DNA of 64,000 nucleotides from Rhodothermales bacterium (GCA_029249345.1 JAQWHM010000015.1:73036-137035), one strand, 5' to 3'; positions 1 through 64,000 are shown, numbered from the stretch's first letter. Notes: generated by a model from the letters alone, not told the origin. Made by a program: numbers and translations.

Positions 1-896
1 TCATCCACGGCCACGTCAGCCATCCATGCCACATTGTCCGCATCTCCTTTAAAGACTTCGGTCAGCGCCTTTGGTTGAACAGCATCTTGATCACTCAAAT
101 CGCGATCGAGCACATTCCCGTAGGAATCGTACAATGCCTGTCCGTCCATTATCCCGTGATAGATGGAATTATCAAAGTCGCGTGGATGCTGGTCGGTTGC
201 AACTACATGGATCTTGGACCCGTCGGCGTTACCATGGTATTTCATGTAAGGCCGTCCTTCGCTCTTTAGCAAGCGTCCGCCGTAGAGCCATACATTAGAG
301 TCCGCGTTGTAGACCGTAAAATTTGGATTCCAACCGCGCGTTCGAGCAAAGTTAAACAGTCGTTTGCTCACGCCTTCTCCAGCCGTGAGTAGGTTACTGT
401 ACGTTACACCGGCCTCTTCTTCGTAGACCACTTCAGGTCCCCATTGACTCGCGTCGTTGGGCTCAGAAAGTCGCATGTAGGCAAGGTTGTCTGAACCGTG
501 ACGAGCAAAGAGGGCCATGACTTGATCGTTTTCCATCTGGAATAAGGCCGCCACATTGTGATCATCCTGCCCCAAGCGATCATACAGTTCAACCATCCCC
601 ACTCGGCCGTCGTTTAGCCCATACCAATGCAAATCCAAGTCTCCTTGTTCGGTAGAATCTGAAATCGATGCAGAAATCGATGTAAATAACAAGACAGGAT
701 GTTCAGAATGACTCGCGTCAACAATCACACGTTCATCCTGAAACCAACACCAGGCACCATTTGGACTCGTTTCAGTGCCCGTAAAGGTGATCAAATCACC
801 ACGCACATAATTGGCTTCGTTGGCAACCTCACCACCTGTCGTGCAGCCAGCAACGACGAATAGGGCAAGCAGTACAATCAATTTTGATCTTGTCAT
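1..896 (-). CDS. Secreted lipoprotein, C-terminus cut by window edge; function unknown (possibly beta-propeller/BNR-like)
   Basis: Absent from the ORF track because it has no stop in the window. Hand translation of the minus strand gives ATG at 896-894 and an open frame to position 3 with no in-frame stop (298 codons). N-terminus MTRSKLIVLLALFVVAGCTTGG is a signal peptide plus lipobox. It lies 151 bp downstream of the TonB-dependent receptor on the same strand. Confidence 0.75.
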   Translation of the reverse strand, partial: MTRSKLIVLLALFVVAGCTTGGEVANEANYVRGDLITFTGTETSPNGAWCWFQDERVIVDASHSEHPVLLFTSISASISDSTEQGDLDLHWYGLNDGRVGMVELYDRLGQDDHNVAALFQMENDQVMALFARHGSDNLAYMRLSEPNDASQWGPEVVYEEEAGVTYSNLLTAGEGVSKRLFNFARTRGWNPNFTVYNADSNVWLYGGRLLKSEGRPYMKYHGNADGSKIHVVATDQHPRDFDNSIYHGIMDGQALYDSYGNVLDRDLSDQDAVQPKALTEVFKGDADNVAWMADVAVD

Positions 897-1047
897 TCGT
901 GTTCGGTGACGATGCCGTCAATGCCTCATGGATAGTGATTGGATGGAGACCATGACTAATATCTCGGCACACCAAGCGAATTCCAAGTTGCTAGGCCATA
1001 ATCGATGAACGTTTGCCGCTTTGGTACGATTTAGGCATGTCAAAGGG

Positions 1048-3114
1048 CTAGAAGTCGACTCTGACTCCAAATTGAAGGGTTCGACCAGGTGACGGCTCAA
1101 AATAACGACCGCCAAAAGCATTAATAACCAATGAGCCGATATACTGCGCATCGAGTAGGTTGGAGACATGTAAAAAAGGCCATACATGAACACCTTGGAC
1201 GTACAAGGATGTATACCCCATATTTAAATCCAGTACAACATAACCGTCATTTGATGTTTCGTTTTCGTTATCTGAATACATGTCTGACACCCATTCAACT
1301 GAAAGCTCTCCGGTGAAGCCCGAGTACATTGAGCTGAGTGCAGCCTGGAGGTGGTGTACTGGAATTCCCGGAATACGGTTGCCACCAAGCGCTGTAGTAC
1401 TGAGTTGGGTATCACTAAATACAAAATCACTTCCCGTGTAAGCCATTTGGAAGGCTGATGCGGATCCGAGCGCATGGTTCAATCCGATTTCTATGCCCCG
1501 ATGAGTGTTACGACCGGCATTTCGATAATAGGTTCGACCATCTTCATCTTGAAAGGGTAACAGTCGATCGGTGATTTGCATTGAAAAGGCAGCAACATCG
1601 AACGATGCGGCTCCCTTTTTGCCACGCGCTCCGAGTTCAATTCCACGCGTTTTTTGAGCCCCAACGTCGTCATTTAGCCCGGCACCTCCGGTCGGCTGAT
1701 TCACTAGCTCTGTCGTGGTGGGTGTTTCAAAAGCAGTCGAAGCATTGGTGTAAAGTTGGACCGATTCCCATTCATACGTTAGCCCAAGGGAGGGACTAAA
1801 GGCCGAAAAGGATCGATCACCCGAAAGGGTTTCATTTCCCGGAATATGATCGTCCAAGGAAAAGCGAATACCATCGATTCTGCCGGATCCTGAGACACGT
1901 ATCCTCGGCGAAAGTTGAACTTGAGCGGTGGCAAAAGCAGAGACGTTTCGCACGTTCTCCTGTTGATCCACTTCTATGTCTGAACCTGGAAATCCTTGTT
2001 CATTAGATACGTTGCGCCGCTTATCAGACTGAAGGGCAGCATCTATTCCAACCCCCCATCTCCACGTTTCTTCTTCGCGTTCCAACTGGATTCGAGTACC
2101 AGCGACCTGCCGATCAAGGTCGATGAAGGTAAACGACAATGGATTATCCAGCATTCTGGAAATCCCGTAGGCAGTAACAGATAATAATCCGGATCGAGTC
2201 TGTTTAAAAAGTGTCGCACCCACTTGGATCTGCTGGCTCTCTTTTCCGGCACGCGTACTGACATTTCGCGCATTTGCCCCGCGCCGATTCGTTCCAATTT
2301 GGGCAGTTGTGAGAGAGCCAGGAGACTCGGTGTCCTGCACAGCTAAAGCGGCCATAAGGCGGAGTTGAGAAGTGGGGCCTAGATCCACTAACGCATTGAT
2401 CCCGGAACGAATAAATGACCCTTCTGAGTAGTCCCGGTAGCCTTCTTGCTGAACGCGTGATAGATATCCCTGAAGCCGATGGCGGCCAAGGGGAACAGCG
2501 ATTTCAGCCGAGCCTTGACGTGTTCCATAACTTCCCGTCATGGCTCGTATCCCAAATGAACTTGAATCTTGAAAAGCATGCGTGGATAGCATCAGAACGC
2601 CCCCGCTACCGTTACCCCAAAAAGTGGACGACGGGCCTCGAACGACTTCGGCCTGTCTGATGAAGGCCGGATCGATAATATCCAGCATCCCTTGTCCGTC
2701 GGGCAGTGTAAGCGGGATACCATCTAGTAGTACCTGAACGCCTCGAACACCAAAGGCGGATCGCCACCCCATGCCTCGAATAATGAGACGTTCTCCTAGG
2801 GCGAAATGTCCTCTGTTATTGATCCAAACGCCGGGAAGTGTCTTCAAAACGCTCTGAAGCGACAAGCCGGGTTGGAAGGCTACCACTTCCAACGGTCTAA
2901 ACAAGAGCGAAGACGCATACGGAGCATTGATAGATTGCCCACTCGCGCGGAGTGCACCGATCTGAATTTCGGAAAGAGCAATCGTCGTATCCGCTTGCTG
3001 GATTTGGCCCTGAGCAGGTAGTACCCCAATGCAAAACAGCACGAGTGAAATACGCGAAATCCATTTCGAATTAGAGCGTTTTGAAGAGGCCGTTTGGGCA
3101 GATTGATGCGTCAA
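1048..3114 (-). CDS. TonB-dependent outer-membrane receptor
   Basis: 688-aa ORF. Signal peptide, plug-domain motifs (GERLIIRGMG, VVRGPSSTFWGNGSGGVLMLST), long barrel region and a C-terminal ...QFGVRVDF aromatic terminus. The track start is a TTG. Confidence 0.9.
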   Translation of the reverse strand: MTHQSAQTASSKRSNSKWISRISLVLFCIGVLPAQGQIQQADTTIALSEIQIGALRASGQSINAPYASSLLFRPLEVVAFQPGLSLQSVLKTLPGVWINNRGHFALGERLIIRGMGWRSAFGVRGVQVLLDGIPLTLPDGQGMLDIIDPAFIRQAEVVRGPSSTFWGNGSGGVLMLSTHAFQDSSSFGIRAMTGSYGTRQGSAEIAVPLGRHRLQGYLSRVQQEGYRDYSEGSFIRSGINALVDLGPTSQLRLMAALAVQDTESPGSLTTAQIGTNRRGANARNVSTRAGKESQQIQVGATLFKQTRSGLLSVTAYGISRMLDNPLSFTFIDLDRQVAGTRIQLEREEETWRWGVGIDAALQSDKRRNVSNEQGFPGSDIEVDQQENVRNVSAFATAQVQLSPRIRVSGSGRIDGIRFSLDDHIPGNETLSGDRSFSAFSPSLGLTYEWESVQLYTNASTAFETPTTTELVNQPTGGAGLNDDVGAQKTRGIELGARGKKGAASFDVAAFSMQITDRLLPFQDEDGRTYYRNAGRNTHRGIEIGLNHALGSASAFQMAYTGSDFVFSDTQLSTTALGGNRIPGIPVHHLQAALSSMYSGFTGELSVEWVSDMYSDNENETSNDGYVVLDLNMGYTSLYVQGVHVWPFLHVSNLLDAQYIGSLVINAFGGRYFEPSPGRTLQFGVRVDF

Positions 3115-3301
3115 AGGAGGTCAAGGTTGATGACTAGAAAGCAAAATGAAAGATAAGCATCCTTTCCTTTTCGGGATCGAATTCAGTGCGAACCATCTCG
3201 CTTGGCGTGTTACGGTGAGGGCGTAGTTTTAGTCCTCGTCGGCGAAGAACGATTTCGTAAGTTTTGAGAACGTTTACGAGGTATTTTTTCCCGACATCAG
3301 G

Positions 3302-5572
3302 GTGCGCAGATCAAATCCGTCGGAGTATCCGTTTTGCCTATCAACAATATTACGCTTTATGGCCTCTTTACTTTGGTTTAATGTGATCACCGCATTCGTT
3401 TTTATCCTGATTATGCCCATGCGGGTCGAAGCCCAAGAAACACGGCATGTGTTTCGGGCGCTCGTGCAGGATGCCCATGAAGGGTACGCCATAAGTGGAG
3501 TTAATGTGAGTCTGGAGGGGTCGTCGATAGGAGCCGCAACGGATTCAGAGGGAAAGGTGTCTATTTCAGGGATTCCGTCAGGTGAACAGACATTTCAGTT
3601 TTCATTTATCGGATTTGAGCAAGTACGGCTCACGCTTACGTTTCCTTTAGCGGATAGGGACGAAGTGTTTCTTGTTCTACTAGAAGAGGCACATGATGAG
3701 TTGGAAGAAATAGCGGTGACCGCAACCCGAACAAGTCGAACCATTGCTGATCAAGCGACTCGAATTGAAACGATTGCGGGTGAGGAGATCGAAGAAAAAA
3801 TTTCCATGGAGCCGTCAAATATCTCCATGCTGCTTAATGAGTCTCCGGGCATTACCGTGCAGCAGACATCCGCTGTTTCTGGCGGGGCTTCCATTCGGAT
3901 ACAAGGACTGGATGGAAGGTATACTCAGATCTTGAAAGACGGTTTTCCATTGTATGGAGGATTTTCAGGTGGTTTGTCTCTGCTTCAGGTACCGCCGCTG
4001 GACTTACGGCAGGTTGAGATCATTAAGGGACCATCCTCTACATTTTATGGGGGAGATGCTATTGCCGGCCTAGTCAATTTGGTATCAAAGGGACCTTCAG
4101 CTGAACCTGAATTATCACTCCTCTCTAATTTGACCACTGCGGGGGGTATGGACCTGGGTGGGTTTTATCGAGCCCGAAATGAACGGATAGGTACAACCGT
4201 TCTAGTATCGGCCAATACGCAAAAAGCGTACGATCCCGATGATGATGCGTTTTCGAATTTACCAGAGACGCGTCGACTTACGCTCAATCCGAAGGTCTTC
4301 TTTTATCCCTCGAGCAAGACGATCTATTCATTTGGGGTGTCCGCTACGATTGAAGAGCGGGAAGGAGGAGATATTCAGGTCTTGAACAATGGGGTTAGTG
4401 CAAATCGTACGTTTTTTGAAACGAATACTTCTAAGCGACTTTCCTCTCAAGCTAGGATGGATCACCAGCTGACGCAGGATTTGGGTATCACTATCAAAAA
4501 TAGTGTTAGCCTGTTCGACCGCTCTATTGAAGTGCCAGACTATAGATTTGAAGGGCAACAGATAGCCTCGTACTCGGAAGCATCTGCCTTAATGACTCGA
4601 GGACCGCATCAGATTAGCATTGGTCTCGATTTGCGTAGTGATGCCTTCCGGGAGGACGTAGGGCCAGCTGGCTCGAAACGGGATTACACCTACACCAGTG
4701 CCGGTTTGTTTGCCCAAGATACGTGGGATTATTCAGAGAGGGCGGTTGTGGAGGCGGGTGTTCGAGTAGATCGTCACAATACGTTTGGGTCCTTCGTTCT
4801 TCCCAAAGCCTCTATTCTGTATCGAGTTTCTGACAAACTGAGTGCACGAATAGGGGCGGGGCTTGGGTACAAGGCACCAACTGTATTTCTTGAACCGTCC
4901 GAGGAGCGTGCTTTTCGCAACGTGATTCCACTTTCATCGACTGCGCAAGCCGAGACATCCCGCGGCGGGAGCATTGACGTTAACTACAGAACGTTGTTGT
5001 TCGACCGACTGGCTGTATCATTTAACCAAGCGTTTTATTTCACCGACTTGCAGCGTCCGCTCATCCCCGTTTTTGAGACGATTGCCGGCCAACCCGATGG
5101 GTCACTTTCGTACGAGAATGCAGATGGGGAAATTCAAACGCGGGCATTCGAAACGAACGCCAAGTTTGCCCTTAGTGACTTCAAGCTTTTCCTGGGATAC
5201 GTCAACTTGAGCGCACGAACTGGATTTGAAACAGGGTCAGTTTCATTACCATTAACACCTCAGCATAAGACCTATACCGTTTTGGTATACGAAAAGCATG
5301 GAAAAGGCCGCATCGGTCTCGAAGCGTACTACACCGGACAGCAGCGACTCATGGATGGCTCCGATTCCGATGGCTTTTGGATTCTAGGCGTGATGGCAGA
5401 AAGGCGACTCGGCAAATCCAGCCTCTTTCTGAATTTTGAAAACTTCCTGGACACGATGCAAAGCAACTATGCTCCTGTCGTCCTGGGAACGCGCCAAAAC
5501 CCTCGTTTTGATGATATTTGGGCCCCCATGGACGGATTTATCATCAATGGGGGTATTAAATACACGCTGTAG
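3302..5572 (+). CDS. TonB-dependent receptor with N-terminal carboxypeptidase-regulatory-like domain
   Basis: 756-aa ORF. CarboxypepD_reg-like segment (VNVSLEGSSIGAATDSEGKVSISGIPSGEQTFQFSFIGFE), plug motifs (IRIQGLDGRYTQILKDGFPLYGG, IIKGPSSTFYGGDAIAGLVNLVSK) and a barrel ending ...GGIKYTL. The track start is GTG 3302; ATG at 3359 (MASLLWFNVITAFVFILIMP...) is the more likely start. Confidence 0.9.
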   Translation: MRRSNPSEYPFCLSTILRFMASLLWFNVITAFVFILIMPMRVEAQETRHVFRALVQDAHEGYAISGVNVSLEGSSIGAATDSEGKVSISGIPSGEQTFQFSFIGFEQVRLTLTFPLADRDEVFLVLLEEAHDELEEIAVTATRTSRTIADQATRIETIAGEEIEEKISMEPSNISMLLNESPGITVQQTSAVSGGASIRIQGLDGRYTQILKDGFPLYGGFSGGLSLLQVPPLDLRQVEIIKGPSSTFYGGDAIAGLVNLVSKGPSAEPELSLLSNLTTAGGMDLGGFYRARNERIGTTVLVSANTQKAYDPDDDAFSNLPETRRLTLNPKVFFYPSSKTIYSFGVSATIEEREGGDIQVLNNGVSANRTFFETNTSKRLSSQARMDHQLTQDLGITIKNSVSLFDRSIEVPDYRFEGQQIASYSEASALMTRGPHQISIGLDLRSDAFREDVGPAGSKRDYTYTSAGLFAQDTWDYSERAVVEAGVRVDRHNTFGSFVLPKASILYRVSDKLSARIGAGLGYKAPTVFLEPSEERAFRNVIPLSSTAQAETSRGGSIDVNYRTLLFDRLAVSFNQAFYFTDLQRPLIPVFETIAGQPDGSLSYENADGEIQTRAFETNAKFALSDFKLFLGYVNLSARTGFETGSVSLPLTPQHKTYTVLVYEKHGKGRIGLEAYYTGQQRLMDGSDSDGFWILGVMAERRLGKSSLFLNFENFLDTMQSNYAPVVLGTRQNPRFDDIWAPMDGFIINGGIKYTL

Positions 5573-5584
5573 AGTAGGAATAGT

Positions 5585-7993
5585 CTAGAAAGCGTCTTTC
5601 TTTTTACGGAGTAGAAAAGCGCCCTCTTGCAGGCTAGTTACCAGAACTGTTCCACTTTCGAAGAAAGGATAGGTGCTCCAGGCTCCACTGAACCCAGGTC
5701 CTTCTAGATAGGGTGAGGTGTCAAAAAATCCAGCTTCTACAGGATTTTCTGGATCTGTGATGTCCAAAACGTGCATGCCGTACCGGTAGTTTGCTTGGTA
5801 AGCAAAGCCGTCCTTCAGGTATAGGTTGTGCGCGCTCGCGGGCATGGTGCCCATAAACTCATTGATTAGGATGGGGTCTTCAAGGTCCGTCAAATCCCAG
5901 ACTAAGGTCCGAGTCGTTTCCACGCTGCCTCGCACGAGGTCTGCCTCATCGTCTTGGTAGAAGTACTTATGGTCATCGGTCAACCAACCTTGGTGGATAT
6001 ACCCTGCATTGGGAGACGATGCGGTTGAAATCGTCTGGGGATTCGCTTTGTCCGTCACGTCCATGATCTCGAAATAAGCACCGTTTGAATTCAGGCACAA
6101 CTCATTTCCAGTATAGCGCTGGTCCGGTCCGTTGTAGGTGACGCACTGAGCATCATGTGTACCGTTCTCTCCACCTTTTGAGCATCCCTTAAATATTGGA
6201 TTCAGCGGGTCAGCAATATCCATCATATATAAACCTCCGCCACAAGTCGGGCCATCGACGGTGTAGGCATACCCGGTTACTTCATTGATAATGATATTGT
6301 GGGAGCTGGCGATGTCCGTATAGTGGAGGTCGGGTTCAAACAAGGCCGGAATGTCCGTGACTTCCCTTAAGCGTGAGAGGTCGAAGACCTGCATGCCATG
6401 ATCACCTGCTCCATCGGCAACGATGAATGCGTGATCCTTGTATGTTTTGATGTCGCGCCAAAGCTGCGACGGAGGCGTTCCCCAAGGTTTGGGTAGGTCA
6501 CCAATCAAGACGGGCATGGATGGATTGGTTATATCTATGAAGGACGTTCCATCGTTTCTGCCAACAAGAGCATATTCGCGCTTGGTTTCAGGGTCGGTCC
6601 AGCCCCAATTGTCATTTGTTCGAACGCCCCTTGCATTCTCGGGTGCGCGTAGAATCGAATTGGGGAGGTAGGCTAAGAGTTCAACCTCATCGCAGGAGAA
6701 AGGCCCAATTTTCCCATCAATACATTCCTTTTTTTCACCCAAAATCGCTCCTAAAGCATCTGGAGGGCCGACGAGCAGTTGACCTTCGGGTGTCTGCTCG
6801 GAGTACATGAACACGGCACCTGATTGGTGATGCATACCCGGCGACATCACAGCTACAACTCCATCGCGCGCAACGATAGACTGTCCAAATGCGTCCCGCT
6901 CAACCGTGTTCTTTAATTCAATTTTTCTAGGACTATCAGTAAGCGAACCGTCTGGATGGGTACTGAACACCCAAGTTGAACCGGTCAGGTTTTCGCGTAG
7001 AGTTGGCGCGCCGATCCATACTTCAGAGCCAGAGAAGTCAAGTCCACTGCCAAAGCGGTCACCTTCCTGACCCTGGTCTAAGGCGATGCTGTCTGTGAGC
7101 GTCCAGTTATCCCCGATAGCAGGACGCGTGTAGTGAAAAACAGCTCCTTGGCTTTCATTCATACCAGGAGCCCCAATCAATAGTTGATTGTCCCCCATGG
7201 CAATCTCACTTCCAAAATGAGCAGCAGGGTGAGGCTTAGCATGAAGATGAGTGTCTTCGATCCACGTATCGTCTTGGAGTTTGAACCGCGTTACTTGCCC
7301 TACATCTTCCAATCCAGATGCTTCATCGTCCCATCGCGGTGCACCTATGAGGGCTTGCCCGTTTTCAATATGAATCGTAGCACCAAAGCGGTCCCCATCA
7401 TTTCCATTGGATAGCGCGAGACTCGAGTGCTCTGTCCACTGCCCATCGGCTCCCTTGAAGTATGCAAATACAACGCCCTTTGGCAAGATGACTTCTTCTT
7501 CAGTGCGTCGGCTTCGGGCGGGAAGTGCACCCGGTGATCCCACAAACAACCAATCACCAGCAGCAGCTAAGGCAATCCCAAAGTCAGTTCCGCAGTATCC
7601 GTACTGGTTGCAACCGGGATCAATCCCTAATGTGCCTTTTCCCTCAATACTACCTTCGGAGTGCCATCCATTTTCTCCTTTATTGAAAACGTGTACGGGT
7701 CCGTTTCGTTGACCAACGAAGACCGTGTTTCCAGTTCGAGCGAGGACGGTTCCAAATCCGTCTGCGCGCTCAGCATTCGGAGCAGTCAGGCGTTGAACGA
7801 GTTCCCAAACTCCACTTTCTTGTTTATAGACATAGACAGATCCCTCCCTAAACATCGTGTTGGGTTCTCCCACAAGGAGTTCATTCTGATCTAGAACGAC
7901 TGCATTTCCGAAAGAACCGGATTGCGCTTCAACTTGGTGAGGAACGAGGAGAAATAGGATCAGAATCGCAGGCAAAAAGACGCATCTAGACAT
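5585..7993 (-). CDS. Secreted FG-GAP-repeat (integrin-alpha-like propeller) / choice-of-anchor-B (LVIVD-type propeller) fusion protein
   Basis: 802 aa with signal peptide ...VPHQVEAQ. The N-terminal half has about 6-7 repeats of the pattern (D)xFGxxxAxxGxxLxVGAPG (DGFGTVLARTGNTVFVGQ, GDRFGATIHIENGQALIGAP, HFGSEIAMGDNQLLIGAPG, GDRFGSGLDFSGSEVWIGAP, DAFGQSIVARDGVVAVMSPG). The C-terminal half (WGWTDPETKREYALVGRNDGTSFIDITNPSMPVLIGDLP, WRDIKTYKDHAFIVADG, MQVFDLSRL, GLYMMDIADPLNP) matches my memory of the choice-of-anchor B / LVIVD family. Confidence 0.8.
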   Translation of the reverse strand: MSRCVFLPAILILFLLVPHQVEAQSGSFGNAVVLDQNELLVGEPNTMFREGSVYVYKQESGVWELVQRLTAPNAERADGFGTVLARTGNTVFVGQRNGPVHVFNKGENGWHSEGSIEGKGTLGIDPGCNQYGYCGTDFGIALAAAGDWLFVGSPGALPARSRRTEEEVILPKGVVFAYFKGADGQWTEHSSLALSNGNDGDRFGATIHIENGQALIGAPRWDDEASGLEDVGQVTRFKLQDDTWIEDTHLHAKPHPAAHFGSEIAMGDNQLLIGAPGMNESQGAVFHYTRPAIGDNWTLTDSIALDQGQEGDRFGSGLDFSGSEVWIGAPTLRENLTGSTWVFSTHPDGSLTDSPRKIELKNTVERDAFGQSIVARDGVVAVMSPGMHHQSGAVFMYSEQTPEGQLLVGPPDALGAILGEKKECIDGKIGPFSCDEVELLAYLPNSILRAPENARGVRTNDNWGWTDPETKREYALVGRNDGTSFIDITNPSMPVLIGDLPKPWGTPPSQLWRDIKTYKDHAFIVADGAGDHGMQVFDLSRLREVTDIPALFEPDLHYTDIASSHNIIINEVTGYAYTVDGPTCGGGLYMMDIADPLNPIFKGCSKGGENGTHDAQCVTYNGPDQRYTGNELCLNSNGAYFEIMDVTDKANPQTISTASSPNAGYIHQGWLTDDHKYFYQDDEADLVRGSVETTRTLVWDLTDLEDPILINEFMGTMPASAHNLYLKDGFAYQANYRYGMHVLDITDPENPVEAGFFDTSPYLEGPGFSGAWSTYPFFESGTVLVTSLQEGAFLLRKKKDAF

Positions 7994-8285
7994 GAGGATC
8001 GGGGGTTGATTCAGCTCCCAATCTCGATCATATGATTGGATTTAGTCAAATGGAAATCGAAAAAACACACCTATCACCCTATTACTGGTGGGTTAGTTGT
8101 ACCTCAAAAACCGATTTTTCAGATGGTAGAGGCCTTGAATACTCTCGGGATCAAGGAGCTACAGCATATCGATGCGTCTCATCAAGGCTTCTTTGAACGA
8201 TGCACCAATGGGAATAACCTTCTTGCCGATGGCAATGGACGAATCTTGAATGTCAGTGATTTTATCAAACCGAACGATAAAGGAC

Positions 8286-8861
8286 CTAATAGGAGGCAAT
8301 TAACAATTTCAGAATGGTCCAGGTTTGTTCTGAAAGCAGAACATCGTTCCATCCGTAGGCAGACTGAATAACGCTCACGTTAGCGATGGTCGCTACGCTG
8401 ATCCAGCCAAAATAAATACTAAATGGCAACGCGATGAGAACATAATCGGTGCCTCCTCGAAGTGAAGCATCGCGGCTAATGAGAGTGTTGATCTGAATTA
8501 ACGTCCAGAGTATAACCAACATGATCCCCATAGACAGGAATAATTGATCGTAATGCCAGGCTACAATCCAGCCGGCATTGGCTAAGCAATTCACAAGGAA
8601 AGGCGTCTTAATCTTCGATAAGGCATATGGGTCCGAAGCACGCACAAACCATTGTCGGACAATGAATGCCGTCAGTCCGAGATAGATGATTCCCCAAATG
8701 GCAAACGTAAAGCCTGCCGGTGTAAACAAGGACTCATATCTATCTGATATTTCACCGGTTGTTTGGCCTCCTAACGGAAGGGCATTCGCCAAGAAATTGA
8801 AGAGGATAGCCACGAAGAATGCGACAGTGCTCCCCAGACGGTCTTGAAGACTTCTAGCCAT
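8286..8861 (-). CDS. TspO/MBR-related tryptophan-rich membrane protein
   Basis: 191 aa, about 5 TM helices and Trp-rich. The N-terminal pattern FNFLANALPLGGQTTGEISDRYESLFTPAGFTFAIWGIIY is typical of the TspO-related family in Bacteroidota. Confidence 0.7.
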   Translation of the reverse strand: MARSLQDRLGSTVAFFVAILFNFLANALPLGGQTTGEISDRYESLFTPAGFTFAIWGIIYLGLTAFIVRQWFVRASDPYALSKIKTPFLVNCLANAGWIVAWHYDQLFLSMGIMLVILWTLIQINTLISRDASLRGGTDYVLIALPFSIYFGWISVATIANVSVIQSAYGWNDVLLSEQTWTILKLLIASY

Positions 8862-8920
8862 AACGGTGGACGATGTTCAATGCCGTTGCTACATGCACCA
8901 GGGTTATCGTTCAGGACGAT

Positions 8921-9673
8921 TTATCCCAGCATAGCTTTCATGTACTCGCGTCGCATCATCGCGATAGACGAAATAGAGATACCTTTTGGGCAAACGGCTT
9001 CACATTCAGCATGATTGGAACAGTCCCCAAATCCTTCGGCCTCCATCTGATCTACCATAGTCATGACGCGTGTTTTTCTCTCGGGTGCCCCCTGAGGGAG
9101 TAAGGCAAACTGCGAGATTTTGGCAGCGGTAAATAAGGATGCTGAAGCATTTGGACAGGCGGCTACGCAGGCGCCGCAACCGATGCACGATGCATAATCC
9201 ATAGCCAAGTCAGCATTCTGCTTTGGTATCGGCAGTGAGTTGGCATCTTGGGCTGCCCCTGCGTTAACAGAAACGTATCCGCCAGCGCCTACAATGCGAT
9301 CAAAAGCGGAACGATCGACAACAAGATCTTTGACGATTGGAAAGGCCTCTGCACGCCACGGCTCGATCACAATCGTGTCACCGTCGCGGTAATGACGCAT
9401 ATGGAGCTGACAGCAGGCTGTGCGTTTCTGCGGACCGTGCGCAACGCCGTCCACGACGACGCCACACATACCACAGATTCCCTCGCGGCAGTCGTTGTCA
9501 AACTCGATAGGTGCTATACCGTCTTTGATCAACTGTTCGTTGAGTACGTCTAGTAACTCAAGGAAGGACATGTGAGGGTTGGCTTCAGGGACGGTGTAGG
9601 TCTCAAATTGACCTTTAGATTTTGGTCCCGCCTGGCGCCAGACTTTCAATTTGATATTCATGCTTTGTGACAT
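8921..9673 (-). CDS. sdhB: Succinate dehydrogenase / fumarate reductase iron-sulfur subunit
   Basis: 250 aa with three Cys clusters ([10 protein letters not shown]; [12 protein letters not shown]; [15 protein letters not shown]). It sits directly downstream of sdhA. Confidence 0.95.
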
Positions 9674-9696
9674 AATCAGAATGGTTTGGCGCTCGC

Positions 9697-11610
9697 CTAT
9701 TTGTAACTACGAGTAGTGAGTTCAACGTTTTCGTAGACCAGATCTTCCTTGTGAAGCTCATGGCCACTCTCAGTGAATTGCCAGGCAGATACAAAAGTGA
9801 AGTCGTCATCGTTACGTTTGGCTTCGCCTTCTTCGCTTTGATGTTCTTCACGGAAATGTCCGCCACAGGATTCCTCACGGGTGAGTGCATCCCGAGCCAT
9901 GAGTTCGCCTAGCTCAAGGAAATCAGCTACACGACCTGCGAATTCCAGGTCCTTGTTCAGATGAGAGTTCTCGCCCGAAACTTTAACATTCTGCCAGAAG
10001 TCTTCCCGCAGTGCTGCTATTTCGGAAATCGCCTTTTGCAAACCCTCCGCCGTACGCGACATGCCCACGTAGTTCCACATAATCTTACCCAGTTCACGAT
10101 GGAACTCGGAGACTGTTTTGGTACCCTTGATGGAGAGTAATTTATTGAGGCGATCGGTTGCTTCTGCTTCGGCCTCAACGAATGCAATGTGATCTGTATC
10201 GGCAGCGTCTAATTTGTTGCTGGCGATATAATTTCCTAGCGTGTAGGGAGCAACGAAATACCCGTCTGCCAATCCTTGCATTAGAGCCGAGGCACCGAGT
10301 CGGTTAGCTCCGTGATCCGAGAAGTTTGCCTCTCCTAACACGAATAATCCTGGAACCGTGCTTTGAAGTTCGTAATCAACCCATAATCCGCCCATTGTGT
10401 AGTGGACAGCCGGGTAGATGCGCATCGGCATTTCGTACGGATTTTCTCCCGTAATACGTTCGTACATCTCGAAAAGGTTGCCATATCGGGCTTCTATGAC
10501 GTCACGACCTAGGCGTTGAATAGACTCTTCGAAGTCTAGATAGACGGCAAGCTTTGTTTCGCCGACGCCCCTTCCGTCGTCGCATGCCAGTTTGGCATTT
10601 CTGGAGGCCACATCACGAGGAACGAGATTTCCAAAGCTTGGATATCGGCGTTCTAGATAGTAGTCCCGTTCGTCTTCTGGAATATCCTTTGGATTACGAT
10701 CGTCGCCCACTTTTTTCGGTACCCAAACGCGGCCGTCGTTTCTGAGACTTTCAGACATCAGGGTTAGTTTGGACTGGTAGTCCCCTGACATCGGTATGCA
10801 CGTGGGATGAATCTGTGTAAAGCAAGGATTTGCGAAATACGCCCCTTTCTTATGACAGCGCCACGCCGCCGTTGCGTTCGAGTTAATAGCATTGGTTGAG
10901 AGGTAGTACACATTGCCGTAGCCTCCTGTACACAGGAGAACCGCGTCTGCGATGTGGCGCTCGATTTCTCCCGTTACCAGATTGCGGGTAATAATTCCTC
11001 TCGCTCGGCCATCAATTTTGACGAGTTCGAGCATCTCCTGCCGAGGAAACATGTCGACGTTTCCTTTGGCAATCTGTCGACTCAGGGAGGAATAGGCGCC
11101 CAACAGAAGCTGCTGTCCCGTCTGGCCTCGAGCGTAAAAGGTCCGAGAGACCTGAGCTCCTCCAAAAGAGCGATTATCCAGGAGCCCGCCATATTCACGT
11201 GCAAAAGGAACCCCCTGAGCAACGCATTGATCGATAATATTATTGGCTATTTGCGCCAAGCGATGCACATTTGCCTCGCGAGACCGATAGTCCCCGCCTT
11301 TTACCGTGTCGTAGAACAGTCTCCAAACGGTGTCCCCATCATTCGGATAATTTTTTGCTGCATTAATACCGCCCTGCGCTGCAATCGAGTGAGCGCGTCT
11401 GGGAGAATCCGAAATACAGAAGCTTTTGACGTGGTAACCCAACTCAGCTAATGTAGACGCTGCTGAGCCTCCGGCCAGACCCGTACCAACAACGATAACA
11501 GAGTGCTTCCGCTTATTGGCTGGATTAACCAGTTTAATTTTATTTTTATAGTTGTCCCACTTTTCTTGTAGCGGGCCTTCGGGAATTTTTGAGTCGAGAA
11601 CCGTTGACAT
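9697..11610 (-). CDS. sdhA: Succinate dehydrogenase / fumarate reductase flavoprotein subunit
   Basis: 637 aa. FAD fold [14 protein letters not shown], covalent-FAD His context [21 protein letters not shown] motif. Confidence 0.97.
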
Positions 11611-11640
11611 AATTCGAAGGGTTAAAACTACCCGGGTGGG

Positions 11641-12339
11641 CTAAAGAAGGTTGAAATAGATGGCCATGGGCAGTGCGATGAAGCCAAGTCCGATTAAAAC
11701 GCCAATCAAAGATCCAATCGTGTACACAGCAGGGGTCAGCGAAGGACGCATAGCGCCCAAAGACTGTAGCGCGCTCCAGATACCGTGCCTGAGGTGAATG
11801 ACCAGCAAAAGCATTACAGCCGTGTAACCAAAGGCGTACAGAGGAGTGGAGAACTTTTCCTCCACCAGCTTGGCTAAATCTCGCATTTCGACCCCGTCTA
11901 TGGAGGTCATGTAGGCTGCGTCAGCATTTCCTGGGCCGCCGGGGCCAAATTTGAACGAAGCAATGTGAAGCACAAGGAAGACGGCCATGACAACGCCGGT
12001 AATAATCATACTCCGAGAGCTAGATGTCTGCCGACTCATCCCTCCCGCTGACTTGTACGTGTCGTACGCTACCGGGCGAGCTCTCCGTTTGCCGATCGCG
12101 ATTTGGATGCCGTTGACGATATGGAATACAAAAAACGCAACGAGTCCAAACTCGAATAGGTAGAGGACTGGGCCGAGGCTCATAAGAAAGTGAGCATATT
12201 CATTATATGCTTCGCTTCCTGAAAACATAGCCAAATTGCCGACCATGTGAACAATCACAAATCCGGTCAAGAGAAGACCCGTAATTCCTGTGATTAGCTT
12301 CTTGCCGACGGGCGAGCGGAGTGGATTTCTAGAAGTCAT
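11641..12339 (-). CDS. sdhC: Succinate dehydrogenase cytochrome b subunit (b558 family, single membrane anchor)
   Basis: 232 aa with about 5 TM helices and conserved His residues. It is first in the sdhC-A-B order, as in Bacteroidota/Bacillus-type SQR. Confidence 0.85.
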   Translation of the reverse strand: MTSRNPLRSPVGKKLITGITGLLLTGFVIVHMVGNLAMFSGSEAYNEYAHFLMSLGPVLYLFEFGLVAFFVFHIVNGIQIAIGKRRARPVAYDTYKSAGGMSRQTSSSRSMIITGVVMAVFLVLHIASFKFGPGGPGNADAAYMTSIDGVEMRDLAKLVEEKFSTPLYAFGYTAVMLLLVIHLRHGIWSALQSLGAMRPSLTPAVYTIGSLIGVLIGLGFIALPMAIYFNLL

Positions 12340-12510
12340 AAAAGCGTCTCACACCGGAGAGTTTTCTAAAAGAAAGAGGGAAAAACCCTTTTGCGACCAT
12401 AAGGTACTAATGAAGTGGCTTGAAGACTTGAATCAAATGCACATTCCGTAATATTTGATACAAGCGGAGCACTCAGTAGACAAACGGCTTGATAACGATG
12501 AGTACGCGTG

Positions 12511-13644
12511 TCAGCTGCTTGTAGACCGATCGGCAGGACCAGCGTATGCGGCGCGGGGCCGAATCAAACGATTTTCCTTCCATTGTTCGAGAAGGTGCGC
12601 TGTCCAGCCTGTGATCCTTGCCATTGCAAAAATCGGCGTGAAGAGGTCCATGGGGATTCCCAACGTGCCGTATACGGAAGCTGAAAAGAAGTCCACATTG
12701 GGATAAAGTCCTTTTTCCTTTTCGACCACTTCTTTGATTTGAAGGCTCATGTCGTACCACTTTCTAGATCCGTCAGAGGCTGACATTTGGTCCATCATCT
12801 CCTTTAAAATCGTGGCACGCGGATCAATCGTTTTATAGACACGATGGCCAAAACCCATAATGCGTTCCTTACGGGCTAACTTTTCCTTCACCCATTGCCG
12901 GGGGTCGGCACCACTTCGATCTATTTTTAAAAGCATCTCCATCACGGCAATATTGGCCCCACCATGCAAAGGGCCTTTTAGCGCTCCGATGGCTCCCGAA
13001 ATGGCAGAATACATGTCCGTCAACGTTGCACCGATCACTCTCCCAGCAAATGTTGATGCATTTAAGCCATGTTCAGCATGTAGAACGAGACAAGCGTCGA
13101 ATGCCTTTTCTGCTGCCTCAGAGGGTTCTTTTCCGTGTAGCATGTACAAGAAATTGGCAGCGGTAGATCGGTCTCGAAGAGGGTGCTGCGGGTCCAGTCC
13201 ATTTCGCACGCGATCAAAATGGGCGAGTATCGTGGGAATTCGCGCAGTAAGGCGAACGGATTTTCTGTAATTCGCGGCCGGAGCGGCATCATCGGCTTCA
13301 CCGTCGAATAGCGCGAGAGCGGATACAGCCGTTCGAAGAACCGCCATTGGATTGGCATCCTCAGGCGTCATTGCTAGAACATCTTTCACCATCGGAGGCA
13401 AAGTGCGCTCCGTATCTAACGACCTTTTCAGGTGTTCTAATTGATGGGACTCGGGTAAAGCACCATTCCAGAGGAGGTAGGCTACCTCCTCAAAACTCGT
13501 GTTTCGGGCTAGGTCTCTGATGTCGTAGCCGCTGTACACCAAGCGTCCTATCGTTCCGTCAATATCGCATATGGCAGTGTCTAGGGCGATGACTCCTTCA
13601 AGGCCACGAGAAGGGGTAGCTGACTTGTTCTGTGATTTACTCAT
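12511..13644 (-). CDS. gltA: Citrate synthase (short, dimeric type)
   Basis: 377 aa. Motifs GPLHGGA, GFGHRVYKTIDPRA, NVDFFSA. Same strand as sdhCAB and upstream of it. Confidence 0.93.
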   Translation of the reverse strand: MSKSQNKSATPSRGLEGVIALDTAICDIDGTIGRLVYSGYDIRDLARNTSFEEVAYLLWNGALPESHQLEHLKRSLDTERTLPPMVKDVLAMTPEDANPMAVLRTAVSALALFDGEADDAAPAANYRKSVRLTARIPTILAHFDRVRNGLDPQHPLRDRSTAANFLYMLHGKEPSEAAEKAFDACLVLHAEHGLNASTFAGRVIGATLTDMYSAISGAIGALKGPLHGGANIAVMEMLLKIDRSGADPRQWVKEKLARKERIMGFGHRVYKTIDPRATILKEMMDQMSASDGSRKWYDMSLQIKEVVEKEKGLYPNVDFFSASVYGTLGIPMDLFTPIFAMARITGWTAHLLEQWKENRLIRPRAAYAGPADRSTSS

Positions 13645-13775
13645 GGACCCAACATAAAAAACAGATTAGAATGAAGACACCTAGTTGGGAGACAATAGGA
13701 ACCATCCGGTCACCTTATACCTCACCGGGGATCATTTTCCCCTCTCGAGAGAATAACGGCAGTGACTATAGAATT

Positions 13776-13800
13776 TAAATCAAGGATCAACCTTGATTTA
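13776..13800. promoter_or_regulatory. Perfect 10-bp inverted repeat in the long region upstream of the ribonuclease gene
   Basis: TAAATCAAGG (13776-13785), loop atcaa, CCTTGATTTA (13791-13800). It lies inside the 564-bp non-coding gap 13645-14208 between divergent gltA and the RNase gene. It could be an operator or an RNA hairpin; function unknown. Confidence 0.3.
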
Positions 13801-14208
13801 ACCCGCATGCCCGTTCGCTCTGTCGTTTCAGCGACGTCAAGTCTAAGCTTTGATGTTATCACCCTTGTCAATTTTTGTATCCAAACTCACGGCCATGATC
13901 GTGACGTGGATGATTGACATGCAAGGAATCGCCAGATTTACAAGCCGAATGGAACCCCAGATGCAAATTGAATCGTCCGGATTCGGAATTCAAAATGCAT
14001 CGACCTTCCTATCACAGTTTATCCAGTATTGCAGAACGACCTTCATCAAAGGCGTGCCACTGGAAGGAAATCAAGAAATTCCGTTACGGATTGGTCAGAC
14101 TATTTTCGGCCAACAAGTCCATCTAACTGGGACATTTCACGCTCTAAGAATTCATTCCTTCCGCCATCGGTACATGATGGAAAAACCGTTTCTGCCCGAC
14201 AATCGTTT

Positions 14209-17200
14209 ATGTCGAAAGAAATTGTTGTTAACAAAGGAGAGCAGACCCGGATCGCCATCGTTGAGAACGGTGATCTTGCGGAGCTTTTTATCGAAAATCA
14301 GGAGCACGAACGCACCATTGGGAATATTTTTCTTGGCAGGGTCCGACGGATCATGCCGAGTATCCAAGCGGCGTTTGTAGATATTGGGCAGAAGCAGGAT
14401 GCATTCCTGCATTTTTCCGATCTGATTGAAAATGTAGAAGACTGGATGCGGTACGCAGGTACTGATCGTCCTGTCATCGGCAAGTTCGAGGGGAACTATA
14501 CCACCAAACCGGCCAAAAAGAAGCGGCGACACCCTAGCGGTTCTCAAGACCGACGAGGCCGAGGAAACGGCAGCTCTTCCGGCGACCATCATCACGTAGC
14601 TGACGAGAAAAGCAGAGACAAGCGAAAGTCTGCTCAGCAGCGCCAACACGGCCGACGCGACTCCTCGCATGATTCTCGCGGCGGTTCGGATGACGTGCCT
14701 ATGGTAGACCCCACGACTTTTCTCAAGAAGGATCAGCCGATTTTGGTCAAAATCAGTAAGGAGCCGATTGCCAATAAGGGCAGTCGGATCACGACGGATA
14801 TCTCTCTTGCTGGAAGATTCTTGGTCTTGGTGCCGATGGCCAATTATGTGGCTGTTTCCAAGAAGATCATGTCTTTTAAAGAACGCCGTCGTTTGCGGGC
14901 TCTGGCAAAAAGTCTTTTGCCTGAAGGGTTTGGCGTTATCGTTCGAACCGTTGCAGACGGGCGAAGTGCAAAGGCATTGGACACAGATCTGAATCTTCTG
15001 ATCGATAAGTGGAAAAAGCTTGAGCAGAAAATGCACACGGGGCCCAAGCCTCCTTCGGTAGTCCACGAAGATGTGAATATGGTTTCCTCAATTATGAGAG
15101 ACCTGTTTACCGAAGATTATGATCGCATTTTAATTGACGATCAGCGTCTGTACAGAAACTTAAAAGGATATGTTCAGGCGATTGCACCTCAACTGGCAGA
15201 TAATGTGATACATCATCAAGATGAAAAGCCCGTTTTTGAAAAGGTTGGAATTGCCAACGCGGTTCAAGAAGCGTTTGAGGATCGCGTAAATCTACCATCG
15301 GGTGGATATCTGTTCATTGAGCAGACCGAAGCGATGCATGTGATTGACGTAAACTCAGGGCGTGCCGGTCGCGGACTTTCTCAGGAAGAAAATTCGCTGC
15401 GGGTAAATATTGAATCTGCCCGTGTGTTGTGTAAGCAGGTTAGGTTGAGAGATTTAGGCGGAATTATAGTGGTTGACTTCATTGACATGCGCAATGACAG
15501 GAATCGCCGTAAGGTTTATGACGCGCTCAAGACCGAGTTTAGGAAAGATCGCGCAGTTACCAAGGTTCTTCCCATGAGTGATTTTGGGCTCATCCAGATC
15601 ACTAGGCAGCGATTACGACCTAGTATTACAAAAACATTTTCGCTTCCAGAGGGTGGAGAGAAGCTCCCACTCACCCATCGCGATAAAGGAACTGTACAGT
15701 ATGTTGATGCAGGGCACGCCAGGATTGAACCGGTAGATCTGCGTTCGAAAGTTGAGGAGTGGATTGCTGATTTCAAGAATTCTGGACTTGGCGGTAAAGT
15801 GCGCTTAGTGGTTCACCCGTTCACAGCATTGTATTTCAAAGAAGGATTATTTTCAACCACCTTCAAATGGTATCTGAAATACGGTGTTCGTGTCAAGGTC
15901 GAAGAGGATTCTAAAGTTGATCCCCTTTCATTTCAGTTTTTTGAGGTGAAGTCCGGGAAAAACATCTCGAAGTTGCCTCGCAAACCGCAAGCAAAAAAGG
16001 AAGGGCGGAAGCCTCAAACCGACAATCGACGTGGTTCAAAAGGAGCTAAACGCTCTCATGACTCCAGGGATGGTGGAGAGCGTAAAGGGCGATCCTCTTC
16101 ACAGAGTAGTAATTCAGGCCGAGGAAGGCGGCGACCAGAGGGAGCCGCTGGAGGTGGCTCTTCGGATTCTAATAGAAGGGGACGAGGCGCTGATTCAACG
16201 TCCCGCGATGGGGGTAGAGGCGATTCACGTCGAGATGATTCACGCCGCTCCGACTCGCGTCGTAGTGATTCCTCGTCCCGCGATGGGGGTAGAGAGGATT
16301 CACGCCGAGATGATTCACGTCGAGATGATTCACGTCGCTCCGATTCACGTAGAGATGATTCACGCCGCTCCGACTCGCGTCGTAGTGATTCCTCGTCCCG
16401 CGATGGGGGTAGAGATGATTCACGTCGAGATGATTCACGTCGAGATGATTCACGTCGAGATGATTCACGCCGAGATGATTCACGCCGAGATGATTCACGC
16501 CGCTCCGACTCGCGTCGTAGTGATTCCTCGTCCCGCGATGGGGCTAGAGATGATTCACGCCGAGATGATTCACGCCGCTCCGACTCGCGTCGTAGTGATT
16601 CCTCGTCCCGCGATGGGGATAGAGATGATTCACGCCGCTCCGACTCACGTCGTACTGATTCCTCATCCCGTGATGACTCACGTCAACAATCTTCCCGCGA
16701 AGCAACATTGCCCGCAGCGTCACCCGCAAAGGCAATTACTGAAAGCCCAGTTGAGAAGAAGATTGAGCCTCGGCCAGATTTGACTACTGGAATTACGCGT
16801 GCCGCGAAACCAGAGGCTGCGAAACCAAAGATGATCGCCTCAAAGCCAGAAGTGAAAAAGCTTGCGGCTGAAACGGCTACTCTTCCTGAACAGGTTAAAG
16901 AGGTCGTTGCTTCTGCGCCCAAGGCCGAAGTGAAAACTGAATCAGCTAGTGTTGAGAAGCCAAAGACCGTAAAGGCTAAGGCACCAACCAAGGTCAAAGC
17001 AAAAGCCAAAGCGCCGGCCGAGGCTAAAGAGTCAGCGAAAGAGAAGGCACCTGCTAAGGCGAAGGCACCTGCTAAGGCTAAGGCATCAGCGAAAGAGAAG
17101 GCACCAGCCAAGGCTAAGGCACCAGCGAAAGCGAAAGCACCAGCCAGGGCTAAGGCACCAGCGAAAGCGAAAGCACCAGCCAAGGCTAAAGCGCCTGAGA

Positions 17201-17394
17201 AAGCCAAGGCACCAGCCAAGGCTAAAGCGCCTGAGAAAGCCAAGGCACCAGCTAAAACGAAACCAGCATCTAAAAAAGCTGCATCACCTGAGACAAAAAA
17301 GGCTTCAACCAGTCCTTCTCGAGTGTACACCATAGATCTGACTTCTAAAGCTCAAAATGCGGCCTCAAAAGGTGACGACTCAGACGGAGAGTAA
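14209..17394 (+). CDS. Rne/Rng-family endoribonuclease (RNase E/G) with internal basic insert and ~480-aa repeat-built disordered C-terminal tail
   Basis: The track ORF starts at 14029, but the first 60 codons look non-protein-like. ATG at 14209 gives MSKEIVVNKGEQTRIAIVENGDLAELFIENQEHERTIGNIFLGRVRRIMPSIQAAFVDIG (the canonical RNase E/G N-terminus and S1 domain). The catalytic core includes GGYLFIEQTEAMHVIDVNSG and LGGIIVVDFIDM. The tail runs from about 15960. Confidence 0.92.
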   Translation: MSKEIVVNKGEQTRIAIVENGDLAELFIENQEHERTIGNIFLGRVRRIMPSIQAAFVDIGQKQDAFLHFSDLIENVEDWMRYAGTDRPVIGKFEGNYTTKPAKKKRRHPSGSQDRRGRGNGSSSGDHHHVADEKSRDKRKSAQQRQHGRRDSSHDSRGGSDDVPMVDPTTFLKKDQPILVKISKEPIANKGSRITTDISLAGRFLVLVPMANYVAVSKKIMSFKERRRLRALAKSLLPEGFGVIVRTVADGRSAKALDTDLNLLIDKWKKLEQKMHTGPKPPSVVHEDVNMVSSIMRDLFTEDYDRILIDDQRLYRNLKGYVQAIAPQLADNVIHHQDEKPVFEKVGIANAVQEAFEDRVNLPSGGYLFIEQTEAMHVIDVNSGRAGRGLSQEENSLRVNIESARVLCKQVRLRDLGGIIVVDFIDMRNDRNRRKVYDALKTEFRKDRAVTKVLPMSDFGLIQITRQRLRPSITKTFSLPEGGEKLPLTHRDKGTVQYVDAGHARIEPVDLRSKVEEWIADFKNSGLGGKVRLVVHPFTALYFKEGLFSTTFKWYLKYGVRVKVEEDSKVDPLSFQFFEVKSGKNISKLPRKPQAKKEGRKPQTDNRRGSKGAKRSHDSRDGGERKGRSSSQSSNSGRGRRRPEGAAGGGSSDSNRRGRGADSTSRDGGRGDSRRDDSRRSDSRRSDSSSRDGGREDSRRDDSRRDDSRRSDSRRDDSRRSDSRRSDSSSRDGGRDDSRRDDSRRDDSRRDDSRRDDSRRDDSRRSDSRRSDSSSRDGARDDSRRDDSRRSDSRRSDSSSRDGDRDDSRRSDSRRTDSSSRDDSRQQSSREATLPAASPAKAITESPVEKKIEPRPDLTTGITRAAKPEAAKPKMIASKPEVKKLAAETATLPEQVKEVVASAPKAEVKTESASVEKPKTVKAKAPTKVKAKAKAPAEAKESAKEKAPAKAKAPAKAKASAKEKAPAKAKAPAKAKAPARAKAPAKAKAPAKAKAPEKAKAPAKAKAPEKAKAPAKTKPASKKAASPETKKASTSPSRVYTIDLTSKAQNAASKGDDSDGE
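16201..16680 (+). repeat. In-frame nested tandem repeat (macro-units of 75/120/135/75/60 bp built from 15-bp modules) encoding SRDGGRxDS(RRDDS)n RRSDSRRSDSS
   Basis: Macro-units each begin tcccgcgatgggg at 16201, 16276, 16396, 16531 and 16606, with a degenerate copy at 16666. The internal 15-bp module is cgagatgattcacgY, with variable copy number per unit. Confidence 0.95.
16960..17280 (+). repeat. In-frame low-complexity repeat encoding (K/E)AKAPA units (Ala/Lys/Pro-rich, histone-H1/AlgP-like)
   Basis: Roughly 18-bp periodicity (gcgaaggcacctgctaag variants). The protein reads KAKAPTKVKAKAKAPAEAKESAKEKAPAKAKAPAKAKASAKEKAPAKAKAPAKAKAPARAKAPAKAKAPAKAKAPEKAKAPAKAKAPEKAKAPAKTKP. Confidence 0.95.
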
Positions 17395-17470
17395 GCGAAC
17401 TGACGGGTGATTGGGTTTGACCTTGTTAGCCGATCTGCCGTGGTGTAGTGTTACATCATTCCCTGAATCT

Positions 17471-18193
17471 ATGAGATTGCGTCTATTCACTGTTATGTGT
17501 TTTGTCTTGGTCGCCGATGCGCGCGCCCAGGTACCCTATGGACAGCAGGATATACCTTCCCAGAGAGCAGGTCTAATGATGTCTACATTGGACTTCAAGT
17601 TTGTTGGAAACGCACCCTCTGAGCTTGTGTTTGCCTTCACGAATCCAACCTACGGAGTCTTCTATAGCAGACAGGAGATCTTTTTCTCTTATACCCGTGG
17701 GGCGCAGGACCTTAGCGGTGGCGATCGTCTTGTACTTTCGGATGCCACTATGTCTGGTTGGGCGCCCGTTCGACCATTTAAAGGAGATACACCTAGGAAG
17801 CTAGATGTGTTTTTCCCTCTCGGATTAAACAGTGACTTCAGGAAAATCGTTCGGACCAAGGGATCGACTGAAATTGATGCCTTTGAATACACTGTTGTCG
17901 CAGTGGGAGCAGGCGTAGGTTTCGGAATAGAAACAGGTGCAGGATACCTTTCAGGGTATGCCCTTCCGTTCTTTGGTATCGCTTCTCGATCATTTGGAAA
18001 TGATACAGATACGTCAGCCATCGTGACTGCAAACGCCGAATGGCTGTCTCGTCCATTTTTAGGCCGTTTTGGGGTCTCCGTTGGATATGGGTATAGATGG
18101 CAGAAGTGGTATTCAGATGTGGGCGATATTACGGGTGATTCTTTTGATTATGTTGGGTCAAAGCACACCGTGCGGATTGGTTTGTCATATTAG
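17471..18193 (+). CDS. Hypothetical outer-membrane beta-barrel-like protein
   Basis: The track ORF starts at 17411 (TTG). ATG at 17471 gives MRLRLFTVMCFVLVADARAQ, a signal peptide. Alternating beta-strand-like pattern, Gly/aromatic-rich, C-terminal ...TVRIGLSY. Confidence 0.65.
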   Translation: MRLRLFTVMCFVLVADARAQVPYGQQDIPSQRAGLMMSTLDFKFVGNAPSELVFAFTNPTYGVFYSRQEIFFSYTRGAQDLSGGDRLVLSDATMSGWAPVRPFKGDTPRKLDVFFPLGLNSDFRKIVRTKGSTEIDAFEYTVVAVGAGVGFGIETGAGYLSGYALPFFGIASRSFGNDTDTSAIVTANAEWLSRPFLGRFGVSVGYGYRWQKWYSDVGDITGDSFDYVGSKHTVRIGLSY

Positions 18194-18257
18194 TAAGACC
18201 TTTTCTATGCTGATTGTCGTATTCTGACAATGTTGATTTCAGACGTACCATGCGAGG

Positions 18258-18548
18258 ATGAAGACAGTACAGATCGTCAAGGAACTGGAGGCAGCTGTTG
18301 AGCAGCTCGGCCTCCGCGTGAGAAGGGAAAAAGGCAATTTTCGCGGTGGCTACTGTGTGCGCAATGAGGAAGAGTTTCTGATGTTGAACCGTGTTCATCC
18401 TCCGGAAGTCCATCTCGCCGTACTAGCGGATGCATTGAAAACGATGGACGTAGATTCAGTGTACTTAAGACCTTTGGTGAGGCAGGCGCTAGAAGATGCC
18501 TGGGCTCGAAATGACGTTATTGATATCAAAGCAGAGGATGGTGACTAA
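18258..18548 (+). CDS. Small hypothetical protein (96 aa)
   Basis: ATG-initiated ORF with no competing gene. Its stop overlaps the ATG of the downstream MBL gene by 11 nt. No family recognised. Confidence 0.6.
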   Translation: MKTVQIVKELEAAVEQLGLRVRREKGNFRGGYCVRNEEEFLMLNRVHPPEVHLAVLADALKTMDVDSVYLRPLVRQALEDAWARNDVIDIKAEDGD

Positions 18549-19341
18549 GTTGAGCTACGCCAAAGTGCGACTTCTTGGAACGGGGACCTCAACGGGAGTA
18601 CCTGTTATCGATTGTTCTTGTCCAACGTGCACCTCTACCAACCCAAAAGACAACAGGTTGCGCTGTGCCGCGTATCTAGAAGTGGACGGAACACACATTT
18701 TAATTGATGTGGGCCCTGATTTTCGGCAGCAAGCCTTACGCTATGCGATTCCGGATATTGATGCTGTTCTCATCACACATCACCATTTTGATCATGTCTC
18801 TGGAATGGATGATTTACGACCGTATCTGTTCAAAAACAGGACGTCTATTCCTTGTCATGCCGTGAAGGGTTCGGCTGATGAAGTTCGCAGTATGTTTAGC
18901 TACATATTTAGGGATGGGACGTATCCAGGTGTTCCAAGACTGCATATGCATGACGTGACTGGTCCTTTCGATGTGCAAAGTAGATCGAAGGAAGAGGCAC
19001 CTGTCCGGGTTATTCCTATTCCTGCTGTGCATGGATCATTGGACGTGCTTGGATATCGAGTGGGGAATTTCGCTTACATGACAGACGTCAGTGAAATTCC
19101 ATTTGCATCCCGTTCATTGCTGGAAGGCCTCGAGGTCCTCGTTCTAGATGGTCTTCGTGATAAACCCCATCCTATGCACTTGACCATTGATCAATCGATT
19201 CAATTGGCAACAGAGATAGGGGCAAAGCAAACGTGGTTTACCCACATCGCTCATGACCTCACTCATAGTGAAATCGAGTTGAGAATGCCCGAGGGTATGG
19301 CTCCGGCGTACGACGGGTTGGAATGCACTGTTAGTTTATGA
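18538..19341 (+). CDS. MBL-fold metallo-hydrolase (PhnP/GPMB-like)
   Basis: The track ORF starts at 18496; ATG at 18538 gives MVTKLSYAKVRLLGTGTSTGVP. Motifs HHHFDH and a CxxC pair (CSCPTCTS). Confidence 0.85.
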   Translation: MVTKLSYAKVRLLGTGTSTGVPVIDCSCPTCTSTNPKDNRLRCAAYLEVDGTHILIDVGPDFRQQALRYAIPDIDAVLITHHHFDHVSGMDDLRPYLFKNRTSIPCHAVKGSADEVRSMFSYIFRDGTYPGVPRLHMHDVTGPFDVQSRSKEEAPVRVIPIPAVHGSLDVLGYRVGNFAYMTDVSEIPFASRSLLEGLEVLVLDGLRDKPHPMHLTIDQSIQLATEIGAKQTWFTHIAHDLTHSEIELRMPEGMAPAYDGLECTVSL

Positions 19342-19345
19342 GAAA

Positions 19346-19373
19346 GGGGGCGGGCGCTTTCGCGCCCGCCCCC
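19346..19373. terminator. GC-rich perfect hairpin, likely bidirectional intrinsic terminator
   Basis: GGGGGCGGGCGC (19346-19357), loop tttc, GCGCCCGCCCCC (19362-19373). It sits between convergent genes ending at 19341 (+) and 19429 (-), with A-rich 5' and T-containing 3' flanks. Confidence 0.8.
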
Positions 19374-19428
19374 TTGATATATCTTCAATGTGAAGCCTAT
19401 TTTCTACTCTCAGCACATGCGTGAGGGG

Positions 19429-22260
19429 TTATTTACCGACTAACTCCAGCCCCATTGTTTTGCCTTTGTCTACTGCCGGCACACCTCGTTCCATCCAAAC
19501 AGGCGCCGGGGCATCCATCAAGTAATGATCAAAAAACTGCTGCATCCGAATTTGCCAATCACGACGGTCATCTAGGTCTGAAAGACCATGTCCTGCTCCA
19601 TTGTAATTAAGCATCCAGACAGGTTGTCCTAACCGACGAAGGGCTACGAAATACTCTATACCTTGATACCAAGGGACGGCACCATCTTCGTCGTTGTGCA
19701 TCATGAGCAGAGGTGTTTTAACCTTGTCGGCTTGAAAGAGAGGGGAGTTGTGGATATATCGTTGCTGAGCGTCCCACAACGTTCCACCTATGCGGCTTTG
19801 CGTGCGTTCATATTGGAACATGCGGCTCATTCCTGAGGCCCAGCGGATTCCACCGTATGCGGATGTCATGTTAGATACAGGCGCACCTGCTTCAGCGGCT
19901 GCAAAAAGATCTGTCTGAGTGACCATGTACGCAATTTGATAGCCTCCCCAGCTATGTCCTTGTGTCCCGATTCGATCTCGATCAACAAATCCTTGATCTA
20001 TCAACGATGTGATGCCCGGCATAATGGCATTCATCGCACTTTCGCCAGGATATCCTGTTTTGTACGGAATATCCGGAACGAACAATAGGTAGCCACGGCT
20101 TACGTAAAAAGGGAAGTTGATACTTGAACCACCTGCAGAAGGAGTCCGGTGACTATGCAGGTTTTCTGAATACTTTTCGTAAAAGTATACCATCATCGGG
20201 TATTCGTTAGAGGCATCGAATCCTTCCGGCTTATAGAGAATTCCCTTAAGAGACTCTCCATCCAGAGAGGTCCATTCGTGCAACTCTGCCGTTCCCCAAT
20301 TGAATTCCGACTGTTGCGGATTGACCTGAGATAGTTGTACTGGTTTCTCGAAGTCTCCATTGGTTACGTGCAAGTTGGGAAACTCCTGATAACTCTCTTT
20401 TGAAAAGAGATGAGTGTCGAGGTCTTCGGATGTTCTCCAAATACGATAGCGATGGGGACTCATGAAAACTTTCTTCGGCACATCCTCATCCAGATCCTGC
20501 TCCCAGTACCCTGATTCCATCGTATTTAGATTCAATGCGGTCAGGAGCCACTTATCCAGCGCCATACTGTTACGTTCTCGATCTATTTCCCTGTGGCCAA
20601 AACGGATTTGGTTTTCTCGGCCGTGGCCTCCGGTAATATTGCGATATACACCGTCGGGAGAAACTCCCCATAGATCATACTTGTCGTTGACTACAAATTC
20701 GACTTCTCCTTCCGTCCAGCCTTCGTTTCCGTATGCACTGGGTGCATAGGCGCGATCATCGAGGTCGTTAACCAGAGAGACGGGGAAGTTAGCAGTAAGG
20801 TCAAACACACGACCTGAGTCTGTCTCCACACCGACCCATACCGCGCGATCTCGATCCCAGTAGGTGAGATACGTTCCTTCCGGAGAAATGCTGGGAGAAT
20901 ATTGAATCGCCGTGAGGACTTGCCTACGATCACCCGTCGTCGCATCAATGATCCAGACATCATTATAGCCGGGCGAATCCCAGGATATTTCCTGACGATA
21001 GTTCATATTGGTGACGCCCATAAAGAAGGCGCCATCTCCGTCCTCGAAGCTACGAACAGTCGGAATATCAATATCGGCTAATTGCACAACGGCTTTTTCC
21101 GATACGTCCCACAAGGCCTGATAGGATCGATTTTGTTCACGACTGGCCTGAACCAGCTGCATAGGCTGCAAGAGTGGGTCTTTCCAATTCCATATGTCGA
21201 GACGGACTTTTTCTTCGTCTAGGATATCCTCATCCTCAACTTCTGGTTCAGGACGTGGAGCCGTTCCAAAAAACAATCGGTCACCAGAATCCGAAAACGA
21301 AAGCGAGCCATATTCGCTGATCCACCAACCCTTGGGAATACCTTCAGAGGATGTGGTTAGAATGCGAGAAGCCTGTCCGCCGTTCGCATAATAGGCCTCA
21401 AAAGCAGGTTGCTCAGCTTCAAAATCATGTTGGTTTGAGAGGAATGCTATTTGCTCTCCGTCTTGGGACACGGTTAATTGGACATAGTTGCCCTCGGCAA
21501 TCAACAGATCGGACTCCTCCGTTCCGTCGGCACTGAACGCATACGCACCGTCCGTACTGCCTTCTTTTGTTTCTCGTAAGAACGCTCCGCCGTTTCCTTC
21601 TTCGGCAATTTCGTAGGAGGAGACGTGCTGGTAGGTCGTACTGGTCCCCGCGTTTAATTCTATGACTACCAGACTGGTGCCCTTCTTCTTGTCGGGTTTA
21701 TCTTTTTCCTCTTCCTCTTCCTCTTCGGGTTCAACTTCCGTTTCAGCAGTAGTGGAATCAGCAGGCGTATCTTCTTTGCTGGCCTCTTCGGTTAGTTTGA
21801 AAGCCGCCAGTGCTCCACCTTCCAATGAAACCTTAAACGAAGTCACATCGGCAAACTTCTGAACTGAACCGCTGGATAGGTTCATGATGCCCAGAGAATC
21901 GGTCGGCATGTCTTTTTTTGCTACGTCATCTAGCTTTTTCTGGCGAACAGAATCAGCCTCAGCCACAATTTTGAACAAGACGAAATGGCTGTCTCCTGAA
22001 AAGAGTGCGCCGCTGGCGCGCGGGATACTGTACCGAGTTTTACCATCAGTGGAGGTGATCTGCAGAACTCCATCTCCCCGTGCTGGTGCCTCCACCCAAG
22101 ATGCCCAATTGCCGTCTGCAGATAATCGGCTTGAAAACGTGATTGACTGGGTCCATTCGTTAATATCCTCGTGCTGAAGGGTCTTTTTTTCTTGAGCAAA
22201 AGTCGGAGCAACAATAAAAAAGATGGCAAAAAGGCACAGGATAGGAGTTTTTTTAATCAT
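19429..22260 (-). CDS. Prolyl-oligopeptidase-family (S9) serine peptidase with N-terminal beta-propeller
   Basis: Catalytic motifs GHSWGG, MMHNDEDGAVPW and NGAGHGL. The track start is GTG 22302; ATG at 22260 gives MIKKTPILCLFAIFFIVAPTFAQE, a signal peptide. Acidic insert EEEEEEKDKPDKKK. Confidence 0.9.
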   Translation of the reverse strand: MIKKTPILCLFAIFFIVAPTFAQEKKTLQHEDINEWTQSITFSSRLSADGNWASWVEAPARGDGVLQITSTDGKTRYSIPRASGALFSGDSHFVLFKIVAEADSVRQKKLDDVAKKDMPTDSLGIMNLSSGSVQKFADVTSFKVSLEGGALAAFKLTEEASKEDTPADSTTAETEVEPEEEEEEEKDKPDKKKGTSLVVIELNAGTSTTYQHVSSYEIAEEGNGGAFLRETKEGSTDGAYAFSADGTEESDLLIAEGNYVQLTVSQDGEQIAFLSNQHDFEAEQPAFEAYYANGGQASRILTTSSEGIPKGWWISEYGSLSFSDSGDRLFFGTAPRPEPEVEDEDILDEEKVRLDIWNWKDPLLQPMQLVQASREQNRSYQALWDVSEKAVVQLADIDIPTVRSFEDGDGAFFMGVTNMNYRQEISWDSPGYNDVWIIDATTGDRRQVLTAIQYSPSISPEGTYLTYWDRDRAVWVGVETDSGRVFDLTANFPVSLVNDLDDRAYAPSAYGNEGWTEGEVEFVVNDKYDLWGVSPDGVYRNITGGHGRENQIRFGHREIDRERNSMALDKWLLTALNLNTMESGYWEQDLDEDVPKKVFMSPHRYRIWRTSEDLDTHLFSKESYQEFPNLHVTNGDFEKPVQLSQVNPQQSEFNWGTAELHEWTSLDGESLKGILYKPEGFDASNEYPMMVYFYEKYSENLHSHRTPSAGGSSINFPFYVSRGYLLFVPDIPYKTGYPGESAMNAIMPGITSLIDQGFVDRDRIGTQGHSWGGYQIAYMVTQTDLFAAAEAGAPVSNMTSAYGGIRWASGMSRMFQYERTQSRIGGTLWDAQQRYIHNSPLFQADKVKTPLLMMHNDEDGAVPWYQGIEYFVALRRLGQPVWMLNYNGAGHGLSDLDDRRDWQIRMQQFFDHYLMDAPAPVWMERGVPAVDKGKTMGLELVGK

Positions 22261-22399
22261 GACGAAGATTGGTCTCAAAGACAATAAGATGACAATTCGC
22301 ACAGATAGTCGGGTTTAATTACATTCTTGTCAACCCCAGAAACACCACAATCATCATGGTTGTCGAGATTTCTATCCTCGATAACCTTGAGGTCAGGTC

Positions 22400-23254
22400 A
22401 TGAAAGTATTGAAGTTGATTCTTGGAGTGCTGCTAAGCGCTCTTGTTCTCGCGGGCATCTTTGCCTTTGCGATGATCGGAAAAGGTGGTTCTGCTTTTGA
22501 GCAAACGTATTCCATGGAATACGATGACGCCATGGTTCCTTCTGATTCCAGGTCTCTTCAGCTCGGCAAATTCATTGCTGAATCTCACGGTTGTCAGGGT
22601 TGTCACGGGAAGGACTTTGAAGGATTGATTTTTGCAGATGCTCCGCCTTTTCTAGCGGTTGGTACCAACTTGACATCAGGAGCAGGGGGTATCGGGTCAA
22701 CTTACTCAGATGCTGATTGGCTCAGATCTATCCGACATGGTGTGGCTCCCGATGGAAGGGGTCTTATGATTATGCCTTCGGAGGTCTACTATTATTTGAA
22801 CGATCAAGAAGCAGGTGCCCTTGTAGCGTATTTGAAATCTCTAGATCCTGTGGACAACGAGTTACCCTCATTTGAGTTGAGGCCGCTCGGAAAACTAATC
22901 ATGGGTGTGTCGGACGACATGTCCACCGCTCCCAATCATATGAGGGATGCGACGCGGATTGAAGCGGAAAGGGGAGTCACCGCCGAGTGGGGTGAGTATC
23001 GTTCGACCGTCATGTGTCAGGTTTGTCATGGTGGAGACATGCAAGGTGGTCAACCACCGGATCCTGAGTCAATGATGGCACCAGACATGCGTGTCGTAAA
23101 AAGCTGGGGCCTCGACGCCTTTCTGGAATTCTTTGAGGACGGTACGAATCCGTCTGGGGTGGTATCCAGCGCTCAGTTTATGCCTTGGGACAAGTTCAGT
23201 TATCTAGGCGAAGACGAATTGACCGCCATCTATATGTACCTCGAAACCCTTTAA
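22400..23254 (+). CDS. Membrane-anchored dihaem c-type cytochrome
   Basis: 284 aa with an N-terminal TM helix and two CxxCH motifs (CQGCHG, CQVCHGG). Confidence 0.85.
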   Translation: MKVLKLILGVLLSALVLAGIFAFAMIGKGGSAFEQTYSMEYDDAMVPSDSRSLQLGKFIAESHGCQGCHGKDFEGLIFADAPPFLAVGTNLTSGAGGIGSTYSDADWLRSIRHGVAPDGRGLMIMPSEVYYYLNDQEAGALVAYLKSLDPVDNELPSFELRPLGKLIMGVSDDMSTAPNHMRDATRIEAERGVTAEWGEYRSTVMCQVCHGGDMQGGQPPDPESMMAPDMRVVKSWGLDAFLEFFEDGTNPSGVVSSAQFMPWDKFSYLGEDELTAIYMYLETL

Positions 23255-23263
23255 GGGAAGATT

Positions 23264-23590
23264 TCAGGGGCGTTTCAGGACGGATACCCGGGAAATCCAG
23301 GAGTCTATTCCATCGAATGACACGTCAAAGGCGATGGAATCGCCAACGGCTATCGCCTTTCGAATGGAATCTTCCCGGAGTCCGAAAGGCATCGTCATGG
23401 CCATCATGAATCCGGGAATTTCATCATGTTGGACAACGGCCATTTGGCCGTCAGCGACGAGATCTATAATGATGCCAACGCCTCCATCATAGACCCGTAC
23501 GTCCGTGATGGGCTCAGCCTCTTCAAATTTGGGGCCGCATCCAGCGATTCCAAAAATCAATAAAATGGGCAGTAAGGATCGTCTAATCAT
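23264..23590 (-). CDS. CusF-like copper-binding periplasmic lipoprotein
   Basis: 108 aa. Lipobox IAGC. Met/His motif VVQHDEIPGFMMAMTMPF, typical of the CusF/copper-binding domain. Confidence 0.8.
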   Translation of the reverse strand: MIRRSLLPILLIFGIAGCGPKFEEAEPITDVRVYDGGVGIIIDLVADGQMAVVQHDEIPGFMMAMTMPFGLREDSIRKAIAVGDSIAFDVSFDGIDSWISRVSVLKRP

Positions 23591-24531
23591 AGCTCTAGAA
23601 TATCTCCGCGACGTGCAATGTTAAATCCAGCAGCAAGCACTTGGGCTGTTTCTGGGCTGTCTTCAAGTAATACCGGGTTGGTATGATTAAAGTGAATGAA
23701 CATGACTTTTGCCCGGGTCTCTGCATCAGCATCGGCCAACAGGTTCATTGTATGCGTGGTCCATGGATGGGGAATTTTACTCATGTCTCGTCCTGGCAAT
23801 TCACCGTCTGCGAAAAATGAACCATCAACTAAGGCAACATCCACATCAGCTAGGAACGCTTTCAACCCGGTATCCCATAGTTCCCAAGCGTCAATGTCAG
23901 GAATGAAACCGATTCTTCTGGTGGGCCCTTCTATGATATAGCCTACGACTTCTGTGTACTCTTGCCGATGAGGTACCAGAAAAGGGGTGACTGTTACCTG
24001 ATCGGTTAGGACAACGGGTTCTAAGTGGGAAAGAGGCTCAAGAAGTATGTTTTCGTAATCAACGAGCTGTGACCAAGGACCGCTGGTAGACAGGTAGTCT
24101 CTCATTTTGGGCATGGCATATACTTTTACGTCCTGTGCTCCAATCGATTCATTACCGAGAAACATTAATCCTGTATAGTGTCCAATATGACCATGGGTCA
24201 GGAAAATACCGTCCGGAACCGTCGTTTTCCGAGGGCCGGCCAGTTGATCTAAATCATATAGCTGCTGTCGGAAATCTGGAGTGGCCTCGAACATCCACCG
24301 TTTATCTGAGGAAGGCTCAACCAAGCCGAGACTCACGGCAAGTCGTCTCAAAGAAGGGTCTTTCCATGCGGGATCGCTATGCGATCCCGCTTGAGGTTTG
24401 CCCCCGTCCTGTCCGATCCCAAGAATGGTAACGAAGGGGGTATCAGGAAGTGTATTCTCCTGAATAGGAGCCGGTCTTTCGTTCTGACATCCCGCCAGAA
24501 TTAGTGTAATGAAGAGAAGGAATCGCATCAT
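23587..24531 (-). CDS. PqqB-like MBL-fold metallo-hydrolase lipoprotein
   Basis: 314 aa. Lipobox LILAGCQ. Motifs LTHGHIGHYTGL and FIPDIDAW as in PqqB-like proteins. ATGA overlap with the downstream CusF-like gene. Confidence 0.8.
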   Translation of the reverse strand: MMRFLLFITLILAGCQNERPAPIQENTLPDTPFVTILGIGQDGGKPQAGSHSDPAWKDPSLRRLAVSLGLVEPSSDKRWMFEATPDFRQQLYDLDQLAGPRKTTVPDGIFLTHGHIGHYTGLMFLGNESIGAQDVKVYAMPKMRDYLSTSGPWSQLVDYENILLEPLSHLEPVVLTDQVTVTPFLVPHRQEYTEVVGYIIEGPTRRIGFIPDIDAWELWDTGLKAFLADVDVALVDGSFFADGELPGRDMSKIPHPWTTHTMNLLADADAETRAKVMFIHFNHTNPVLLEDSPETAQVLAAGFNIARRGDILEL

Positions 24532-25334
24532 AATATGCTCTTTACGGCGCCACCGTCCACAACAACTGCTTGACCAGTAATGAAACTTGCACGCGCACTG
24601 AGAAGAAAGGTGGCCGCTGCTGCGAATTCGTCTTCCGTACCAATCCGCTTCAAAGCACTACTTGCAGCCCATCCGGCTTCGATCTCATCGATGGGAGTTC
24701 CAGTTTGGGCGTTCAATGACTCAGAAAGGTGGCTCAAGCGATCGGTTTTCGTGTATCCTGGTAGGATGGTATTTACGGTGATACCCTCAGGACCTATTTC
24801 TTCGGATAACCCTTTGGCAAACCCTTGAACACCTGCTCGCGACACGTTGGAGAGGTATAAAGATGTAATGGGTTGCTTAGCGGACAGCGACGAAACCATG
24901 AGGATGCTTGCATGATTGGCCGCAGAAACACGAAGGGCGGGCAGGGCGATTCGACACATATTAATTGTGCTAATCAGGTTGAGTTCTAGCGCACTTCGCC
25001 ATGTTTTAGCATCTAGGTCATCAATGAGACCAGTAGGTGGACCACCAGCATTGGTTACGAGCAGGTTCAAACCACCAAATGCTTTTATCGTTTTGTCGAT
25101 GGCGTGTCGAATGTCCTGTTCTTTCGTGACATCACAGACCAGCGGCAAAATATGATCTACGGCACAGCCCGTGACCTCTCGTAGCCATAGGGCAGCGTCG
25201 TGGATTCTATCCTGTCTTCGAGAGCAAATCGCAACTCGGCAACCTTCTTGTAGCAGTTCCTTAGCAATGGCCCTTCCAAGGCCGCTACTTGCACCTGCAA
25301 CGAATGCTGTTTTTCCGTTTAGTCCAAGATCCAT
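24528..25334 (-). CDS. SDR-family oxidoreductase
   Basis: 268 aa. Rossmann motif AGASSGLGRAIA and NAGG motif (VTNAGGPP). ATGA overlap with the downstream MBL gene. Confidence 0.88.
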   Translation of the reverse strand: MDLGLNGKTAFVAGASSGLGRAIAKELLQEGCRVAICSRRQDRIHDAALWLREVTGCAVDHILPLVCDVTKEQDIRHAIDKTIKAFGGLNLLVTNAGGPPTGLIDDLDAKTWRSALELNLISTINMCRIALPALRVSAANHASILMVSSLSAKQPITSLYLSNVSRAGVQGFAKGLSEEIGPEGITVNTILPGYTKTDRLSHLSESLNAQTGTPIDEIEAGWAASSALKRIGTEDEFAAAATFLLSARASFITGQAVVVDGGAVKSIL

Positions 25335-25439
25335 GTTTGTTTTATTCTAAGTGTCTTAAACGATTATTCGTTTGTCTAAACCGCGAATTGAGCGGATGTT
25401 GCGAGTCAGTCGGACCTATTTACGTAATCGAACAGCAGA

Positions 25440-25841
25440 ATGCGCAGAAAAGAACTCATCGTCGAGCGTAACATCATTAAAACGCAGCTGGCGCCCGCCG
25501 CCATTGGCCCTTATAGTCAGGCAGTGATGGTAGGCGATACCTTGTATTGCTCAGGACAGATTCCGATTGAGCCTAAAACCGGGCACATGGTGACCGAGGG
25601 AATTGAAGCTGAAACAGAGCAGGTCTTAGAAAATCTGGATGGCTTGCTGACTGCAGCTGGAATGTGCATGGACCATGTCGTCTCGTGTCGGGTGTACATG
25701 GTCGATATCAACGACTATGCCCAGATTAACGAGATATATGCCAGGTATTTTGGCGTGAACGCTCCAGCTCGAGAAGCTGTGCAGGTATGTGCCTTGCCAA
25801 GAGGCTCCCGGGTTGAAATTTCCTGCGTAGCTGTCCGCTAG
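25440..25841 (+). CDS. ridA: RidA/YjgF-family reactive-intermediate deaminase
   Basis: 133 aa. AIGPYSQAVMVGDTLYCSGQIP and ...PRGSRVEISCVA are typical of RidA. Confidence 0.9.
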   Translation: MRRKELIVERNIIKTQLAPAAIGPYSQAVMVGDTLYCSGQIPIEPKTGHMVTEGIEAETEQVLENLDGLLTAAGMCMDHVVSCRVYMVDINDYAQINEIYARYFGVNAPAREAVQVCALPRGSRVEISCVAVR

Positions 25842-26413
25842 ATCGAGTCTTGGAGTTCGAGCCGGACTTTCAAAATGATGCTGAGATCATAGGATTTGCT
25901 GGCATCGAGGGTTGCAGGGTTTACCTGAAGAATAGCACCAAATTGTGGTTGCTCTAAAAATGAGCCAATATCTCTATTCGGCAATACACTCATATTGACC
26001 TCTCGAGTGGCAGAGAAAGACGAGATGTTGGCCACTTCAGTTGCGGATACTCCATTAGCAGTGAACTTGAGAATGGCCTGGTCCAGAAAGTCCATTTTTT
26101 CACTGATCGGGAAAAGCATGATGATTTCAGCAGAAATCAGTGTCGCTGATACTAGATCCGAAGGCTGAAATCCCTGACCCGTAATGAAGTCAGCAATGTT
26201 CAGTGAGCAATCACAATTCACGTCCTGAAGTCGGCCTGTTGAAAGATCATTACCGGAAAAGGTGAAATGAATAGATTCTCCCTGAACGGTGTCTGAAAAC
26301 TCGTGTGTGAGAAAGATGGTATCACTCGTCAAGGCATCCACGTCACAGCCAGCTATGAAGACAAAGCAAGCGACAAGCAGTGAAAGGGGTAATCTGCGGG
26401 CTGTTCGGGACAT
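25838..26413 (-). CDS. Hypothetical lipoprotein
   Basis: 191 aa with signal peptide plus lipobox FIAGCD. No family recognised. Its stop overlaps the ridA stop (CTAG). Confidence 0.65.
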   Translation of the reverse strand: MSRTARRLPLSLLVACFVFIAGCDVDALTSDTIFLTHEFSDTVQGESIHFTFSGNDLSTGRLQDVNCDCSLNIADFITGQGFQPSDLVSATLISAEIIMLFPISEKMDFLDQAILKFTANGVSATEVANISSFSATREVNMSVLPNRDIGSFLEQPQFGAILQVNPATLDASKSYDLSIILKVRLELQDSI

Positions 26414-26487
26414 GACGGGTACTCGTTTCCTTCAATGTGACGCAAAATGAATGTTCTTTCGTAACGAATCGAGTGTGGGTTCGTTTC

Positions 26488-27009
26488 TCAGTAATCCAAG
26501 AGTGATTGCATTGGGATAGATGGATCTAAGAGATTCCGGCCCTTCAGGAAGGACAGTTCGATGAGAAAACAGTATCCCACGAGTTGGGCGCCTGCAGATT
26601 CTACTAGGCGGTGGCTCGCCGCCGCCGTTCCCCCGGTTGCGATAACATCATCGTGAATTAATACACGATCCCCATCCGAGAGCGCATCGATATGCATTTC
26701 AATCGTATCGGTCCCGTATTCCAAGTCGTAGGTCTCTTGAAGAGTCGTATAGGGCAGCTTGCCCATTTTTCGGACTGGGACGAATCCTACATCCATTCGT
26801 TCTGCCAGCATGGCCCCCAGCAAAAAGCCTCGGGACTCAATGCCAATTACTTTCGTTATTCCTGCATCAGCCCAGCGCGCTGCCATAGTGTCCACGGCAA
26901 ATCGCATAAGTTCATGGTCGGCAAGAATGGGGGTAATATCCTTGAATTGTATTCCCGGCTCTGGGAAATCAGGTACGTTTCGGACAGCAGATTTTAGTTT
27001 ATCGAGCAT
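26488..27009 (-). CDS. apt: Adenine phosphoribosyltransferase
   Basis: PDFPEPGIQFKDITP and the PRPP motif VLIHDDVIATGGTA. ATG at 27009 (MLDKLKSAV...) is preferred over the track TTG at 27030. Confidence 0.93.
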   Translation of the reverse strand: MLDKLKSAVRNVPDFPEPGIQFKDITPILADHELMRFAVDTMAARWADAGITKVIGIESRGFLLGAMLAERMDVGFVPVRKMGKLPYTTLQETYDLEYGTDTIEMHIDALSDGDRVLIHDDVIATGGTAAASHRLVESAGAQLVGYCFLIELSFLKGRNLLDPSIPMQSLLDY

Positions 27010-27026
27010 AATCGGCTCTGGGCCTG

Positions 27027-28205
27027 TCAACGACCGTTTATGGTTGAGGAGATGCCTTTTTCAGATTCAGTCTTGTAGTCGCGTATGGCCCTGAAGATAG
27101 CACTTGCCAAATATGCTTGTCCGTCTTCAGAGGACATGAAAGCTGCTTCTCGAACGTTCGAGATGAATCCTAACTCGACGAGAATAGAAGGCATCGAAGC
27201 TCCATAAAGCACATAAAATCCGGCCTGTTTTACGCCTCTGCTCCGGCGGCCGACGCGATCTCGAAATTGGGTTTCTACCATCTCAGCAAGCATCTGACTT
27301 TGGCGCATAAACGCACTTTGGGCCAATGATTGCATGATGGCCAGACGTGTAGATATGGTTTCGTATTCCGACGTATCCTTCTCAAAACGAATCACTTCGT
27401 TCTCTCTATCCATCACCTTCTTGGCGGCATCAGATTTATGCATTCCAAGGAAATAGGTCTCTGTTCCACGGGCTCGCCGGTCTCCGGCTGAATTAGCATG
27501 AATGGATACAAACAGCTTACCCTCGGCCTGATTCGCCAAATGACCTCTCCCCTGAAGAGAAATGAATTGATCCGTATCCCGTGTGTAAACAACGTTCACA
27601 CCCAACTGGTTTTCAAGGTAGGAGCCTAGTTTGCGCGCCACCGAAAGCACGACGTCTTTTTCACGGACGTTACCCGGACCAATAGCACCTGAGTCCTTCC
27701 CACCGTGCCCGGCATCAATAACTATAGTATCTAGAGTCCATCGGTCTGCCGAGCCGGACGAAAGGTCGGGGGCATAGGCAATACTGATTAATACATCTTC
27801 AGATGCGTGATCCCGATAGGCTGTCACGTTTACGTCCGTCCGCTTCAAATCGAATCGAAGTAGAATATCACGTCCTACCTGATCTACAGTATAGGTGGAA
27901 ACCGGACCCGCTGGATCATCCAGCACGCTGGAACGAGAGAGCTCCGTGCGGATGAGCGTTACCTCAAACGTATTATCGTCCAGGAATTGGGGTAAACCAT
28001 GTGCTGAAACATGGTCGGATGCGTGTATGCGAACGACATAACCATTTTTATCGGATCGTTCAGTAAACGATACCCGATCTATCCCGAAAATCGATCCGGA
28101 TACGGAAATTGGCCCCAAAAACACTAATAGAGCACCCGTTAATAGAAATTGACGAGGTGATGTATTTAGCCGGCTCAAAAAATGAGATAATCGCATATCT
28201 GCCAT
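27027..28205 (-). CDS. N-acetylmuramoyl-L-alanine amidase (Amidase_3, AmiC-like with N-terminal AMIN-like domain)
   Basis: 392 aa. Motifs IVIDAGHGGKDSGAIG, VSIHANS and signal-anchor-like N-terminus. Confidence 0.9.
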   Translation of the reverse strand: MADMRLSHFLSRLNTSPRQFLLTGALLVFLGPISVSGSIFGIDRVSFTERSDKNGYVVRIHASDHVSAHGLPQFLDDNTFEVTLIRTELSRSSVLDDPAGPVSTYTVDQVGRDILLRFDLKRTDVNVTAYRDHASEDVLISIAYAPDLSSGSADRWTLDTIVIDAGHGGKDSGAIGPGNVREKDVVLSVARKLGSYLENQLGVNVVYTRDTDQFISLQGRGHLANQAEGKLFVSIHANSAGDRRARGTETYFLGMHKSDAAKKVMDRENEVIRFEKDTSEYETISTRLAIMQSLAQSAFMRQSQMLAEMVETQFRDRVGRRSRGVKQAGFYVLYGASMPSILVELGFISNVREAAFMSSEDGQAYLASAIFRAIRDYKTESEKGISSTINGR

Positions 28206-28272
28206 GGTACAACTTTAATGCCAAAGCTTTTGATATAGAGAATGTTTCAATACGGCAGTAGCCAAACCAAAA

Positions 28273-28301
28273 CAGGGCGGGGGCCTGCGGCCCCCGCCCT
28301 G
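28273..28301 (-). terminator. Intrinsic terminator (minus-strand orientation)
   Basis: Perfect 13-bp stem CAGGGCGGGGGCC / GGCCCCCGCCCTG with a 3-nt loop. On the minus strand it is followed by TTTTGGTTTGG. Confidence 0.8.
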
Positions 28302-28584
28302 TAAACACCTGGCAACAGAGCCAGTGCGAAATCCACGGTCGGAGGAGAACTCCAAAAGTGAATTCAAACCGGATCTGACAGCGACCCTCCCAAGCCGATT
28401 CTACCAGTCGTGCTTATTTGATTTCCCGAGTAGTCTATTTCTACGAGCTTCAATTATATCGTCTTTTGCTGATGACGGTTCGATAGCTCTAGCTTCTCAA
28501 GCTGGTTCTCTATTTAAGCTGTGCCGCCATCTGAATTTTGAATGTTCATAGCCCGTTTCTGTGAGTCCATCGGACCATTTCAGA

Positions 28585-29481
28585 CTAAGGATTCCAGCGG
28601 TATTGCTCTAGGAGTTCACGAATACGGTTTTCAACGATTTCGTCTCTAAGCGATTCTCGCTCCTTCAGTCGCTCCTTGAGCTCAGTGAGGCGCAGGGACA
28701 ACTGCTCAATTTCGACTCGTCGATTTTCCTGCTTCAGTTGGAAAATCTTTTCAAGTGCACTTCTGAGTTCAGCAGTCAATTTTTCTTGATCACTCCGTGT
28801 TTCTGCATCCCGAACAAGCATGGCTAGGTGATGGGTTTGCATTTCCATCTCATTTTCCCTGACCAGTTCGTCGTACAGGAATCGATTGTCATCCTGAATG
28901 TCATCGAGATATGATTCAAATTGTAGAACGGGGAACGACCTTGCTAATCGTACGGCATTTTCAGCCTCAACCGAAAGCTGACGTGCTAGCAGAGCCTGCT
29001 CAGGAACGGCCCCTGATTCAATTTTCAAGCGGATGTTCTCAACTTCAGCTGCCCGTTCGTTAAGGGCCTCGAAATATCCGCTGACTACAACATTGGTTGG
29101 TGCCGATCTTCGCTCTATCAAACGAAAAGGGATACTCTCTCTTGAGGAAAAGAAGACATTGAGAGTACCTTCTTCTAATACGGACTCCGGTGCCTCGATG
29201 AGTTTCCCCCCTGATATCATGTAGGCAACTCCGTTGAGCTCCATGATGGCACTTTCATCGCCCCAGAATTGGACCATGGTTTTGTCGTTCAAGTCCATCA
29301 AGGACTTAGGGAGATCTTCAGTGGCCACTTTCTTGCCGTCAATAAAGACGGTCCCTTTTTCGATAGAGATTTTGTACTGTTTTTGAGCAAAATCAGGGGT
29401 TTGTGCGATGGCGGTGGTCTGCACGATGGCAAATAGCGCGAAACCGGTAAGTATAGTCTGTATAGTTCTTTTCATAGTCAT
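28585..29481 (-). CDS. Periplasmic protein with C-terminal coiled-coil, third gene of the ECF sigma module (function unknown; possibly Spy/CpxP-like)
   Basis: 298 aa. Signal peptide ...TTAIAQ. The C-terminal third is heptad-like and charged (ELRSALEKIFQLKQENRRVEIEQLSLRLTELKERLKERE). Confidence 0.7.
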   Translation of the reverse strand: MTMKRTIQTILTGFALFAIVQTTAIAQTPDFAQKQYKISIEKGTVFIDGKKVATEDLPKSLMDLNDKTMVQFWGDESAIMELNGVAYMISGGKLIEAPESVLEEGTLNVFFSSRESIPFRLIERRSAPTNVVVSGYFEALNERAAEVENIRLKIESGAVPEQALLARQLSVEAENAVRLARSFPVLQFESYLDDIQDDNRFLYDELVRENEMEMQTHHLAMLVRDAETRSDQEKLTAELRSALEKIFQLKQENRRVEIEQLSLRLTELKERLKERESLRDEIVENRIRELLEQYRWNP

Positions 29482-29523
29482 TCCTCCAACCGTGTAATGG
29501 TCGAGAGCTCCCTTTCGTATGTG

Positions 29524-30165
29524 CTAGTTATTGGATCCGGCTGTTTGGAAGCCTCGATTCTGAGACGTTGGAAGTACTTCGAGTGGAAGTGCTCCAGATC
29601 CCCAATCGGTTCCATTAGACGGGTTCAAAGTGATTATGCGACGATGTAGATTTGGGAGGGAAGAATCGTCATCCCAAGCCAAGCGGGACTGTCGCTCGCT
29701 GGCTTGACGCAATGCGTTTTGTCTTGGTGGAACGTAGCGGTATAAAGATTCCGGAGGTACCACTGAATCATCAGCGAGTGCACTTGGCGCGGAGGCCGGC
29801 ACTTGATTTGATGAACCCCCAATCCAGCCCATGCCGACTCCAAATAAAATGGCGGCTGCAAGGGATAGAGCTGGGATAAGAATTTTTTTAAGTGAATGAG
29901 TTCGGGCAATCGGCTTACGGTCGCGTCTTTTGAGCGTTAGATTTTCATCTGTACCCGCTGCAGCCGCAGCAATAATGTGATCTAGCACATCTTGGCTAGG
30001 ACGCTCTTTCGCTCGATGATCAAGCCTGAACTTGGCTTCACTCAGAGCGGCATGCTCATCGCGAAGTTCCTCATCCTTGAGCAGCGATCGTAGATCGGTG
30101 CTCTGAGGTAATTCACCGTAGAGGTGGAGTAATATGTCTCGTTTGTCGTTTTTCATTTTATTCAC
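29524..30165 (-). CDS. Putative anti-sigma factor (single-pass membrane protein)
   Basis: 213 aa. It overlaps the sigma gene by 8 nt. The N-terminal cytoplasmic helix region is followed by one TM (ILIPALSLAAAILFGVGMGWIGG) and a periplasmic tail. The assignment rests on position and topology only. Confidence 0.6.
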   Translation of the reverse strand: MNKMKNDKRDILLHLYGELPQSTDLRSLLKDEELRDEHAALSEAKFRLDHRAKERPSQDVLDHIIAAAAAGTDENLTLKRRDRKPIARTHSLKKILIPALSLAAAILFGVGMGWIGGSSNQVPASAPSALADDSVVPPESLYRYVPPRQNALRQASERQSRLAWDDDSSLPNLHRRIITLNPSNGTDWGSGALPLEVLPTSQNRGFQTAGSNN

Positions 30166-30763
30166 CGACTTCCGTGAGATCCTTGATTTCTTCAGTAGAC
30201 ATCATGCGTCGCAGGTTTATCAGCGCGTAGCGCATGCGTCCGAGGGCTGTGTTAATGGAACACCCCGTGAGATCCGCAATCTCTCGAAATGTTAGATCTG
30301 CTTCGTGTCTGAGAAGGAGGACTTCCTTTTGCTCATTAGACAGTGCGTCGATACAGACTTTCAATACATCCGCCTGCTGGCTTAGGTGCATTTTAAAATC
30401 GGCAGCGGGCTCATGGTCTGGCAACCGTTCCCAATAAGAGGTTGCGTCGTCTTCGTTGGATCCGGGTACGTCCTGCCATTTCTTTCTGGCACGAAGATGG
30501 TCCAACGCGGCATTTCTGGCGATGCGCATGACCCAGGCCAGAAATTTTCCTTGAGTGGTATACGATCCCCGTTGTTTTGACAGGGCCGATATGACTCTCA
30601 AATACGTATCCTGAAACAGGTCATTGGCCACTTCGCGATTGCGCACCATTCCCAGCAGGTATCCGAATACCCGTTCTTGATGTCGGTTTACCAGCGTGTG
30701 AAAGGCGGCTTGGTCGCCGGATTCCACATACCTGGATACCAGAACTTCATCAGCTGGATGCAT
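30158..30763 (-). CDS. ECF-type RNA polymerase sigma-70 factor
   Basis: 201 aa. Region 2 (DLFQDTYLRVISAL, ARNAALDHLR) and region 4 HTH (LTFREIADLTGCSINTALGRMRYA). Confidence 0.9.
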   Translation of the reverse strand: MHPADEVLVSRYVESGDQAAFHTLVNRHQERVFGYLLGMVRNREVANDLFQDTYLRVISALSKQRGSYTTQGKFLAWVMRIARNAALDHLRARKKWQDVPGSNEDDATSYWERLPDHEPAADFKMHLSQQADVLKVCIDALSNEQKEVLLLRHEADLTFREIADLTGCSINTALGRMRYALINLRRMMSTEEIKDLTEVGE

Positions 30764-30913
30764 GGTAGGCAGTGAAGGTTAAAAGCAGTTCAATCCGGAT
30801 CTCCAGAGCAGCGCACAGCTCAGATTTCCGCATTCTGCAGGTATAACGGGATGTCCTGCGAGATATTGTACGGACGACATCGAAAAAGAAACAACTAGAC
30901 CCGAACGGAATGC

Positions 30914-33073
30914 CTATCGGTGGATTTTGAGCTGCTGACCTATCCGAATGGTGTTGGATGTCAGATTATTCCAACTCTTGATATTGGCTATGGACACGCC
31001 ATATTGTTGCGAAATCTCAATCAGTGTATCTCCTCGCCGGATCGTGTGCGAAATGATCTTGGCTTGAGAGGAATAAATGGAAAGACGTTGATCCACCTTG
31101 ATGTTGGACCCACGGATGTTATTCCATTGCCGGAGCTGAGAAACGGTTACGTCATGCTTTTGTGCTATACCGCTCAACGTATCTCCACGGCGGACCCGGT
31201 ATGTTGCGGGACCACTGGGTGCTGCAGGGGCTGAGCGACCATCTGTATAAATGTTGATGGCCTGTCCCACTTTGATTTTGGATCCACTTAACCCATTCCA
31301 ACCTCTGACTTTGGCCATGGAAACGTTGTGGCCATCCGCGATTTCGCTTAGCGTATCCCCACGTTTCACTTTGTACGTGATGCGCGTCTCTTTTGGTGGG
31401 GCAGGTGTTTCGGTCTTTGTAGCTTCGGTATCTGCAGAGGTAGTCCGGATACTAGCTTTCTGTATCGGGGTCGTCTCACTAGTAGACGGCGTCCGGTTTT
31501 CAGCTATAACTTGCTGCACCAGAATCGGTGAAGTGGCTCTACGTCCGTATTGAACAGTGGACTCAGAAGCATCTGCAAACTGTGTCTCGGTCAAGTTGCT
31601 CTGGTAATCAGCAAACGGTACTACTAGTCGTTGACCGATTCGAATATTTGTTCTGGTCAATCCGTTTTTTTGCATGAGGCGAGATACTGACACGCCAAAC
31701 TGAGATCCGATTCCACTCAACGTGTCTCCACGCTTTACGATGTATTCCCCTGACGGTCGTTTTGCAGACTCGGGGAGCGCATCGTAGGCAGCGATGAATC
31801 CGTCGTGAGATCCCAAGGGAATCCGGAGATAGAACGACCCCATGGTCGGAGGAAGTGATTCCTGCCTTAAATTTGGATTGAGTGCTTTTATCGTGGCCAC
31901 ATCGGTACTGGCCATACCCGCTATGTCAGACAAGGACAACATGCCCGTTACAGGGATCACGTGGTAAGCGTATTGAGGGCCCTCAGGCGGACGCTCCAAT
32001 CCGTATGCCTCAGGGTTCGATGTAATCAGGGCTGTCGCAATAAAGAGGGGGACGTAGTTTCGGGTTTCTTTGGGGATATATGGATAGATATCCCAGTAAG
32101 TAGGTTTGGCTTTACCCGTTTTCTTCATGGCTCGCTTAATGCAGCGGTAGCTACAGTTATATCCAGCAAGCACCATGTGCCAGTCTTCATCATACTGGCG
32201 ATACAGGTCTTTCATGTGGCGGGCAGCCGCTCGTGTGGCTAATTCAGGATCCATACGATCATCGACCCAGGCGTTAACATTCAAGTCGTAGGCTCTTCCA
32301 GTGGCGGCCATAAACTGCCACATGCCAGTAGCTCTTGCCCAGCTTCGGGCGCGGGGGTTCAGACCGGACTCGATCATGGCCAGATATTTTAGCTCATCCG
32401 GGATACCTTCCTCCGCAAAAATCTTCTCGACCATCGGGAAATACGTATCCGCCCGACCGAGCCAGACTTGCATCGACTCACGCCTGTCTCGCAGTAAAAA
32501 TTGCATACTGCTTTCTACCAGCCTGTTCATCGTCATGGGGACTTCCGTACCCACGGGTTGTAGACCACTAGGAACAACATCCTCCAGAAGGGGATCTTCG
32601 ACGACATCCATTGCAGCAAACGTAGCCTTCCTTAGCTCATAGATGTCTCCAAAAGCGGCAAATAGCGTGTCAGAGGGACCATAAACCCGTTCATGTTCTT
32701 CAACAAGTGATTTGTACACATGTAAAAAACGAGTGTCATCAACGACGTCATCGATCAATAATAAAGAGCCGAGCTCTTGGATGGCTAAGTCCAGAATGAA
32801 TACGATGGCATCTTGGTCGCTCCGCGACTCCGCGGCCATGATGTCGCTCTGGAATCCATAGAGTGCAGACAATCTTTCCAAGTAGCCGGAATTACCAACT
32901 TCCGCTTCCATCGCGGAGCGAATGGGAATGGCTCCGGATGAGCGAATGTTGATTGGCTCAGGAGGGAGGACCTCAACTTTTCTGCTCTGTCCCGAGGCGG
33001 ATGACGTCAGAAAAAGTAGAAAAAGGGTCAGGACAGTTATCGAACGCACGATTTGAGATCGGAAGATGGCCAT
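30914..33073 (-). CDS. MltD-like lytic transglycosylase with four C-terminal LysM domains
   Basis: 719 aa. SLT motif ESGLNPRARSWARATGMWQFM. Four LysM repeats (YxVxRGDTLSxIA...). Confidence 0.9.
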   Translation of the reverse strand: MAIFRSQIVRSITVLTLFLLFLTSSASGQSRKVEVLPPEPINIRSSGAIPIRSAMEAEVGNSGYLERLSALYGFQSDIMAAESRSDQDAIVFILDLAIQELGSLLLIDDVVDDTRFLHVYKSLVEEHERVYGPSDTLFAAFGDIYELRKATFAAMDVVEDPLLEDVVPSGLQPVGTEVPMTMNRLVESSMQFLLRDRRESMQVWLGRADTYFPMVEKIFAEEGIPDELKYLAMIESGLNPRARSWARATGMWQFMAATGRAYDLNVNAWVDDRMDPELATRAAARHMKDLYRQYDEDWHMVLAGYNCSYRCIKRAMKKTGKAKPTYWDIYPYIPKETRNYVPLFIATALITSNPEAYGLERPPEGPQYAYHVIPVTGMLSLSDIAGMASTDVATIKALNPNLRQESLPPTMGSFYLRIPLGSHDGFIAAYDALPESAKRPSGEYIVKRGDTLSGIGSQFGVSVSRLMQKNGLTRTNIRIGQRLVVPFADYQSNLTETQFADASESTVQYGRRATSPILVQQVIAENRTPSTSETTPIQKASIRTTSADTEATKTETPAPPKETRITYKVKRGDTLSEIADGHNVSMAKVRGWNGLSGSKIKVGQAINIYTDGRSAPAAPSGPATYRVRRGDTLSGIAQKHDVTVSQLRQWNNIRGSNIKVDQRLSIYSSQAKIISHTIRRGDTLIEISQQYGVSIANIKSWNNLTSNTIRIGQQLKIHR

Positions 33074-33257
33074 TTCGATTACGGGCTACCAATAACGGAT
33101 ATAGATGATCGGCACTTAAAGTAACCTCTCACCATGTGAACCGGATCGTTTGAAGGATAGGCGTTTAGCTGGAATGGAAAAAGATACGACACGGTTCCCT
33201 TGGTGTTGCAATAACACACTTCTCAAACGGGTAAAAATGATTTTCCGCTGGGACCGC

Positions 33258-34811
33258 TTAAAGAGGAATGTTGCCGTGCTTTTTGCGGGGGTTTGTCGCG
33301 ACTTTGTTTTTTAGCATCTCTAGACCGCGAATAAGGCGTAATCGGGTAGTTGATGGCTCAATCACGTCATCCACAAAACCGTGTTCTGCAGCGACATACG
33401 GATTGGCAAAGCGATCTTTGTACTCTTCGGTGATTTGTTGTTCAGTGGCTGCAGGATCATCCGACTCGGCCAACTGCCTACGATAGATGATTTCAACGGC
33501 TCCTTTGGGGCCCATCACGGCAATTTCAGCTGTAGGCCATGCGAAATTCAGATCTCCACGTATATGTTTGGAGTTCATTACGTCATAGGCACCACCGTAT
33601 GCCTTCCGCGTGATGACGGTGATCTTGGGGACCGTTGCCTCGCAGAAAGCATAGAGCAATTTGGCCCCGTTGCGGATAATGCCGCGCCACTCTTGATCCG
33701 TTCCAGGCATAAATCCAGGTACGTCTTCAAACACGAGTAGAGGAATATTGAAGGCATCGCAAAACCGAACAAATCGAGCCCCCTTTATAGAGGAGTCAAT
33801 ATCCAAAACGCCAGCTAACACCGCTGGGTTATTGGCTACAATACCGACAGGCTGCCCATTCATTCGGGCAAAACCAACAATAATATTGGGTGCGAAATCG
33901 GCATGGACCTCAAAGAAATGGCTTTCATCAACGATCATCCCAATGACCGAGCGCATTTCATAGGGTTTGTTCGGGTTGGAAGGGATGATTTCGTTGAGCG
34001 CAGCATCGGCACGGTCCACCTTATCTGCGGTGGGTTTGATAGGAGGAGCTTCCTCGCAATTAGATGGCAGATAGGAATGAAGCTCACGCAAGGCCATCAG
34101 GCATTCCGCTTCACTATTGCAGGCCATGTGGGCCACGCCACTTTTAGATGCATGCGTATCTGCTCCACCCAGTTCCTCACTCGTTACCTCTTCCTGCGTA
34201 ACCGTCTTAACGACGTTCGGTCCCGTTACAAACATATAGCTGGATGAGCGGACCATAAAGATGAAATCAGTGATGGCCGGAGAATATACCGCTCCGCCCG
34301 CGCAGGGCCCCATAACGGCTGATAATTGTGGCACCACGCCTGAAGCCTGCGTGTTTAGCAGGAATATATCTGCGTATCCACCCAACGAAACGACTCCCTC
34401 CTGAATACGAGCACCACCCGAATCGTTCAAACCAATGATAGGGGCTCCGTTTTCAAGAGCCAGTTTCATGATTTTGATAATCTTCTGGGCATGGGCTTGT
34501 CCCAGAGAACCTCCGAAAACGGTAAAATCCTGACTGTATACGTATACGAGTCGACCCTCAATCGTGCCATATCCGGTCACCACTCCATCCCCGTACGGCC
34601 GGTTGTTTTCCAAACCGAAGTCGTGGGTTTGATGCCGTACAAACATGCCGAGTTCTTCGAATGAATCGTCATCCAGCAGGATTTCAATCCGTTCGCGAGC
34701 CGTGAGTTTGCCTTTTGCGTGTTGTCGGTCTATCCGGTCTTGACCACCTCCAAGCTTTGCTTCATCGCGCCGGTTGGCCAAGTCCTGGAGTAGATCTTTT
34801 TTGGAGTGCAT
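33258..34811 (-). CDS. Acyl-CoA carboxylase carboxyltransferase (beta) subunit (propionyl-/methylmalonyl-CoA type)
   Basis: Carboxyl-transferase domain pattern throughout ([30 protein letters not shown]). ATG at 34811 (MHSKKDLL...) avoids overlap with the upstream gene; the track start is 34880. Confidence 0.9.
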
Positions 34812-34848
34812 GGGATAGGGCCAATTCAGTGATTCGGAAGGGGACGCC

Positions 34849-36087
34849 TCAGGCGCGGTCGCCTGAATATCGAGATTCAACAGCGTTGGTGAAATCTACA
34901 GCGGATTCTGAGTATATATCCACTTGATACATTCGGAAAACATGATCGGCTATGATTTCCGAAGCCGTTGTCCAATCCGGAGCCGATCCTAATTCGTTCA
35001 TCGTAGCGTTGAATTTATTCTCATCACCATTAAATAAATCGTTAATGAATCGATTCTTGTGATTGATGCCTACACCAAGGACCACGATGGCCGGATCATG
35101 ATACACTGAAGGCTGACCGGCTGTATTTGCTTCGTTTGGTTGAAACTGTTTCCAAAGGGGAACGGCAGCGTCCGGCGTTTCTGACTGTTGGATCGTGGTT
35201 GACTCCTCGGCGTCGTCTGAGACTTGATCTTTCTGACGAAATTTCTGCCAGAGAGGTACGTCTGAGCCTTCATCTTGTAAACCAACTGTCTGCTTTTCTA
35301 CGAGAGGCGCAGTTTTGACTTCTACATCTCCCGAATGAAGTACCTGTCGCAAAATGACATCCAGCGTTCCAACTGTGATTAACTGAGCAGATCGGGATTG
35401 AGCTGCGCTGGTGACGGCTGATGCGATGTCGCTGCGGCCTTTAGACGTATAAAACTGATAAACAAAGGCGACTGGCAAGCCGGGAGAGGACAACGCTACC
35501 ATTTTGATGAGAGGCTGAAGCAGTTTGAGCCAATCTTCCGTGAGGTGATCTCGAGTGAATCGTTGATCTAGGTGGGAAACGGTTTTTTCGAAATCCGGCT
35601 TGAAAATTCTGAGTTCACCTTTTCGTTCCAGGTAGGCATCAACACCCATCCGCAGGTAAGGATAATCAGAAAAATAGCCTGTTTTTCGACGTACATCGTT
35701 GGCAGTGACCGAGTCTGCATCGTTAGGGAAAATGAAGCTCACCAATGTCTCAACAGGAGAGATCAAATAGTTCAGCACATTCTCTACGGCTTGTCGCACG
35801 ATTTTTGAAAACTCTTCTGAAGGAAATCGAGCGGAAAGGGACATGGCCAGAATAGTCTGCCGAAGGGCGACATGAACCCGTTCGTCCTCTACATCAAACC
35901 ATGCGGACTGGGTGGGCATGGACTGAATGGCTTCCAATTCTAGTTTTCTGTCTAGTGTACTGAGCAAGAAATGTCGGATGCTTTCCGGGATTTCTGCACT
36001 TGAAATAGCCGACCTAGACCGCGTTTCGCCTTCCGGAAACGCGGTCAGTATATGATTGATCTGATTTTGAATGGTTTGCTCGCGCAT
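34849..36087 (-). CDS. Hypothetical protein with duplicated VPLWxxF motif
   Basis: The track ORF extends to 36288, but the first 67 codons are Arg/Cys-rich and not protein-like. ATG at 36087 gives [14 protein letters not shown]. No family recognised. Confidence 0.6.
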
Positions 36088-36375
36088 TCCTTTATCACTC
36101 TTTGTTGTTCGTGTACTCCTACGCCAAATCGGTACACAGGTTTGTGCAATTCCGAATCCCGTGCCTAATTGAATAGGATCTAATATGTAAAAACGGTGAA
36201 AGAGCCTAAGGATGGAATACAAACCAACTTCTGATCGTCTACACAGAGGCTGGCTCTGTTTGACAGTCCGAAAAACATTTTGACCCAACCCTTAAGGTAT
36301 TTCTTAGGGGGCCGATAACTTTTTCGAGACGGACTCTGATTCATCCAGGATTTGTCTCAAGGCGGTTTGTCCTCA

Positions 36376-36412
36376 GGAAAAGCTCGGTCCCGTAAGGCCG
36401 GGCTTTTTCCAT
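36376..36412 (+). terminator. Terminator-like hairpin + T-tract ~40 bp upstream of the next gene start (terminator or attenuator)
   Basis: GGAAAAGCTCGGTCC, loop cgtaa, GGCCGGGCTTTTTCC (imperfect, with G-U pairs and one bulge), followed by ATTTTT. Confidence 0.45.
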
Positions 36413-36452
36413 TTTTAGGAAGCCTACTTACCAACCGCCAATTTACAGGAAT

Positions 36453-37736
36453 TTGTACGTGAAACGTCTTTTAGGATCTGCTTTCCTGCTGTTTCTCTTT
36501 GCAACACCCTCATTTGCACAGGACAGTAAGCCAGAAACACTCAATGTCTTTATAGACTGTGATCGCCGCTCATGTGACTTCGATTACATTCGCCGAGAAA
36601 TTCCGTACGTCAACTACGTGAGAGACCGAGTCGGTTCTGATGTGCACGTACTCATTACCCAGCGTGGAACGGGATCTGGTGGAAGAGAATATGAAATGCA
36701 GTTTATGGGTCAGGAAGACCTATCTGTAATGGTTGATACGCTCACCTATTCAGCTGGCGTGACGGAGACGAACACGGAACGTCGAGAAGGAATGACTGAA
36801 ACCCTAGCTCGTGGATTGGTCCGTTTCCTGATGACCACCACTATTGGAGATCGAATTATTGTTTCTGTACCCGTCTACGAAGAATCGGAGGCCCCAGAAA
36901 TGGTACAGGTGATTAATGATCCTTGGAATTTTTGGGTATTCAACGTGAGCTTGAGCGGAGAGATGGACGGGGAGTCGAACCAAAAAGGCTACGAAGTTCA
37001 AGGGCGGATGTCTGCCGATCGCGTTACGGAAGATTGGAAAATCGGGCTTAGCGGTAGATTTCTGTACAATGAAAACGAGTACGACCTCTCTTCTGGAAAA
37101 TTTACGACGACCAACGAAAGCGCTTGGGTCTATGGGCAGGTTGTGAAAAGTCTCAATGCCCACTGGTCGGCTGGACTTACTACGTATTCCAACACGTCAT
37201 CGCGCAACAATACCAAGTTTGCCACCTCGCTTTCGCCAACCGTTGAGTACGCCGTATTTCCGTACTCACAGTCCTCGACAAGGGACTTTCGGTTTCGGTA
37301 TGAGCTGAACTTTCGTCGCTACGAATACGACGAGATAACCGTCTACAATGAAACGACGCAGGTTTTAGTCCAAAATCAGCTTTCAGTCACCGCTAATTTC
37401 AGACAGCCTTGGGGTAATGCCCGCACGCGGATCTCTATCGAGTCGTTTGTGACAGACTTTGAGCAATCTATGTTTGACCTGTACAATATCAGTATGGGAA
37501 GTGAATTGAGTGTGCGAGTTGCCAAAGGGCTTTCGTTCAACGTTGGTGGGGAAGTAAAATGGGTCAAAGACCAGATTTGGTTGCCCCTGGAGACATCTGA
37601 AGACGAAGAAGTGCTCGTTGGGTCGAAAGCGTTGCCCACGGATATTGAGTTTGAGCTGCAATTCGGCTTCAGCTATCGCTTTGGATCGATCTACAATAAT
37701 GTGGTGAATCCTCGATTTAACATGTTTGATTACTAG
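36453..37736 (+). CDS. Hypothetical outer-membrane beta-barrel-like protein
   Basis: 427 aa. The start is TTG 36453 or GTG 36459 (KRLLGSAFLLFLFATPSFAQD signal peptide). Beta-rich C-terminal two-thirds. Confidence 0.7.
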   Translation: MYVKRLLGSAFLLFLFATPSFAQDSKPETLNVFIDCDRRSCDFDYIRREIPYVNYVRDRVGSDVHVLITQRGTGSGGREYEMQFMGQEDLSVMVDTLTYSAGVTETNTERREGMTETLARGLVRFLMTTTIGDRIIVSVPVYEESEAPEMVQVINDPWNFWVFNVSLSGEMDGESNQKGYEVQGRMSADRVTEDWKIGLSGRFLYNENEYDLSSGKFTTTNESAWVYGQVVKSLNAHWSAGLTTYSNTSSRNNTKFATSLSPTVEYAVFPYSQSSTRDFRFRYELNFRRYEYDEITVYNETTQVLVQNQLSVTANFRQPWGNARTRISIESFVTDFEQSMFDLYNISMGSELSVRVAKGLSFNVGGEVKWVKDQIWLPLETSEDEEVLVGSKALPTDIEFELQFGFSYRFGSIYNNVVNPRFNMFDY

Positions 37737-37907
37737 GCAGTAGGGAACCGTCCTACGCACCGAACCAAAGCTACTGACAGACTTGAAGCGAGTGCTATCC
37801 GATACTGGACTTAGCGGAACTAAGAAACCGTAGACCCGACTCGCCGGTGGGCAAGATGGCAGCCCCAGGGCCGGTTGAAGAAGTTAAGAGGTCTACATGG
37901 TGCTGAT

Positions 37908-37955
37908 GGGGTCGACGCTGGGTGAGCGCCGACCCCTCGGGGTTTTTGGGATTTT
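37908..37955 (+). terminator. Intrinsic terminator-like hairpin with T-tracts
   Basis: GGGGTCGACGCT, loop gggtg, AGCGCCGACCCC (one A.C mismatch), then TCGGGGTTTTTGGGATTTTG. An alternative small hairpin ACCCC-tc-GGGGT shares the C-run. Confidence 0.55.
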
Positions 37956-38051
37956 GATTCAGCATTGGCAAGGCTTCATGCCTATATTTCTCGCCAATGT
38001 CTCGATATCGAATAATTCAGACTTGGACACGGATTCCAGGATACCTCCCTC

Positions 38052-39305
38052 ATGAGTAACAAGAAGCGCTTAGGTGTTGGTTTTGTTGGTAGTGGATTCA
38101 TCGCCCGATTCCACATTCTTTCTTTTCAGGCTGTCCGGGATGCGGACATCTTAGGAGTTTGGAGCCCTAATACTGAAAACGCGGAGTCTGCCGCCGCCTA
38201 CGCCCGTGAAATGCGTGTGGGTGAGGCCAAAGCGTATGGGTCCATTACGGATATGATTGCCGATCCGGAGATTGATTGTCTCTGGATTTGTGGCCCCAAC
38301 CACCGCCGTGTCGAGAATATGACCGAGATCGTGGATGCCTTGAAGCGCGGTTGCGGTGAGCTAGTAGGTATCGCCTGCGAAAAACCGCTTGCCAGAAATG
38401 TCGCTGAAGCCAATGAGGTCATTGCGCTAATTGAGCAGACCGATTTGCTGCATGGATATCTAGAAGACCAACTTTTCTCTCCTACGTTAACGCGTGGCAG
38501 GGAGATTGCTTGGAAAAGAGGGGCCGCTCTTAGCGGACGTCCTTATCTGGCTCGTGCTGCAGAAGAGCATTCCGGCCCTCACGCACCGTGGTTTTGGAGC
38601 GGTGAACATCAAGGAGGGGGAGTGCTCAATGACATGATGTGTCATTCAGTCGAAGTTGCTCGTTTTCTGTTGACCAGACCCGGAGCACCGCGCAGTTCGA
38701 TTACACCCGTTTCCGTCAATTGTCAAATTGCTTCTCTGAAATGGAGCCGTCCTGAATACGCAGAGTTACTCAGAGAGAGGTACGGCCACGCGATTGATTA
38801 TGGTAAACATCCTTCCGAGGATTTTGCCAGGGCTACGATTGAATATCGGGATGAGCAGGGACACCCTTTGATTGCAGAGATGACGACTTCCTGGAGCTTC
38901 GTCGGACCGGGACTCAGACTTTCGTCCGAGCTATTGGGCCCTGAGTATTCCTTAAGGGTCAACTCATTGGATTCGGGCGGTACCGTCTTTTTAAGTCGTG
39001 AAGTAACAGGTGGTGCTGGGGAGGATTTGGTTGAAAAGCAGAACGCCGAACAAGGTGATATGCCGTACGTGGGAAATGAAGCCGCTGAGTACGGGTACGA
39101 GGACGAGAATAGGTATATGATCCGTTGCTTCTTGGATGGTAAGCAGCCTTGGGAAAACTTCTATGATGGGCTCGAAGTCACCGAATTGTTGATGACGGCG
39201 TACATGAGTGCAGAAAAAGGATGCAAAATTGACTGGAAACCAGACAATCTGGATACCTACATACCTCCAGTAGCTAGAGGCGATTGGAATCCGGGAGCTG
39301 AGTAA
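38052..39305 (+). CDS. Gfo/Idh/MocA-family NAD(P)-dependent oxidoreductase
   Basis: 417 aa. N-terminal Rossmann motif LGVGFVGSGFIARFH and EKP motif (ACEKPLA). Confidence 0.88.
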   Translation: MSNKKRLGVGFVGSGFIARFHILSFQAVRDADILGVWSPNTENAESAAAYAREMRVGEAKAYGSITDMIADPEIDCLWICGPNHRRVENMTEIVDALKRGCGELVGIACEKPLARNVAEANEVIALIEQTDLLHGYLEDQLFSPTLTRGREIAWKRGAALSGRPYLARAAEEHSGPHAPWFWSGEHQGGGVLNDMMCHSVEVARFLLTRPGAPRSSITPVSVNCQIASLKWSRPEYAELLRERYGHAIDYGKHPSEDFARATIEYRDEQGHPLIAEMTTSWSFVGPGLRLSSELLGPEYSLRVNSLDSGGTVFLSREVTGGAGEDLVEKQNAEQGDMPYVGNEAAEYGYEDENRYMIRCFLDGKQPWENFYDGLEVTELLMTAYMSAEKGCKIDWKPDNLDTYIPPVARGDWNPGAE

Positions 39306-39373
39306 GCGAGGAGTCGTTTTTTAGTTGTCCTGTCGTATGTTGAAAGCTGATTTTTCAATATTCGATGTGCACT

Positions 39374-42300
39374 ATGCGACGCTTTCTAATTCTCTTTTCT
39401 GCGCTTCTTTTCGTGGCGGTTTCTGGTTCTGCCCAGCAAATTGATATGGATCTGTTCGAGGTGATGAAACCTCGAAATATTGGCCCTGCAGGTATGAGTG
39501 GTCGCGTGACGGCCATTGATGCTATCGTCAGTAATCCGGATGTAATCTACGCTGGAACAGCTTCTGGAGGTCTCTGGAAGTCGACTTCGGGTGGTACAAA
39601 ATGGGACCCCATTTTTGACGAAGAACCGACTCACTCTATTGGTGCGGTAGCTATTTATCAGGCTAATCCGGATGTCGTATGGGTTGGAGCAGGTGAAGGG
39701 AATCCTCGCAATAGTCAGTCTGCCGGGAATGGGTTGTACCGCACAATTGACGGGGGCCAGTCCTGGACGTACCTGGGATTGGAAGACTCTAGAAACATCC
39801 ACAGGATCGTACTAGACCCAACAAATTCGGATGTGGCGCTTATCGGCGTTCAGGGGCCAGCTTGGGGAGAAACCGAGGATCGAGGAGTATTTCGCACCAC
39901 AGACGGTGGAAAAACCCTCGAAAAGGTCTTGTATGTGAACGAAAAGACCGGAATTGGGGACATGGTCATGGACCCGTCCAATCCAGATCATATCCTTGCG
40001 GCCATGTGGGAATTCCGTCGCTGGCCCTGGTTTTTTCACTCCGGCGGTGAAGGTTCTGGACTGTACGAAACATGGAATGGTGGAGAAACTTGGGAAGAAA
40101 TCACCTCTGATGATGGGCTTCCAACAGGCGAACTCGGACGGATAGGCTTAGCGTTCGGTACGAACAATCCCGACGTGGTGTACGCATTGGTGGAAGCCAA
40201 AAAAAATGCGCTCTACCGTTCAGACGATGGGGGATCTTCCTGGCGCAAAATCAACGATGACAATAATGTGAATGGCCGCCCATTCTATTACGCTGACATA
40301 TATGTCGACCCAGAAAATGAAAACCGGCTCTACAAAATTGAGACCTATATATACGTGAGCGAAGATGGCGGGAAGTCATTTCGTCAGTGGCAGCCTGGAT
40401 ATCAGTCAAATGGAGTTCACCCAGATCATCATGCGTTCTGGGTTTCTGCCACAGATCCAAGTTTTATCATTGAAGGAAATGATGGTGGAATGTCGATAAC
40501 GCGGGACAAGGGGCAGACATGGCGCTTTGTGGAAAACCTGCCGGTAGCGCAGTTCTATCATATTAACGTGGACAACGAATTTCCGTATAACGTGATGGGC
40601 GGAATGCAGGATAATGGCTCCTGGGTTGGCCCAGGGTATGTCCTGAGATCGGGCGGAATCAGGAATTCATATTGGCAGGAAGTGGCATTTGGAGATGGTT
40701 TTGATGTTTCGCCAGATCCTGATAATTCTCGGTATGGATACGCCATGAGCCAGGGAGGCTCCATAAGCACCTTTGATAAGGAAACGGGCAACAGTTCAAG
40801 TATAAAGCCACGGCATCCGGATCCAGACGTGTTCCTTCGTTATAACTGGGATGCAGCCTTTGCGCAAAGCCCTCATGACGCATCTACCATCTATTACGGA
40901 AGTCAGTATCTACACAAATCCACCAACAAGGGGATGAGTTGGGAGGTTATTTCTCCAGATCTGACAACCAATGACCCTGAAAAACAGAAGCAGATGGTTT
41001 CAGGTGGGTTGACATATGATGCAACTCAAGCTGAAAATCATACCACGATAGTTTCCATCGGTGTCTCACCCGTGGAAGAGGGAATCCTGTGGGTCGGTAC
41101 CGATGATGGTAACATTCAACTGAGTCGAGATGGCGGTGTATCTTGGACAGAGGTTGGGTCCCGAGTTAATGATGTAGCCGAGAAGTCTTGGGTACACCAG
41201 TTAAAGCCATCTCCGTTTAATGCGGCCGAAGTTGTGGCTGTATATGACGATCATCGCCAGAATAATTGGGAGCCTTACGTTTATCGGTCTCGAGATTGGG
41301 GTCGGTCGTGGCAGCGTCTCGTAGATGAGAACGATGTATACGGATTCGCCCTTTCCTATATCCAGGATCCAACCGAAGAAAACCTGGAGTTTATCGGGAC
41401 TGAATTTGGGCTGTACGTTTCCATCGATGATGGAGCAAGCTGGACCAAGTGGACTCAAGGATATCCGACTGCTTCAACAATGGATTTGGCGATTCAAGAG
41501 CGCGAGGCGGATCTCGTGATAGGAACGTTTGGTCGAAGTGCCTGGGTATTGGATGATATTCGTCCCCTCCGCACACTGGCCTCCGAAGGGGCTTCCGTTC
41601 TGGATGAAGCAGTACGTGTGTTTCCAACTCCAACAGCCTATCAGGCATCGAATATTCAGGCTGAAGGGACCCGTTTCAAGGCAGATGCCATTTATGCAGG
41701 CCAGAATCGTGGAGCTGGAGCGCGGATTACCTATGCGGTGAATCCAGATGCCTATTCGCTGGAATCGACTGAGGAGAATGACACGGACGAAGAGAAGGCC
41801 GAAGCACCGGACGAAGTAAAGATTGAAATCCTCGAAAATGGTGAGGTAATTCGCACGTTCGATGGTCCCGCCAAAAAAGGCCTCAATCGAACCGGGTGGT
41901 CCATGGATCGAAAAGGTGTAAGGGGTCCAAGCCGGACGGCACCTCGTAAAAATGCTCCTGAACCGCGCGGAGCCGCCGTTCTTCCGGGCACCTATTTGGT
42001 TCGCGTCACCTATGGAGATACTTCTTCGGAAACACCCATCACCATTGAGTCTGATCCTAGATATGAAGTAGATCTTTTGGCGCTCAAGGAACGACAAGCG
42101 ATGTACGCTGAGTACGAAAAAATGATAGTGGCCGCAGAGAAAATGATGTCGCGGGTTCGAGAAGCAAAAGAAATCGTTAGCACGGTAAATGCGAGTCTTG
42201 GCGACCGGGATGACGAGACCTCGAAAGAGCTCAAAAAGCACGGGAAAACAATAACTGATTCGCTATCTACTTTTCAGGACCTGTATTTCGGAGAGCAGGG

Positions 42301-42559
42301 CAAACAGGGGATCTACAGGGACCCGAATACGATTGGCTCTAAAGTAGGTGGGGCACGAGGTGCGATATTTTCAAGTAAGCGTCCTCCCAATACGCCCGAA
42401 CAGTGGGCCATGTCTCACGCGCGTTTGGCGCTGGAAAACATGCTAGCGGATGTGAATGGGTTTCTTTCTGGAGATTGGACCGAATACGTTAGCGAGGTCA
42501 CTGCTTCCGATGCGTTTCGTATTGATGCACTGGATGGGGTGGAAATAGAAAACGAATAA
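39374..42559 (+). CDS. Sortilin/VPS10-like Asp-box (BNR) double-propeller protein, secreted (often annotated 'glycosyl hydrolase'; activity unproven)
   Basis: At least 10 Asp-box motifs (LWKSTSGGTKW, LYRTIDGGQSW, LYRSDDGGSSW, IQLSRDGGVSW, LYVSIDDGASW ...). ATG at 39374 gives MRRFLILFSALLFVAVSGSAQQ. Confidence 0.88.
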   Translation: MRRFLILFSALLFVAVSGSAQQIDMDLFEVMKPRNIGPAGMSGRVTAIDAIVSNPDVIYAGTASGGLWKSTSGGTKWDPIFDEEPTHSIGAVAIYQANPDVVWVGAGEGNPRNSQSAGNGLYRTIDGGQSWTYLGLEDSRNIHRIVLDPTNSDVALIGVQGPAWGETEDRGVFRTTDGGKTLEKVLYVNEKTGIGDMVMDPSNPDHILAAMWEFRRWPWFFHSGGEGSGLYETWNGGETWEEITSDDGLPTGELGRIGLAFGTNNPDVVYALVEAKKNALYRSDDGGSSWRKINDDNNVNGRPFYYADIYVDPENENRLYKIETYIYVSEDGGKSFRQWQPGYQSNGVHPDHHAFWVSATDPSFIIEGNDGGMSITRDKGQTWRFVENLPVAQFYHINVDNEFPYNVMGGMQDNGSWVGPGYVLRSGGIRNSYWQEVAFGDGFDVSPDPDNSRYGYAMSQGGSISTFDKETGNSSSIKPRHPDPDVFLRYNWDAAFAQSPHDASTIYYGSQYLHKSTNKGMSWEVISPDLTTNDPEKQKQMVSGGLTYDATQAENHTTIVSIGVSPVEEGILWVGTDDGNIQLSRDGGVSWTEVGSRVNDVAEKSWVHQLKPSPFNAAEVVAVYDDHRQNNWEPYVYRSRDWGRSWQRLVDENDVYGFALSYIQDPTEENLEFIGTEFGLYVSIDDGASWTKWTQGYPTASTMDLAIQEREADLVIGTFGRSAWVLDDIRPLRTLASEGASVLDEAVRVFPTPTAYQASNIQAEGTRFKADAIYAGQNRGAGARITYAVNPDAYSLESTEENDTDEEKAEAPDEVKIEILENGEVIRTFDGPAKKGLNRTGWSMDRKGVRGPSRTAPRKNAPEPRGAAVLPGTYLVRVTYGDTSSETPITIESDPRYEVDLLALKERQAMYAEYEKMIVAAEKMMSRVREAKEIVSTVNASLGDRDDETSKELKKHGKTITDSLSTFQDLYFGEQGKQGIYRDPNTIGSKVGGARGAIFSSKRPPNTPEQWAMSHARLALENMLADVNGFLSGDWTEYVSEVTASDAFRIDALDGVEIENE

Positions 42560-42580
42560 TCGACCCGATGAGGCTACATC

Positions 42581-43672
42581 ATGTTTCAATCAGCTACGTT
42601 TCAGAAATATCTACTACCAGGCTTTGTCTTTCAATCCATCATTATTGGTGGTGGATATGGTACGGGACGTGAATTGATTGAATGGTTTATGAGTCAGGGG
42701 CCTATTGGCGGGCTTTTAGGTATGTTGGTTTCCACTATCATTATGGGTGTGGTACTGGCATTCACCTTTGAATTGGGACGCCATTTCCATGCCTTTGATT
42801 ATCGGGTCTTCATGCAGAAGCTACTTGGGAAAGCCTGGTTTGCTTTCGAGATAACCTACCTGGCCATGCTCGTACTGATCGTTTCAGTCATGGGGTCAGC
42901 CGCTGGAGAGCTTCTGAATCGCATGCTAGGCTGGCCTGAACTCGCCGGTATTATCGTGCTGATTACAGCTGTGGGTTGGATGTCCTTTTACGGAAACGAG
43001 CTCATTGAAAAAGTATTTTCTCTCTGGTCCGTCGTTTTATATCTGACTTTCTTTGGTGTCATCGCCGCCGCACTGTTCATGTTTAGCGATCGCATAGGGG
43101 AGGTTATCGTCCAATTCGATCCCGAGTCAAACTGGGTCATGAGCGGCATCAAGTACGCCGGGTACAATGTGGGCCTCGCTCCTGCTGCGTTCTTTGTATT
43201 GCGTCATCTTGAAACACGAAAAGAAGCCATGACGTCCGGACTCATTGCAGGGATGTTAGGTATGATTCCTGCTTTGTTTGTGTTTGTAGGAATGCTGGCG
43301 GTATATCCTGAGGTCCTTGGAGAGTCCATACCAGTAGACTTCCTGTTGACCACACTCGGGTGGCCATGGCTTCGAGTGTTGTTTCAGATCGTACTTTTTG
43401 GCACCCTGATTGAGACAGGGGTAGGTGTTATTCACGGATTCAACGAGCGCATTGCCGGGGTATATCACCAGAAAGGCAAAGAAATGCCTCGCGGATTGAG
43501 AATAGGTATTGCAGCTATTCTGTTACTCATCGCCATCTTTTTGGCTGATGCGATAGGAATCGTAGATCTAATCGCAAAAGGCTATGGCACGCTAACTTGG
43601 CTCTACTGGGTGGTCTTCTTGTTACCCGTTTTGATACTCGGAGTTAGGCACGTGTTTTTCTCGCAACGTTAG
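42581..43672 (+). CDS. Polytopic membrane protein, putative transporter (possibly YkvI-like)
   Basis: 363 aa, about 10-11 TM helices, N-terminal [14 protein letters not shown]. Only 21 bp downstream of the sortilin-like gene. The family assignment is tentative. Confidence 0.65.
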
Positions 43673-45171
43673 TTGAACAGGTCCGGGGATTTTCTTCGTT
43701 GGGTGGCCTGTTCGTACGAGTAGGCAAACCTGATCAAATCTGGTTCTGCGAAGAGTCTTCCGATAAAGGTCATCCCAACGGGAAGTCCTCCTTCGGTAAA
43801 TCCGATGGGGACCTGAATGGCAGGGAGGCCGGACTGCGGAGATAAGTACTGGCTGTTATCTCCGGCTGGAGAGTCCCAATCACCAATTTCTCGCGCCGGA
43901 TAGCTCCAGGTTGGGTAAACGAAGGCATCCAACTCATGTACGTCCATTGCGCTGAGCACCGTCTCCCGAAATGTAATATTTGGCTGATGAGTATAGAGGT
44001 CAGGGCATGGTGGCTCAGTCCATGCGGCCGTGAACTCGAGCGTGCCTTTGATGTAATCGGCGTACAGACCTGTCTCGATGATGTCGTTCAATGTACCGTA
44101 TGGAAATGATGCCCCACGGGAAGCAAAGTATTGCTCGACATCGTTCTTGAAGACCTCGCACCAGATGTCCTCGCTCATCTCCAGATTTGGGATATCAAAC
44201 GGATCGATAAGTATTGCACCGGCTGCCTCAAGATCCGAAACGGCCTCTTCCATACGCGCCAGAACATCCGCATTAGTTGAGTCCGGGCGCATATACCACC
44301 TGAATACTCCGATTCTGGCATCTTTAAGGCCATCTAGGTCTAGATAGTCCAAGTAGCTTTCAGGCATCTGACCTTCACTGCGAGCCGTTATGGGATCAGC
44401 CGGGTCGTGTCCAGCTATGACGTCCAACACTCTCGCTGCGTCCTCAACGGTGCGGGCCATCGGGCCACCAATGTCGTTGCGCAAATAGAGCGGTACAATG
44501 CCATCTCGGCTCGTGAGTCCCATGGTTGAACGGATTCCAACGAGCGCATTGTGGCTCGATGGCCCGCGAATCGAATTCCCGGTATCAGTGCCCAGTCCGA
44601 TCAATCCTAGGTTAGCGGCAACGGCTGCTGCGGTTCCTCCACTTGAACCAGCGGGCACGCGGGATAAATCATAGGGGTTGCGGGTGGTGCCATCGATAGA
44701 GCTAACCGTTACGAAAGGAGAAAAGGCCCATTCAGCCATATTCGTTTTTCCGAGAATCACGGCTCCTGCCTCTCGAAGTCGTGCGACTTGCCAAGCATCG
44801 TCAGGCGGAAGGAGCCCTTCGAGGGCCTTCGAACCGGCAGTAGTTTGCAGGTCGAAAGTATCATAATTGTCCTTGATGACGACTGGAATTCCGTGCAGGG
44901 GCCTAAGAACACCGGTACGCCTAAATTCTTCGTCTAATTTGGCAGACGAAGCGATAGCACGCTCGTTTAAAATGATGAATGCATTAAGCGTATCATCATA
45001 TTCGGCGATGCGTTCTAGGTATAACTCTGTTAACTGCTGCGCTGTAAGGGTACCGGCTTCGAAAGCTGCATGGACGTCAGAGACGGTCGTTTCTCTGACG
45101 TCAAAGGCTGGCGACGAACAGGCTGAAAGCACCAACAGGGAGAGACCTATAAAACTAATATGATTTTTCAT
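43669..45171 (-). CDS. Amidase-signature-family amidase, secreted lipoprotein
   Basis: 500 aa. Lipobox LSACSS. Amidase signature [32 protein letters not shown] and catalytic-Lys context PVVIKDN. Confidence 0.9.
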
Positions 45172-47801
45172 CTTGGTGGGGCGATGGATTTTAAAAACTG
45201 GTCTGCTCCGGTGATCACACTAAAATTGTGATACATGTCAGGGTCTTCTTCCGATTCGAAAATGAGTATTTCTCCGGAATCAAGCATGTGACCACTATAG
45301 AAATATTCTGATTCATAGAGAAGAGTAGGCTCTCCAAAAACACTAACCCGCCCTGAAGCAGACAGACTTTGCTGCAGTAACCTGTTTTCGTTGTAGTCAT
45401 TGAGCAACAGAGCCTTTGAATCTGTCGTCCAGGATTCTAGGATAAAAAAGTCTCCATCAAGGGACAGTCGTCCTATTCCATTCCGGGGCGAAACGGAAAC
45501 CTGAGCATTCCCGTTCACAATGTGGGTGTAGGCTACCCGTTGACCATCGGGGCTAAACTGCCCATTTAACGCCTCCAGGCGCTGATCCAGAAACGGGGTA
45601 AATTCAGACGTATTGAGGTCCAGTAGCCCGAAGCGCTGCGCATCACTTTCAAAAGACGATGATGAGATCAGCAAAAAGTTAGCGTCAGGTGTCCAGTCGT
45701 TAATGGCGATGCTTTCCCTGTTCCCCATTGGAAACGAACGCCGTTGAGTTGGATCAGAAACCGAAATGATCTCAATATATTCTTCCCCATTCCTATCTGT
45801 GACGTAGGCGATTTGGTCCTCAGACGCAGAAAACGTCGGTTCTTCAATTAGAGGTTCCTGTATCAGGACCTCTTCATACGATGTGTAGGGATCCGAAATC
45901 AGCATCTCCATCGAGTTCTCGCCGACATCTCTAACGGTAACTACTGTGCCCTTTCCGGAGACGCCGGGAATTGTGCTGCTTGTAGACGTGAGGGTAAAGG
46001 GAGCGTTATCCGGATCATTGAGCTTCCAGGCTCTAAAACTCTCTTCTTGCGGTTCGGGTTGATAGATGATCCAATGATTTGGGTGATATAAGACCGAATG
46101 CATATTTGCATTAAACAAGTTGACTTTAGGTCCCGTCATGGAAAGGGTGGCCAAATCAAAGGGTTGAGCTACAATCTGATCGCTATCCCACAAGGAATAA
46201 ATGAGGTGACCGCTTGGTGCATATTTGGCATGAAGACCTCCGCTAATTACCAAGGTTGATTCACCCGTATCTCGATCTACTACACGAATCTCACTCTCTT
46301 GGTCGGCGGCGTCCATAATGGCCGTGTACAAAACGTATCTGGAATCAGGAAGGAGCTTGGGCCACCAATAAAAACGCTCGCCCTTCAACGTATCCGGTGA
46401 TGCTACAACAGAAGACGGATCTCCATTTAGGTACAGTTCACGAATGACACCGTTTTGGGGGTCGATTAAAATGGAGTTATTGGAAGACCACTCGATATCT
46501 GAGTTAGCAGCCCCATCCAGCGTGGACAGTAGTTGCCCAGACGGGGAGTACAGATATAGGGATGTTGTACTCGCAACAGCAAGAGTCTCTCCGTCAGGCG
46601 AATATTCGACTGCCGACATTTCGTCTAAATCTGCTATTTTGAGAGTTTCTCCTGCCCTCAAATCTCTACGGAAGAGTCCGATCATTCCGGATGACGTATC
46701 CACTCCGTTGAAGACCACATACTGACCATCAGGCGAAAAATCAGGGTACCCTGCCTCTCTGACTTCTGGAAAAGTCAGCGTGAACCGAAAGGAATCCTGT
46801 GATTCAGGAGCGGGTGGGGATCCCGTCAATGATCCTGCAATGAACCCGCCTGTAAGCAGTAAGGCGCCCAAGGCGTAGGCCATCCAGGAAGGGAAGGTGG
46901 TCTTTTTCTCTGGCTCTTGAGCGAGTGTGTGGTGGGCCGAAGCTGAAATACTAGACACTCTTGAGGGACGATGAACTACGTTCTTTAAGTCCACAATGAG
47001 ATCTGCTGCAGAGTTATATCGAGAGGACGCTTCTTTAGCAAAAAGCTTATTCGTGATCCATTCCAAGTCCATTGGTACGCCCGTACGCAATGCCGTCAAT
47101 GGCTTGGGCTCCTCATTCATGATCGAATACACGATCGCTTGTTCGTAATCTCCTCCAAACGGCAGTGTGCCGGTAATCATTTCGTAGATCACGACGCCAA
47201 GCGCCCACAGATCCGTGCGGTGATCCACTTCGTTACCCCGTGCCTGCTCGGGACTCATGTAGGCTATCGTTCCCATGGTTGAGCCCATTCGGGTTAGCAT
47301 GGTCGACTGAGCCGTTTTGGCTAATCCGAAGTCTAGCACTTTGGCTCGGGCATTTTTGTCGAGCATGACATTGGCTGACTTGATGTCCCGGTGCACAATG
47401 CCTTTTTCATGGGCTTCTTTGAGGGCTTCCGCAATTTCGGTGGCAATACGAATGGCTTCCTCAATGACCATGGGGCCTTCCTTGATCCGCGTTTCAAGGG
47501 GTTGTCCATCAATGAACTCCATGGCGATAAATGGCCTTAAATCATCACCGCTGGATCCTTCTGGAATCGCCTCATCGATTTCAAAAATGCTGGCAATGTG
47601 AGGATGATGGAGTTGTGCAGCAGCTTTTGCCTCTCGATAAAAACGAGTCCGGTCGTCCTGATTGGTCAAGGCGGTCGATGGGAGCAGCTTGAGCGCAACC
47701 GTTCGGTCTAGCTTCGTATCGGTTGCTTTATACACAATGCCCATGCCACCGCGGCCTATTTCGGCGTCGATGGTATAGTGGGAGAGTTTCGTACCGACCA
47801 T
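45168..47801 (-). CDS. Hanks-type Ser/Thr protein kinase with one TM and periplasmic TolB-like (PD40/WD40-like) beta-propeller
   Basis: 877 aa. Kinase motifs [59 protein letters not shown]. Repeated SPDG motifs ([30 protein letters not shown]). ATGA overlap with the amidase gene. Confidence 0.92.
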
Positions 47802-47990
47802 AATCCTGAAGTGTGTGAGGGATGCCCAAATAACGGATAATATGCGTTAAACTCAATGAGTCTATGCTGCATTCGACCTTGAAACACATCCTGAATTGAT
47901 AGCGGCGCTTGCCAATGCTGGATTCATCCTATATATAGAAGTAGACTTTCTTGCCGCTACTATTTTGATTATACCGAACGACCGCACTCC

Positions 47991-48740
47991 ATGGGATTAT
48001 CCAGATTCATCTCTTTTAGACTGACACTCGTACTTTTTGCACTGTTATTACCCCTATCTGCGCTAGCTCAGGAGTGGCATCCAGAACTGACAGAACAATG
48101 GGAGCCGGTTCCGGCCATCGTTGAGCCGGGCACGGGCACTTCCGCCCCTTCAGACGCCATTGTACTATTTGATGGGTCTAATTTGGATGCGTGGGAGTCC
48201 GTGCGTGGTGGTAATGCGGGATGGGTGGTTGCTGAAGGCGCCATGACGGTTTCTGCTGGAGTGGGTGATATCCGCACTCGGCAGCAGTTTCGCGATGTAC
48301 AACTTCATATAGAGTGGAGGACGCCTGCTAAGGTCGAGGGAGACGGACAGGGGAGGGGAAACAGTGGTGTTTTCTTCCACGAGGTATACGAAGTTCAAGT
48401 ATTGGATTCCTACGATAACACGACGTATCCAAACGGACAGGCTGCTTCAGTCTATAAGCAGCACATCCCACTTGTTAATGCTTCCCGAGGCCCAGGTGTC
48501 TGGCAGGTATATGACATCGTGTTTTCGTCCCCTGTCTTTGCCGGAGATGGCGACCTAGTCCGGCCTGCTTTTGTGACGGTATTCCACAATGGGGTGTTGG
48601 TTCAGAATCATGTCGAAGTAAAAGGTGATACGGCCTACATCGGCCTTCCTGAATACATTCCACATGGAGCGGGATCGATCAAGCTTCAAGACCATGGAAA
48701 TCCGACTAGCTATCGCAATGTGTGGGTGCGCGAACTTTGA
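47991..48740 (+). CDS. DUF1080 (3-keto-disaccharide-hydrolase-like, concanavalin-fold) secreted protein
   Basis: 249 aa with a signal peptide. Motifs FRDVQLHIEWR, GNSGVFF, YEVQVLDS, IKLQDHGNPTSYRNVWVREL. Confidence 0.85.
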   Translation: MGLSRFISFRLTLVLFALLLPLSALAQEWHPELTEQWEPVPAIVEPGTGTSAPSDAIVLFDGSNLDAWESVRGGNAGWVVAEGAMTVSAGVGDIRTRQQFRDVQLHIEWRTPAKVEGDGQGRGNSGVFFHEVYEVQVLDSYDNTTYPNGQAASVYKQHIPLVNASRGPGVWQVYDIVFSSPVFAGDGDLVRPAFVTVFHNGVLVQNHVEVKGDTAYIGLPEYIPHGAGSIKLQDHGNPTSYRNVWVREL

Positions 48741-48836
48741 TGAGAGGCTTTTACCTGATGTGAGTTACGTATTAAGACGTGAACAAGGAAGGTGGAAAGC
48801 CGTACATGAGCGCTTTGAAACTAATTAAAGACGCTC

Positions 48837-49670
48837 ATGAAACTGAAAAGGACGCCGATACTGGCCCTGATGGTGATTTTCCTCACCGCTTGCGGTGCCA
48901 ATGTTGCCGAACCCGAAGTTCAGATTACTGAAATCGCTGTCGGCGAAGGCATAGAAGCCGGATTTGGGTCGCAGGTATCCGTGCATTACACAGGATGGCT
49001 GTATGCGCCTGATTCAACCGGAAACAGAGGTTCGAAATTCGATAGTTCGGTGGATCGCGGTCAGCAATTCCAGTTTGCTATCGGTCTGGGACAGGTTATT
49101 CCTGGTTGGGACCAAGGTGTTTCAGGAATGAAAGTCGGCGGAAAACGTGAACTGGTTATTCCTCCAGAGCTTGCCTACGGCGATCGCGAAGGTGGCCCTA
49201 TTCCGCCAAATTCAACACTGCTTTTTGAGATCGAATTGTTTGAGGTTGTCGATCTAGGTGGAGACTTGGAAATTGAAGACTTGGCTATTGGAGACGGTGC
49301 TGAAGCCACGCCAGGCATGCTACTTGACGTGCACTATACAGGTTGGCTGTACAACGCCGATTCTACGGATTTCAAAGGGACCAAATTTGATAGCTCGGTA
49401 GATCGTGGCGAAATGCTGGCTGGTTTGCCGATTGCAAGAAGCCGTGTCATTCCCGGTTGGGATTTAGGAATTCCAGGGATGAAAGTTGGGGGCAAACGTC
49501 GACTGACGATTCCGCCAAATCTTGCTTATGGAGATCGGGATCTAGGGGTTATTCCACCTAACTCAACACTGATTTTTGATGTTGAGTTATTTAACGTAAT
49601 CGATCCAGAAGTCGCCGCTGCAGCCGCAGCAGAAAATGAAACCGCCGAGGAGGCAGAAAGCAATGAGTAA
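48837..49670 (+). CDS. FKBP-type peptidyl-prolyl isomerase lipoprotein with two tandem FKBP domains
   Basis: Lipobox LTACG. Two copies of the pattern VHYTGWL...GxKFDSSVDRG...VIPGWD...GMKVGGKR.L.IPP.LAYGD...IPPNSTL.F..ELF.V. Confidence 0.9.
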   Translation: MKLKRTPILALMVIFLTACGANVAEPEVQITEIAVGEGIEAGFGSQVSVHYTGWLYAPDSTGNRGSKFDSSVDRGQQFQFAIGLGQVIPGWDQGVSGMKVGGKRELVIPPELAYGDREGGPIPPNSTLLFEIELFEVVDLGGDLEIEDLAIGDGAEATPGMLLDVHYTGWLYNADSTDFKGTKFDSSVDRGEMLAGLPIARSRVIPGWDLGIPGMKVGGKRRLTIPPNLAYGDRDLGVIPPNSTLIFDVELFNVIDPEVAAAAAAENETAEEAESNE

Positions 49671-50013
49671 CGAATTAATAATCTATGATCTAGTTGTAGG
49701 AGAAGGCGCAGAAGCTGTCTCTGGGAAGAACATCGAAGTACATTATACTGGTTGGTTGTTCGACGTTAACGCCGAAGATAACAAGGGTACCAAGTTCGAT
49801 AGTTCAGTCGATCGTGGTCAGACCTTTTCCTTTCCTCTTGGTGGCGGTAGAGTCATTCAGGGATGGGATCAAGGCTTTGCTGGAATGAAGATCGGTGGCA
49901 TGAGAAGATTGACCATTCCCCCGGAAATGGGATATGGTGCATATGGTGCCGGCGGGGTAATTGGCCCAAATGCTACGCTTATTTTTGACGTAGAGCTGAT
50001 TGGCGTTGGATAA
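49663..50013 (+). CDS. FKBP-type peptidyl-prolyl isomerase (single domain)
   Basis: ATG at 49663 (MSNELIIYDLVVGEG...) overlaps the upstream stop by 8 nt (ATGAGTAA). Full FKBP motif set. Confidence 0.9.
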   Translation: MSNELIIYDLVVGEGAEAVSGKNIEVHYTGWLFDVNAEDNKGTKFDSSVDRGQTFSFPLGGGRVIQGWDQGFAGMKIGGMRRLTIPPEMGYGAYGAGGVIGPNATLIFDVELIGVG

Positions 50014-50035
50014 GCTATACGGTAGTAAGAAAAAA

Positions 50036-50063
50036 GGGGCGGGTGGCTATTGCCACCCGCCCC
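50036..50063. terminator. GC-rich perfect hairpin, bidirectional intrinsic terminator
   Basis: GGGGCGGGTGGC, loop tatt, GCCACCCGCCCC, flanked by AAAAA upstream and TTTTCTTTT downstream. It sits between convergent genes. Confidence 0.85.
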
Positions 50064-50087
50064 TTTTCTTTTGAAGGTCCTTTTAGG

Positions 50088-51209
50088 CTATTTTTTCGGA
50101 AGCCAATTGTCCGGAAGGATATCCGCCAGTCGGAAAAAGGTCCAATAGCCCATCGTTTGAATCGCAGGGGATGCAGAAGGCAAGTCTACACCTGTTGAAG
50201 GATCGAAAAACGCCTGATAGTTGGGCAAAGTAATCCAGCTATTGTTTATGGTCATTTTCATGACCTCTGAAAGCTCAGAAATGGGCCAGTATCGGTCTAT
50301 ATATCGCTCCCATCGGGGGTCTCCACCATTGCCGAAATAAATCACGCGAACCCACCCGCCGAAATCCATTCGTTTTGCATCTCCAGGTTTACCGTCTAGT
50401 ATGAGGGGCTGCGGAGTATTGTAAATCCCTTTCAATCCAGCTTCCAGAATGGGTGAATGATCTGAGGTCCCACCTGGGCCTTCCACGAAAAATGCGGCAT
50501 ATTCCTCTTTCTTGACGCGGTCATCAGCTAGTGATTTGTAGAAGTGTCTAGGTGATCCTTCAAAAGCCTTTTTCCTGTTCTTTCCCCAAGTTTTCGTGTC
50601 TTTAGATTTCTTCGGAGTGAGTTCGGTAAAGAGAGCATATCCCGACCATCCGTACCCAACTTGATTGCCGCCAAGAGAGAAGTCGTAAATCTTTATGGCA
50701 TATCCCAACGATGGATTAATAAACTCAAAGGGCGCATTTGAGGTTACCGAAATAATATTGTTGGTGTCACTGTGAAAAATATTTAACACCTCTGGATTCA
50801 CCACTTCGATGTCCCCTGAATTCTTAGTCCATGAGAAGGCTGTCGAGGTAAAGAAATCCATCAAGTCCTCTTCGCTGAGGGTAGAAGTACCCTGGGCAAG
50901 TTCGGGAGCGCTGTCCATTTGAATTCGGAGACCGTCTGTTTCTCCAACAGTAAAAACGCCAACGCCTAACAATCCGTTTTCCGTTGCGGCTACGACTTCA
51001 AACGTCGTGTGGGGTGGGGTATCAATGGAAAACCCCCCTTCGGCATCCGTAAATCCAGTAATCGTCGTATTCGATACAAACACGGTGGCATTTGCAACCG
51101 CTGTTCCGTCTGCGTCATATACTGTTCCAGTAACTTGTTGGGAAAGGACTGGAGTTGCTAGAAGCAGAAAAAGGGAAAGACAGGAAAGTAGCCGAGAAAA
51201 GGTAGGCAT
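50088..51209 (-). CDS. Secreted protein with N-terminal carboxypeptidase-regulatory-like domain; function unknown
   Basis: 373 aa. Signal peptide, then VTGTVYDADGTAVANATVFVSNTTITGFTDAEGGFSI. Confidence 0.75.
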   Translation of the reverse strand: MPTFSRLLSCLSLFLLLATPVLSQQVTGTVYDADGTAVANATVFVSNTTITGFTDAEGGFSIDTPPHTTFEVVAATENGLLGVGVFTVGETDGLRIQMDSAPELAQGTSTLSEEDLMDFFTSTAFSWTKNSGDIEVVNPEVLNIFHSDTNNIISVTSNAPFEFINPSLGYAIKIYDFSLGGNQVGYGWSGYALFTELTPKKSKDTKTWGKNRKKAFEGSPRHFYKSLADDRVKKEEYAAFFVEGPGGTSDHSPILEAGLKGIYNTPQPLILDGKPGDAKRMDFGGWVRVIYFGNGGDPRWERYIDRYWPISELSEVMKMTINNSWITLPNYQAFFDPSTGVDLPSASPAIQTMGYWTFFRLADILPDNWLPKK

Positions 51210-51343
51210 CGGATCGAGAGTTTGAATTGCAGGTCAGTCTCATGCTATAAATAAAGTCATGAGCCGCCAAGATCGACACAGGCAATTACCGATGCCCTTC
51301 TCCCACATTCCCCACGCTCAGCGTAGTGGATTAAGCCACGTAT

Positions 51344-52042
51344 CTAGGATAATTCCGGATTTAAACTGGTTTGCCCCATGTACAACAGAAGAGCTCGGGT
51401 AAAGAGGATGATACCGAACATTTCCATTCCTTCTTCTACCATGGTCATCATGTTGTACAGAAGCGAATCGCCATCCATGGGATCTCCTACAATCTCCATC
51501 CCAACGGCTCCTCCAACAAAGAGGCCGCCAGCAACGATGAATTGAATTAACGTTTTTCGGGGTAGCGATTTGAGAAATGACAAGAAGTAGATAGCAAAAC
51601 CGAGCGCGATAACCGCTCCCCCGTAGGCCCATGTCGGGTCAGTTACGGAGTTGATCGACTCGTGCATGCCAGCGATTTCATCGATAGACAAAAAGCAAAA
51701 AACACCAAATAACATCATCCATCGGCCTGCCATGGAATCTCCATCTTCTCGCTTCTGACGCGTGATAATCCACAGGAAAAAGGTGGACACAACTAAGTTG
51801 AAGCCTGAAAACCAAGTCGGAAGATTATGCTCCTCGTTCACGTCGAATAGCTGAATCAGGTACCATGGGGCTTCTTCCACCCAGTAGTTGTACACATAGA
51901 ACAGCGTATGAGCACATAGCAGGAAAGTAGCTGTAAATGCGAGAAGGCTGATCAGCTTTTGCTGATTAATCGGAAATCTGTATAAGGTATTGAGAGGCAT
52001 GCCGGAAGTATCGGCAAATAACTGCTCAAATAAAAGATTCAC
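51344..52042 (-). CDS. Hypothetical polytopic membrane protein
   Basis: 232 aa with about 6 TM helices. GTG start in the track (ATG alternative 14 codons in). No family recognised. Confidence 0.6.
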   Translation of the reverse strand: MNLLFEQLFADTSGMPLNTLYRFPINQQKLISLLAFTATFLLCAHTLFYVYNYWVEEAPWYLIQLFDVNEEHNLPTWFSGFNLVVSTFFLWIITRQKREDGDSMAGRWMMLFGVFCFLSIDEIAGMHESINSVTDPTWAYGGAVIALGFAIYFLSFLKSLPRKTLIQFIVAGGLFVGGAVGMEIVGDPMDGDSLLYNMMTMVEEGMEMFGIILFTRALLLYMGQTSLNPELS

Positions 52043-52249
52043 TCTCTAGCTCGGGACATTTTTTAACGTAATGAATGCAAGTTTTAAGGGCTTACATGAC
52101 GTGGATTAGTTGATCAGATAAACAGTCGGTAGAACCGCTAATCAAGAGAGGGTTTCATTTTTGAAAAGGCAATCTTCTTGTTGGTGGCGTGACTCAGGTT
52201 TTGCTATTAGATTGTGAGCTTATGTTTCACTTTCTGGCCCACCAATTCG

Positions 52250-55200
52250 ATGACGCGCATATTTACCGTCCTCGCCGTTCTGGCGCTTTTTGTTTTTGAT
52301 TCCCAAGCTCAGTCTATCAATCCTTCTCTATACGAGGGATTGGACTATCGCCTGGTAGGCCCTTATCGCGGTGGTCGATCTGCCGCGGTCACTGGAGTTC
52401 CGGGAAAGCCATTACTCTACTATATGGGCACGACGGGCGGAGGAGTATGGAGAACCAAGGATGGAGGCCAGTCCTGGTCTAACCTTTCGGACGGCTATTT
52501 CGGTGGTTCGATAGGAGCCGTTGCTGTTTCCGAGTGGGATAACAACGTCATTTATGTTGGTGGTGGCGAAAAGACAATCCGTGGTAACGTATCTCACGGA
52601 TATGGTATGTGGAAGTCTACAGATGCCGGAAAAACATGGAAATCCATTGGTTTAGGTGATTCTAGGCACATCTCCCGCATTCGGATTCACCCAAGGAATT
52701 CAGACCTTGTTTATGCATCCGTGATGGGACATCTAGCCGGTCCAAATGAAGAACGCGGTGTGTATCGCTCAAAAGACGGAGGAGATACATGGGAGAATAT
52801 CCTTTATGTAAGTGATGAAGCAGGAGCCATGGATCTTGTAATGGATCCATCCAATCCCCGCGTTCTATATGCGTCTATGTGGGAGTTTTATCGTTCGCCC
52901 TACGAAATGTCCTCGGGAGGAGAGAACTCAGGCTTGCACCGATCCACGGATGGTGGTGACACATGGGAGGAGTTAACCAATCAGGACAATGGTTTGCCGG
53001 GTGGCACTATTGGTATTATCGGAGTGGCTATTTCACCGGTCAATGCTGACCGCGTTTGGGCCATCATCGAACACGAAGATGGTGGTGTGTATCGTAGCGA
53101 TAATGGAGGGGAATCTTGGAGACGGATTAACACCGACCGAAATCTGCGACAACGCGCCTGGTACTACACACGGATCTACGCCGGCACGCAGGATGAGGAT
53201 GATGTGTGGGTACTCAATGTTGGGCTATGGCATTCCAAGGACGGTGGTTCAGAGTATGAACGCGTCCGTACTCCTCATGGTGATCATCATGACTTTTGGA
53301 TTGCACCAGAAGACGCAGATCGACTTATTGTGGCTGATGATGGGGGTGGACAAGTCTCGTTTGATGGCGGGGGAAACTGGTCTACCTACATGAACCAACC
53401 AACTGCTCAATTCTACCGTGTTCATACAGACAATAATTTCCCGTATCGCATTTATGGCGGGCAACAGGACAATTCGACTGTTCGAATTCTACATACATCC
53501 ACTGGACGTAGCGAGAGAGATTGGGAGTCTACAGCGGGAGGCGAAAGTGCTTGGTTGGCCTCTCACCCAAATGATCCTGACATCGTATATGGTGGATCCT
53601 ACGGAGGATCATTTAGCGTAGTTAATCACCGAACAGGTCAGAGCCGATCTATCAATGTTTGGCCGGATAATCCGATGGGACACGGTGCAGAGGATTTCAA
53701 ATATCGATTCCAGTGGAATTTCCCCATCATCATTTCTCGCCACAACTCCGATGCCGTGTTGGCCACCAGTCAGCACGTACATCGCTCAACAGATATGGGC
53801 CAGAGTTGGGATTTGATATCTCCCGATCTTACTCGAAATGACCCAACAACGCTTGGACCTTCCGGCGGACCCATCACGAAGGATAACACGGCCGTCGAAT
53901 ATTATGCCACCATTTTCACCCTAGTTGAAGGGGAAGAGGAAGGCGTTATTTGGACGGGTTCTGATGACGGATTAGTGCACGTAACTAGAGACGGAGGTGC
54001 GACGTGGACGAATGTGACGCCTCCTGAAAAGATTTTCCCCGAATGGATGATGGTAAACGATATGGTCGTGGACCCATTCAATCCTGGAGGGCTCTACATG
54101 GCGGGTACCAAGTATAAATCGGATGATTTTACGCCGTACCTGTACAAAACAGACGATTATGGAGCATCGTGGACTAAGATTACCGACGGGATTCCAGCGG
54201 ATCATTTCACTCGGACGATCCAAGCAGATCCGGAGCGGCAGGGCCTTTTGTACGCCGGTACCGAGACGGGTATGTATATCTCTTTTGATGACGGAGCGTC
54301 ATGGCAGTCCTTCCAGCAGAATCTTCCCATTGTCCCGATAACAGACCTGGAATGGCGGGATAATGACCTTGTCGTTGCTACGCAGGGTAGAGCATTCTGG
54401 ATAATGGAAGATGTGATGCATTTGCATCACGTTTCAGCCGAAGACACTGAAAAGCCCTACACCTTCCATAGTCCGTATGTCGCGACGCTGGGTGCAGAAA
54501 ATTCGGTGCGTCTGAGATATTGGTTTGCTGAGGATCAGGAGAAAGGTGATGTCACGATGCGCATTCTAGAGGAAGATGGGTCTATTATTAGAACCTATGA
54601 TGATGTGGATGCCGAAGCAGGAGTGAACCAGTTCAATTGGAATATGGGTTACGAAGACGCAGAATCCTTCGACGGACTCGTTATGTGGGCTGGATCTGTG
54701 CGAGGACCACAGGCAGTTCCGGGTCGTTATCAGGCTCGCCTGATTGTAGGCGAAGATTCAACAACGGTTGGATTCGAAATTGCTCCTGATCCCAGATCTG
54801 ACACTTCACTTGCCGACCTAGAGGAGAAGTTCGACTTCCTGATTGCGGTCCGAGACAAGCTCTCCGAAACGCACAAAGCAATCAAGCAGATTCGCTCTCT
54901 TCGTAATCAAGTAAATGATGTACTGGATCGTATTCCGGAAGACCATGTCGAGGCTGACACGATCAATGGCTTCGCCCAACACATGTTAGACGGCATGAAA
55001 GAGGTGGAGGAGGCGTTGTATCAGACGAAGAATCGCTCTGGTCAGGATCCACTGAATTTCCCGATTCGACTGAATAACAAATTGGCCGCAGTTGGGGGCG
55101 TTTCTTCTCGTGGTCACTTCCGCCCGACGGATCAGGCATATGCTGTCCGGGATGAACTGGTTGCGCAAATTGACGAATGGCTCACGAAGCTAGCAGATAT

Positions 55201-55276
55201 CACTAGTTTCCAGATGAGCGATTTCGAGGAAATGGTTCAAAATGTGAGGCTTCCAGTGATCAAGTTGGATAGCTAA
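52250..55276 (+). CDS. Sortilin/VPS10-like Asp-box (BNR) double-propeller protein, paralog of 39374-42559
   Basis: ATG at 52250 gives MTRIFTVLAVLALFVFDSQAQ. Many Asp boxes (VWRTKDGGQSW, MWKSTDAGKTW, VYRSKDGGDTW, LHRSTDGGDTW, VYRSDNGGESW, VHVTRDGGATW, MYISFDDGASW). Colinear with the other paralog, including a C-terminal helical region. Confidence 0.88.
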   Translation: MTRIFTVLAVLALFVFDSQAQSINPSLYEGLDYRLVGPYRGGRSAAVTGVPGKPLLYYMGTTGGGVWRTKDGGQSWSNLSDGYFGGSIGAVAVSEWDNNVIYVGGGEKTIRGNVSHGYGMWKSTDAGKTWKSIGLGDSRHISRIRIHPRNSDLVYASVMGHLAGPNEERGVYRSKDGGDTWENILYVSDEAGAMDLVMDPSNPRVLYASMWEFYRSPYEMSSGGENSGLHRSTDGGDTWEELTNQDNGLPGGTIGIIGVAISPVNADRVWAIIEHEDGGVYRSDNGGESWRRINTDRNLRQRAWYYTRIYAGTQDEDDVWVLNVGLWHSKDGGSEYERVRTPHGDHHDFWIAPEDADRLIVADDGGGQVSFDGGGNWSTYMNQPTAQFYRVHTDNNFPYRIYGGQQDNSTVRILHTSTGRSERDWESTAGGESAWLASHPNDPDIVYGGSYGGSFSVVNHRTGQSRSINVWPDNPMGHGAEDFKYRFQWNFPIIISRHNSDAVLATSQHVHRSTDMGQSWDLISPDLTRNDPTTLGPSGGPITKDNTAVEYYATIFTLVEGEEEGVIWTGSDDGLVHVTRDGGATWTNVTPPEKIFPEWMMVNDMVVDPFNPGGLYMAGTKYKSDDFTPYLYKTDDYGASWTKITDGIPADHFTRTIQADPERQGLLYAGTETGMYISFDDGASWQSFQQNLPIVPITDLEWRDNDLVVATQGRAFWIMEDVMHLHHVSAEDTEKPYTFHSPYVATLGAENSVRLRYWFAEDQEKGDVTMRILEEDGSIIRTYDDVDAEAGVNQFNWNMGYEDAESFDGLVMWAGSVRGPQAVPGRYQARLIVGEDSTTVGFEIAPDPRSDTSLADLEEKFDFLIAVRDKLSETHKAIKQIRSLRNQVNDVLDRIPEDHVEADTINGFAQHMLDGMKEVEEALYQTKNRSGQDPLNFPIRLNNKLAAVGGVSSRGHFRPTDQAYAVRDELVAQIDEWLTKLADITSFQMSDFEEMVQNVRLPVIKLDS

Positions 55277-56719
55277 CTATTTTCCAGCATTGACTTCTAC
55301 ATTCGGAAGTGCGTTCTGAAGCGCTTCTAAACCTTCAGGGGTTGCGGCTGTCTGCCATAGGTAGACAGCCGCAATGCTTTTCATGGGCTTGATATGCTCA
55401 AGAGCCTCATCATTCGTCTGCGTGTCATACACGTTGAGGTATTCTAAGAATTCGAGATTGATAAGACCCGATAATCCGGATCCATTTATGCTGGTTCTCG
55501 ACAGGTCCAAGCGGGTCAGATGTTGAAAGCGGCCCATTTGGCTCACCTCTTGGTCGGTGACGTTGCTTCCACTGATATCAATCGAAATGATTTGCTGGGT
55601 CAACGAATCGATAGCAGAACTCCCCAAACAGGCGATATCATCACATTTAATTTCAAGAAAAGGTTCGGACTCAGCTACGTTTTTGACCCATGCGCCGTCA
55701 GCTTCTAACTGAGCTACGAGAAGTGAATCCGGCATGGGTACATCGAGCGCAAAGACGCCCGAGCGAATAGCTCCCAATCCATAAGCCGAAAGGATGGTGC
55801 GAACATTCAAGGACATGTCCATTTCCGCGATCGCTTGGTCGAATGATGCCCCGTTGGCGATCCACCATTTTAGTAGTTCAACATCCGCATGCGAGATGGG
55901 CTTTGCGTTAAAAGGAGGAGGCATTTGATCCTCATGCCCGTCCGGCAATGTAATTCTCTGTATGAGGAGACTTTCATCGGGTTTGCCAGCGACAAGCAGC
56001 GGTTCATCCCCATCATGAGCAGAAATCGCCTCTTCCGAGTGCAGTCGAAGCCTACCCTTGCCGCGATCGGCCCCATGACACGAAGCACACTTTTCATTCA
56101 GAATAGGCAGGACGATGCTCTCAAAAACAGAGACCATGGCGGCATCTGAAAGGTCAAACCGCTCGGACATCGGATCGGGAAAATCGCCGATCACGGCCTG
56201 AACAAATCCCGGAGCATACTCTGAAGAGAACCCATCTCCATGGGTCATTTTTCCTCCAATCTCACCGGCCGCCGTCATGCCAACTAGGATGCAGAACCAG
56301 GAGGCAAAAACTAAGGAGCGCTTTGGCATCTCGACACGGACGTAGAGCAAGATTGCAGCTAGGAGAGTGATAGCCATTCCGATCATTTTATGCAGAAATA
56401 AAACTTCGGTAGGATACCCACCCATCTGACCGAGCCAGAGTCCTGCAGCAACAGATTTGAGCGCGCCCCAAGATGCCAGTATCAGAGCGATATTAATGAT
56501 GTTGTCTCCTTCTTTCAGCCAACCCACTCCCTTTAGAAACTCCAGAACCAGTCCAAAAATGAGGATGCCAATGGGTGCATGCACGAGTGCAGGATGTGCT
56601 CGTGCGAAAAACCGGGCCCAGCCTGGAGTTCGTCCGGTTGGGTCAATCCAGAAAAAGAAAAGGAGTAACAGAACCGATATAGCAATCAGATTCCATCGTG
56701 CAATGCGGGAGGTAATCAT
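55277..56719 (-). CDS. Membrane protein: N-terminal multi-TM (DUF2231-like) + planctomycete-type cytochrome-c domain + leucine-rich repeats
   Basis: 480 aa with about 5 TM helices. CASCHGADRGKGRLRLHSEE (PSCyt-type CxxCH). C-terminal LRR-like LTRLDLSRTSINGSGLSGLINLEFLEYLNVYDTQ. Confidence 0.8.
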   Translation of the reverse strand: MITSRIARWNLIAISVLLLLFFFWIDPTGRTPGWARFFARAHPALVHAPIGILIFGLVLEFLKGVGWLKEGDNIINIALILASWGALKSVAAGLWLGQMGGYPTEVLFLHKMIGMAITLLAAILLYVRVEMPKRSLVFASWFCILVGMTAAGEIGGKMTHGDGFSSEYAPGFVQAVIGDFPDPMSERFDLSDAAMVSVFESIVLPILNEKCASCHGADRGKGRLRLHSEEAISAHDGDEPLLVAGKPDESLLIQRITLPDGHEDQMPPPFNAKPISHADVELLKWWIANGASFDQAIAEMDMSLNVRTILSAYGLGAIRSGVFALDVPMPDSLLVAQLEADGAWVKNVAESEPFLEIKCDDIACLGSSAIDSLTQQIISIDISGSNVTDQEVSQMGRFQHLTRLDLSRTSINGSGLSGLINLEFLEYLNVYDTQTNDEALEHIKPMKSIAAVYLWQTAATPEGLEALQNALPNVEVNAGK

Positions 56720-56731
56720 GTAGCGTTATGG

Positions 56732-58210
56732 TTAGCTCAAAATTTCGTGTATGACCCGACCACCCACATCAGTCAGACGGAAATCACGCCCCTGAAATGG
56801 AAATGTGAGCTTCTTATGGTCAAATCCGAGTTGATTCAAAATAGTAGCCTGAAGATCATGAACATGGGTCTGTCCACTAACGGCTTGGTATCCAATTTCG
56901 TCTGTCTCACCGAAGGTAAAGCCTTTCTTAATACCACCACCGGCCATCCACATGGTGTAAGCATCGCTGTGGTGATCTCGTCCGACAAAGGGATTATCCT
57001 GTCCAGATCGATTCTCAAGCATAGGGGTACGACCAAACTCTCCACCCCAAACAATGAGCGTCTCATCCAAAAGACCGCGGCGTTTAAGATCTAGGATGAG
57101 GGCGGTCATGGCTTGATCTGTTTCTTTGCAGCGATCTACAAATCCATGATTTAAGGCCTCTGACTCACCAGCACCATGCGAGTCCCATCCCCAATGGAAC
57201 AGCTGTACAAAACGCACTCCTCGTTCTACGAGGCGTCGGGCTAGTAAACAATTGTTGGCAAATGAGAGCTCTCCTGGAGCCGTACCGTATTCCTGATGGA
57301 TATAATCGGGTTCAGTAGTGATATCCATAGCCTCGGGCACGGACATCTGCATACGGAAGGCTAGTTCATATTGGGCGATACGCGTCAGGATTTCGGGATC
57401 CTGGGTTTCCTCGTATTGCTGTCGATTGATTTCGTTGATGGCATCAATGCTGGCTCTTCGTAGGTCTCTCGGAACGCCGTCTGGATCGGACAGGAATAAA
57501 ACGGGATCGCCTTGTGATCTACACTGGATTCCTTGATAAACGGAAGGGAGGAATCCGCTGCCATACACTGAGGCCCCAGCACTTGGGGCGGCCGCCCCTG
57601 ATATGAGAACGACAAATCCAGGCAGATTCTGGTTCTCCGACCCGAGACCATACACAGCCCACGAACCCAGGGACGGCCGCCCAAGACGTGGGCTCCCGGT
57701 ATACATGAGCAATTGAGCCGGCGCATGATTGAACTCGTCCGTATGCATGGCCTTCAGAAAGGTGACTTCGTCTGCGACGCTTGAAAAATGCGGCAGATGG
57801 TTAGATATCCAGGCCCCTGAATCTCCATGTTGCTTAAAGCTTGCCTGAGGTCCCAACATTTTGGGGACTCCACGTATGAAAGCGAATCGTTTACCCTCAA
57901 GGAGTGATTCGGGAGTCTGTTGGCCGTCGAGCCGTTCGAGTAATGGTTTGTAATCGAATAACTCCAATTGAGAAGGAGCTCCTGCCATATGCAGGAATAT
58001 TACGTTTTTCGCCTTTGGTGCAAAATGGGGAGGCTTCGGGGCGAGAGGATCATCAATCAAGAAGGGGTGCTGAGGCTGCGCTGCATAGGCGGCTGGACCA
58101 AGCATGGACGATAGGGCCGCTCCTCCAAGTCCTGCTGAGAACGACTTGAGGAAATGCCTGCGAGTTTGCAAATGGGCATATTTGAGTCTGGCTTCGTCTA
58201 GAATATTCAT
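56732..58210 (-). CDS. DUF1501-family protein (sulfatase/alkaline-phosphatase-superfamily-like), Tat-exported
   Basis: 492 aa. Twin-arginine signal TRRHFLKSFSAGLGGAAL. Characteristic WDSHG and GGEFGRTP motifs. Confidence 0.88.
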   Translation of the reverse strand: MNILDEARLKYAHLQTRRHFLKSFSAGLGGAALSSMLGPAAYAAQPQHPFLIDDPLAPKPPHFAPKAKNVIFLHMAGAPSQLELFDYKPLLERLDGQQTPESLLEGKRFAFIRGVPKMLGPQASFKQHGDSGAWISNHLPHFSSVADEVTFLKAMHTDEFNHAPAQLLMYTGSPRLGRPSLGSWAVYGLGSENQNLPGFVVLISGAAAPSAGASVYGSGFLPSVYQGIQCRSQGDPVLFLSDPDGVPRDLRRASIDAINEINRQQYEETQDPEILTRIAQYELAFRMQMSVPEAMDITTEPDYIHQEYGTAPGELSFANNCLLARRLVERGVRFVQLFHWGWDSHGAGESEALNHGFVDRCKETDQAMTALILDLKRRGLLDETLIVWGGEFGRTPMLENRSGQDNPFVGRDHHSDAYTMWMAGGGIKKGFTFGETDEIGYQAVSGQTHVHDLQATILNQLGFDHKKLTFPFQGRDFRLTDVGGRVIHEILS

Positions 58211-60582
58211 TCTTTTGTCAGGAATTCGTCCAGATTCATAATGGAGTTAGCTACTAGCGTGAGATCGGACTTAGCCTCTAGGTTTACGAGTACGTCGAGT
58301 GTTTCGTCCGTTGGTTCGTGAGTGAGTGCTATTGAATATCCGTATCGGATTTTGTCCCGCGTGGACCCGTCAAAAGTCTCCATTCGATCAGCCAGTCCTT
58401 GGGCTGCTTCCCAAAAGGCAGGGTCATTCAGCGTCACAAGTGCTTGTAAGGGCGTATTGGTTCGGATACGTCTAGAGACACACAATTCACGAGTTGGGAC
58501 ATCGAAAGTGGCCATAGACGGGTAGGGTCCCGTCCGACGCCAGTAGGTATACACGGCTCGTCGATATCGGTCTTCTCCCTCAGCAGTTTTCCAGAACAGC
58601 CCGTTGTACGGATTCTTCCAGATCCCATCTGGCTGCGGGGGCATGACGGAAGGACCAAACTGTTTGTCCGAAAGAAGGCCACTCACGGCCAAAGCCTGAT
58701 CCCGAATTTGTTCAGCGCTGAGGCGAAACCGAGGACCACGAGATAATGTCTTATTGCGAGGATCTAACTCGAGTTTTTCTGCGGTGACGTCGGAGGCTTG
58801 TCGGTAGGTGGCAGAAAGCACCATTTCTTTTAATAGCCCTTTGACACTCCACGCAAGATCGTCCTGAAAATGAACGGCTAGCCAATCTAGGAGCTCTGGG
58901 TGCGAAGGAGGAATACCGACAGTGCCGAAATCATCGGACGACTCGACAATTCCGAGGCCAAACAACTGCTCCCAGAGTCTGTTAACCATAACCCGAGAGG
59001 TGAGCGGATTGTCTGCGGACATGATCCACTGTGCGAAGCCCATTCTGTTGGCCGGACCATTGAGCTTGGGTAGGGCAAGGGGAACGCCCGGTTCAACGAC
59101 GTCCGTCTGGATGAGAAAATTACCTCTTTCCATAATCCGTGTAGCCCGCCGTTCGTCTTCAGGCAATTCCCTCATAACGGGCGTGATGGTTGGAGCCAGA
59201 TCGTGCAGCTTTTTGGTAAGCTCACTTCTCGTTTTTCTGAGATCCTCAGTAGAAGGATCTACATCTGCAAAACGATCTCTCAAAAAAGCCCGTTGATGTG
59301 GAGTGCGGAGTGAATCAGCAATAGCTGCAATGCGCCGAACTTCGTTTTGAGCGGTGGTGGACAGTTTTCCCGATACCGTTGGATCGTCGAGAGATTGCTC
59401 CCAAACGAGGCGCTGCTGCCGAATTTCTGGCGTTGAAACCGTAGCTACGATCTGCTCGCCAACGGATGATAGGTCGGCCTGCAACTGGCTAGCTTCTGTG
59501 CGGTGCGCCGACTCAAATTCTCTTAGTAAAGGTTCTTCGTTTGGCTGGTCCCAATCCGCCGTGTTATTGAACAGGGCAAACGAGGCATAAAAGTCCTCCT
59601 GAACAAACGGATCGTACGGGTGGCCGTGGCATTGGACGCATGCCATGGTGGTTCCTTGAAAGACTTCCCATGTGGTGTTTACTCTATCCACGACGGCTGC
59701 AATACGATGCTCCTCATCGTCTGTACCGCCCTCTTCGTTGGTCATCGCATTTCGATTGAAGGCTGTCGCAATTAGCTGATTTGTCGTGGGATCAGGAAAA
59801 AGATCTCCAGCCAATTGCTCGATCGTGAATTGATCGTATGGCATATCGCTATTAAAGGCGTTGATTAGCCAATCTCGGTATCTCCAAATAGAACGGGCAC
59901 GGTCGGCTTCATATCCTTTGGTGTCTGCGTATCGGGCTAGATCCAACCAGAGGGCTGCCCAGCGTTCTCCGAACTGAGGAGAACTGAGGAGCTCATCAAC
60001 CAACCGCTCATAATCGTCGGTTGCACACAGCGATTCTACTTGGTCGAGTGAAGGAGGCAAACCAGTAAGGTCGAGACTTACTCTTCTCGCAAGAACCGTG
60101 CAGGATGCTTCCTCCGCAGGGGAAAGACCCATTTTGTCCAGTTTTTGGACCACAAAAGCATCAATTGGTGAGCGAATCCAATCGTTATTTATGTCAGGAT
60201 CAGTTTTTACGGGGCGTTCATAGGCCCAATGGCGGTCCCAATTGGCTCCCTGCTCAATCCAGTTTCGAAGGAGTTCTATCTCATCTTCAGACAGCGGCTC
60301 ATCATCCTTTGGCATGCGATCGGCAGGATTTGGGTGCGTCACTTTCATGATCATTGCACTTCCTGAGGCATTCCCTGGGATAATTGCGGGATCACCAGAG
60401 TCGCCGCCGAGCAGAGCTAAATCCCGAAATTGCAGATTCAGACCTGAATTTGTTTTGACTCCTCCGTGGCATGCCACGCAGCGATCATTGAGAACGGGCC
60501 GAATTTCAGTATTGAAATCGACCTTTTCACCGGCACAGCCAGATATCAGACTGGCAAACAGTATCCAAACGTATTTCCGCAT
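58207..60582 (-). CDS. PSCyt + DUF1549 + DUF1553 (PSD1-type) lipoprotein
   Basis: 791 aa. Lipobox LISGCAG. N-terminal CVACHG haem-like motif, DUF1549-like SPIDAFVVQKLDKMGLSPA, internal CVQCHGHPYDPF, DUF1553-like C-terminal half. ATGA overlap with the DUF1501 gene. Confidence 0.88.
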   Translation of the reverse strand: MRKYVWILFASLISGCAGEKVDFNTEIRPVLNDRCVACHGGVKTNSGLNLQFRDLALLGGDSGDPAIIPGNASGSAMIMKVTHPNPADRMPKDDEPLSEDEIELLRNWIEQGANWDRHWAYERPVKTDPDINNDWIRSPIDAFVVQKLDKMGLSPAEEASCTVLARRVSLDLTGLPPSLDQVESLCATDDYERLVDELLSSPQFGERWAALWLDLARYADTKGYEADRARSIWRYRDWLINAFNSDMPYDQFTIEQLAGDLFPDPTTNQLIATAFNRNAMTNEEGGTDDEEHRIAAVVDRVNTTWEVFQGTTMACVQCHGHPYDPFVQEDFYASFALFNNTADWDQPNEEPLLREFESAHRTEASQLQADLSSVGEQIVATVSTPEIRQQRLVWEQSLDDPTVSGKLSTTAQNEVRRIAAIADSLRTPHQRAFLRDRFADVDPSTEDLRKTRSELTKKLHDLAPTITPVMRELPEDERRATRIMERGNFLIQTDVVEPGVPLALPKLNGPANRMGFAQWIMSADNPLTSRVMVNRLWEQLFGLGIVESSDDFGTVGIPPSHPELLDWLAVHFQDDLAWSVKGLLKEMVLSATYRQASDVTAEKLELDPRNKTLSRGPRFRLSAEQIRDQALAVSGLLSDKQFGPSVMPPQPDGIWKNPYNGLFWKTAEGEDRYRRAVYTYWRRTGPYPSMATFDVPTRELCVSRRIRTNTPLQALVTLNDPAFWEAAQGLADRMETFDGSTRDKIRYGYSIALTHEPTDETLDVLVNLEAKSDLTLVANSIMNLDEFLTKE

Positions 60583-60695
60583 GCCAAAGGATCGGAATCA
60601 GACCACATCATAGTCAAGGAGTCATTCAAGGAAACAAGGTGATCTGGCAATTGAAAATCCATATACTAAAACAGATATCATTAACCCTGGACGTT

Positions 60696-61757
60696 ATGAA
60701 CCGCCGTCAATTCGCTAGAACATCAGCCATTGTCTCCGCAGGAGCCACGCTTATGCCACGAGCACTTCACATCATTTCAAAACGAAGTATCTCGGATTTG
60801 GTCATCGGCCACGGCGACTTCCGGTACCGGGTGGATCAGGAGTGGGGAAATCTGGACCCCATGGCTCACCCCGTCAAAAACTGCCATGAAATGGTACAGG
60901 ATCGGTCTGGTCGACTCATTATGATCACGGATGAAGTGAAGAACAACATTCTAATTTATGATCGGAGTGGGAAGTTAGTTAGCAGCTGGGGTACTACGTT
61001 TCCGTATGGACACGGACTGACGCTCTCGGACGAAGGGGATGCTGAATATTTGTGGATCTGTGACAATGGTTTTGACGGAAATGCACAGGTCGTCAAGACC
61101 ACGTTGGATGGCAAGGAGGTCATGCGCCTAGCCAATCCCAAGACGTTTGGTGAGTATGGCGAAGAGGATAATTTTTATCCGACCGAAACGGCTGTTGCAG
61201 CCAACGGCGATATATATGTGGCTGATGGGTACGGGTCACAGTGGATTCTTCAGTATGCATCGGATGGGACGTTTATTCGGAAATTTGGTGGAAGAGGAGA
61301 TGGGGACAGCCAGTTTTCAACGGCTCATGGTGTCTGTATTGACTCTCGCGGGAAAGGAGATCCAACATTGATGATTACCTCTCGGGGGCACAATGCTTTT
61401 AAACGGTATTCGATGGATGGAGCGTACCTGGAGACCCTGTTTTTACCGGGAGCATTCGTTTGTCGGGCCGTGATTGATGACGATATCCTGTATTCAGGGG
61501 TTTGTTGGTCACGTTTGAAGTACCTGAACCAGACACCTAACTCTGGATTTGTAACCATTTTGGATGCTTCAGGGACCGTGGTATCGAATCCGGGTGGAAC
61601 TCAACCCGAGTACAGAGATGGGGAGCTACAGCTCATGCTTCAGCAGGAAGACCTGTTTCATCATTGCCACGACGTTTGCGTCGATTCAGACAAAAACCTC
61701 TACGTATGTCAGTGGAATGCTGAACAATCCTACCCTATCAAACTGGAGCGGATATAG
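60696..61757 (+). CDS. Tat-exported NHL-repeat / six-bladed beta-propeller protein (peptidyl-alpha-hydroxyglycine-lyase-like fold)
   Basis: ATG at 60696 gives MNRRQFARTSAIVSAGATL, a twin-arginine signal. NHL-like repeats (NGDIYVADGYGSQWILQY, FSTAHGVCID, KNLYVCQWN). Confidence 0.8.
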   Translation: MNRRQFARTSAIVSAGATLMPRALHIISKRSISDLVIGHGDFRYRVDQEWGNLDPMAHPVKNCHEMVQDRSGRLIMITDEVKNNILIYDRSGKLVSSWGTTFPYGHGLTLSDEGDAEYLWICDNGFDGNAQVVKTTLDGKEVMRLANPKTFGEYGEEDNFYPTETAVAANGDIYVADGYGSQWILQYASDGTFIRKFGGRGDGDSQFSTAHGVCIDSRGKGDPTLMITSRGHNAFKRYSMDGAYLETLFLPGAFVCRAVIDDDILYSGVCWSRLKYLNQTPNSGFVTILDASGTVVSNPGGTQPEYRDGELQLMLQQEDLFHHCHDVCVDSDKNLYVCQWNAEQSYPIKLERI

Positions 61758-61760
61758 CCC

Positions 61761-62477
61761 ATGGGGATCTTGGAAAAGAAGAACAGGCGGATCCTAGGAC
61801 TGATTGTTCTCGCGGTCGTCATTGTCTATCGCATGTTCAGAGACCCCGTAAGTCCTACCGTATCTAAGAGTACTGAACAGGGGGAAATAATGGGTTCGAT
61901 GGCTGACTATGCCCTAACAGTCGCCGGTATGTTTGTACTGGGCCATGAGGTCCAAAGCTTTCAGGAATGTGGGGACGCTGCTTCAGAGTCTCTTTGGATT
62001 AATGACCTCACGGATTCGGTTGAAGGTCTATATGCTGAGACAGAAAATCCTGCCGAACCGTATGATGCTGTTTTTGGATCAGTAAGTATGCGGCGAGAAG
62101 AAGCTCCAGAAGATGGGTTTGGAGCTGATTATGCTGGAACAGCAGTGATCACTCGTATTAATTACTGGCCGTTGGAAGGGTTCAACTGTGCCTATGATTG
62201 GGATGCTTTTGATTTTCAAGCGTTTGGAAATGAGCCTTTCTGGAGGGCACGCTTAGCCGAAGGCAAGGTAGTGCTAACTACACCGGAGGGAGAGCAAACG
62301 TTTGAAGTTGATGCGCACCGATGGCCACTCTCGAACACGGACAAAACCTTTGTTTTATCGGCATCTGACGAAGAGTGCCGCGATACCATGACGGGTACCT
62401 TTTATGGCGAATCGGTTGAGCTTTTTGTCGGGGAATCTCGGTGGAAGGGCTGTGGACACTGGGGCCTGGGTAAATAA
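61761..62477 (+). CDS. Hypothetical membrane-anchored protein (C-terminal GNEPFW motif domain)
   Basis: 238 aa. It starts 3 nt after the NHL gene stop. N-terminal TM ILGLIVLAVVIVY. Motif FQAFGNEPFWRARL. Confidence 0.65.
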   Translation: MGILEKKNRRILGLIVLAVVIVYRMFRDPVSPTVSKSTEQGEIMGSMADYALTVAGMFVLGHEVQSFQECGDAASESLWINDLTDSVEGLYAETENPAEPYDAVFGSVSMRREEAPEDGFGADYAGTAVITRINYWPLEGFNCAYDWDAFDFQAFGNEPFWRARLAEGKVVLTTPEGEQTFEVDAHRWPLSNTDKTFVLSASDEECRDTMTGTFYGESVELFVGESRWKGCGHWGLGK

Positions 62478-62480
62478 AAA

Positions 62481-62506
62481 GCGGGTCCGGCTTTCGCCGG
62501 ACCCGC
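62481..62506. terminator. Perfect hairpin, bidirectional intrinsic terminator
   Basis: GCGGGTCCGGC, loop tttc, GCCGGACCCGC, with AAAAA upstream and a T-containing downstream flank. It sits between convergent genes. Confidence 0.8.
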
Positions 62507-62576
62507 TCCTTTGCTCACTTAGATACTCAGTGTTGAATAAGCTAAGTGGCGCTATCCTCTACCCAGGATATTAAGT

Positions 62577-63050
62577 TTAGTTATTTGTGATCGTGTAGGT
62601 GACGGTGCGGACATAGTTGTCAGGCTCGGCTTCGACTGTAGCGACAGCTTCGTAGTTCAAGCCCAGTCCGTTTTCATTTACGTCATCGATCTTATGTACG
62701 AGATCCACTGATTTTTCTGAGAGACTTTTTTTGCCCTTTGACTGTGCGTCTTTTGGAGCGCCCATCGTTGCATACAGCGTAAGACCTTTACTCATGTCTT
62801 TATCTAGCTTGGCGGAGATTTTCTTGTCGTCGCCGTTTGCGGTAACCGCATAGGTCGCAGAAGCAGTTGCAGCGTCAGGAGCTTGACCGGCCGTCGCAGC
62901 GGCAATCGTCATGTTGATCGTTCCCTGAACAGAGATGACGGCGATTTCAGCCACATTAATGGTGACTTGCTGTGTGGCTTTGTTGCTCTGGGCCATAGCG
63001 GTTGTGGAGAAAGCGAGGGCGAGTAGGGTAAGGGCAAGGAGATTTTTCAT
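62577..63050 (-). CDS. Small secreted protein, function unknown (beta-sandwich/pilin-like impression only)
   Basis: 157 aa. Signal peptide MKNLLALTLLALAFSTTAMAQ. Ala/Thr-rich beta-like pattern. No family recognised. Confidence 0.65.
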   Translation of the reverse strand: MKNLLALTLLALAFSTTAMAQSNKATQQVTINVAEIAVISVQGTINMTIAAATAGQAPDAATASATYAVTANGDDKKISAKLDKDMSKGLTLYATMGAPKDAQSKGKKSLSEKSVDLVHKIDDVNENGLGLNYEAVATVEAEPDNYVRTVTYTITNN

Positions 63051-63366
63051 AGCGTGACCTGTTGGGTAAAGTGTTAACGAGTGGCTCTCGTCGAAAGCAT
63101 CTGTGAGTTACGGTTGTGCCAGAGAACTACAATCCGCATGCCGGAAGACACGGAAAGGACAAAATCGGTCCAAACAGGCGAACAACGATGATCACTCCTC
63201 CTTCTCCCCGCGCTCGAGTGTTTCGTCAGCAAAACAATAGTGGTTTGCTAACATCACAAATTGTAGGGTCTCGCCGATAAATGGGGAATAAATTGGGATG
63301 ATGGGCATATACTTCTTCTCTCGTATACTTTGCTCCACTTACATCCATTCAGTTTATCCTGAAAAG

Positions 63367-64000
63367 ATGACGACAAACTCCACATCAAAAATGAAAAAGG
63401 AACTGGGCCTATTTGATGTTTGGGCCTTGGCCGCCGGTGCAACGTTGAGCGGTGGTTTCTTTCTGCTGCCAGGAATTGCAGCTGCAAGTGCAGGTCATTC
63501 CGTGCCTCTCGCCTATCTGATCGCTGCTTTGTTCTTGCTGCCCGGGCTATTGGCAAAAGCAGAATTAGCTACGGCAATGCCTCGTTCGGGAGGAGTCTAC
63601 TTTTTCCTAGATCGATCGATGGGGCCTTTGTGGGGGACTATGACCGGTTTTGGTACGTGGATATCACTCGTTTTAAAAACGGCTTTCGCACTCGTGGGAG
63701 TGGGGGCATACATAGGCATCTTTTTTCCTGATTTGCCTATTGAGCCCGTTGCAGCTGGGCTCGCGCTGGTATTTGGCGTCCTGAATATGTTTGGGGCCAA
63801 AAAAACGGGTACGGCTCAAGCACTTGTAGTAATTGGTCTAATGCTCCTGATCGCTTGGTTTACTGGGTTTGGCTTGTTTAAGGTAGAGCTTGGTTCGTTG
63901 AGTGATATGCTCGCGACTGAATCAGGAAGCCTGTTTTCAACAGCCGGTCTACTCATCGTTTCCTATATGGGTTTGACTAAAGTGGCGAGTGTGGCCGGCG
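63367..64000 (+). CDS. APC-superfamily amino-acid permease, 3'-truncated by window edge
   Basis: Absent from the track because it has no stop. Hand translation from ATG 63367 gives MTTNSTSKMKKELGLFDVWALAAGATLSGGFFLLPGIAAASAGHSVPLAYLIAALFLLPGLLAKAELATAMPRSGGVYFFLDRSMGPLWGT... The frame is open to 64000. Confidence 0.85.
   Translation, partial: MTTNSTSKMKKELGLFDVWALAAGATLSGGFFLLPGIAAASAGHSVPLAYLIAALFLLPGLLAKAELATAMPRSGGVYFFLDRSMGPLWGTMTGFGTWISLVLKTAFALVGVGAYIGIFFPDLPIEPVAAGLALVFGVLNMFGAKKTGTAQALVVIGLMLLIAWFTGFGLFKVELGSLSDMLATESGSLFSTAGLLIVSYMGLTKVASVAG

Follow-up and report, generated by a model that had tools for sequence, protein, structure and literature searches.

A modular, predicted disordered tail on an Rne/Rng family ribonuclease of the Rhodothermales as a probable non-catalytic scaffold

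The ribonuclease gene and its catalytic core

The window analysed here, a stretch of 64,000 nucleotides from a Rhodothermales bacterium (GCA_029249345.1, JAQWHM010000015.1:73036-137035), carries an Rne/Rng family ribonuclease gene, which lies among genes of the TCA cycle and other housekeeping functions (Table 1). The ORF is undivided from the ATG at 14209 (MSKEIVV) to the stop codon at 17392-17394, and the start is backed by M1 and K3, which are invariant across 40 aligned homologues. Pfam RNase_E_G covered aa 199-468 with an E value of 4.9e-94 (PF10150, 315.2 bits, cut-off 25.5), and NCBIfam TIGR00757 scored 439.8 bits, above its cut-off of 325.95. None of the equivalog models in the set tested (NF008074, NF052586, NF052588, NF008689) reached its cut-off, with 319.7 against 594 for RNase G, 251.1 against 908 for E. 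coli-type RNase E, 260.3 against 900 for the cyanobacterial and 231.4 against 1400 for the mycobacterial enzyme. Hence the protein is an orthologue of neither the named RNase E nor the named RNase G.

The core comprises the S1, 5' sensor, RNase H-like, DNase I-like and small domains and ends with FQFFEVKSG at aa 583. In the alignment with E. coli RNase E, the catalytic Asp motifs IDVNS and VVDFIDM correspond to IDINS and VIDFIDM (D303, D346), and the 5'-sensor IVRT aligns with E. coli IVRT (R169, T170). Judged by these residues, the core beneath the tail is catalytically intact and predicted to be active. The Zn-link CPxCxGxG, by which protomers are coupled, was not found, there being no Cys in the query after ...RQRLRPSITKTF; the alignment with the E. 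coli protein stops at residue 398, short of the CPxCxGxG site. AlphaFold2, fed with a 40-sequence alignment, modelled aa 468-504 as disordered and aa 505-590 with confidence. It also gave a pLDDT below 50 for aa 98-164 of a basic insert in the S1 domain. The flanks of this insert are conserved (KKRR..., ...VADE...; GKKRRRP...H..VAD in the consensus) and R106 is invariant; in other family members the same site is occupied by inserts of 385-882 aa.

Table 1. Features of the ribonuclease gene and their positions in the window
Feature	Residues	Position	Strand	Description	Basis
Rne/Rng family ribonuclease gene	1-1061	14209..17394	+	1061 aa + stop	ORF list, Pfam, NCBIfam
Catalytic core	1-583	14209..15957	+		alignment to E. 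coli RNase E structures 2bx2, 2vrt
S1 insert	88-170	14470..14718	+	basic, disordered, net +8	AlphaFold2, composition
Segment A	584-662	15958..16194	+	basic Arg/Lys/Gly/Ser linker, RG/RGR motifs, net +16	
Segment B	663-833	16195..16707	+	Arg/Asp/Ser mixed-charge repeats	TRF arrays, composition
Segment C	834-918	16708..16962	+	non-repetitive Ala/Pro/Glu/Lys/Thr/Val linker	composition
Segment D	919-1015	16963..17253	+	Lys/Ala/Pro (KAKAPA) repeats, histone H1/AlgP-like	TRF, composition
Segment E	1016-1061	17254..17391	+	conserved motif and acidic tip GDDSDGE	
Short linear motif	1036-1046	17314..17346	+	PSRVYTIDLTS	motif scan of tails
Overlapping ORF		16031-16783	+	translation itself repetitive	
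Overlapping ORF		16169-16498	-	translation itself repetitive	
Overlapping ORF		16683-17333	-	translation itself repetitive	

Modules of the C-terminal tail

The tail (aa 584-1061, window 15958-17391) has 478 aa and makes up 45% of the protein. A preliminary description of this DNA had placed a repeat-built, disordered tail at 15960-17394, which is borne out: the boundaries match and lie in frame with the single 1061-aa ORF, TRF arrays at the DNA level are accompanied by repeat units in the protein, and the AlphaFold2 pLDDT is about 30 (about 29-36 over aa 594-1061) without secondary structure. Over the whole tail, mean hydropathy is 0.31, 45% of the residues are charged and kappa is 0.10; there is one aromatic residue and no Cys. 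An amphipathic membrane-targeting helix of the beta/gamma-proteobacterial type was not found in the tail, as the model contains no helix there and the aromatic residue is the only one. The three overlapping ORFs translate into repeat-like sequence (MIHVEMIH..., GALALAGA...) and are read as by-products of the repeat DNA.

Segment A opens with the conserved junction K-x-I-S-K-L-P. The junction word DISKIP (in a reduced alphabet), which stands for [DE]I[ST][KR][ILVM]P (for example KEISRLP), is common to 14 tails, and the consensus reads SGKEISRLP, with K[DE]I[ST]RLP as the conserved form. Basic residues account for 30-32% of segments A and B, where RG/RGR motifs also occur. The word TTGITRAA of segment C recurs in a single distant tailed homologue, P0056, which is weak evidence.

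In segment B, TRF detected a 15-nt unit inside higher-order units of 75, 120 and 135 nt over 16191-16675, with 84-98% matches and a top score of 533. The protein has 21 DSRR[D/S/T] pentapeptides grouped into five super-units of 24-45 aa, which begin with SRDGxR at aa 665, 690, 730, 775 and 800; the earlier count of five to six RS-like units was thus essentially right. Heads and tails of the super-units are almost the same in DNA and the differences consist of whole 15-nt units, indicating that the present array is young and that long-term selection cannot have acted on its exact sequence. We count this youth against a scaffold function. Higher-order repeats of 75-135 nt that are 92-98% identical are also difficult for short-read assembly, and the MAG contig JABHWY010000081.1 ends within the array, its main alignment stopping at window position 16367 and its end aligning ambiguously, since further repeat copies give alternative alignments that overlap. 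That the region is an assembly artefact, or is frameshifted or pseudogenised, is nevertheless hardly credible, since the frame is open through 1.4 kb and ends in-frame in a family-specific motif, and since orthologues from independent assemblies have tails just as long (the ENA and Logan assemblies give the same P0002, and the contig with P0008 measures 2.6 Mb). The uncertainty is confined to the exact repeat copy number.

Segment B consists of 32% Arg, 30% Ser, 27.5% Asp and 0% Lys (32% basic, 29% acidic), with a net charge of +6 (+0.04 per residue), a charged fraction of 0.61 and a kappa of 0.007. It is a near-neutral, finely mixed polyampholyte. The likeness to eukaryotic RS domains proposed earlier holds for composition, 46% of the residues lying in RS/SR dipeptides, but not for arrangement: against a definition of at least 50 aa of consecutive RS/SR dipeptides, the block does not contain even two RS dipeptides in a row. 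High charge, near-neutrality, good mixing and Arg as the base are all found in the block, and the term arginine-rich mixed-charge domain suits it better than RS domain. Nor are the two repeat blocks opposite in charge, as had been stated, the net charges being +6 for segment B and +26 for the KAKAPA block. According to the polyampholyte theory of Das and Pappu, well-mixed charges reportedly favour expanded, soluble chains; blocky charge patterning is associated with BR-body formation in Caulobacter, whose tail is blocky. The kappa of 0.007 is therefore counted against clustering, as it favours an expanded soluble chain over blocky patterning.

The serine content raises the idea of a phosphorylation switch, in which Hanks-type Ser/Thr kinases would modify the 51 serines of segment B and convert the polyampholyte into a polyanion that folds onto the KAKAPA polycation or frees RNA, thereby controlling RNase activity or clustering. 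With every serine phosphorylated, a net charge of +6 would become one of around -100, and a Hanks-type kinase, as mentioned in the preliminary description, is encoded within the window at 45168-47801. RS domains have been argued to act as mixed-charge domains under control of phosphorylation, in which extra negative charge abolishes condensation (Greig et al., bioRxiv 10.1101/771592). However, the block lacks the consecutive RS dipeptides by which SRPK/CLK substrates are recognised as such, and in none of seven orthologous loci is any kinase syntenic with the gene. Some orthologous tails, moreover, use Gly, Asn, Glu or Gln for Ser (RDNRGRDA in P0009, ERTERQERG in P0021), so that Ser is not a conserved requirement. 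We consider such a switch quite improbable, and a link between this kinase and the tail is pure speculation.

Segment D contains an 18/36-nt unit (TRF, 17021-17256) and 14 KAPAKA-type hexapeptides, 12 of them KAKAP[A/E/T]-like, in good agreement with the approximately 15 KAKAPA units first reported. Its residues are 41% Ala, 32% Lys and 13% Pro (87% in sum), it matched Pfam DUF1388 with 29.3 bits (cut-off 25.9), and by composition it is a tandem, K/A/P-dominated polycation of the H1/AlgP type.

Tails and the C-terminal motif among homologues

Tails of more than 150 aa occur in 55 of the 120 closest homologues and in all 25 clade members that are complete (255-492 aa, core identity 72-80%), and the notion that the tail is peculiar to this genome had to be dropped. 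Of 132 scorable cluster representatives in a wider survey, 63 had an additional disordered stretch of 150 aa or more, placed either in the S1 loop or C-terminally. The clade tails share a layout, an Arg-rich repeat half followed by a Lys/Ala/Pro-rich half; their sequences are not alignable, the repeat unit differs in each lineage, and a search with the tail only recovered a true relative solely in the same species (P0001). Regular repeats had also been said to be missing from proteobacterial tails, yet the CTD of Pseudomonas RNase E has 8-23 RE[E/D]R repeats (PMC11964227). Given the similar tails in related species, we regard this one as a further form of the scaffold tail already known from RNase E and not as a separate kind.

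Arg exceeds Lys in the first half of all 30 motif-bearing tails, and Lys, Ala and Pro climb in deciles 7-9. In the second half Lys exceeds Arg in only 20 of the 30, and several clade members have K/D/E/S/T-rich sequence in place of AKP. This variability indicates that conservation is lower in the H1-like block than in the Arg-rich half or the C-terminal motif, which bears on the idea that the KAKAPA block parks the ribonuclease on nucleoid DNA or polyphosphate granules. RNA would then be processed co-transcriptionally or in a stress-dependent manner, with the Arg/Asp/Ser repeats as a spacer, an account that partly overlaps a scaffold function. It draws on the net charge and 87% K+A+P of segment D, on K/A/P-rich stretches in the closest orthologues with HC2 (PF07382) matches in P0008 and P0015, on the failure to find a membrane-targeting helix in the tail and on the KPAA repeats of AlgP and PhaF, which bind DNA, AlgP being found at polyP granules (PMC9239181). 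Besides the lower conservation of the block, however, polycations have affinity for RNA and DNA alike, which means that composition cannot discriminate, and we think tethering of this kind unlikely.

The preliminary description made no mention of the conserved C-terminal motif PSRVYTIDLTS. It holds the sole aromatic residue of the tail and follows the pattern [RKH]-hydrophobic-x-[KT]-[IY]-D-[LF]-[TRS], which is present in 30 of the 55 tailed homologues, once per tail and 13-41 residues before the C-terminus (0.002 expected from shuffles). A second clade with a core identity of only about 63% retains it as HVYNIDLRS. The motif also lies inside the 385-513-aa S1-loop inserts of five tail-less Rhodothermales relatives, P0142 (as SSRFVIDLTSKSGR), P0141, P0145, P0147 and P0149; in the S1-insert survey 6 of the 62 disordered segments had it, whereas shuffled sequences gave 0.5. 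P0141 and P0147 are positional orthologues (citrate synthase, rne, a gene of ~100 aa, MBL hydrolase). This indicates that the disordered region, together with its motif, has moved within the protein. Both the conservation of the motif and its relocation between tail and S1 loop are new here. The P0141 cluster includes a Rubricoccaceae entry. The motif is probably a partner-docking site. In the AlphaFold2 model it has no structure and is docked nowhere, which we count against a scaffold function.

Largely neutral repeat expansion would make of the arrays slippage-prone DNA that a disordered appendage can tolerate, with drifting length and repeat content and with the docking motif, perhaps together with a minimal basic segment, alone being of importance. 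The near-identical super-units that differ by whole 15-nt units are what such drift would produce, and a 99%-identical strain is collapsed or of different copy number at the same place. Apart from the lineage-specific repeat units, the same order contains relatives whose tails measure about 30 aa or are missing, showing that the enzyme can do its basic work without a long tail, a point that also counts against a scaffold function. However, each of the 25 complete clade members holds at least 255 aa, R-rich and then K/A/P-rich, and tail-less lineages have an equally large disordered S1-loop insert, which suggests that the protein retains a large disordered region at one site or another. We therefore find largely neutral expansion rather unlikely. 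Selection probably acts on architecture and not on sequence, to judge from the length, composition, module order and docking motif that are kept.

A scaffold function and its relation to known systems

A long disordered non-catalytic region and short conserved motifs amid unalignable sequence, both characteristic of degradosome scaffolds, are present in this protein. The tail is best read as having a scaffold or nucleic-acid-binding role. The earlier interpretation stands as far as a real, in-frame disordered tail on an intact core is concerned and needs correction with respect to uniqueness, RS likeness and opposite charge. We propose, with a probability of roughly 60%, that the tail is the non-catalytic scaffold of a Rhodothermota RNase E-type enzyme, that is, a modular, intrinsically disordered arm joined to an active endoribonuclease. 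The search of the window for a degradosome partner gene (PNPase, DEAD-box helicase, enolase or another) was negative, which counts against this proposal. We infer that the basic Arg/Gly/Ser linker and the Arg/Asp/Ser repeats would make numerous weak contacts through arginine, both to RNA and among themselves, raising local RNA affinity and promoting RNA-dependent clustering of the enzyme. The KAKAPA block may act as an H1/AlgP-like polycation for polyanions such as RNA, nucleoid DNA or polyphosphate. Through the candidate docking site R-V-Y-T-I-D-L-T-S a folded partner could be recruited. To judge by the C-terminal PNPase sites of other RNase E proteins, this would most likely be a 3' exoribonuclease, for instance PNPase, or else a helicase. 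The repeat arrays would change fast through slippage or unequal recombination.

A close parallel in layout is the RNase E of Pseudomonas aeruginosa, in which an Rne-type core is likewise followed by a disordered region of roughly 500 aa, the scaffolding domain consisting of AR4, REER-repeats, AR1, an AEPV-rich region and the NDPR motif (PMC11964227). In Pseudomonas, the RE[E/D]R repeats together with Arg-rich motifs bind RNA and are required for foci, and NDPR binds PNPase (PMC11964227). Both proteins have tandem Arg/acidic repeats (RE[E/D]R, 8-23 depending on the species, against 21 DSRR[D/S] in the query), Arg-rich segments, an Ala/Pro/Glu/Val-rich stretch and a short conserved docking motif, which in the query is a candidate. 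In contrast to the Pseudomonas protein, the query lacks a membrane-targeting helix and a Zn-link in the core, its repeats contain 30% Ser and have Asp instead of Glu, and it has the additional H1-like KAKAPA polycation block. Its motif is unrelated to NDPR in sequence, it belongs to another phylum, and its functions are predictions.

Like RNase E of Caulobacter crescentus, the query is of the cytoplasmic type without membrane anchor (PMC4245959, PMC13405055) and combines a charged, disordered S1 insert with a disordered C-terminal region, and partner sites may exist in both the N-terminal domain and the tail; Caulobacter RhlB binds an NTD fragment containing the S1 insert (PMC4245959). Whereas reported S1 inserts have about 50-150 aa (PMC4245959, PMC13405055), those of the present family reach 385-882 aa (385-513 in the five that bear the motif), the bulk in the query being at the C-terminus. 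Further differences are the finely mixed segment B and the unrelated motifs. Cyanobacterial RNase E also carries a short lineage-specific motif in a variable non-catalytic tail, and this motif recruits a partner, a nonapeptide in the non-catalytic region binding PNPase (Zhang et al. 2014, cited in PMC7144899). Some Rhodothermales clades finish with RRSGRRRGSRGGRGRS-type Arg-rich tips, a further likeness; the cyanobacterial tail, however, is far shorter, and the query motif is hydrophobic/acidic (VYTIDL) and not Arg-rich.

With the mixed-charge/RS domains of nuclear speckles the query shares a near-neutral polyampholyte of Arg and Asp (plus Ser) on an RNA-handling protein, the base being Arg and not Lys; condensation of Arg/Asp repeats depends on length and arginine (bioRxiv 10.1101/771592). 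In contrast to those domains, it is bacterial and has neither consecutive RS dipeptides nor an RRM. We know of no SRPK/CLK kinases in such a bacterial setting. The eukaryotic resemblance is one of convergent composition and not of homology. Finally, AlgP, PhaF and histone H1 resemble segment D as strong polycations of tandem K/A/P repeats that are predicted to be disordered (PMC9239181). The query unit, however, is the hexapeptide KAKAPA and not KPAA, and it is fused to a ribonuclease; its block has 97 aa with a net charge of +26, compared with a repeat region of 154 aa and a whole-protein net charge of +55 in AlgP (PMC9239181).

Gene, catalytic core and locus

On the plus strand the gene forms one uninterrupted open reading frame, which in a mechanical ORF list begins at TTG 14029. 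The real start of the rne-like gene is the ATG at position 14209 (MSKEIVVNKG...), since an alignment with 40 homologues shows M1 and K3 to be invariant. Pfam RNase_E_G matched aa 199-468 (E 4.9e-94), with S1 matching weakly at aa 37-80. Among the NCBIfam models only the general Rne/Rng model was passed (439.8 bits, cut-off 325.95); the RNase G model and the three RNase E equivalog models all remained far below their cut-offs. Aligned to E. coli RNase E structures, the protein retains both catalytic Asp motifs (IDVNS and VVDFIDM) as well as the Arg-Thr of the 5' sensor (IVRT). Judged by profile scores and conserved catalytic motifs, the protein is apparently an active Rne/Rng enzyme that falls outside both named orthologue groups. 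An exact look-up of the 1061-aa protein found no entry on record, and a scan of genome contigs returned two close loci only.

The Zn-link CPxCxGxG couples RNase E protomers. At the corresponding site neither the query protein nor the 40-sequence consensus has a Cys; the alignment to E. coli RNase E stops before that point and the site is disordered in the AlphaFold2 prediction. The subunits may hence assemble differently from those of the E. coli tetramer.

Genes for succinate dehydrogenase subunits, citrate synthase, a secreted 240-aa protein, a 96-aa protein, an MBL-fold hydrolase, an S9 peptidase and cytochrome c surround the rne-like gene, and neither PNPase nor helicase nor enolase is encoded among these neighbours. 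The order succinate dehydrogenase - citrate synthase (-) / rne (+) / small genes / MBL hydrolase is common to the orthologous loci; the small gene and the MBL hydrolase adjoin rne across Rhodothermales loci, including those encoding enzymes with S1-loop inserts. No terminator-like site follows the rne stop codon, so co-transcription with the downstream genes is possible. Elsewhere in the window an 877-aa Hanks-type Ser/Thr kinase is encoded, with a PknB-like kinase domain (aa 9-284), TolB-like beta-propeller repeats in the C-terminal part and no evident link to the rne gene.

The intergenic region upstream of rne measures 564 nt here and 593 and 689 nt in orthologues. Five orthologous leaders share conserved islands, namely the palindrome TCCGGATTCGG, the stretch TCACAGTTTATCCAGTATT..GGACGGCCTTC and an invariant CGACAATCGTTTATGTCG, the 5-bp hairpin of which takes in the start codon. 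RNAalifold paired two of the islands, located near -220 and -40, with a few compensatory changes and, for five sequences, a small covariation term. An Rfam scan of the window, leader included, gave zero matches at the gathering threshold. By analogy with the E. coli rne 5' UTR, the leader may be autoregulatory.

Features of the rne-like gene, its product and its surroundings (window positions; residues of the encoded protein)
Feature	Window position	Strand	Residues	Description
Intergenic region	13645-14208			between divergent citrate synthase and rne-like genes
Leader island	about 13975-14100
Leader island	about 14160-14215
rne-like gene	14209-17394	+		Rne/Rng family ribonuclease, 1061 aa
S1-loop insertion site	14470-14718		88-170	disordered insertion site in S1 domain
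Zn-link site	15610-15720		468-504
C-terminal tail	15958-17391		584-1061	478 aa, about 51.5 kDa
Segment A			584-662	conserved junction KNISKLP, then Arg/Lys/Gly/Ser linker; net charge +16
Segment B			663-833	21 DSRR[D/S/T] pentapeptides, five super-units with SRDGxR starts; net charge +6
Segment C	16708-16962		834-918	Ala/Pro/Glu/Lys/Thr/Val linker, non-repetitive; net charge +3
Segment D			919-1015	KAPAKA-type hexapeptides, n=14; net charge +26
Segment E			1016-1061	PSRVYTIDLTS (aa 1036-1046), then acidic tip; net charge +3
Tandem repeat (TRF)	16191-16675			15-nt unit nested in 75-135-nt units, up to 98% matches
Tandem repeat (TRF)	17021-17256			18/36-nt unit
Secreted 240-aa protein	17471-18193	+		no family match
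96-aa protein	18258-18548	+		no family match
MBL-fold hydrolase	18496-19341	+		PhnP/PRK02113-like
Hanks-type kinase	45168-47801	-		877 aa

Anatomy, authenticity and relatives of the tail

The catalytic core ends with FQFFEVKSG (aa 583), and we divided the tail that follows into five segments (Table). Throughout its length the tail lacks Cys and has a single aromatic residue, the Tyr in its terminal motif. In an AlphaFold2 prediction built on a 40-sequence alignment, aa 594-1061 had a pLDDT of about 29-36 and were devoid of secondary structure, in line with the disorder presumed in the preliminary description. The same prediction left aa 98-164 of the S1 insert disordered and gave a confident small domain at aa 505-590. 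The mid-linker sequence TTGITRAA (aa 859-866) recurs in one distant tailed homologue, P0056 (...DKTTGITRAAS...), and may represent another short motif, unless the match is due to chance. None of the other ORFs of the window contains RDS (Arg/Asp/Ser) or KAP low-complexity blocks.

Segment B consists of 32% R, 30% S and 27.5% D, which amounts to 32% basic against 29% acidic residues, and with a kappa of 0.007 it is a neutral, finely mixed polyampholyte. The two repeat blocks had been described as opposite; segment B, being neutral, is no acidic counterpart to the KAKAPA block (segment D). The likeness to RS domains holds in so far as 46% of the residues of segment B lie in RS/SR dipeptides and fails in that there are zero consecutive RS runs. 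At the DNA level, the super-units have nearly the same heads and tails, and most of the differences between them consist of complete 15-nt units. Hence the array must be of recent origin or homogenised, with slippage or unequal exchange as its mode of evolution. Duplication or homogenisation of the super-units is so recent that comparing codons among the repeats is uninformative on selection, and this test was rejected.

Repeats of this kind raise the suspicion of an assembly artefact. We rejected this explanation, as the frame stays open through 1.4 kb of repeats, a family-specific motif follows at their end in the correct frame, and equally long tails occur in orthologues from independent assemblies (P0002 is identical in ENA and Logan, and P0008 lies on a 2.6-Mb contig). 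A reading as a shadow ORF was likewise considered and rejected. The contig JABHWY010000081.1 of an NCBI metagenome-assembled genome (GCA_018657545.1, 'Bacteroidetes Order II incertae sedis') shares 99.06% identity over 8080 nt and stops inside the RDS array, where the alignment is ambiguous. It confirms the start of the array and demonstrates that short-read assemblies break within it, which makes the precise number of copies in the window uncertain.

The 120 closest proteins stem from Rhodothermales, Rhodothermia and 'Bacteroidetes' metagenome-assembled genomes, Rhodothermales belonging to the phylum Rhodothermota of the Bacteroidota/Chlorobiota group. In average-linkage clustering of the cores, which is not a proper phylogeny, the query fell into a cluster of 27 sequences with 72-80% core identity. 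All 25 complete members carry tails of 255-492 aa; the two others are P0001, which runs off the end of its contig, and P0013, for which the same is probable. As 55 of the 120 closest homologues also have tails of >150 aa, the tail is not the exception among its relatives for which it had been taken. These tails are unalignable and built from lineage-specific repeat units, e.g. RDNRGRDARGQEGND, GDDENRGRGRS, ERTERQERG and PAAKKPAA. A protein search with the tail alone, as had been proposed, found one true relative, the partial protein P0001 from the same species, and ten other matches which we dismissed as low-complexity similarity in unrelated proteins. BLAST of the tail can therefore not trace its history. 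The layout is kept although the sequences are unalignable: in all 30 motif-bearing tails R exceeds K in the first half, with maxima of R, S and G in deciles 2-5 and of K, A and P in deciles 7-9.

A terminal motif and its occurrence in S1-loop inserts

One element of the tail is conserved in sequence, [RKH]-hydrophobic-x-[KT]-[IY]-D-[LF]-[TRS], with instances such as SNRFVKIDLTS, GNRFQKLDFRV, PSRHRLEKYDFS and GHVYNIDLRS besides PSRVYTIDLTS in the query. It occurs exactly once, 13-41 residues before the C-terminus, in 30 of the 55 tails (0.002 in shuffled tails). In the full-length AlphaFold2 model it was not docked in cis on the core (motif pLDDT about 30). A regular-expression scan of all window ORFs gave one further match, internal to a 482-aa ORF, which was judged to be due to chance. 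In another Rhodothermales clade the tails end in a conserved QPF[KR]LRYSSSH (P0041, P0047, P0048, P0051, P0061, P0062), and further clades have Arg-rich RGRGR tips of the RRSGRRRGSRGGRGRS type. These differing ends may reflect motif turnover with co-evolution of the partner or a divergent form of the PSRVYTIDLTS-type motif.

A search with the core alone among 1.84 billion 50%-cluster representatives yielded 21,107 family members. The layout of disordered regions (threshold at least 150 aa) was scored on the best 150 of these: 69 were compact, 42 were tail-less and carried an insert of that size in the S1 loop (up to 882 aa), in 15 the sole such region was the C-terminal tail, six had both, and 18 were fragments. 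Disordered S1-loop inserts of up to 754-882 aa were seen in P0217, P0243, P0170 and others.

In five tail-less, insert-bearing proteins (core identity 52-59%) the same motif resides inside the S1 insert, as SSRFVIDLTSKSGR in P0142, RRSPYVIDLTFK in P0141 and RRSGFVIDLSSK in P0145, and in two copies each in P0147 and P0149. With a sixth, weaker match in P0219 (TVYDLSS) included, the motif is present in 6 of 62 disordered segments compared with 0.5 in shuffles. A cluster look-up returned Rubricoccaceae and Rhodothermales labels, and the cluster of P0141 includes a Rubricoccaceae entry. Both P0141 and P0147 lie in the gene neighbourhood of the query and are therefore positional orthologues. The S1 insert of the query is short (about 83 aa), and its conserved flanks, KKRR... 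and ...VADE, resemble the KKRVADDE and AKRVADDE that open the giant inserts of P0141 and P0147. As the motif is found in the S1 inserts of positional orthologues, sequence comparison indicates that within Rhodothermales a large motif-bearing disordered region is kept somewhere in the protein while its position has switched.

A probable scaffold arm compared with known systems

By anatomy and precedent, the tail is most likely an RNase E-type scaffold arm, in which segments A and B would serve multivalent Arg-based RNA binding and self-association, segment D would bind polyanions and the terminal motif would dock a partner. The very low kappa of segment B speaks for an extended chain and against a blocky driver of condensation. 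The putative roles follow precedents in Pseudomonas, Cyanobacteria, Caulobacter, Arg/Asp repeats and AlgP/PhaF. In P. aeruginosa, RNase E carries RE[E/D]R repeats in 8-23 copies depending on the species, which are redundant with two Arg-rich motifs in RNA binding and without which RNA-dependent foci do not form; the protein also has an AEPV-rich region and a conserved NDPR motif to which PNPase binds (PMC11964227). These repeats contradict the earlier statement that known RNase E tails lack regular repeats. In cyanobacterial RNase E a nonapeptide of the non-catalytic region binds PNPase (PMC7144899). In Caulobacter, RhlB binds an N-terminal RNase E fragment with a charged, disordered S1 insert; such inserts are described at 50-150 aa for alpha-proteobacteria and plants (PMC4245959), whereas the metagenomic ones reach 754-882 aa. 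Condensation of pure Arg/Asp repeats depends on length and Arg and is tuned by net charge (bioRxiv 10.1101/771592), and the KPAA repeats of AlgP/PhaF bind DNA, AlgP being found at polyP granules (PMC9239181).

A more far-reaching reading, which we consider unlikely, is that Rhodothermota RNase E/G forms a condensate acting as an RNA-decay hub, with Arg-rich mixed-charge cohesion tunable by Ser phosphorylation and clients recruited via a portable docking motif moved between S1 loop and C-terminus. The mixed-charge domain would then be convergent with nuclear-speckle proteins, and an old motif, R-hydrophobic-x-hydrophobic-I-D-L-T/S-S, would have moved along with its disordered carrier among orthologous enzymes. 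If true, this would be a natural experiment on the interchangeable position of a scaffold region in a protein. 

To our knowledge, the dissection of RNase E scaffolds has concentrated almost exclusively on Proteobacteria and, to a small extent, on Cyanobacteria and Actinobacteria. With the tail as a scaffold arm, a sister phylum of Bacteroidota would build equivalent equipment from different parts. The single conserved, putative docking motif is a testable handle for identifying the partner, orthologues with the motif in the S1-loop insert or in the C-terminal tail form a test set for the importance of scaffold position, and the DSRR and KAKAPA blocks offer clean natural models of mixed-charge and polycationic repeats in bacterial RNA decay. 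The relevance is mainly to specialists in RNA decay and disordered proteins, and current views are not overturned. Our literature search found no paper on Rne/Rng tails of Rhodothermota or Bacteroidota; an earlier mention in the survey of Ait-Bara and Carpousis (2015) is possible. As a type of feature, a disordered RNase E scaffold in which short conserved motifs sit within fast-evolving sequence is familiar. What is new is the lineage, the building blocks (DSRR and KAKAPA), the particular motif and its relocation between S1 loop and C-terminus.
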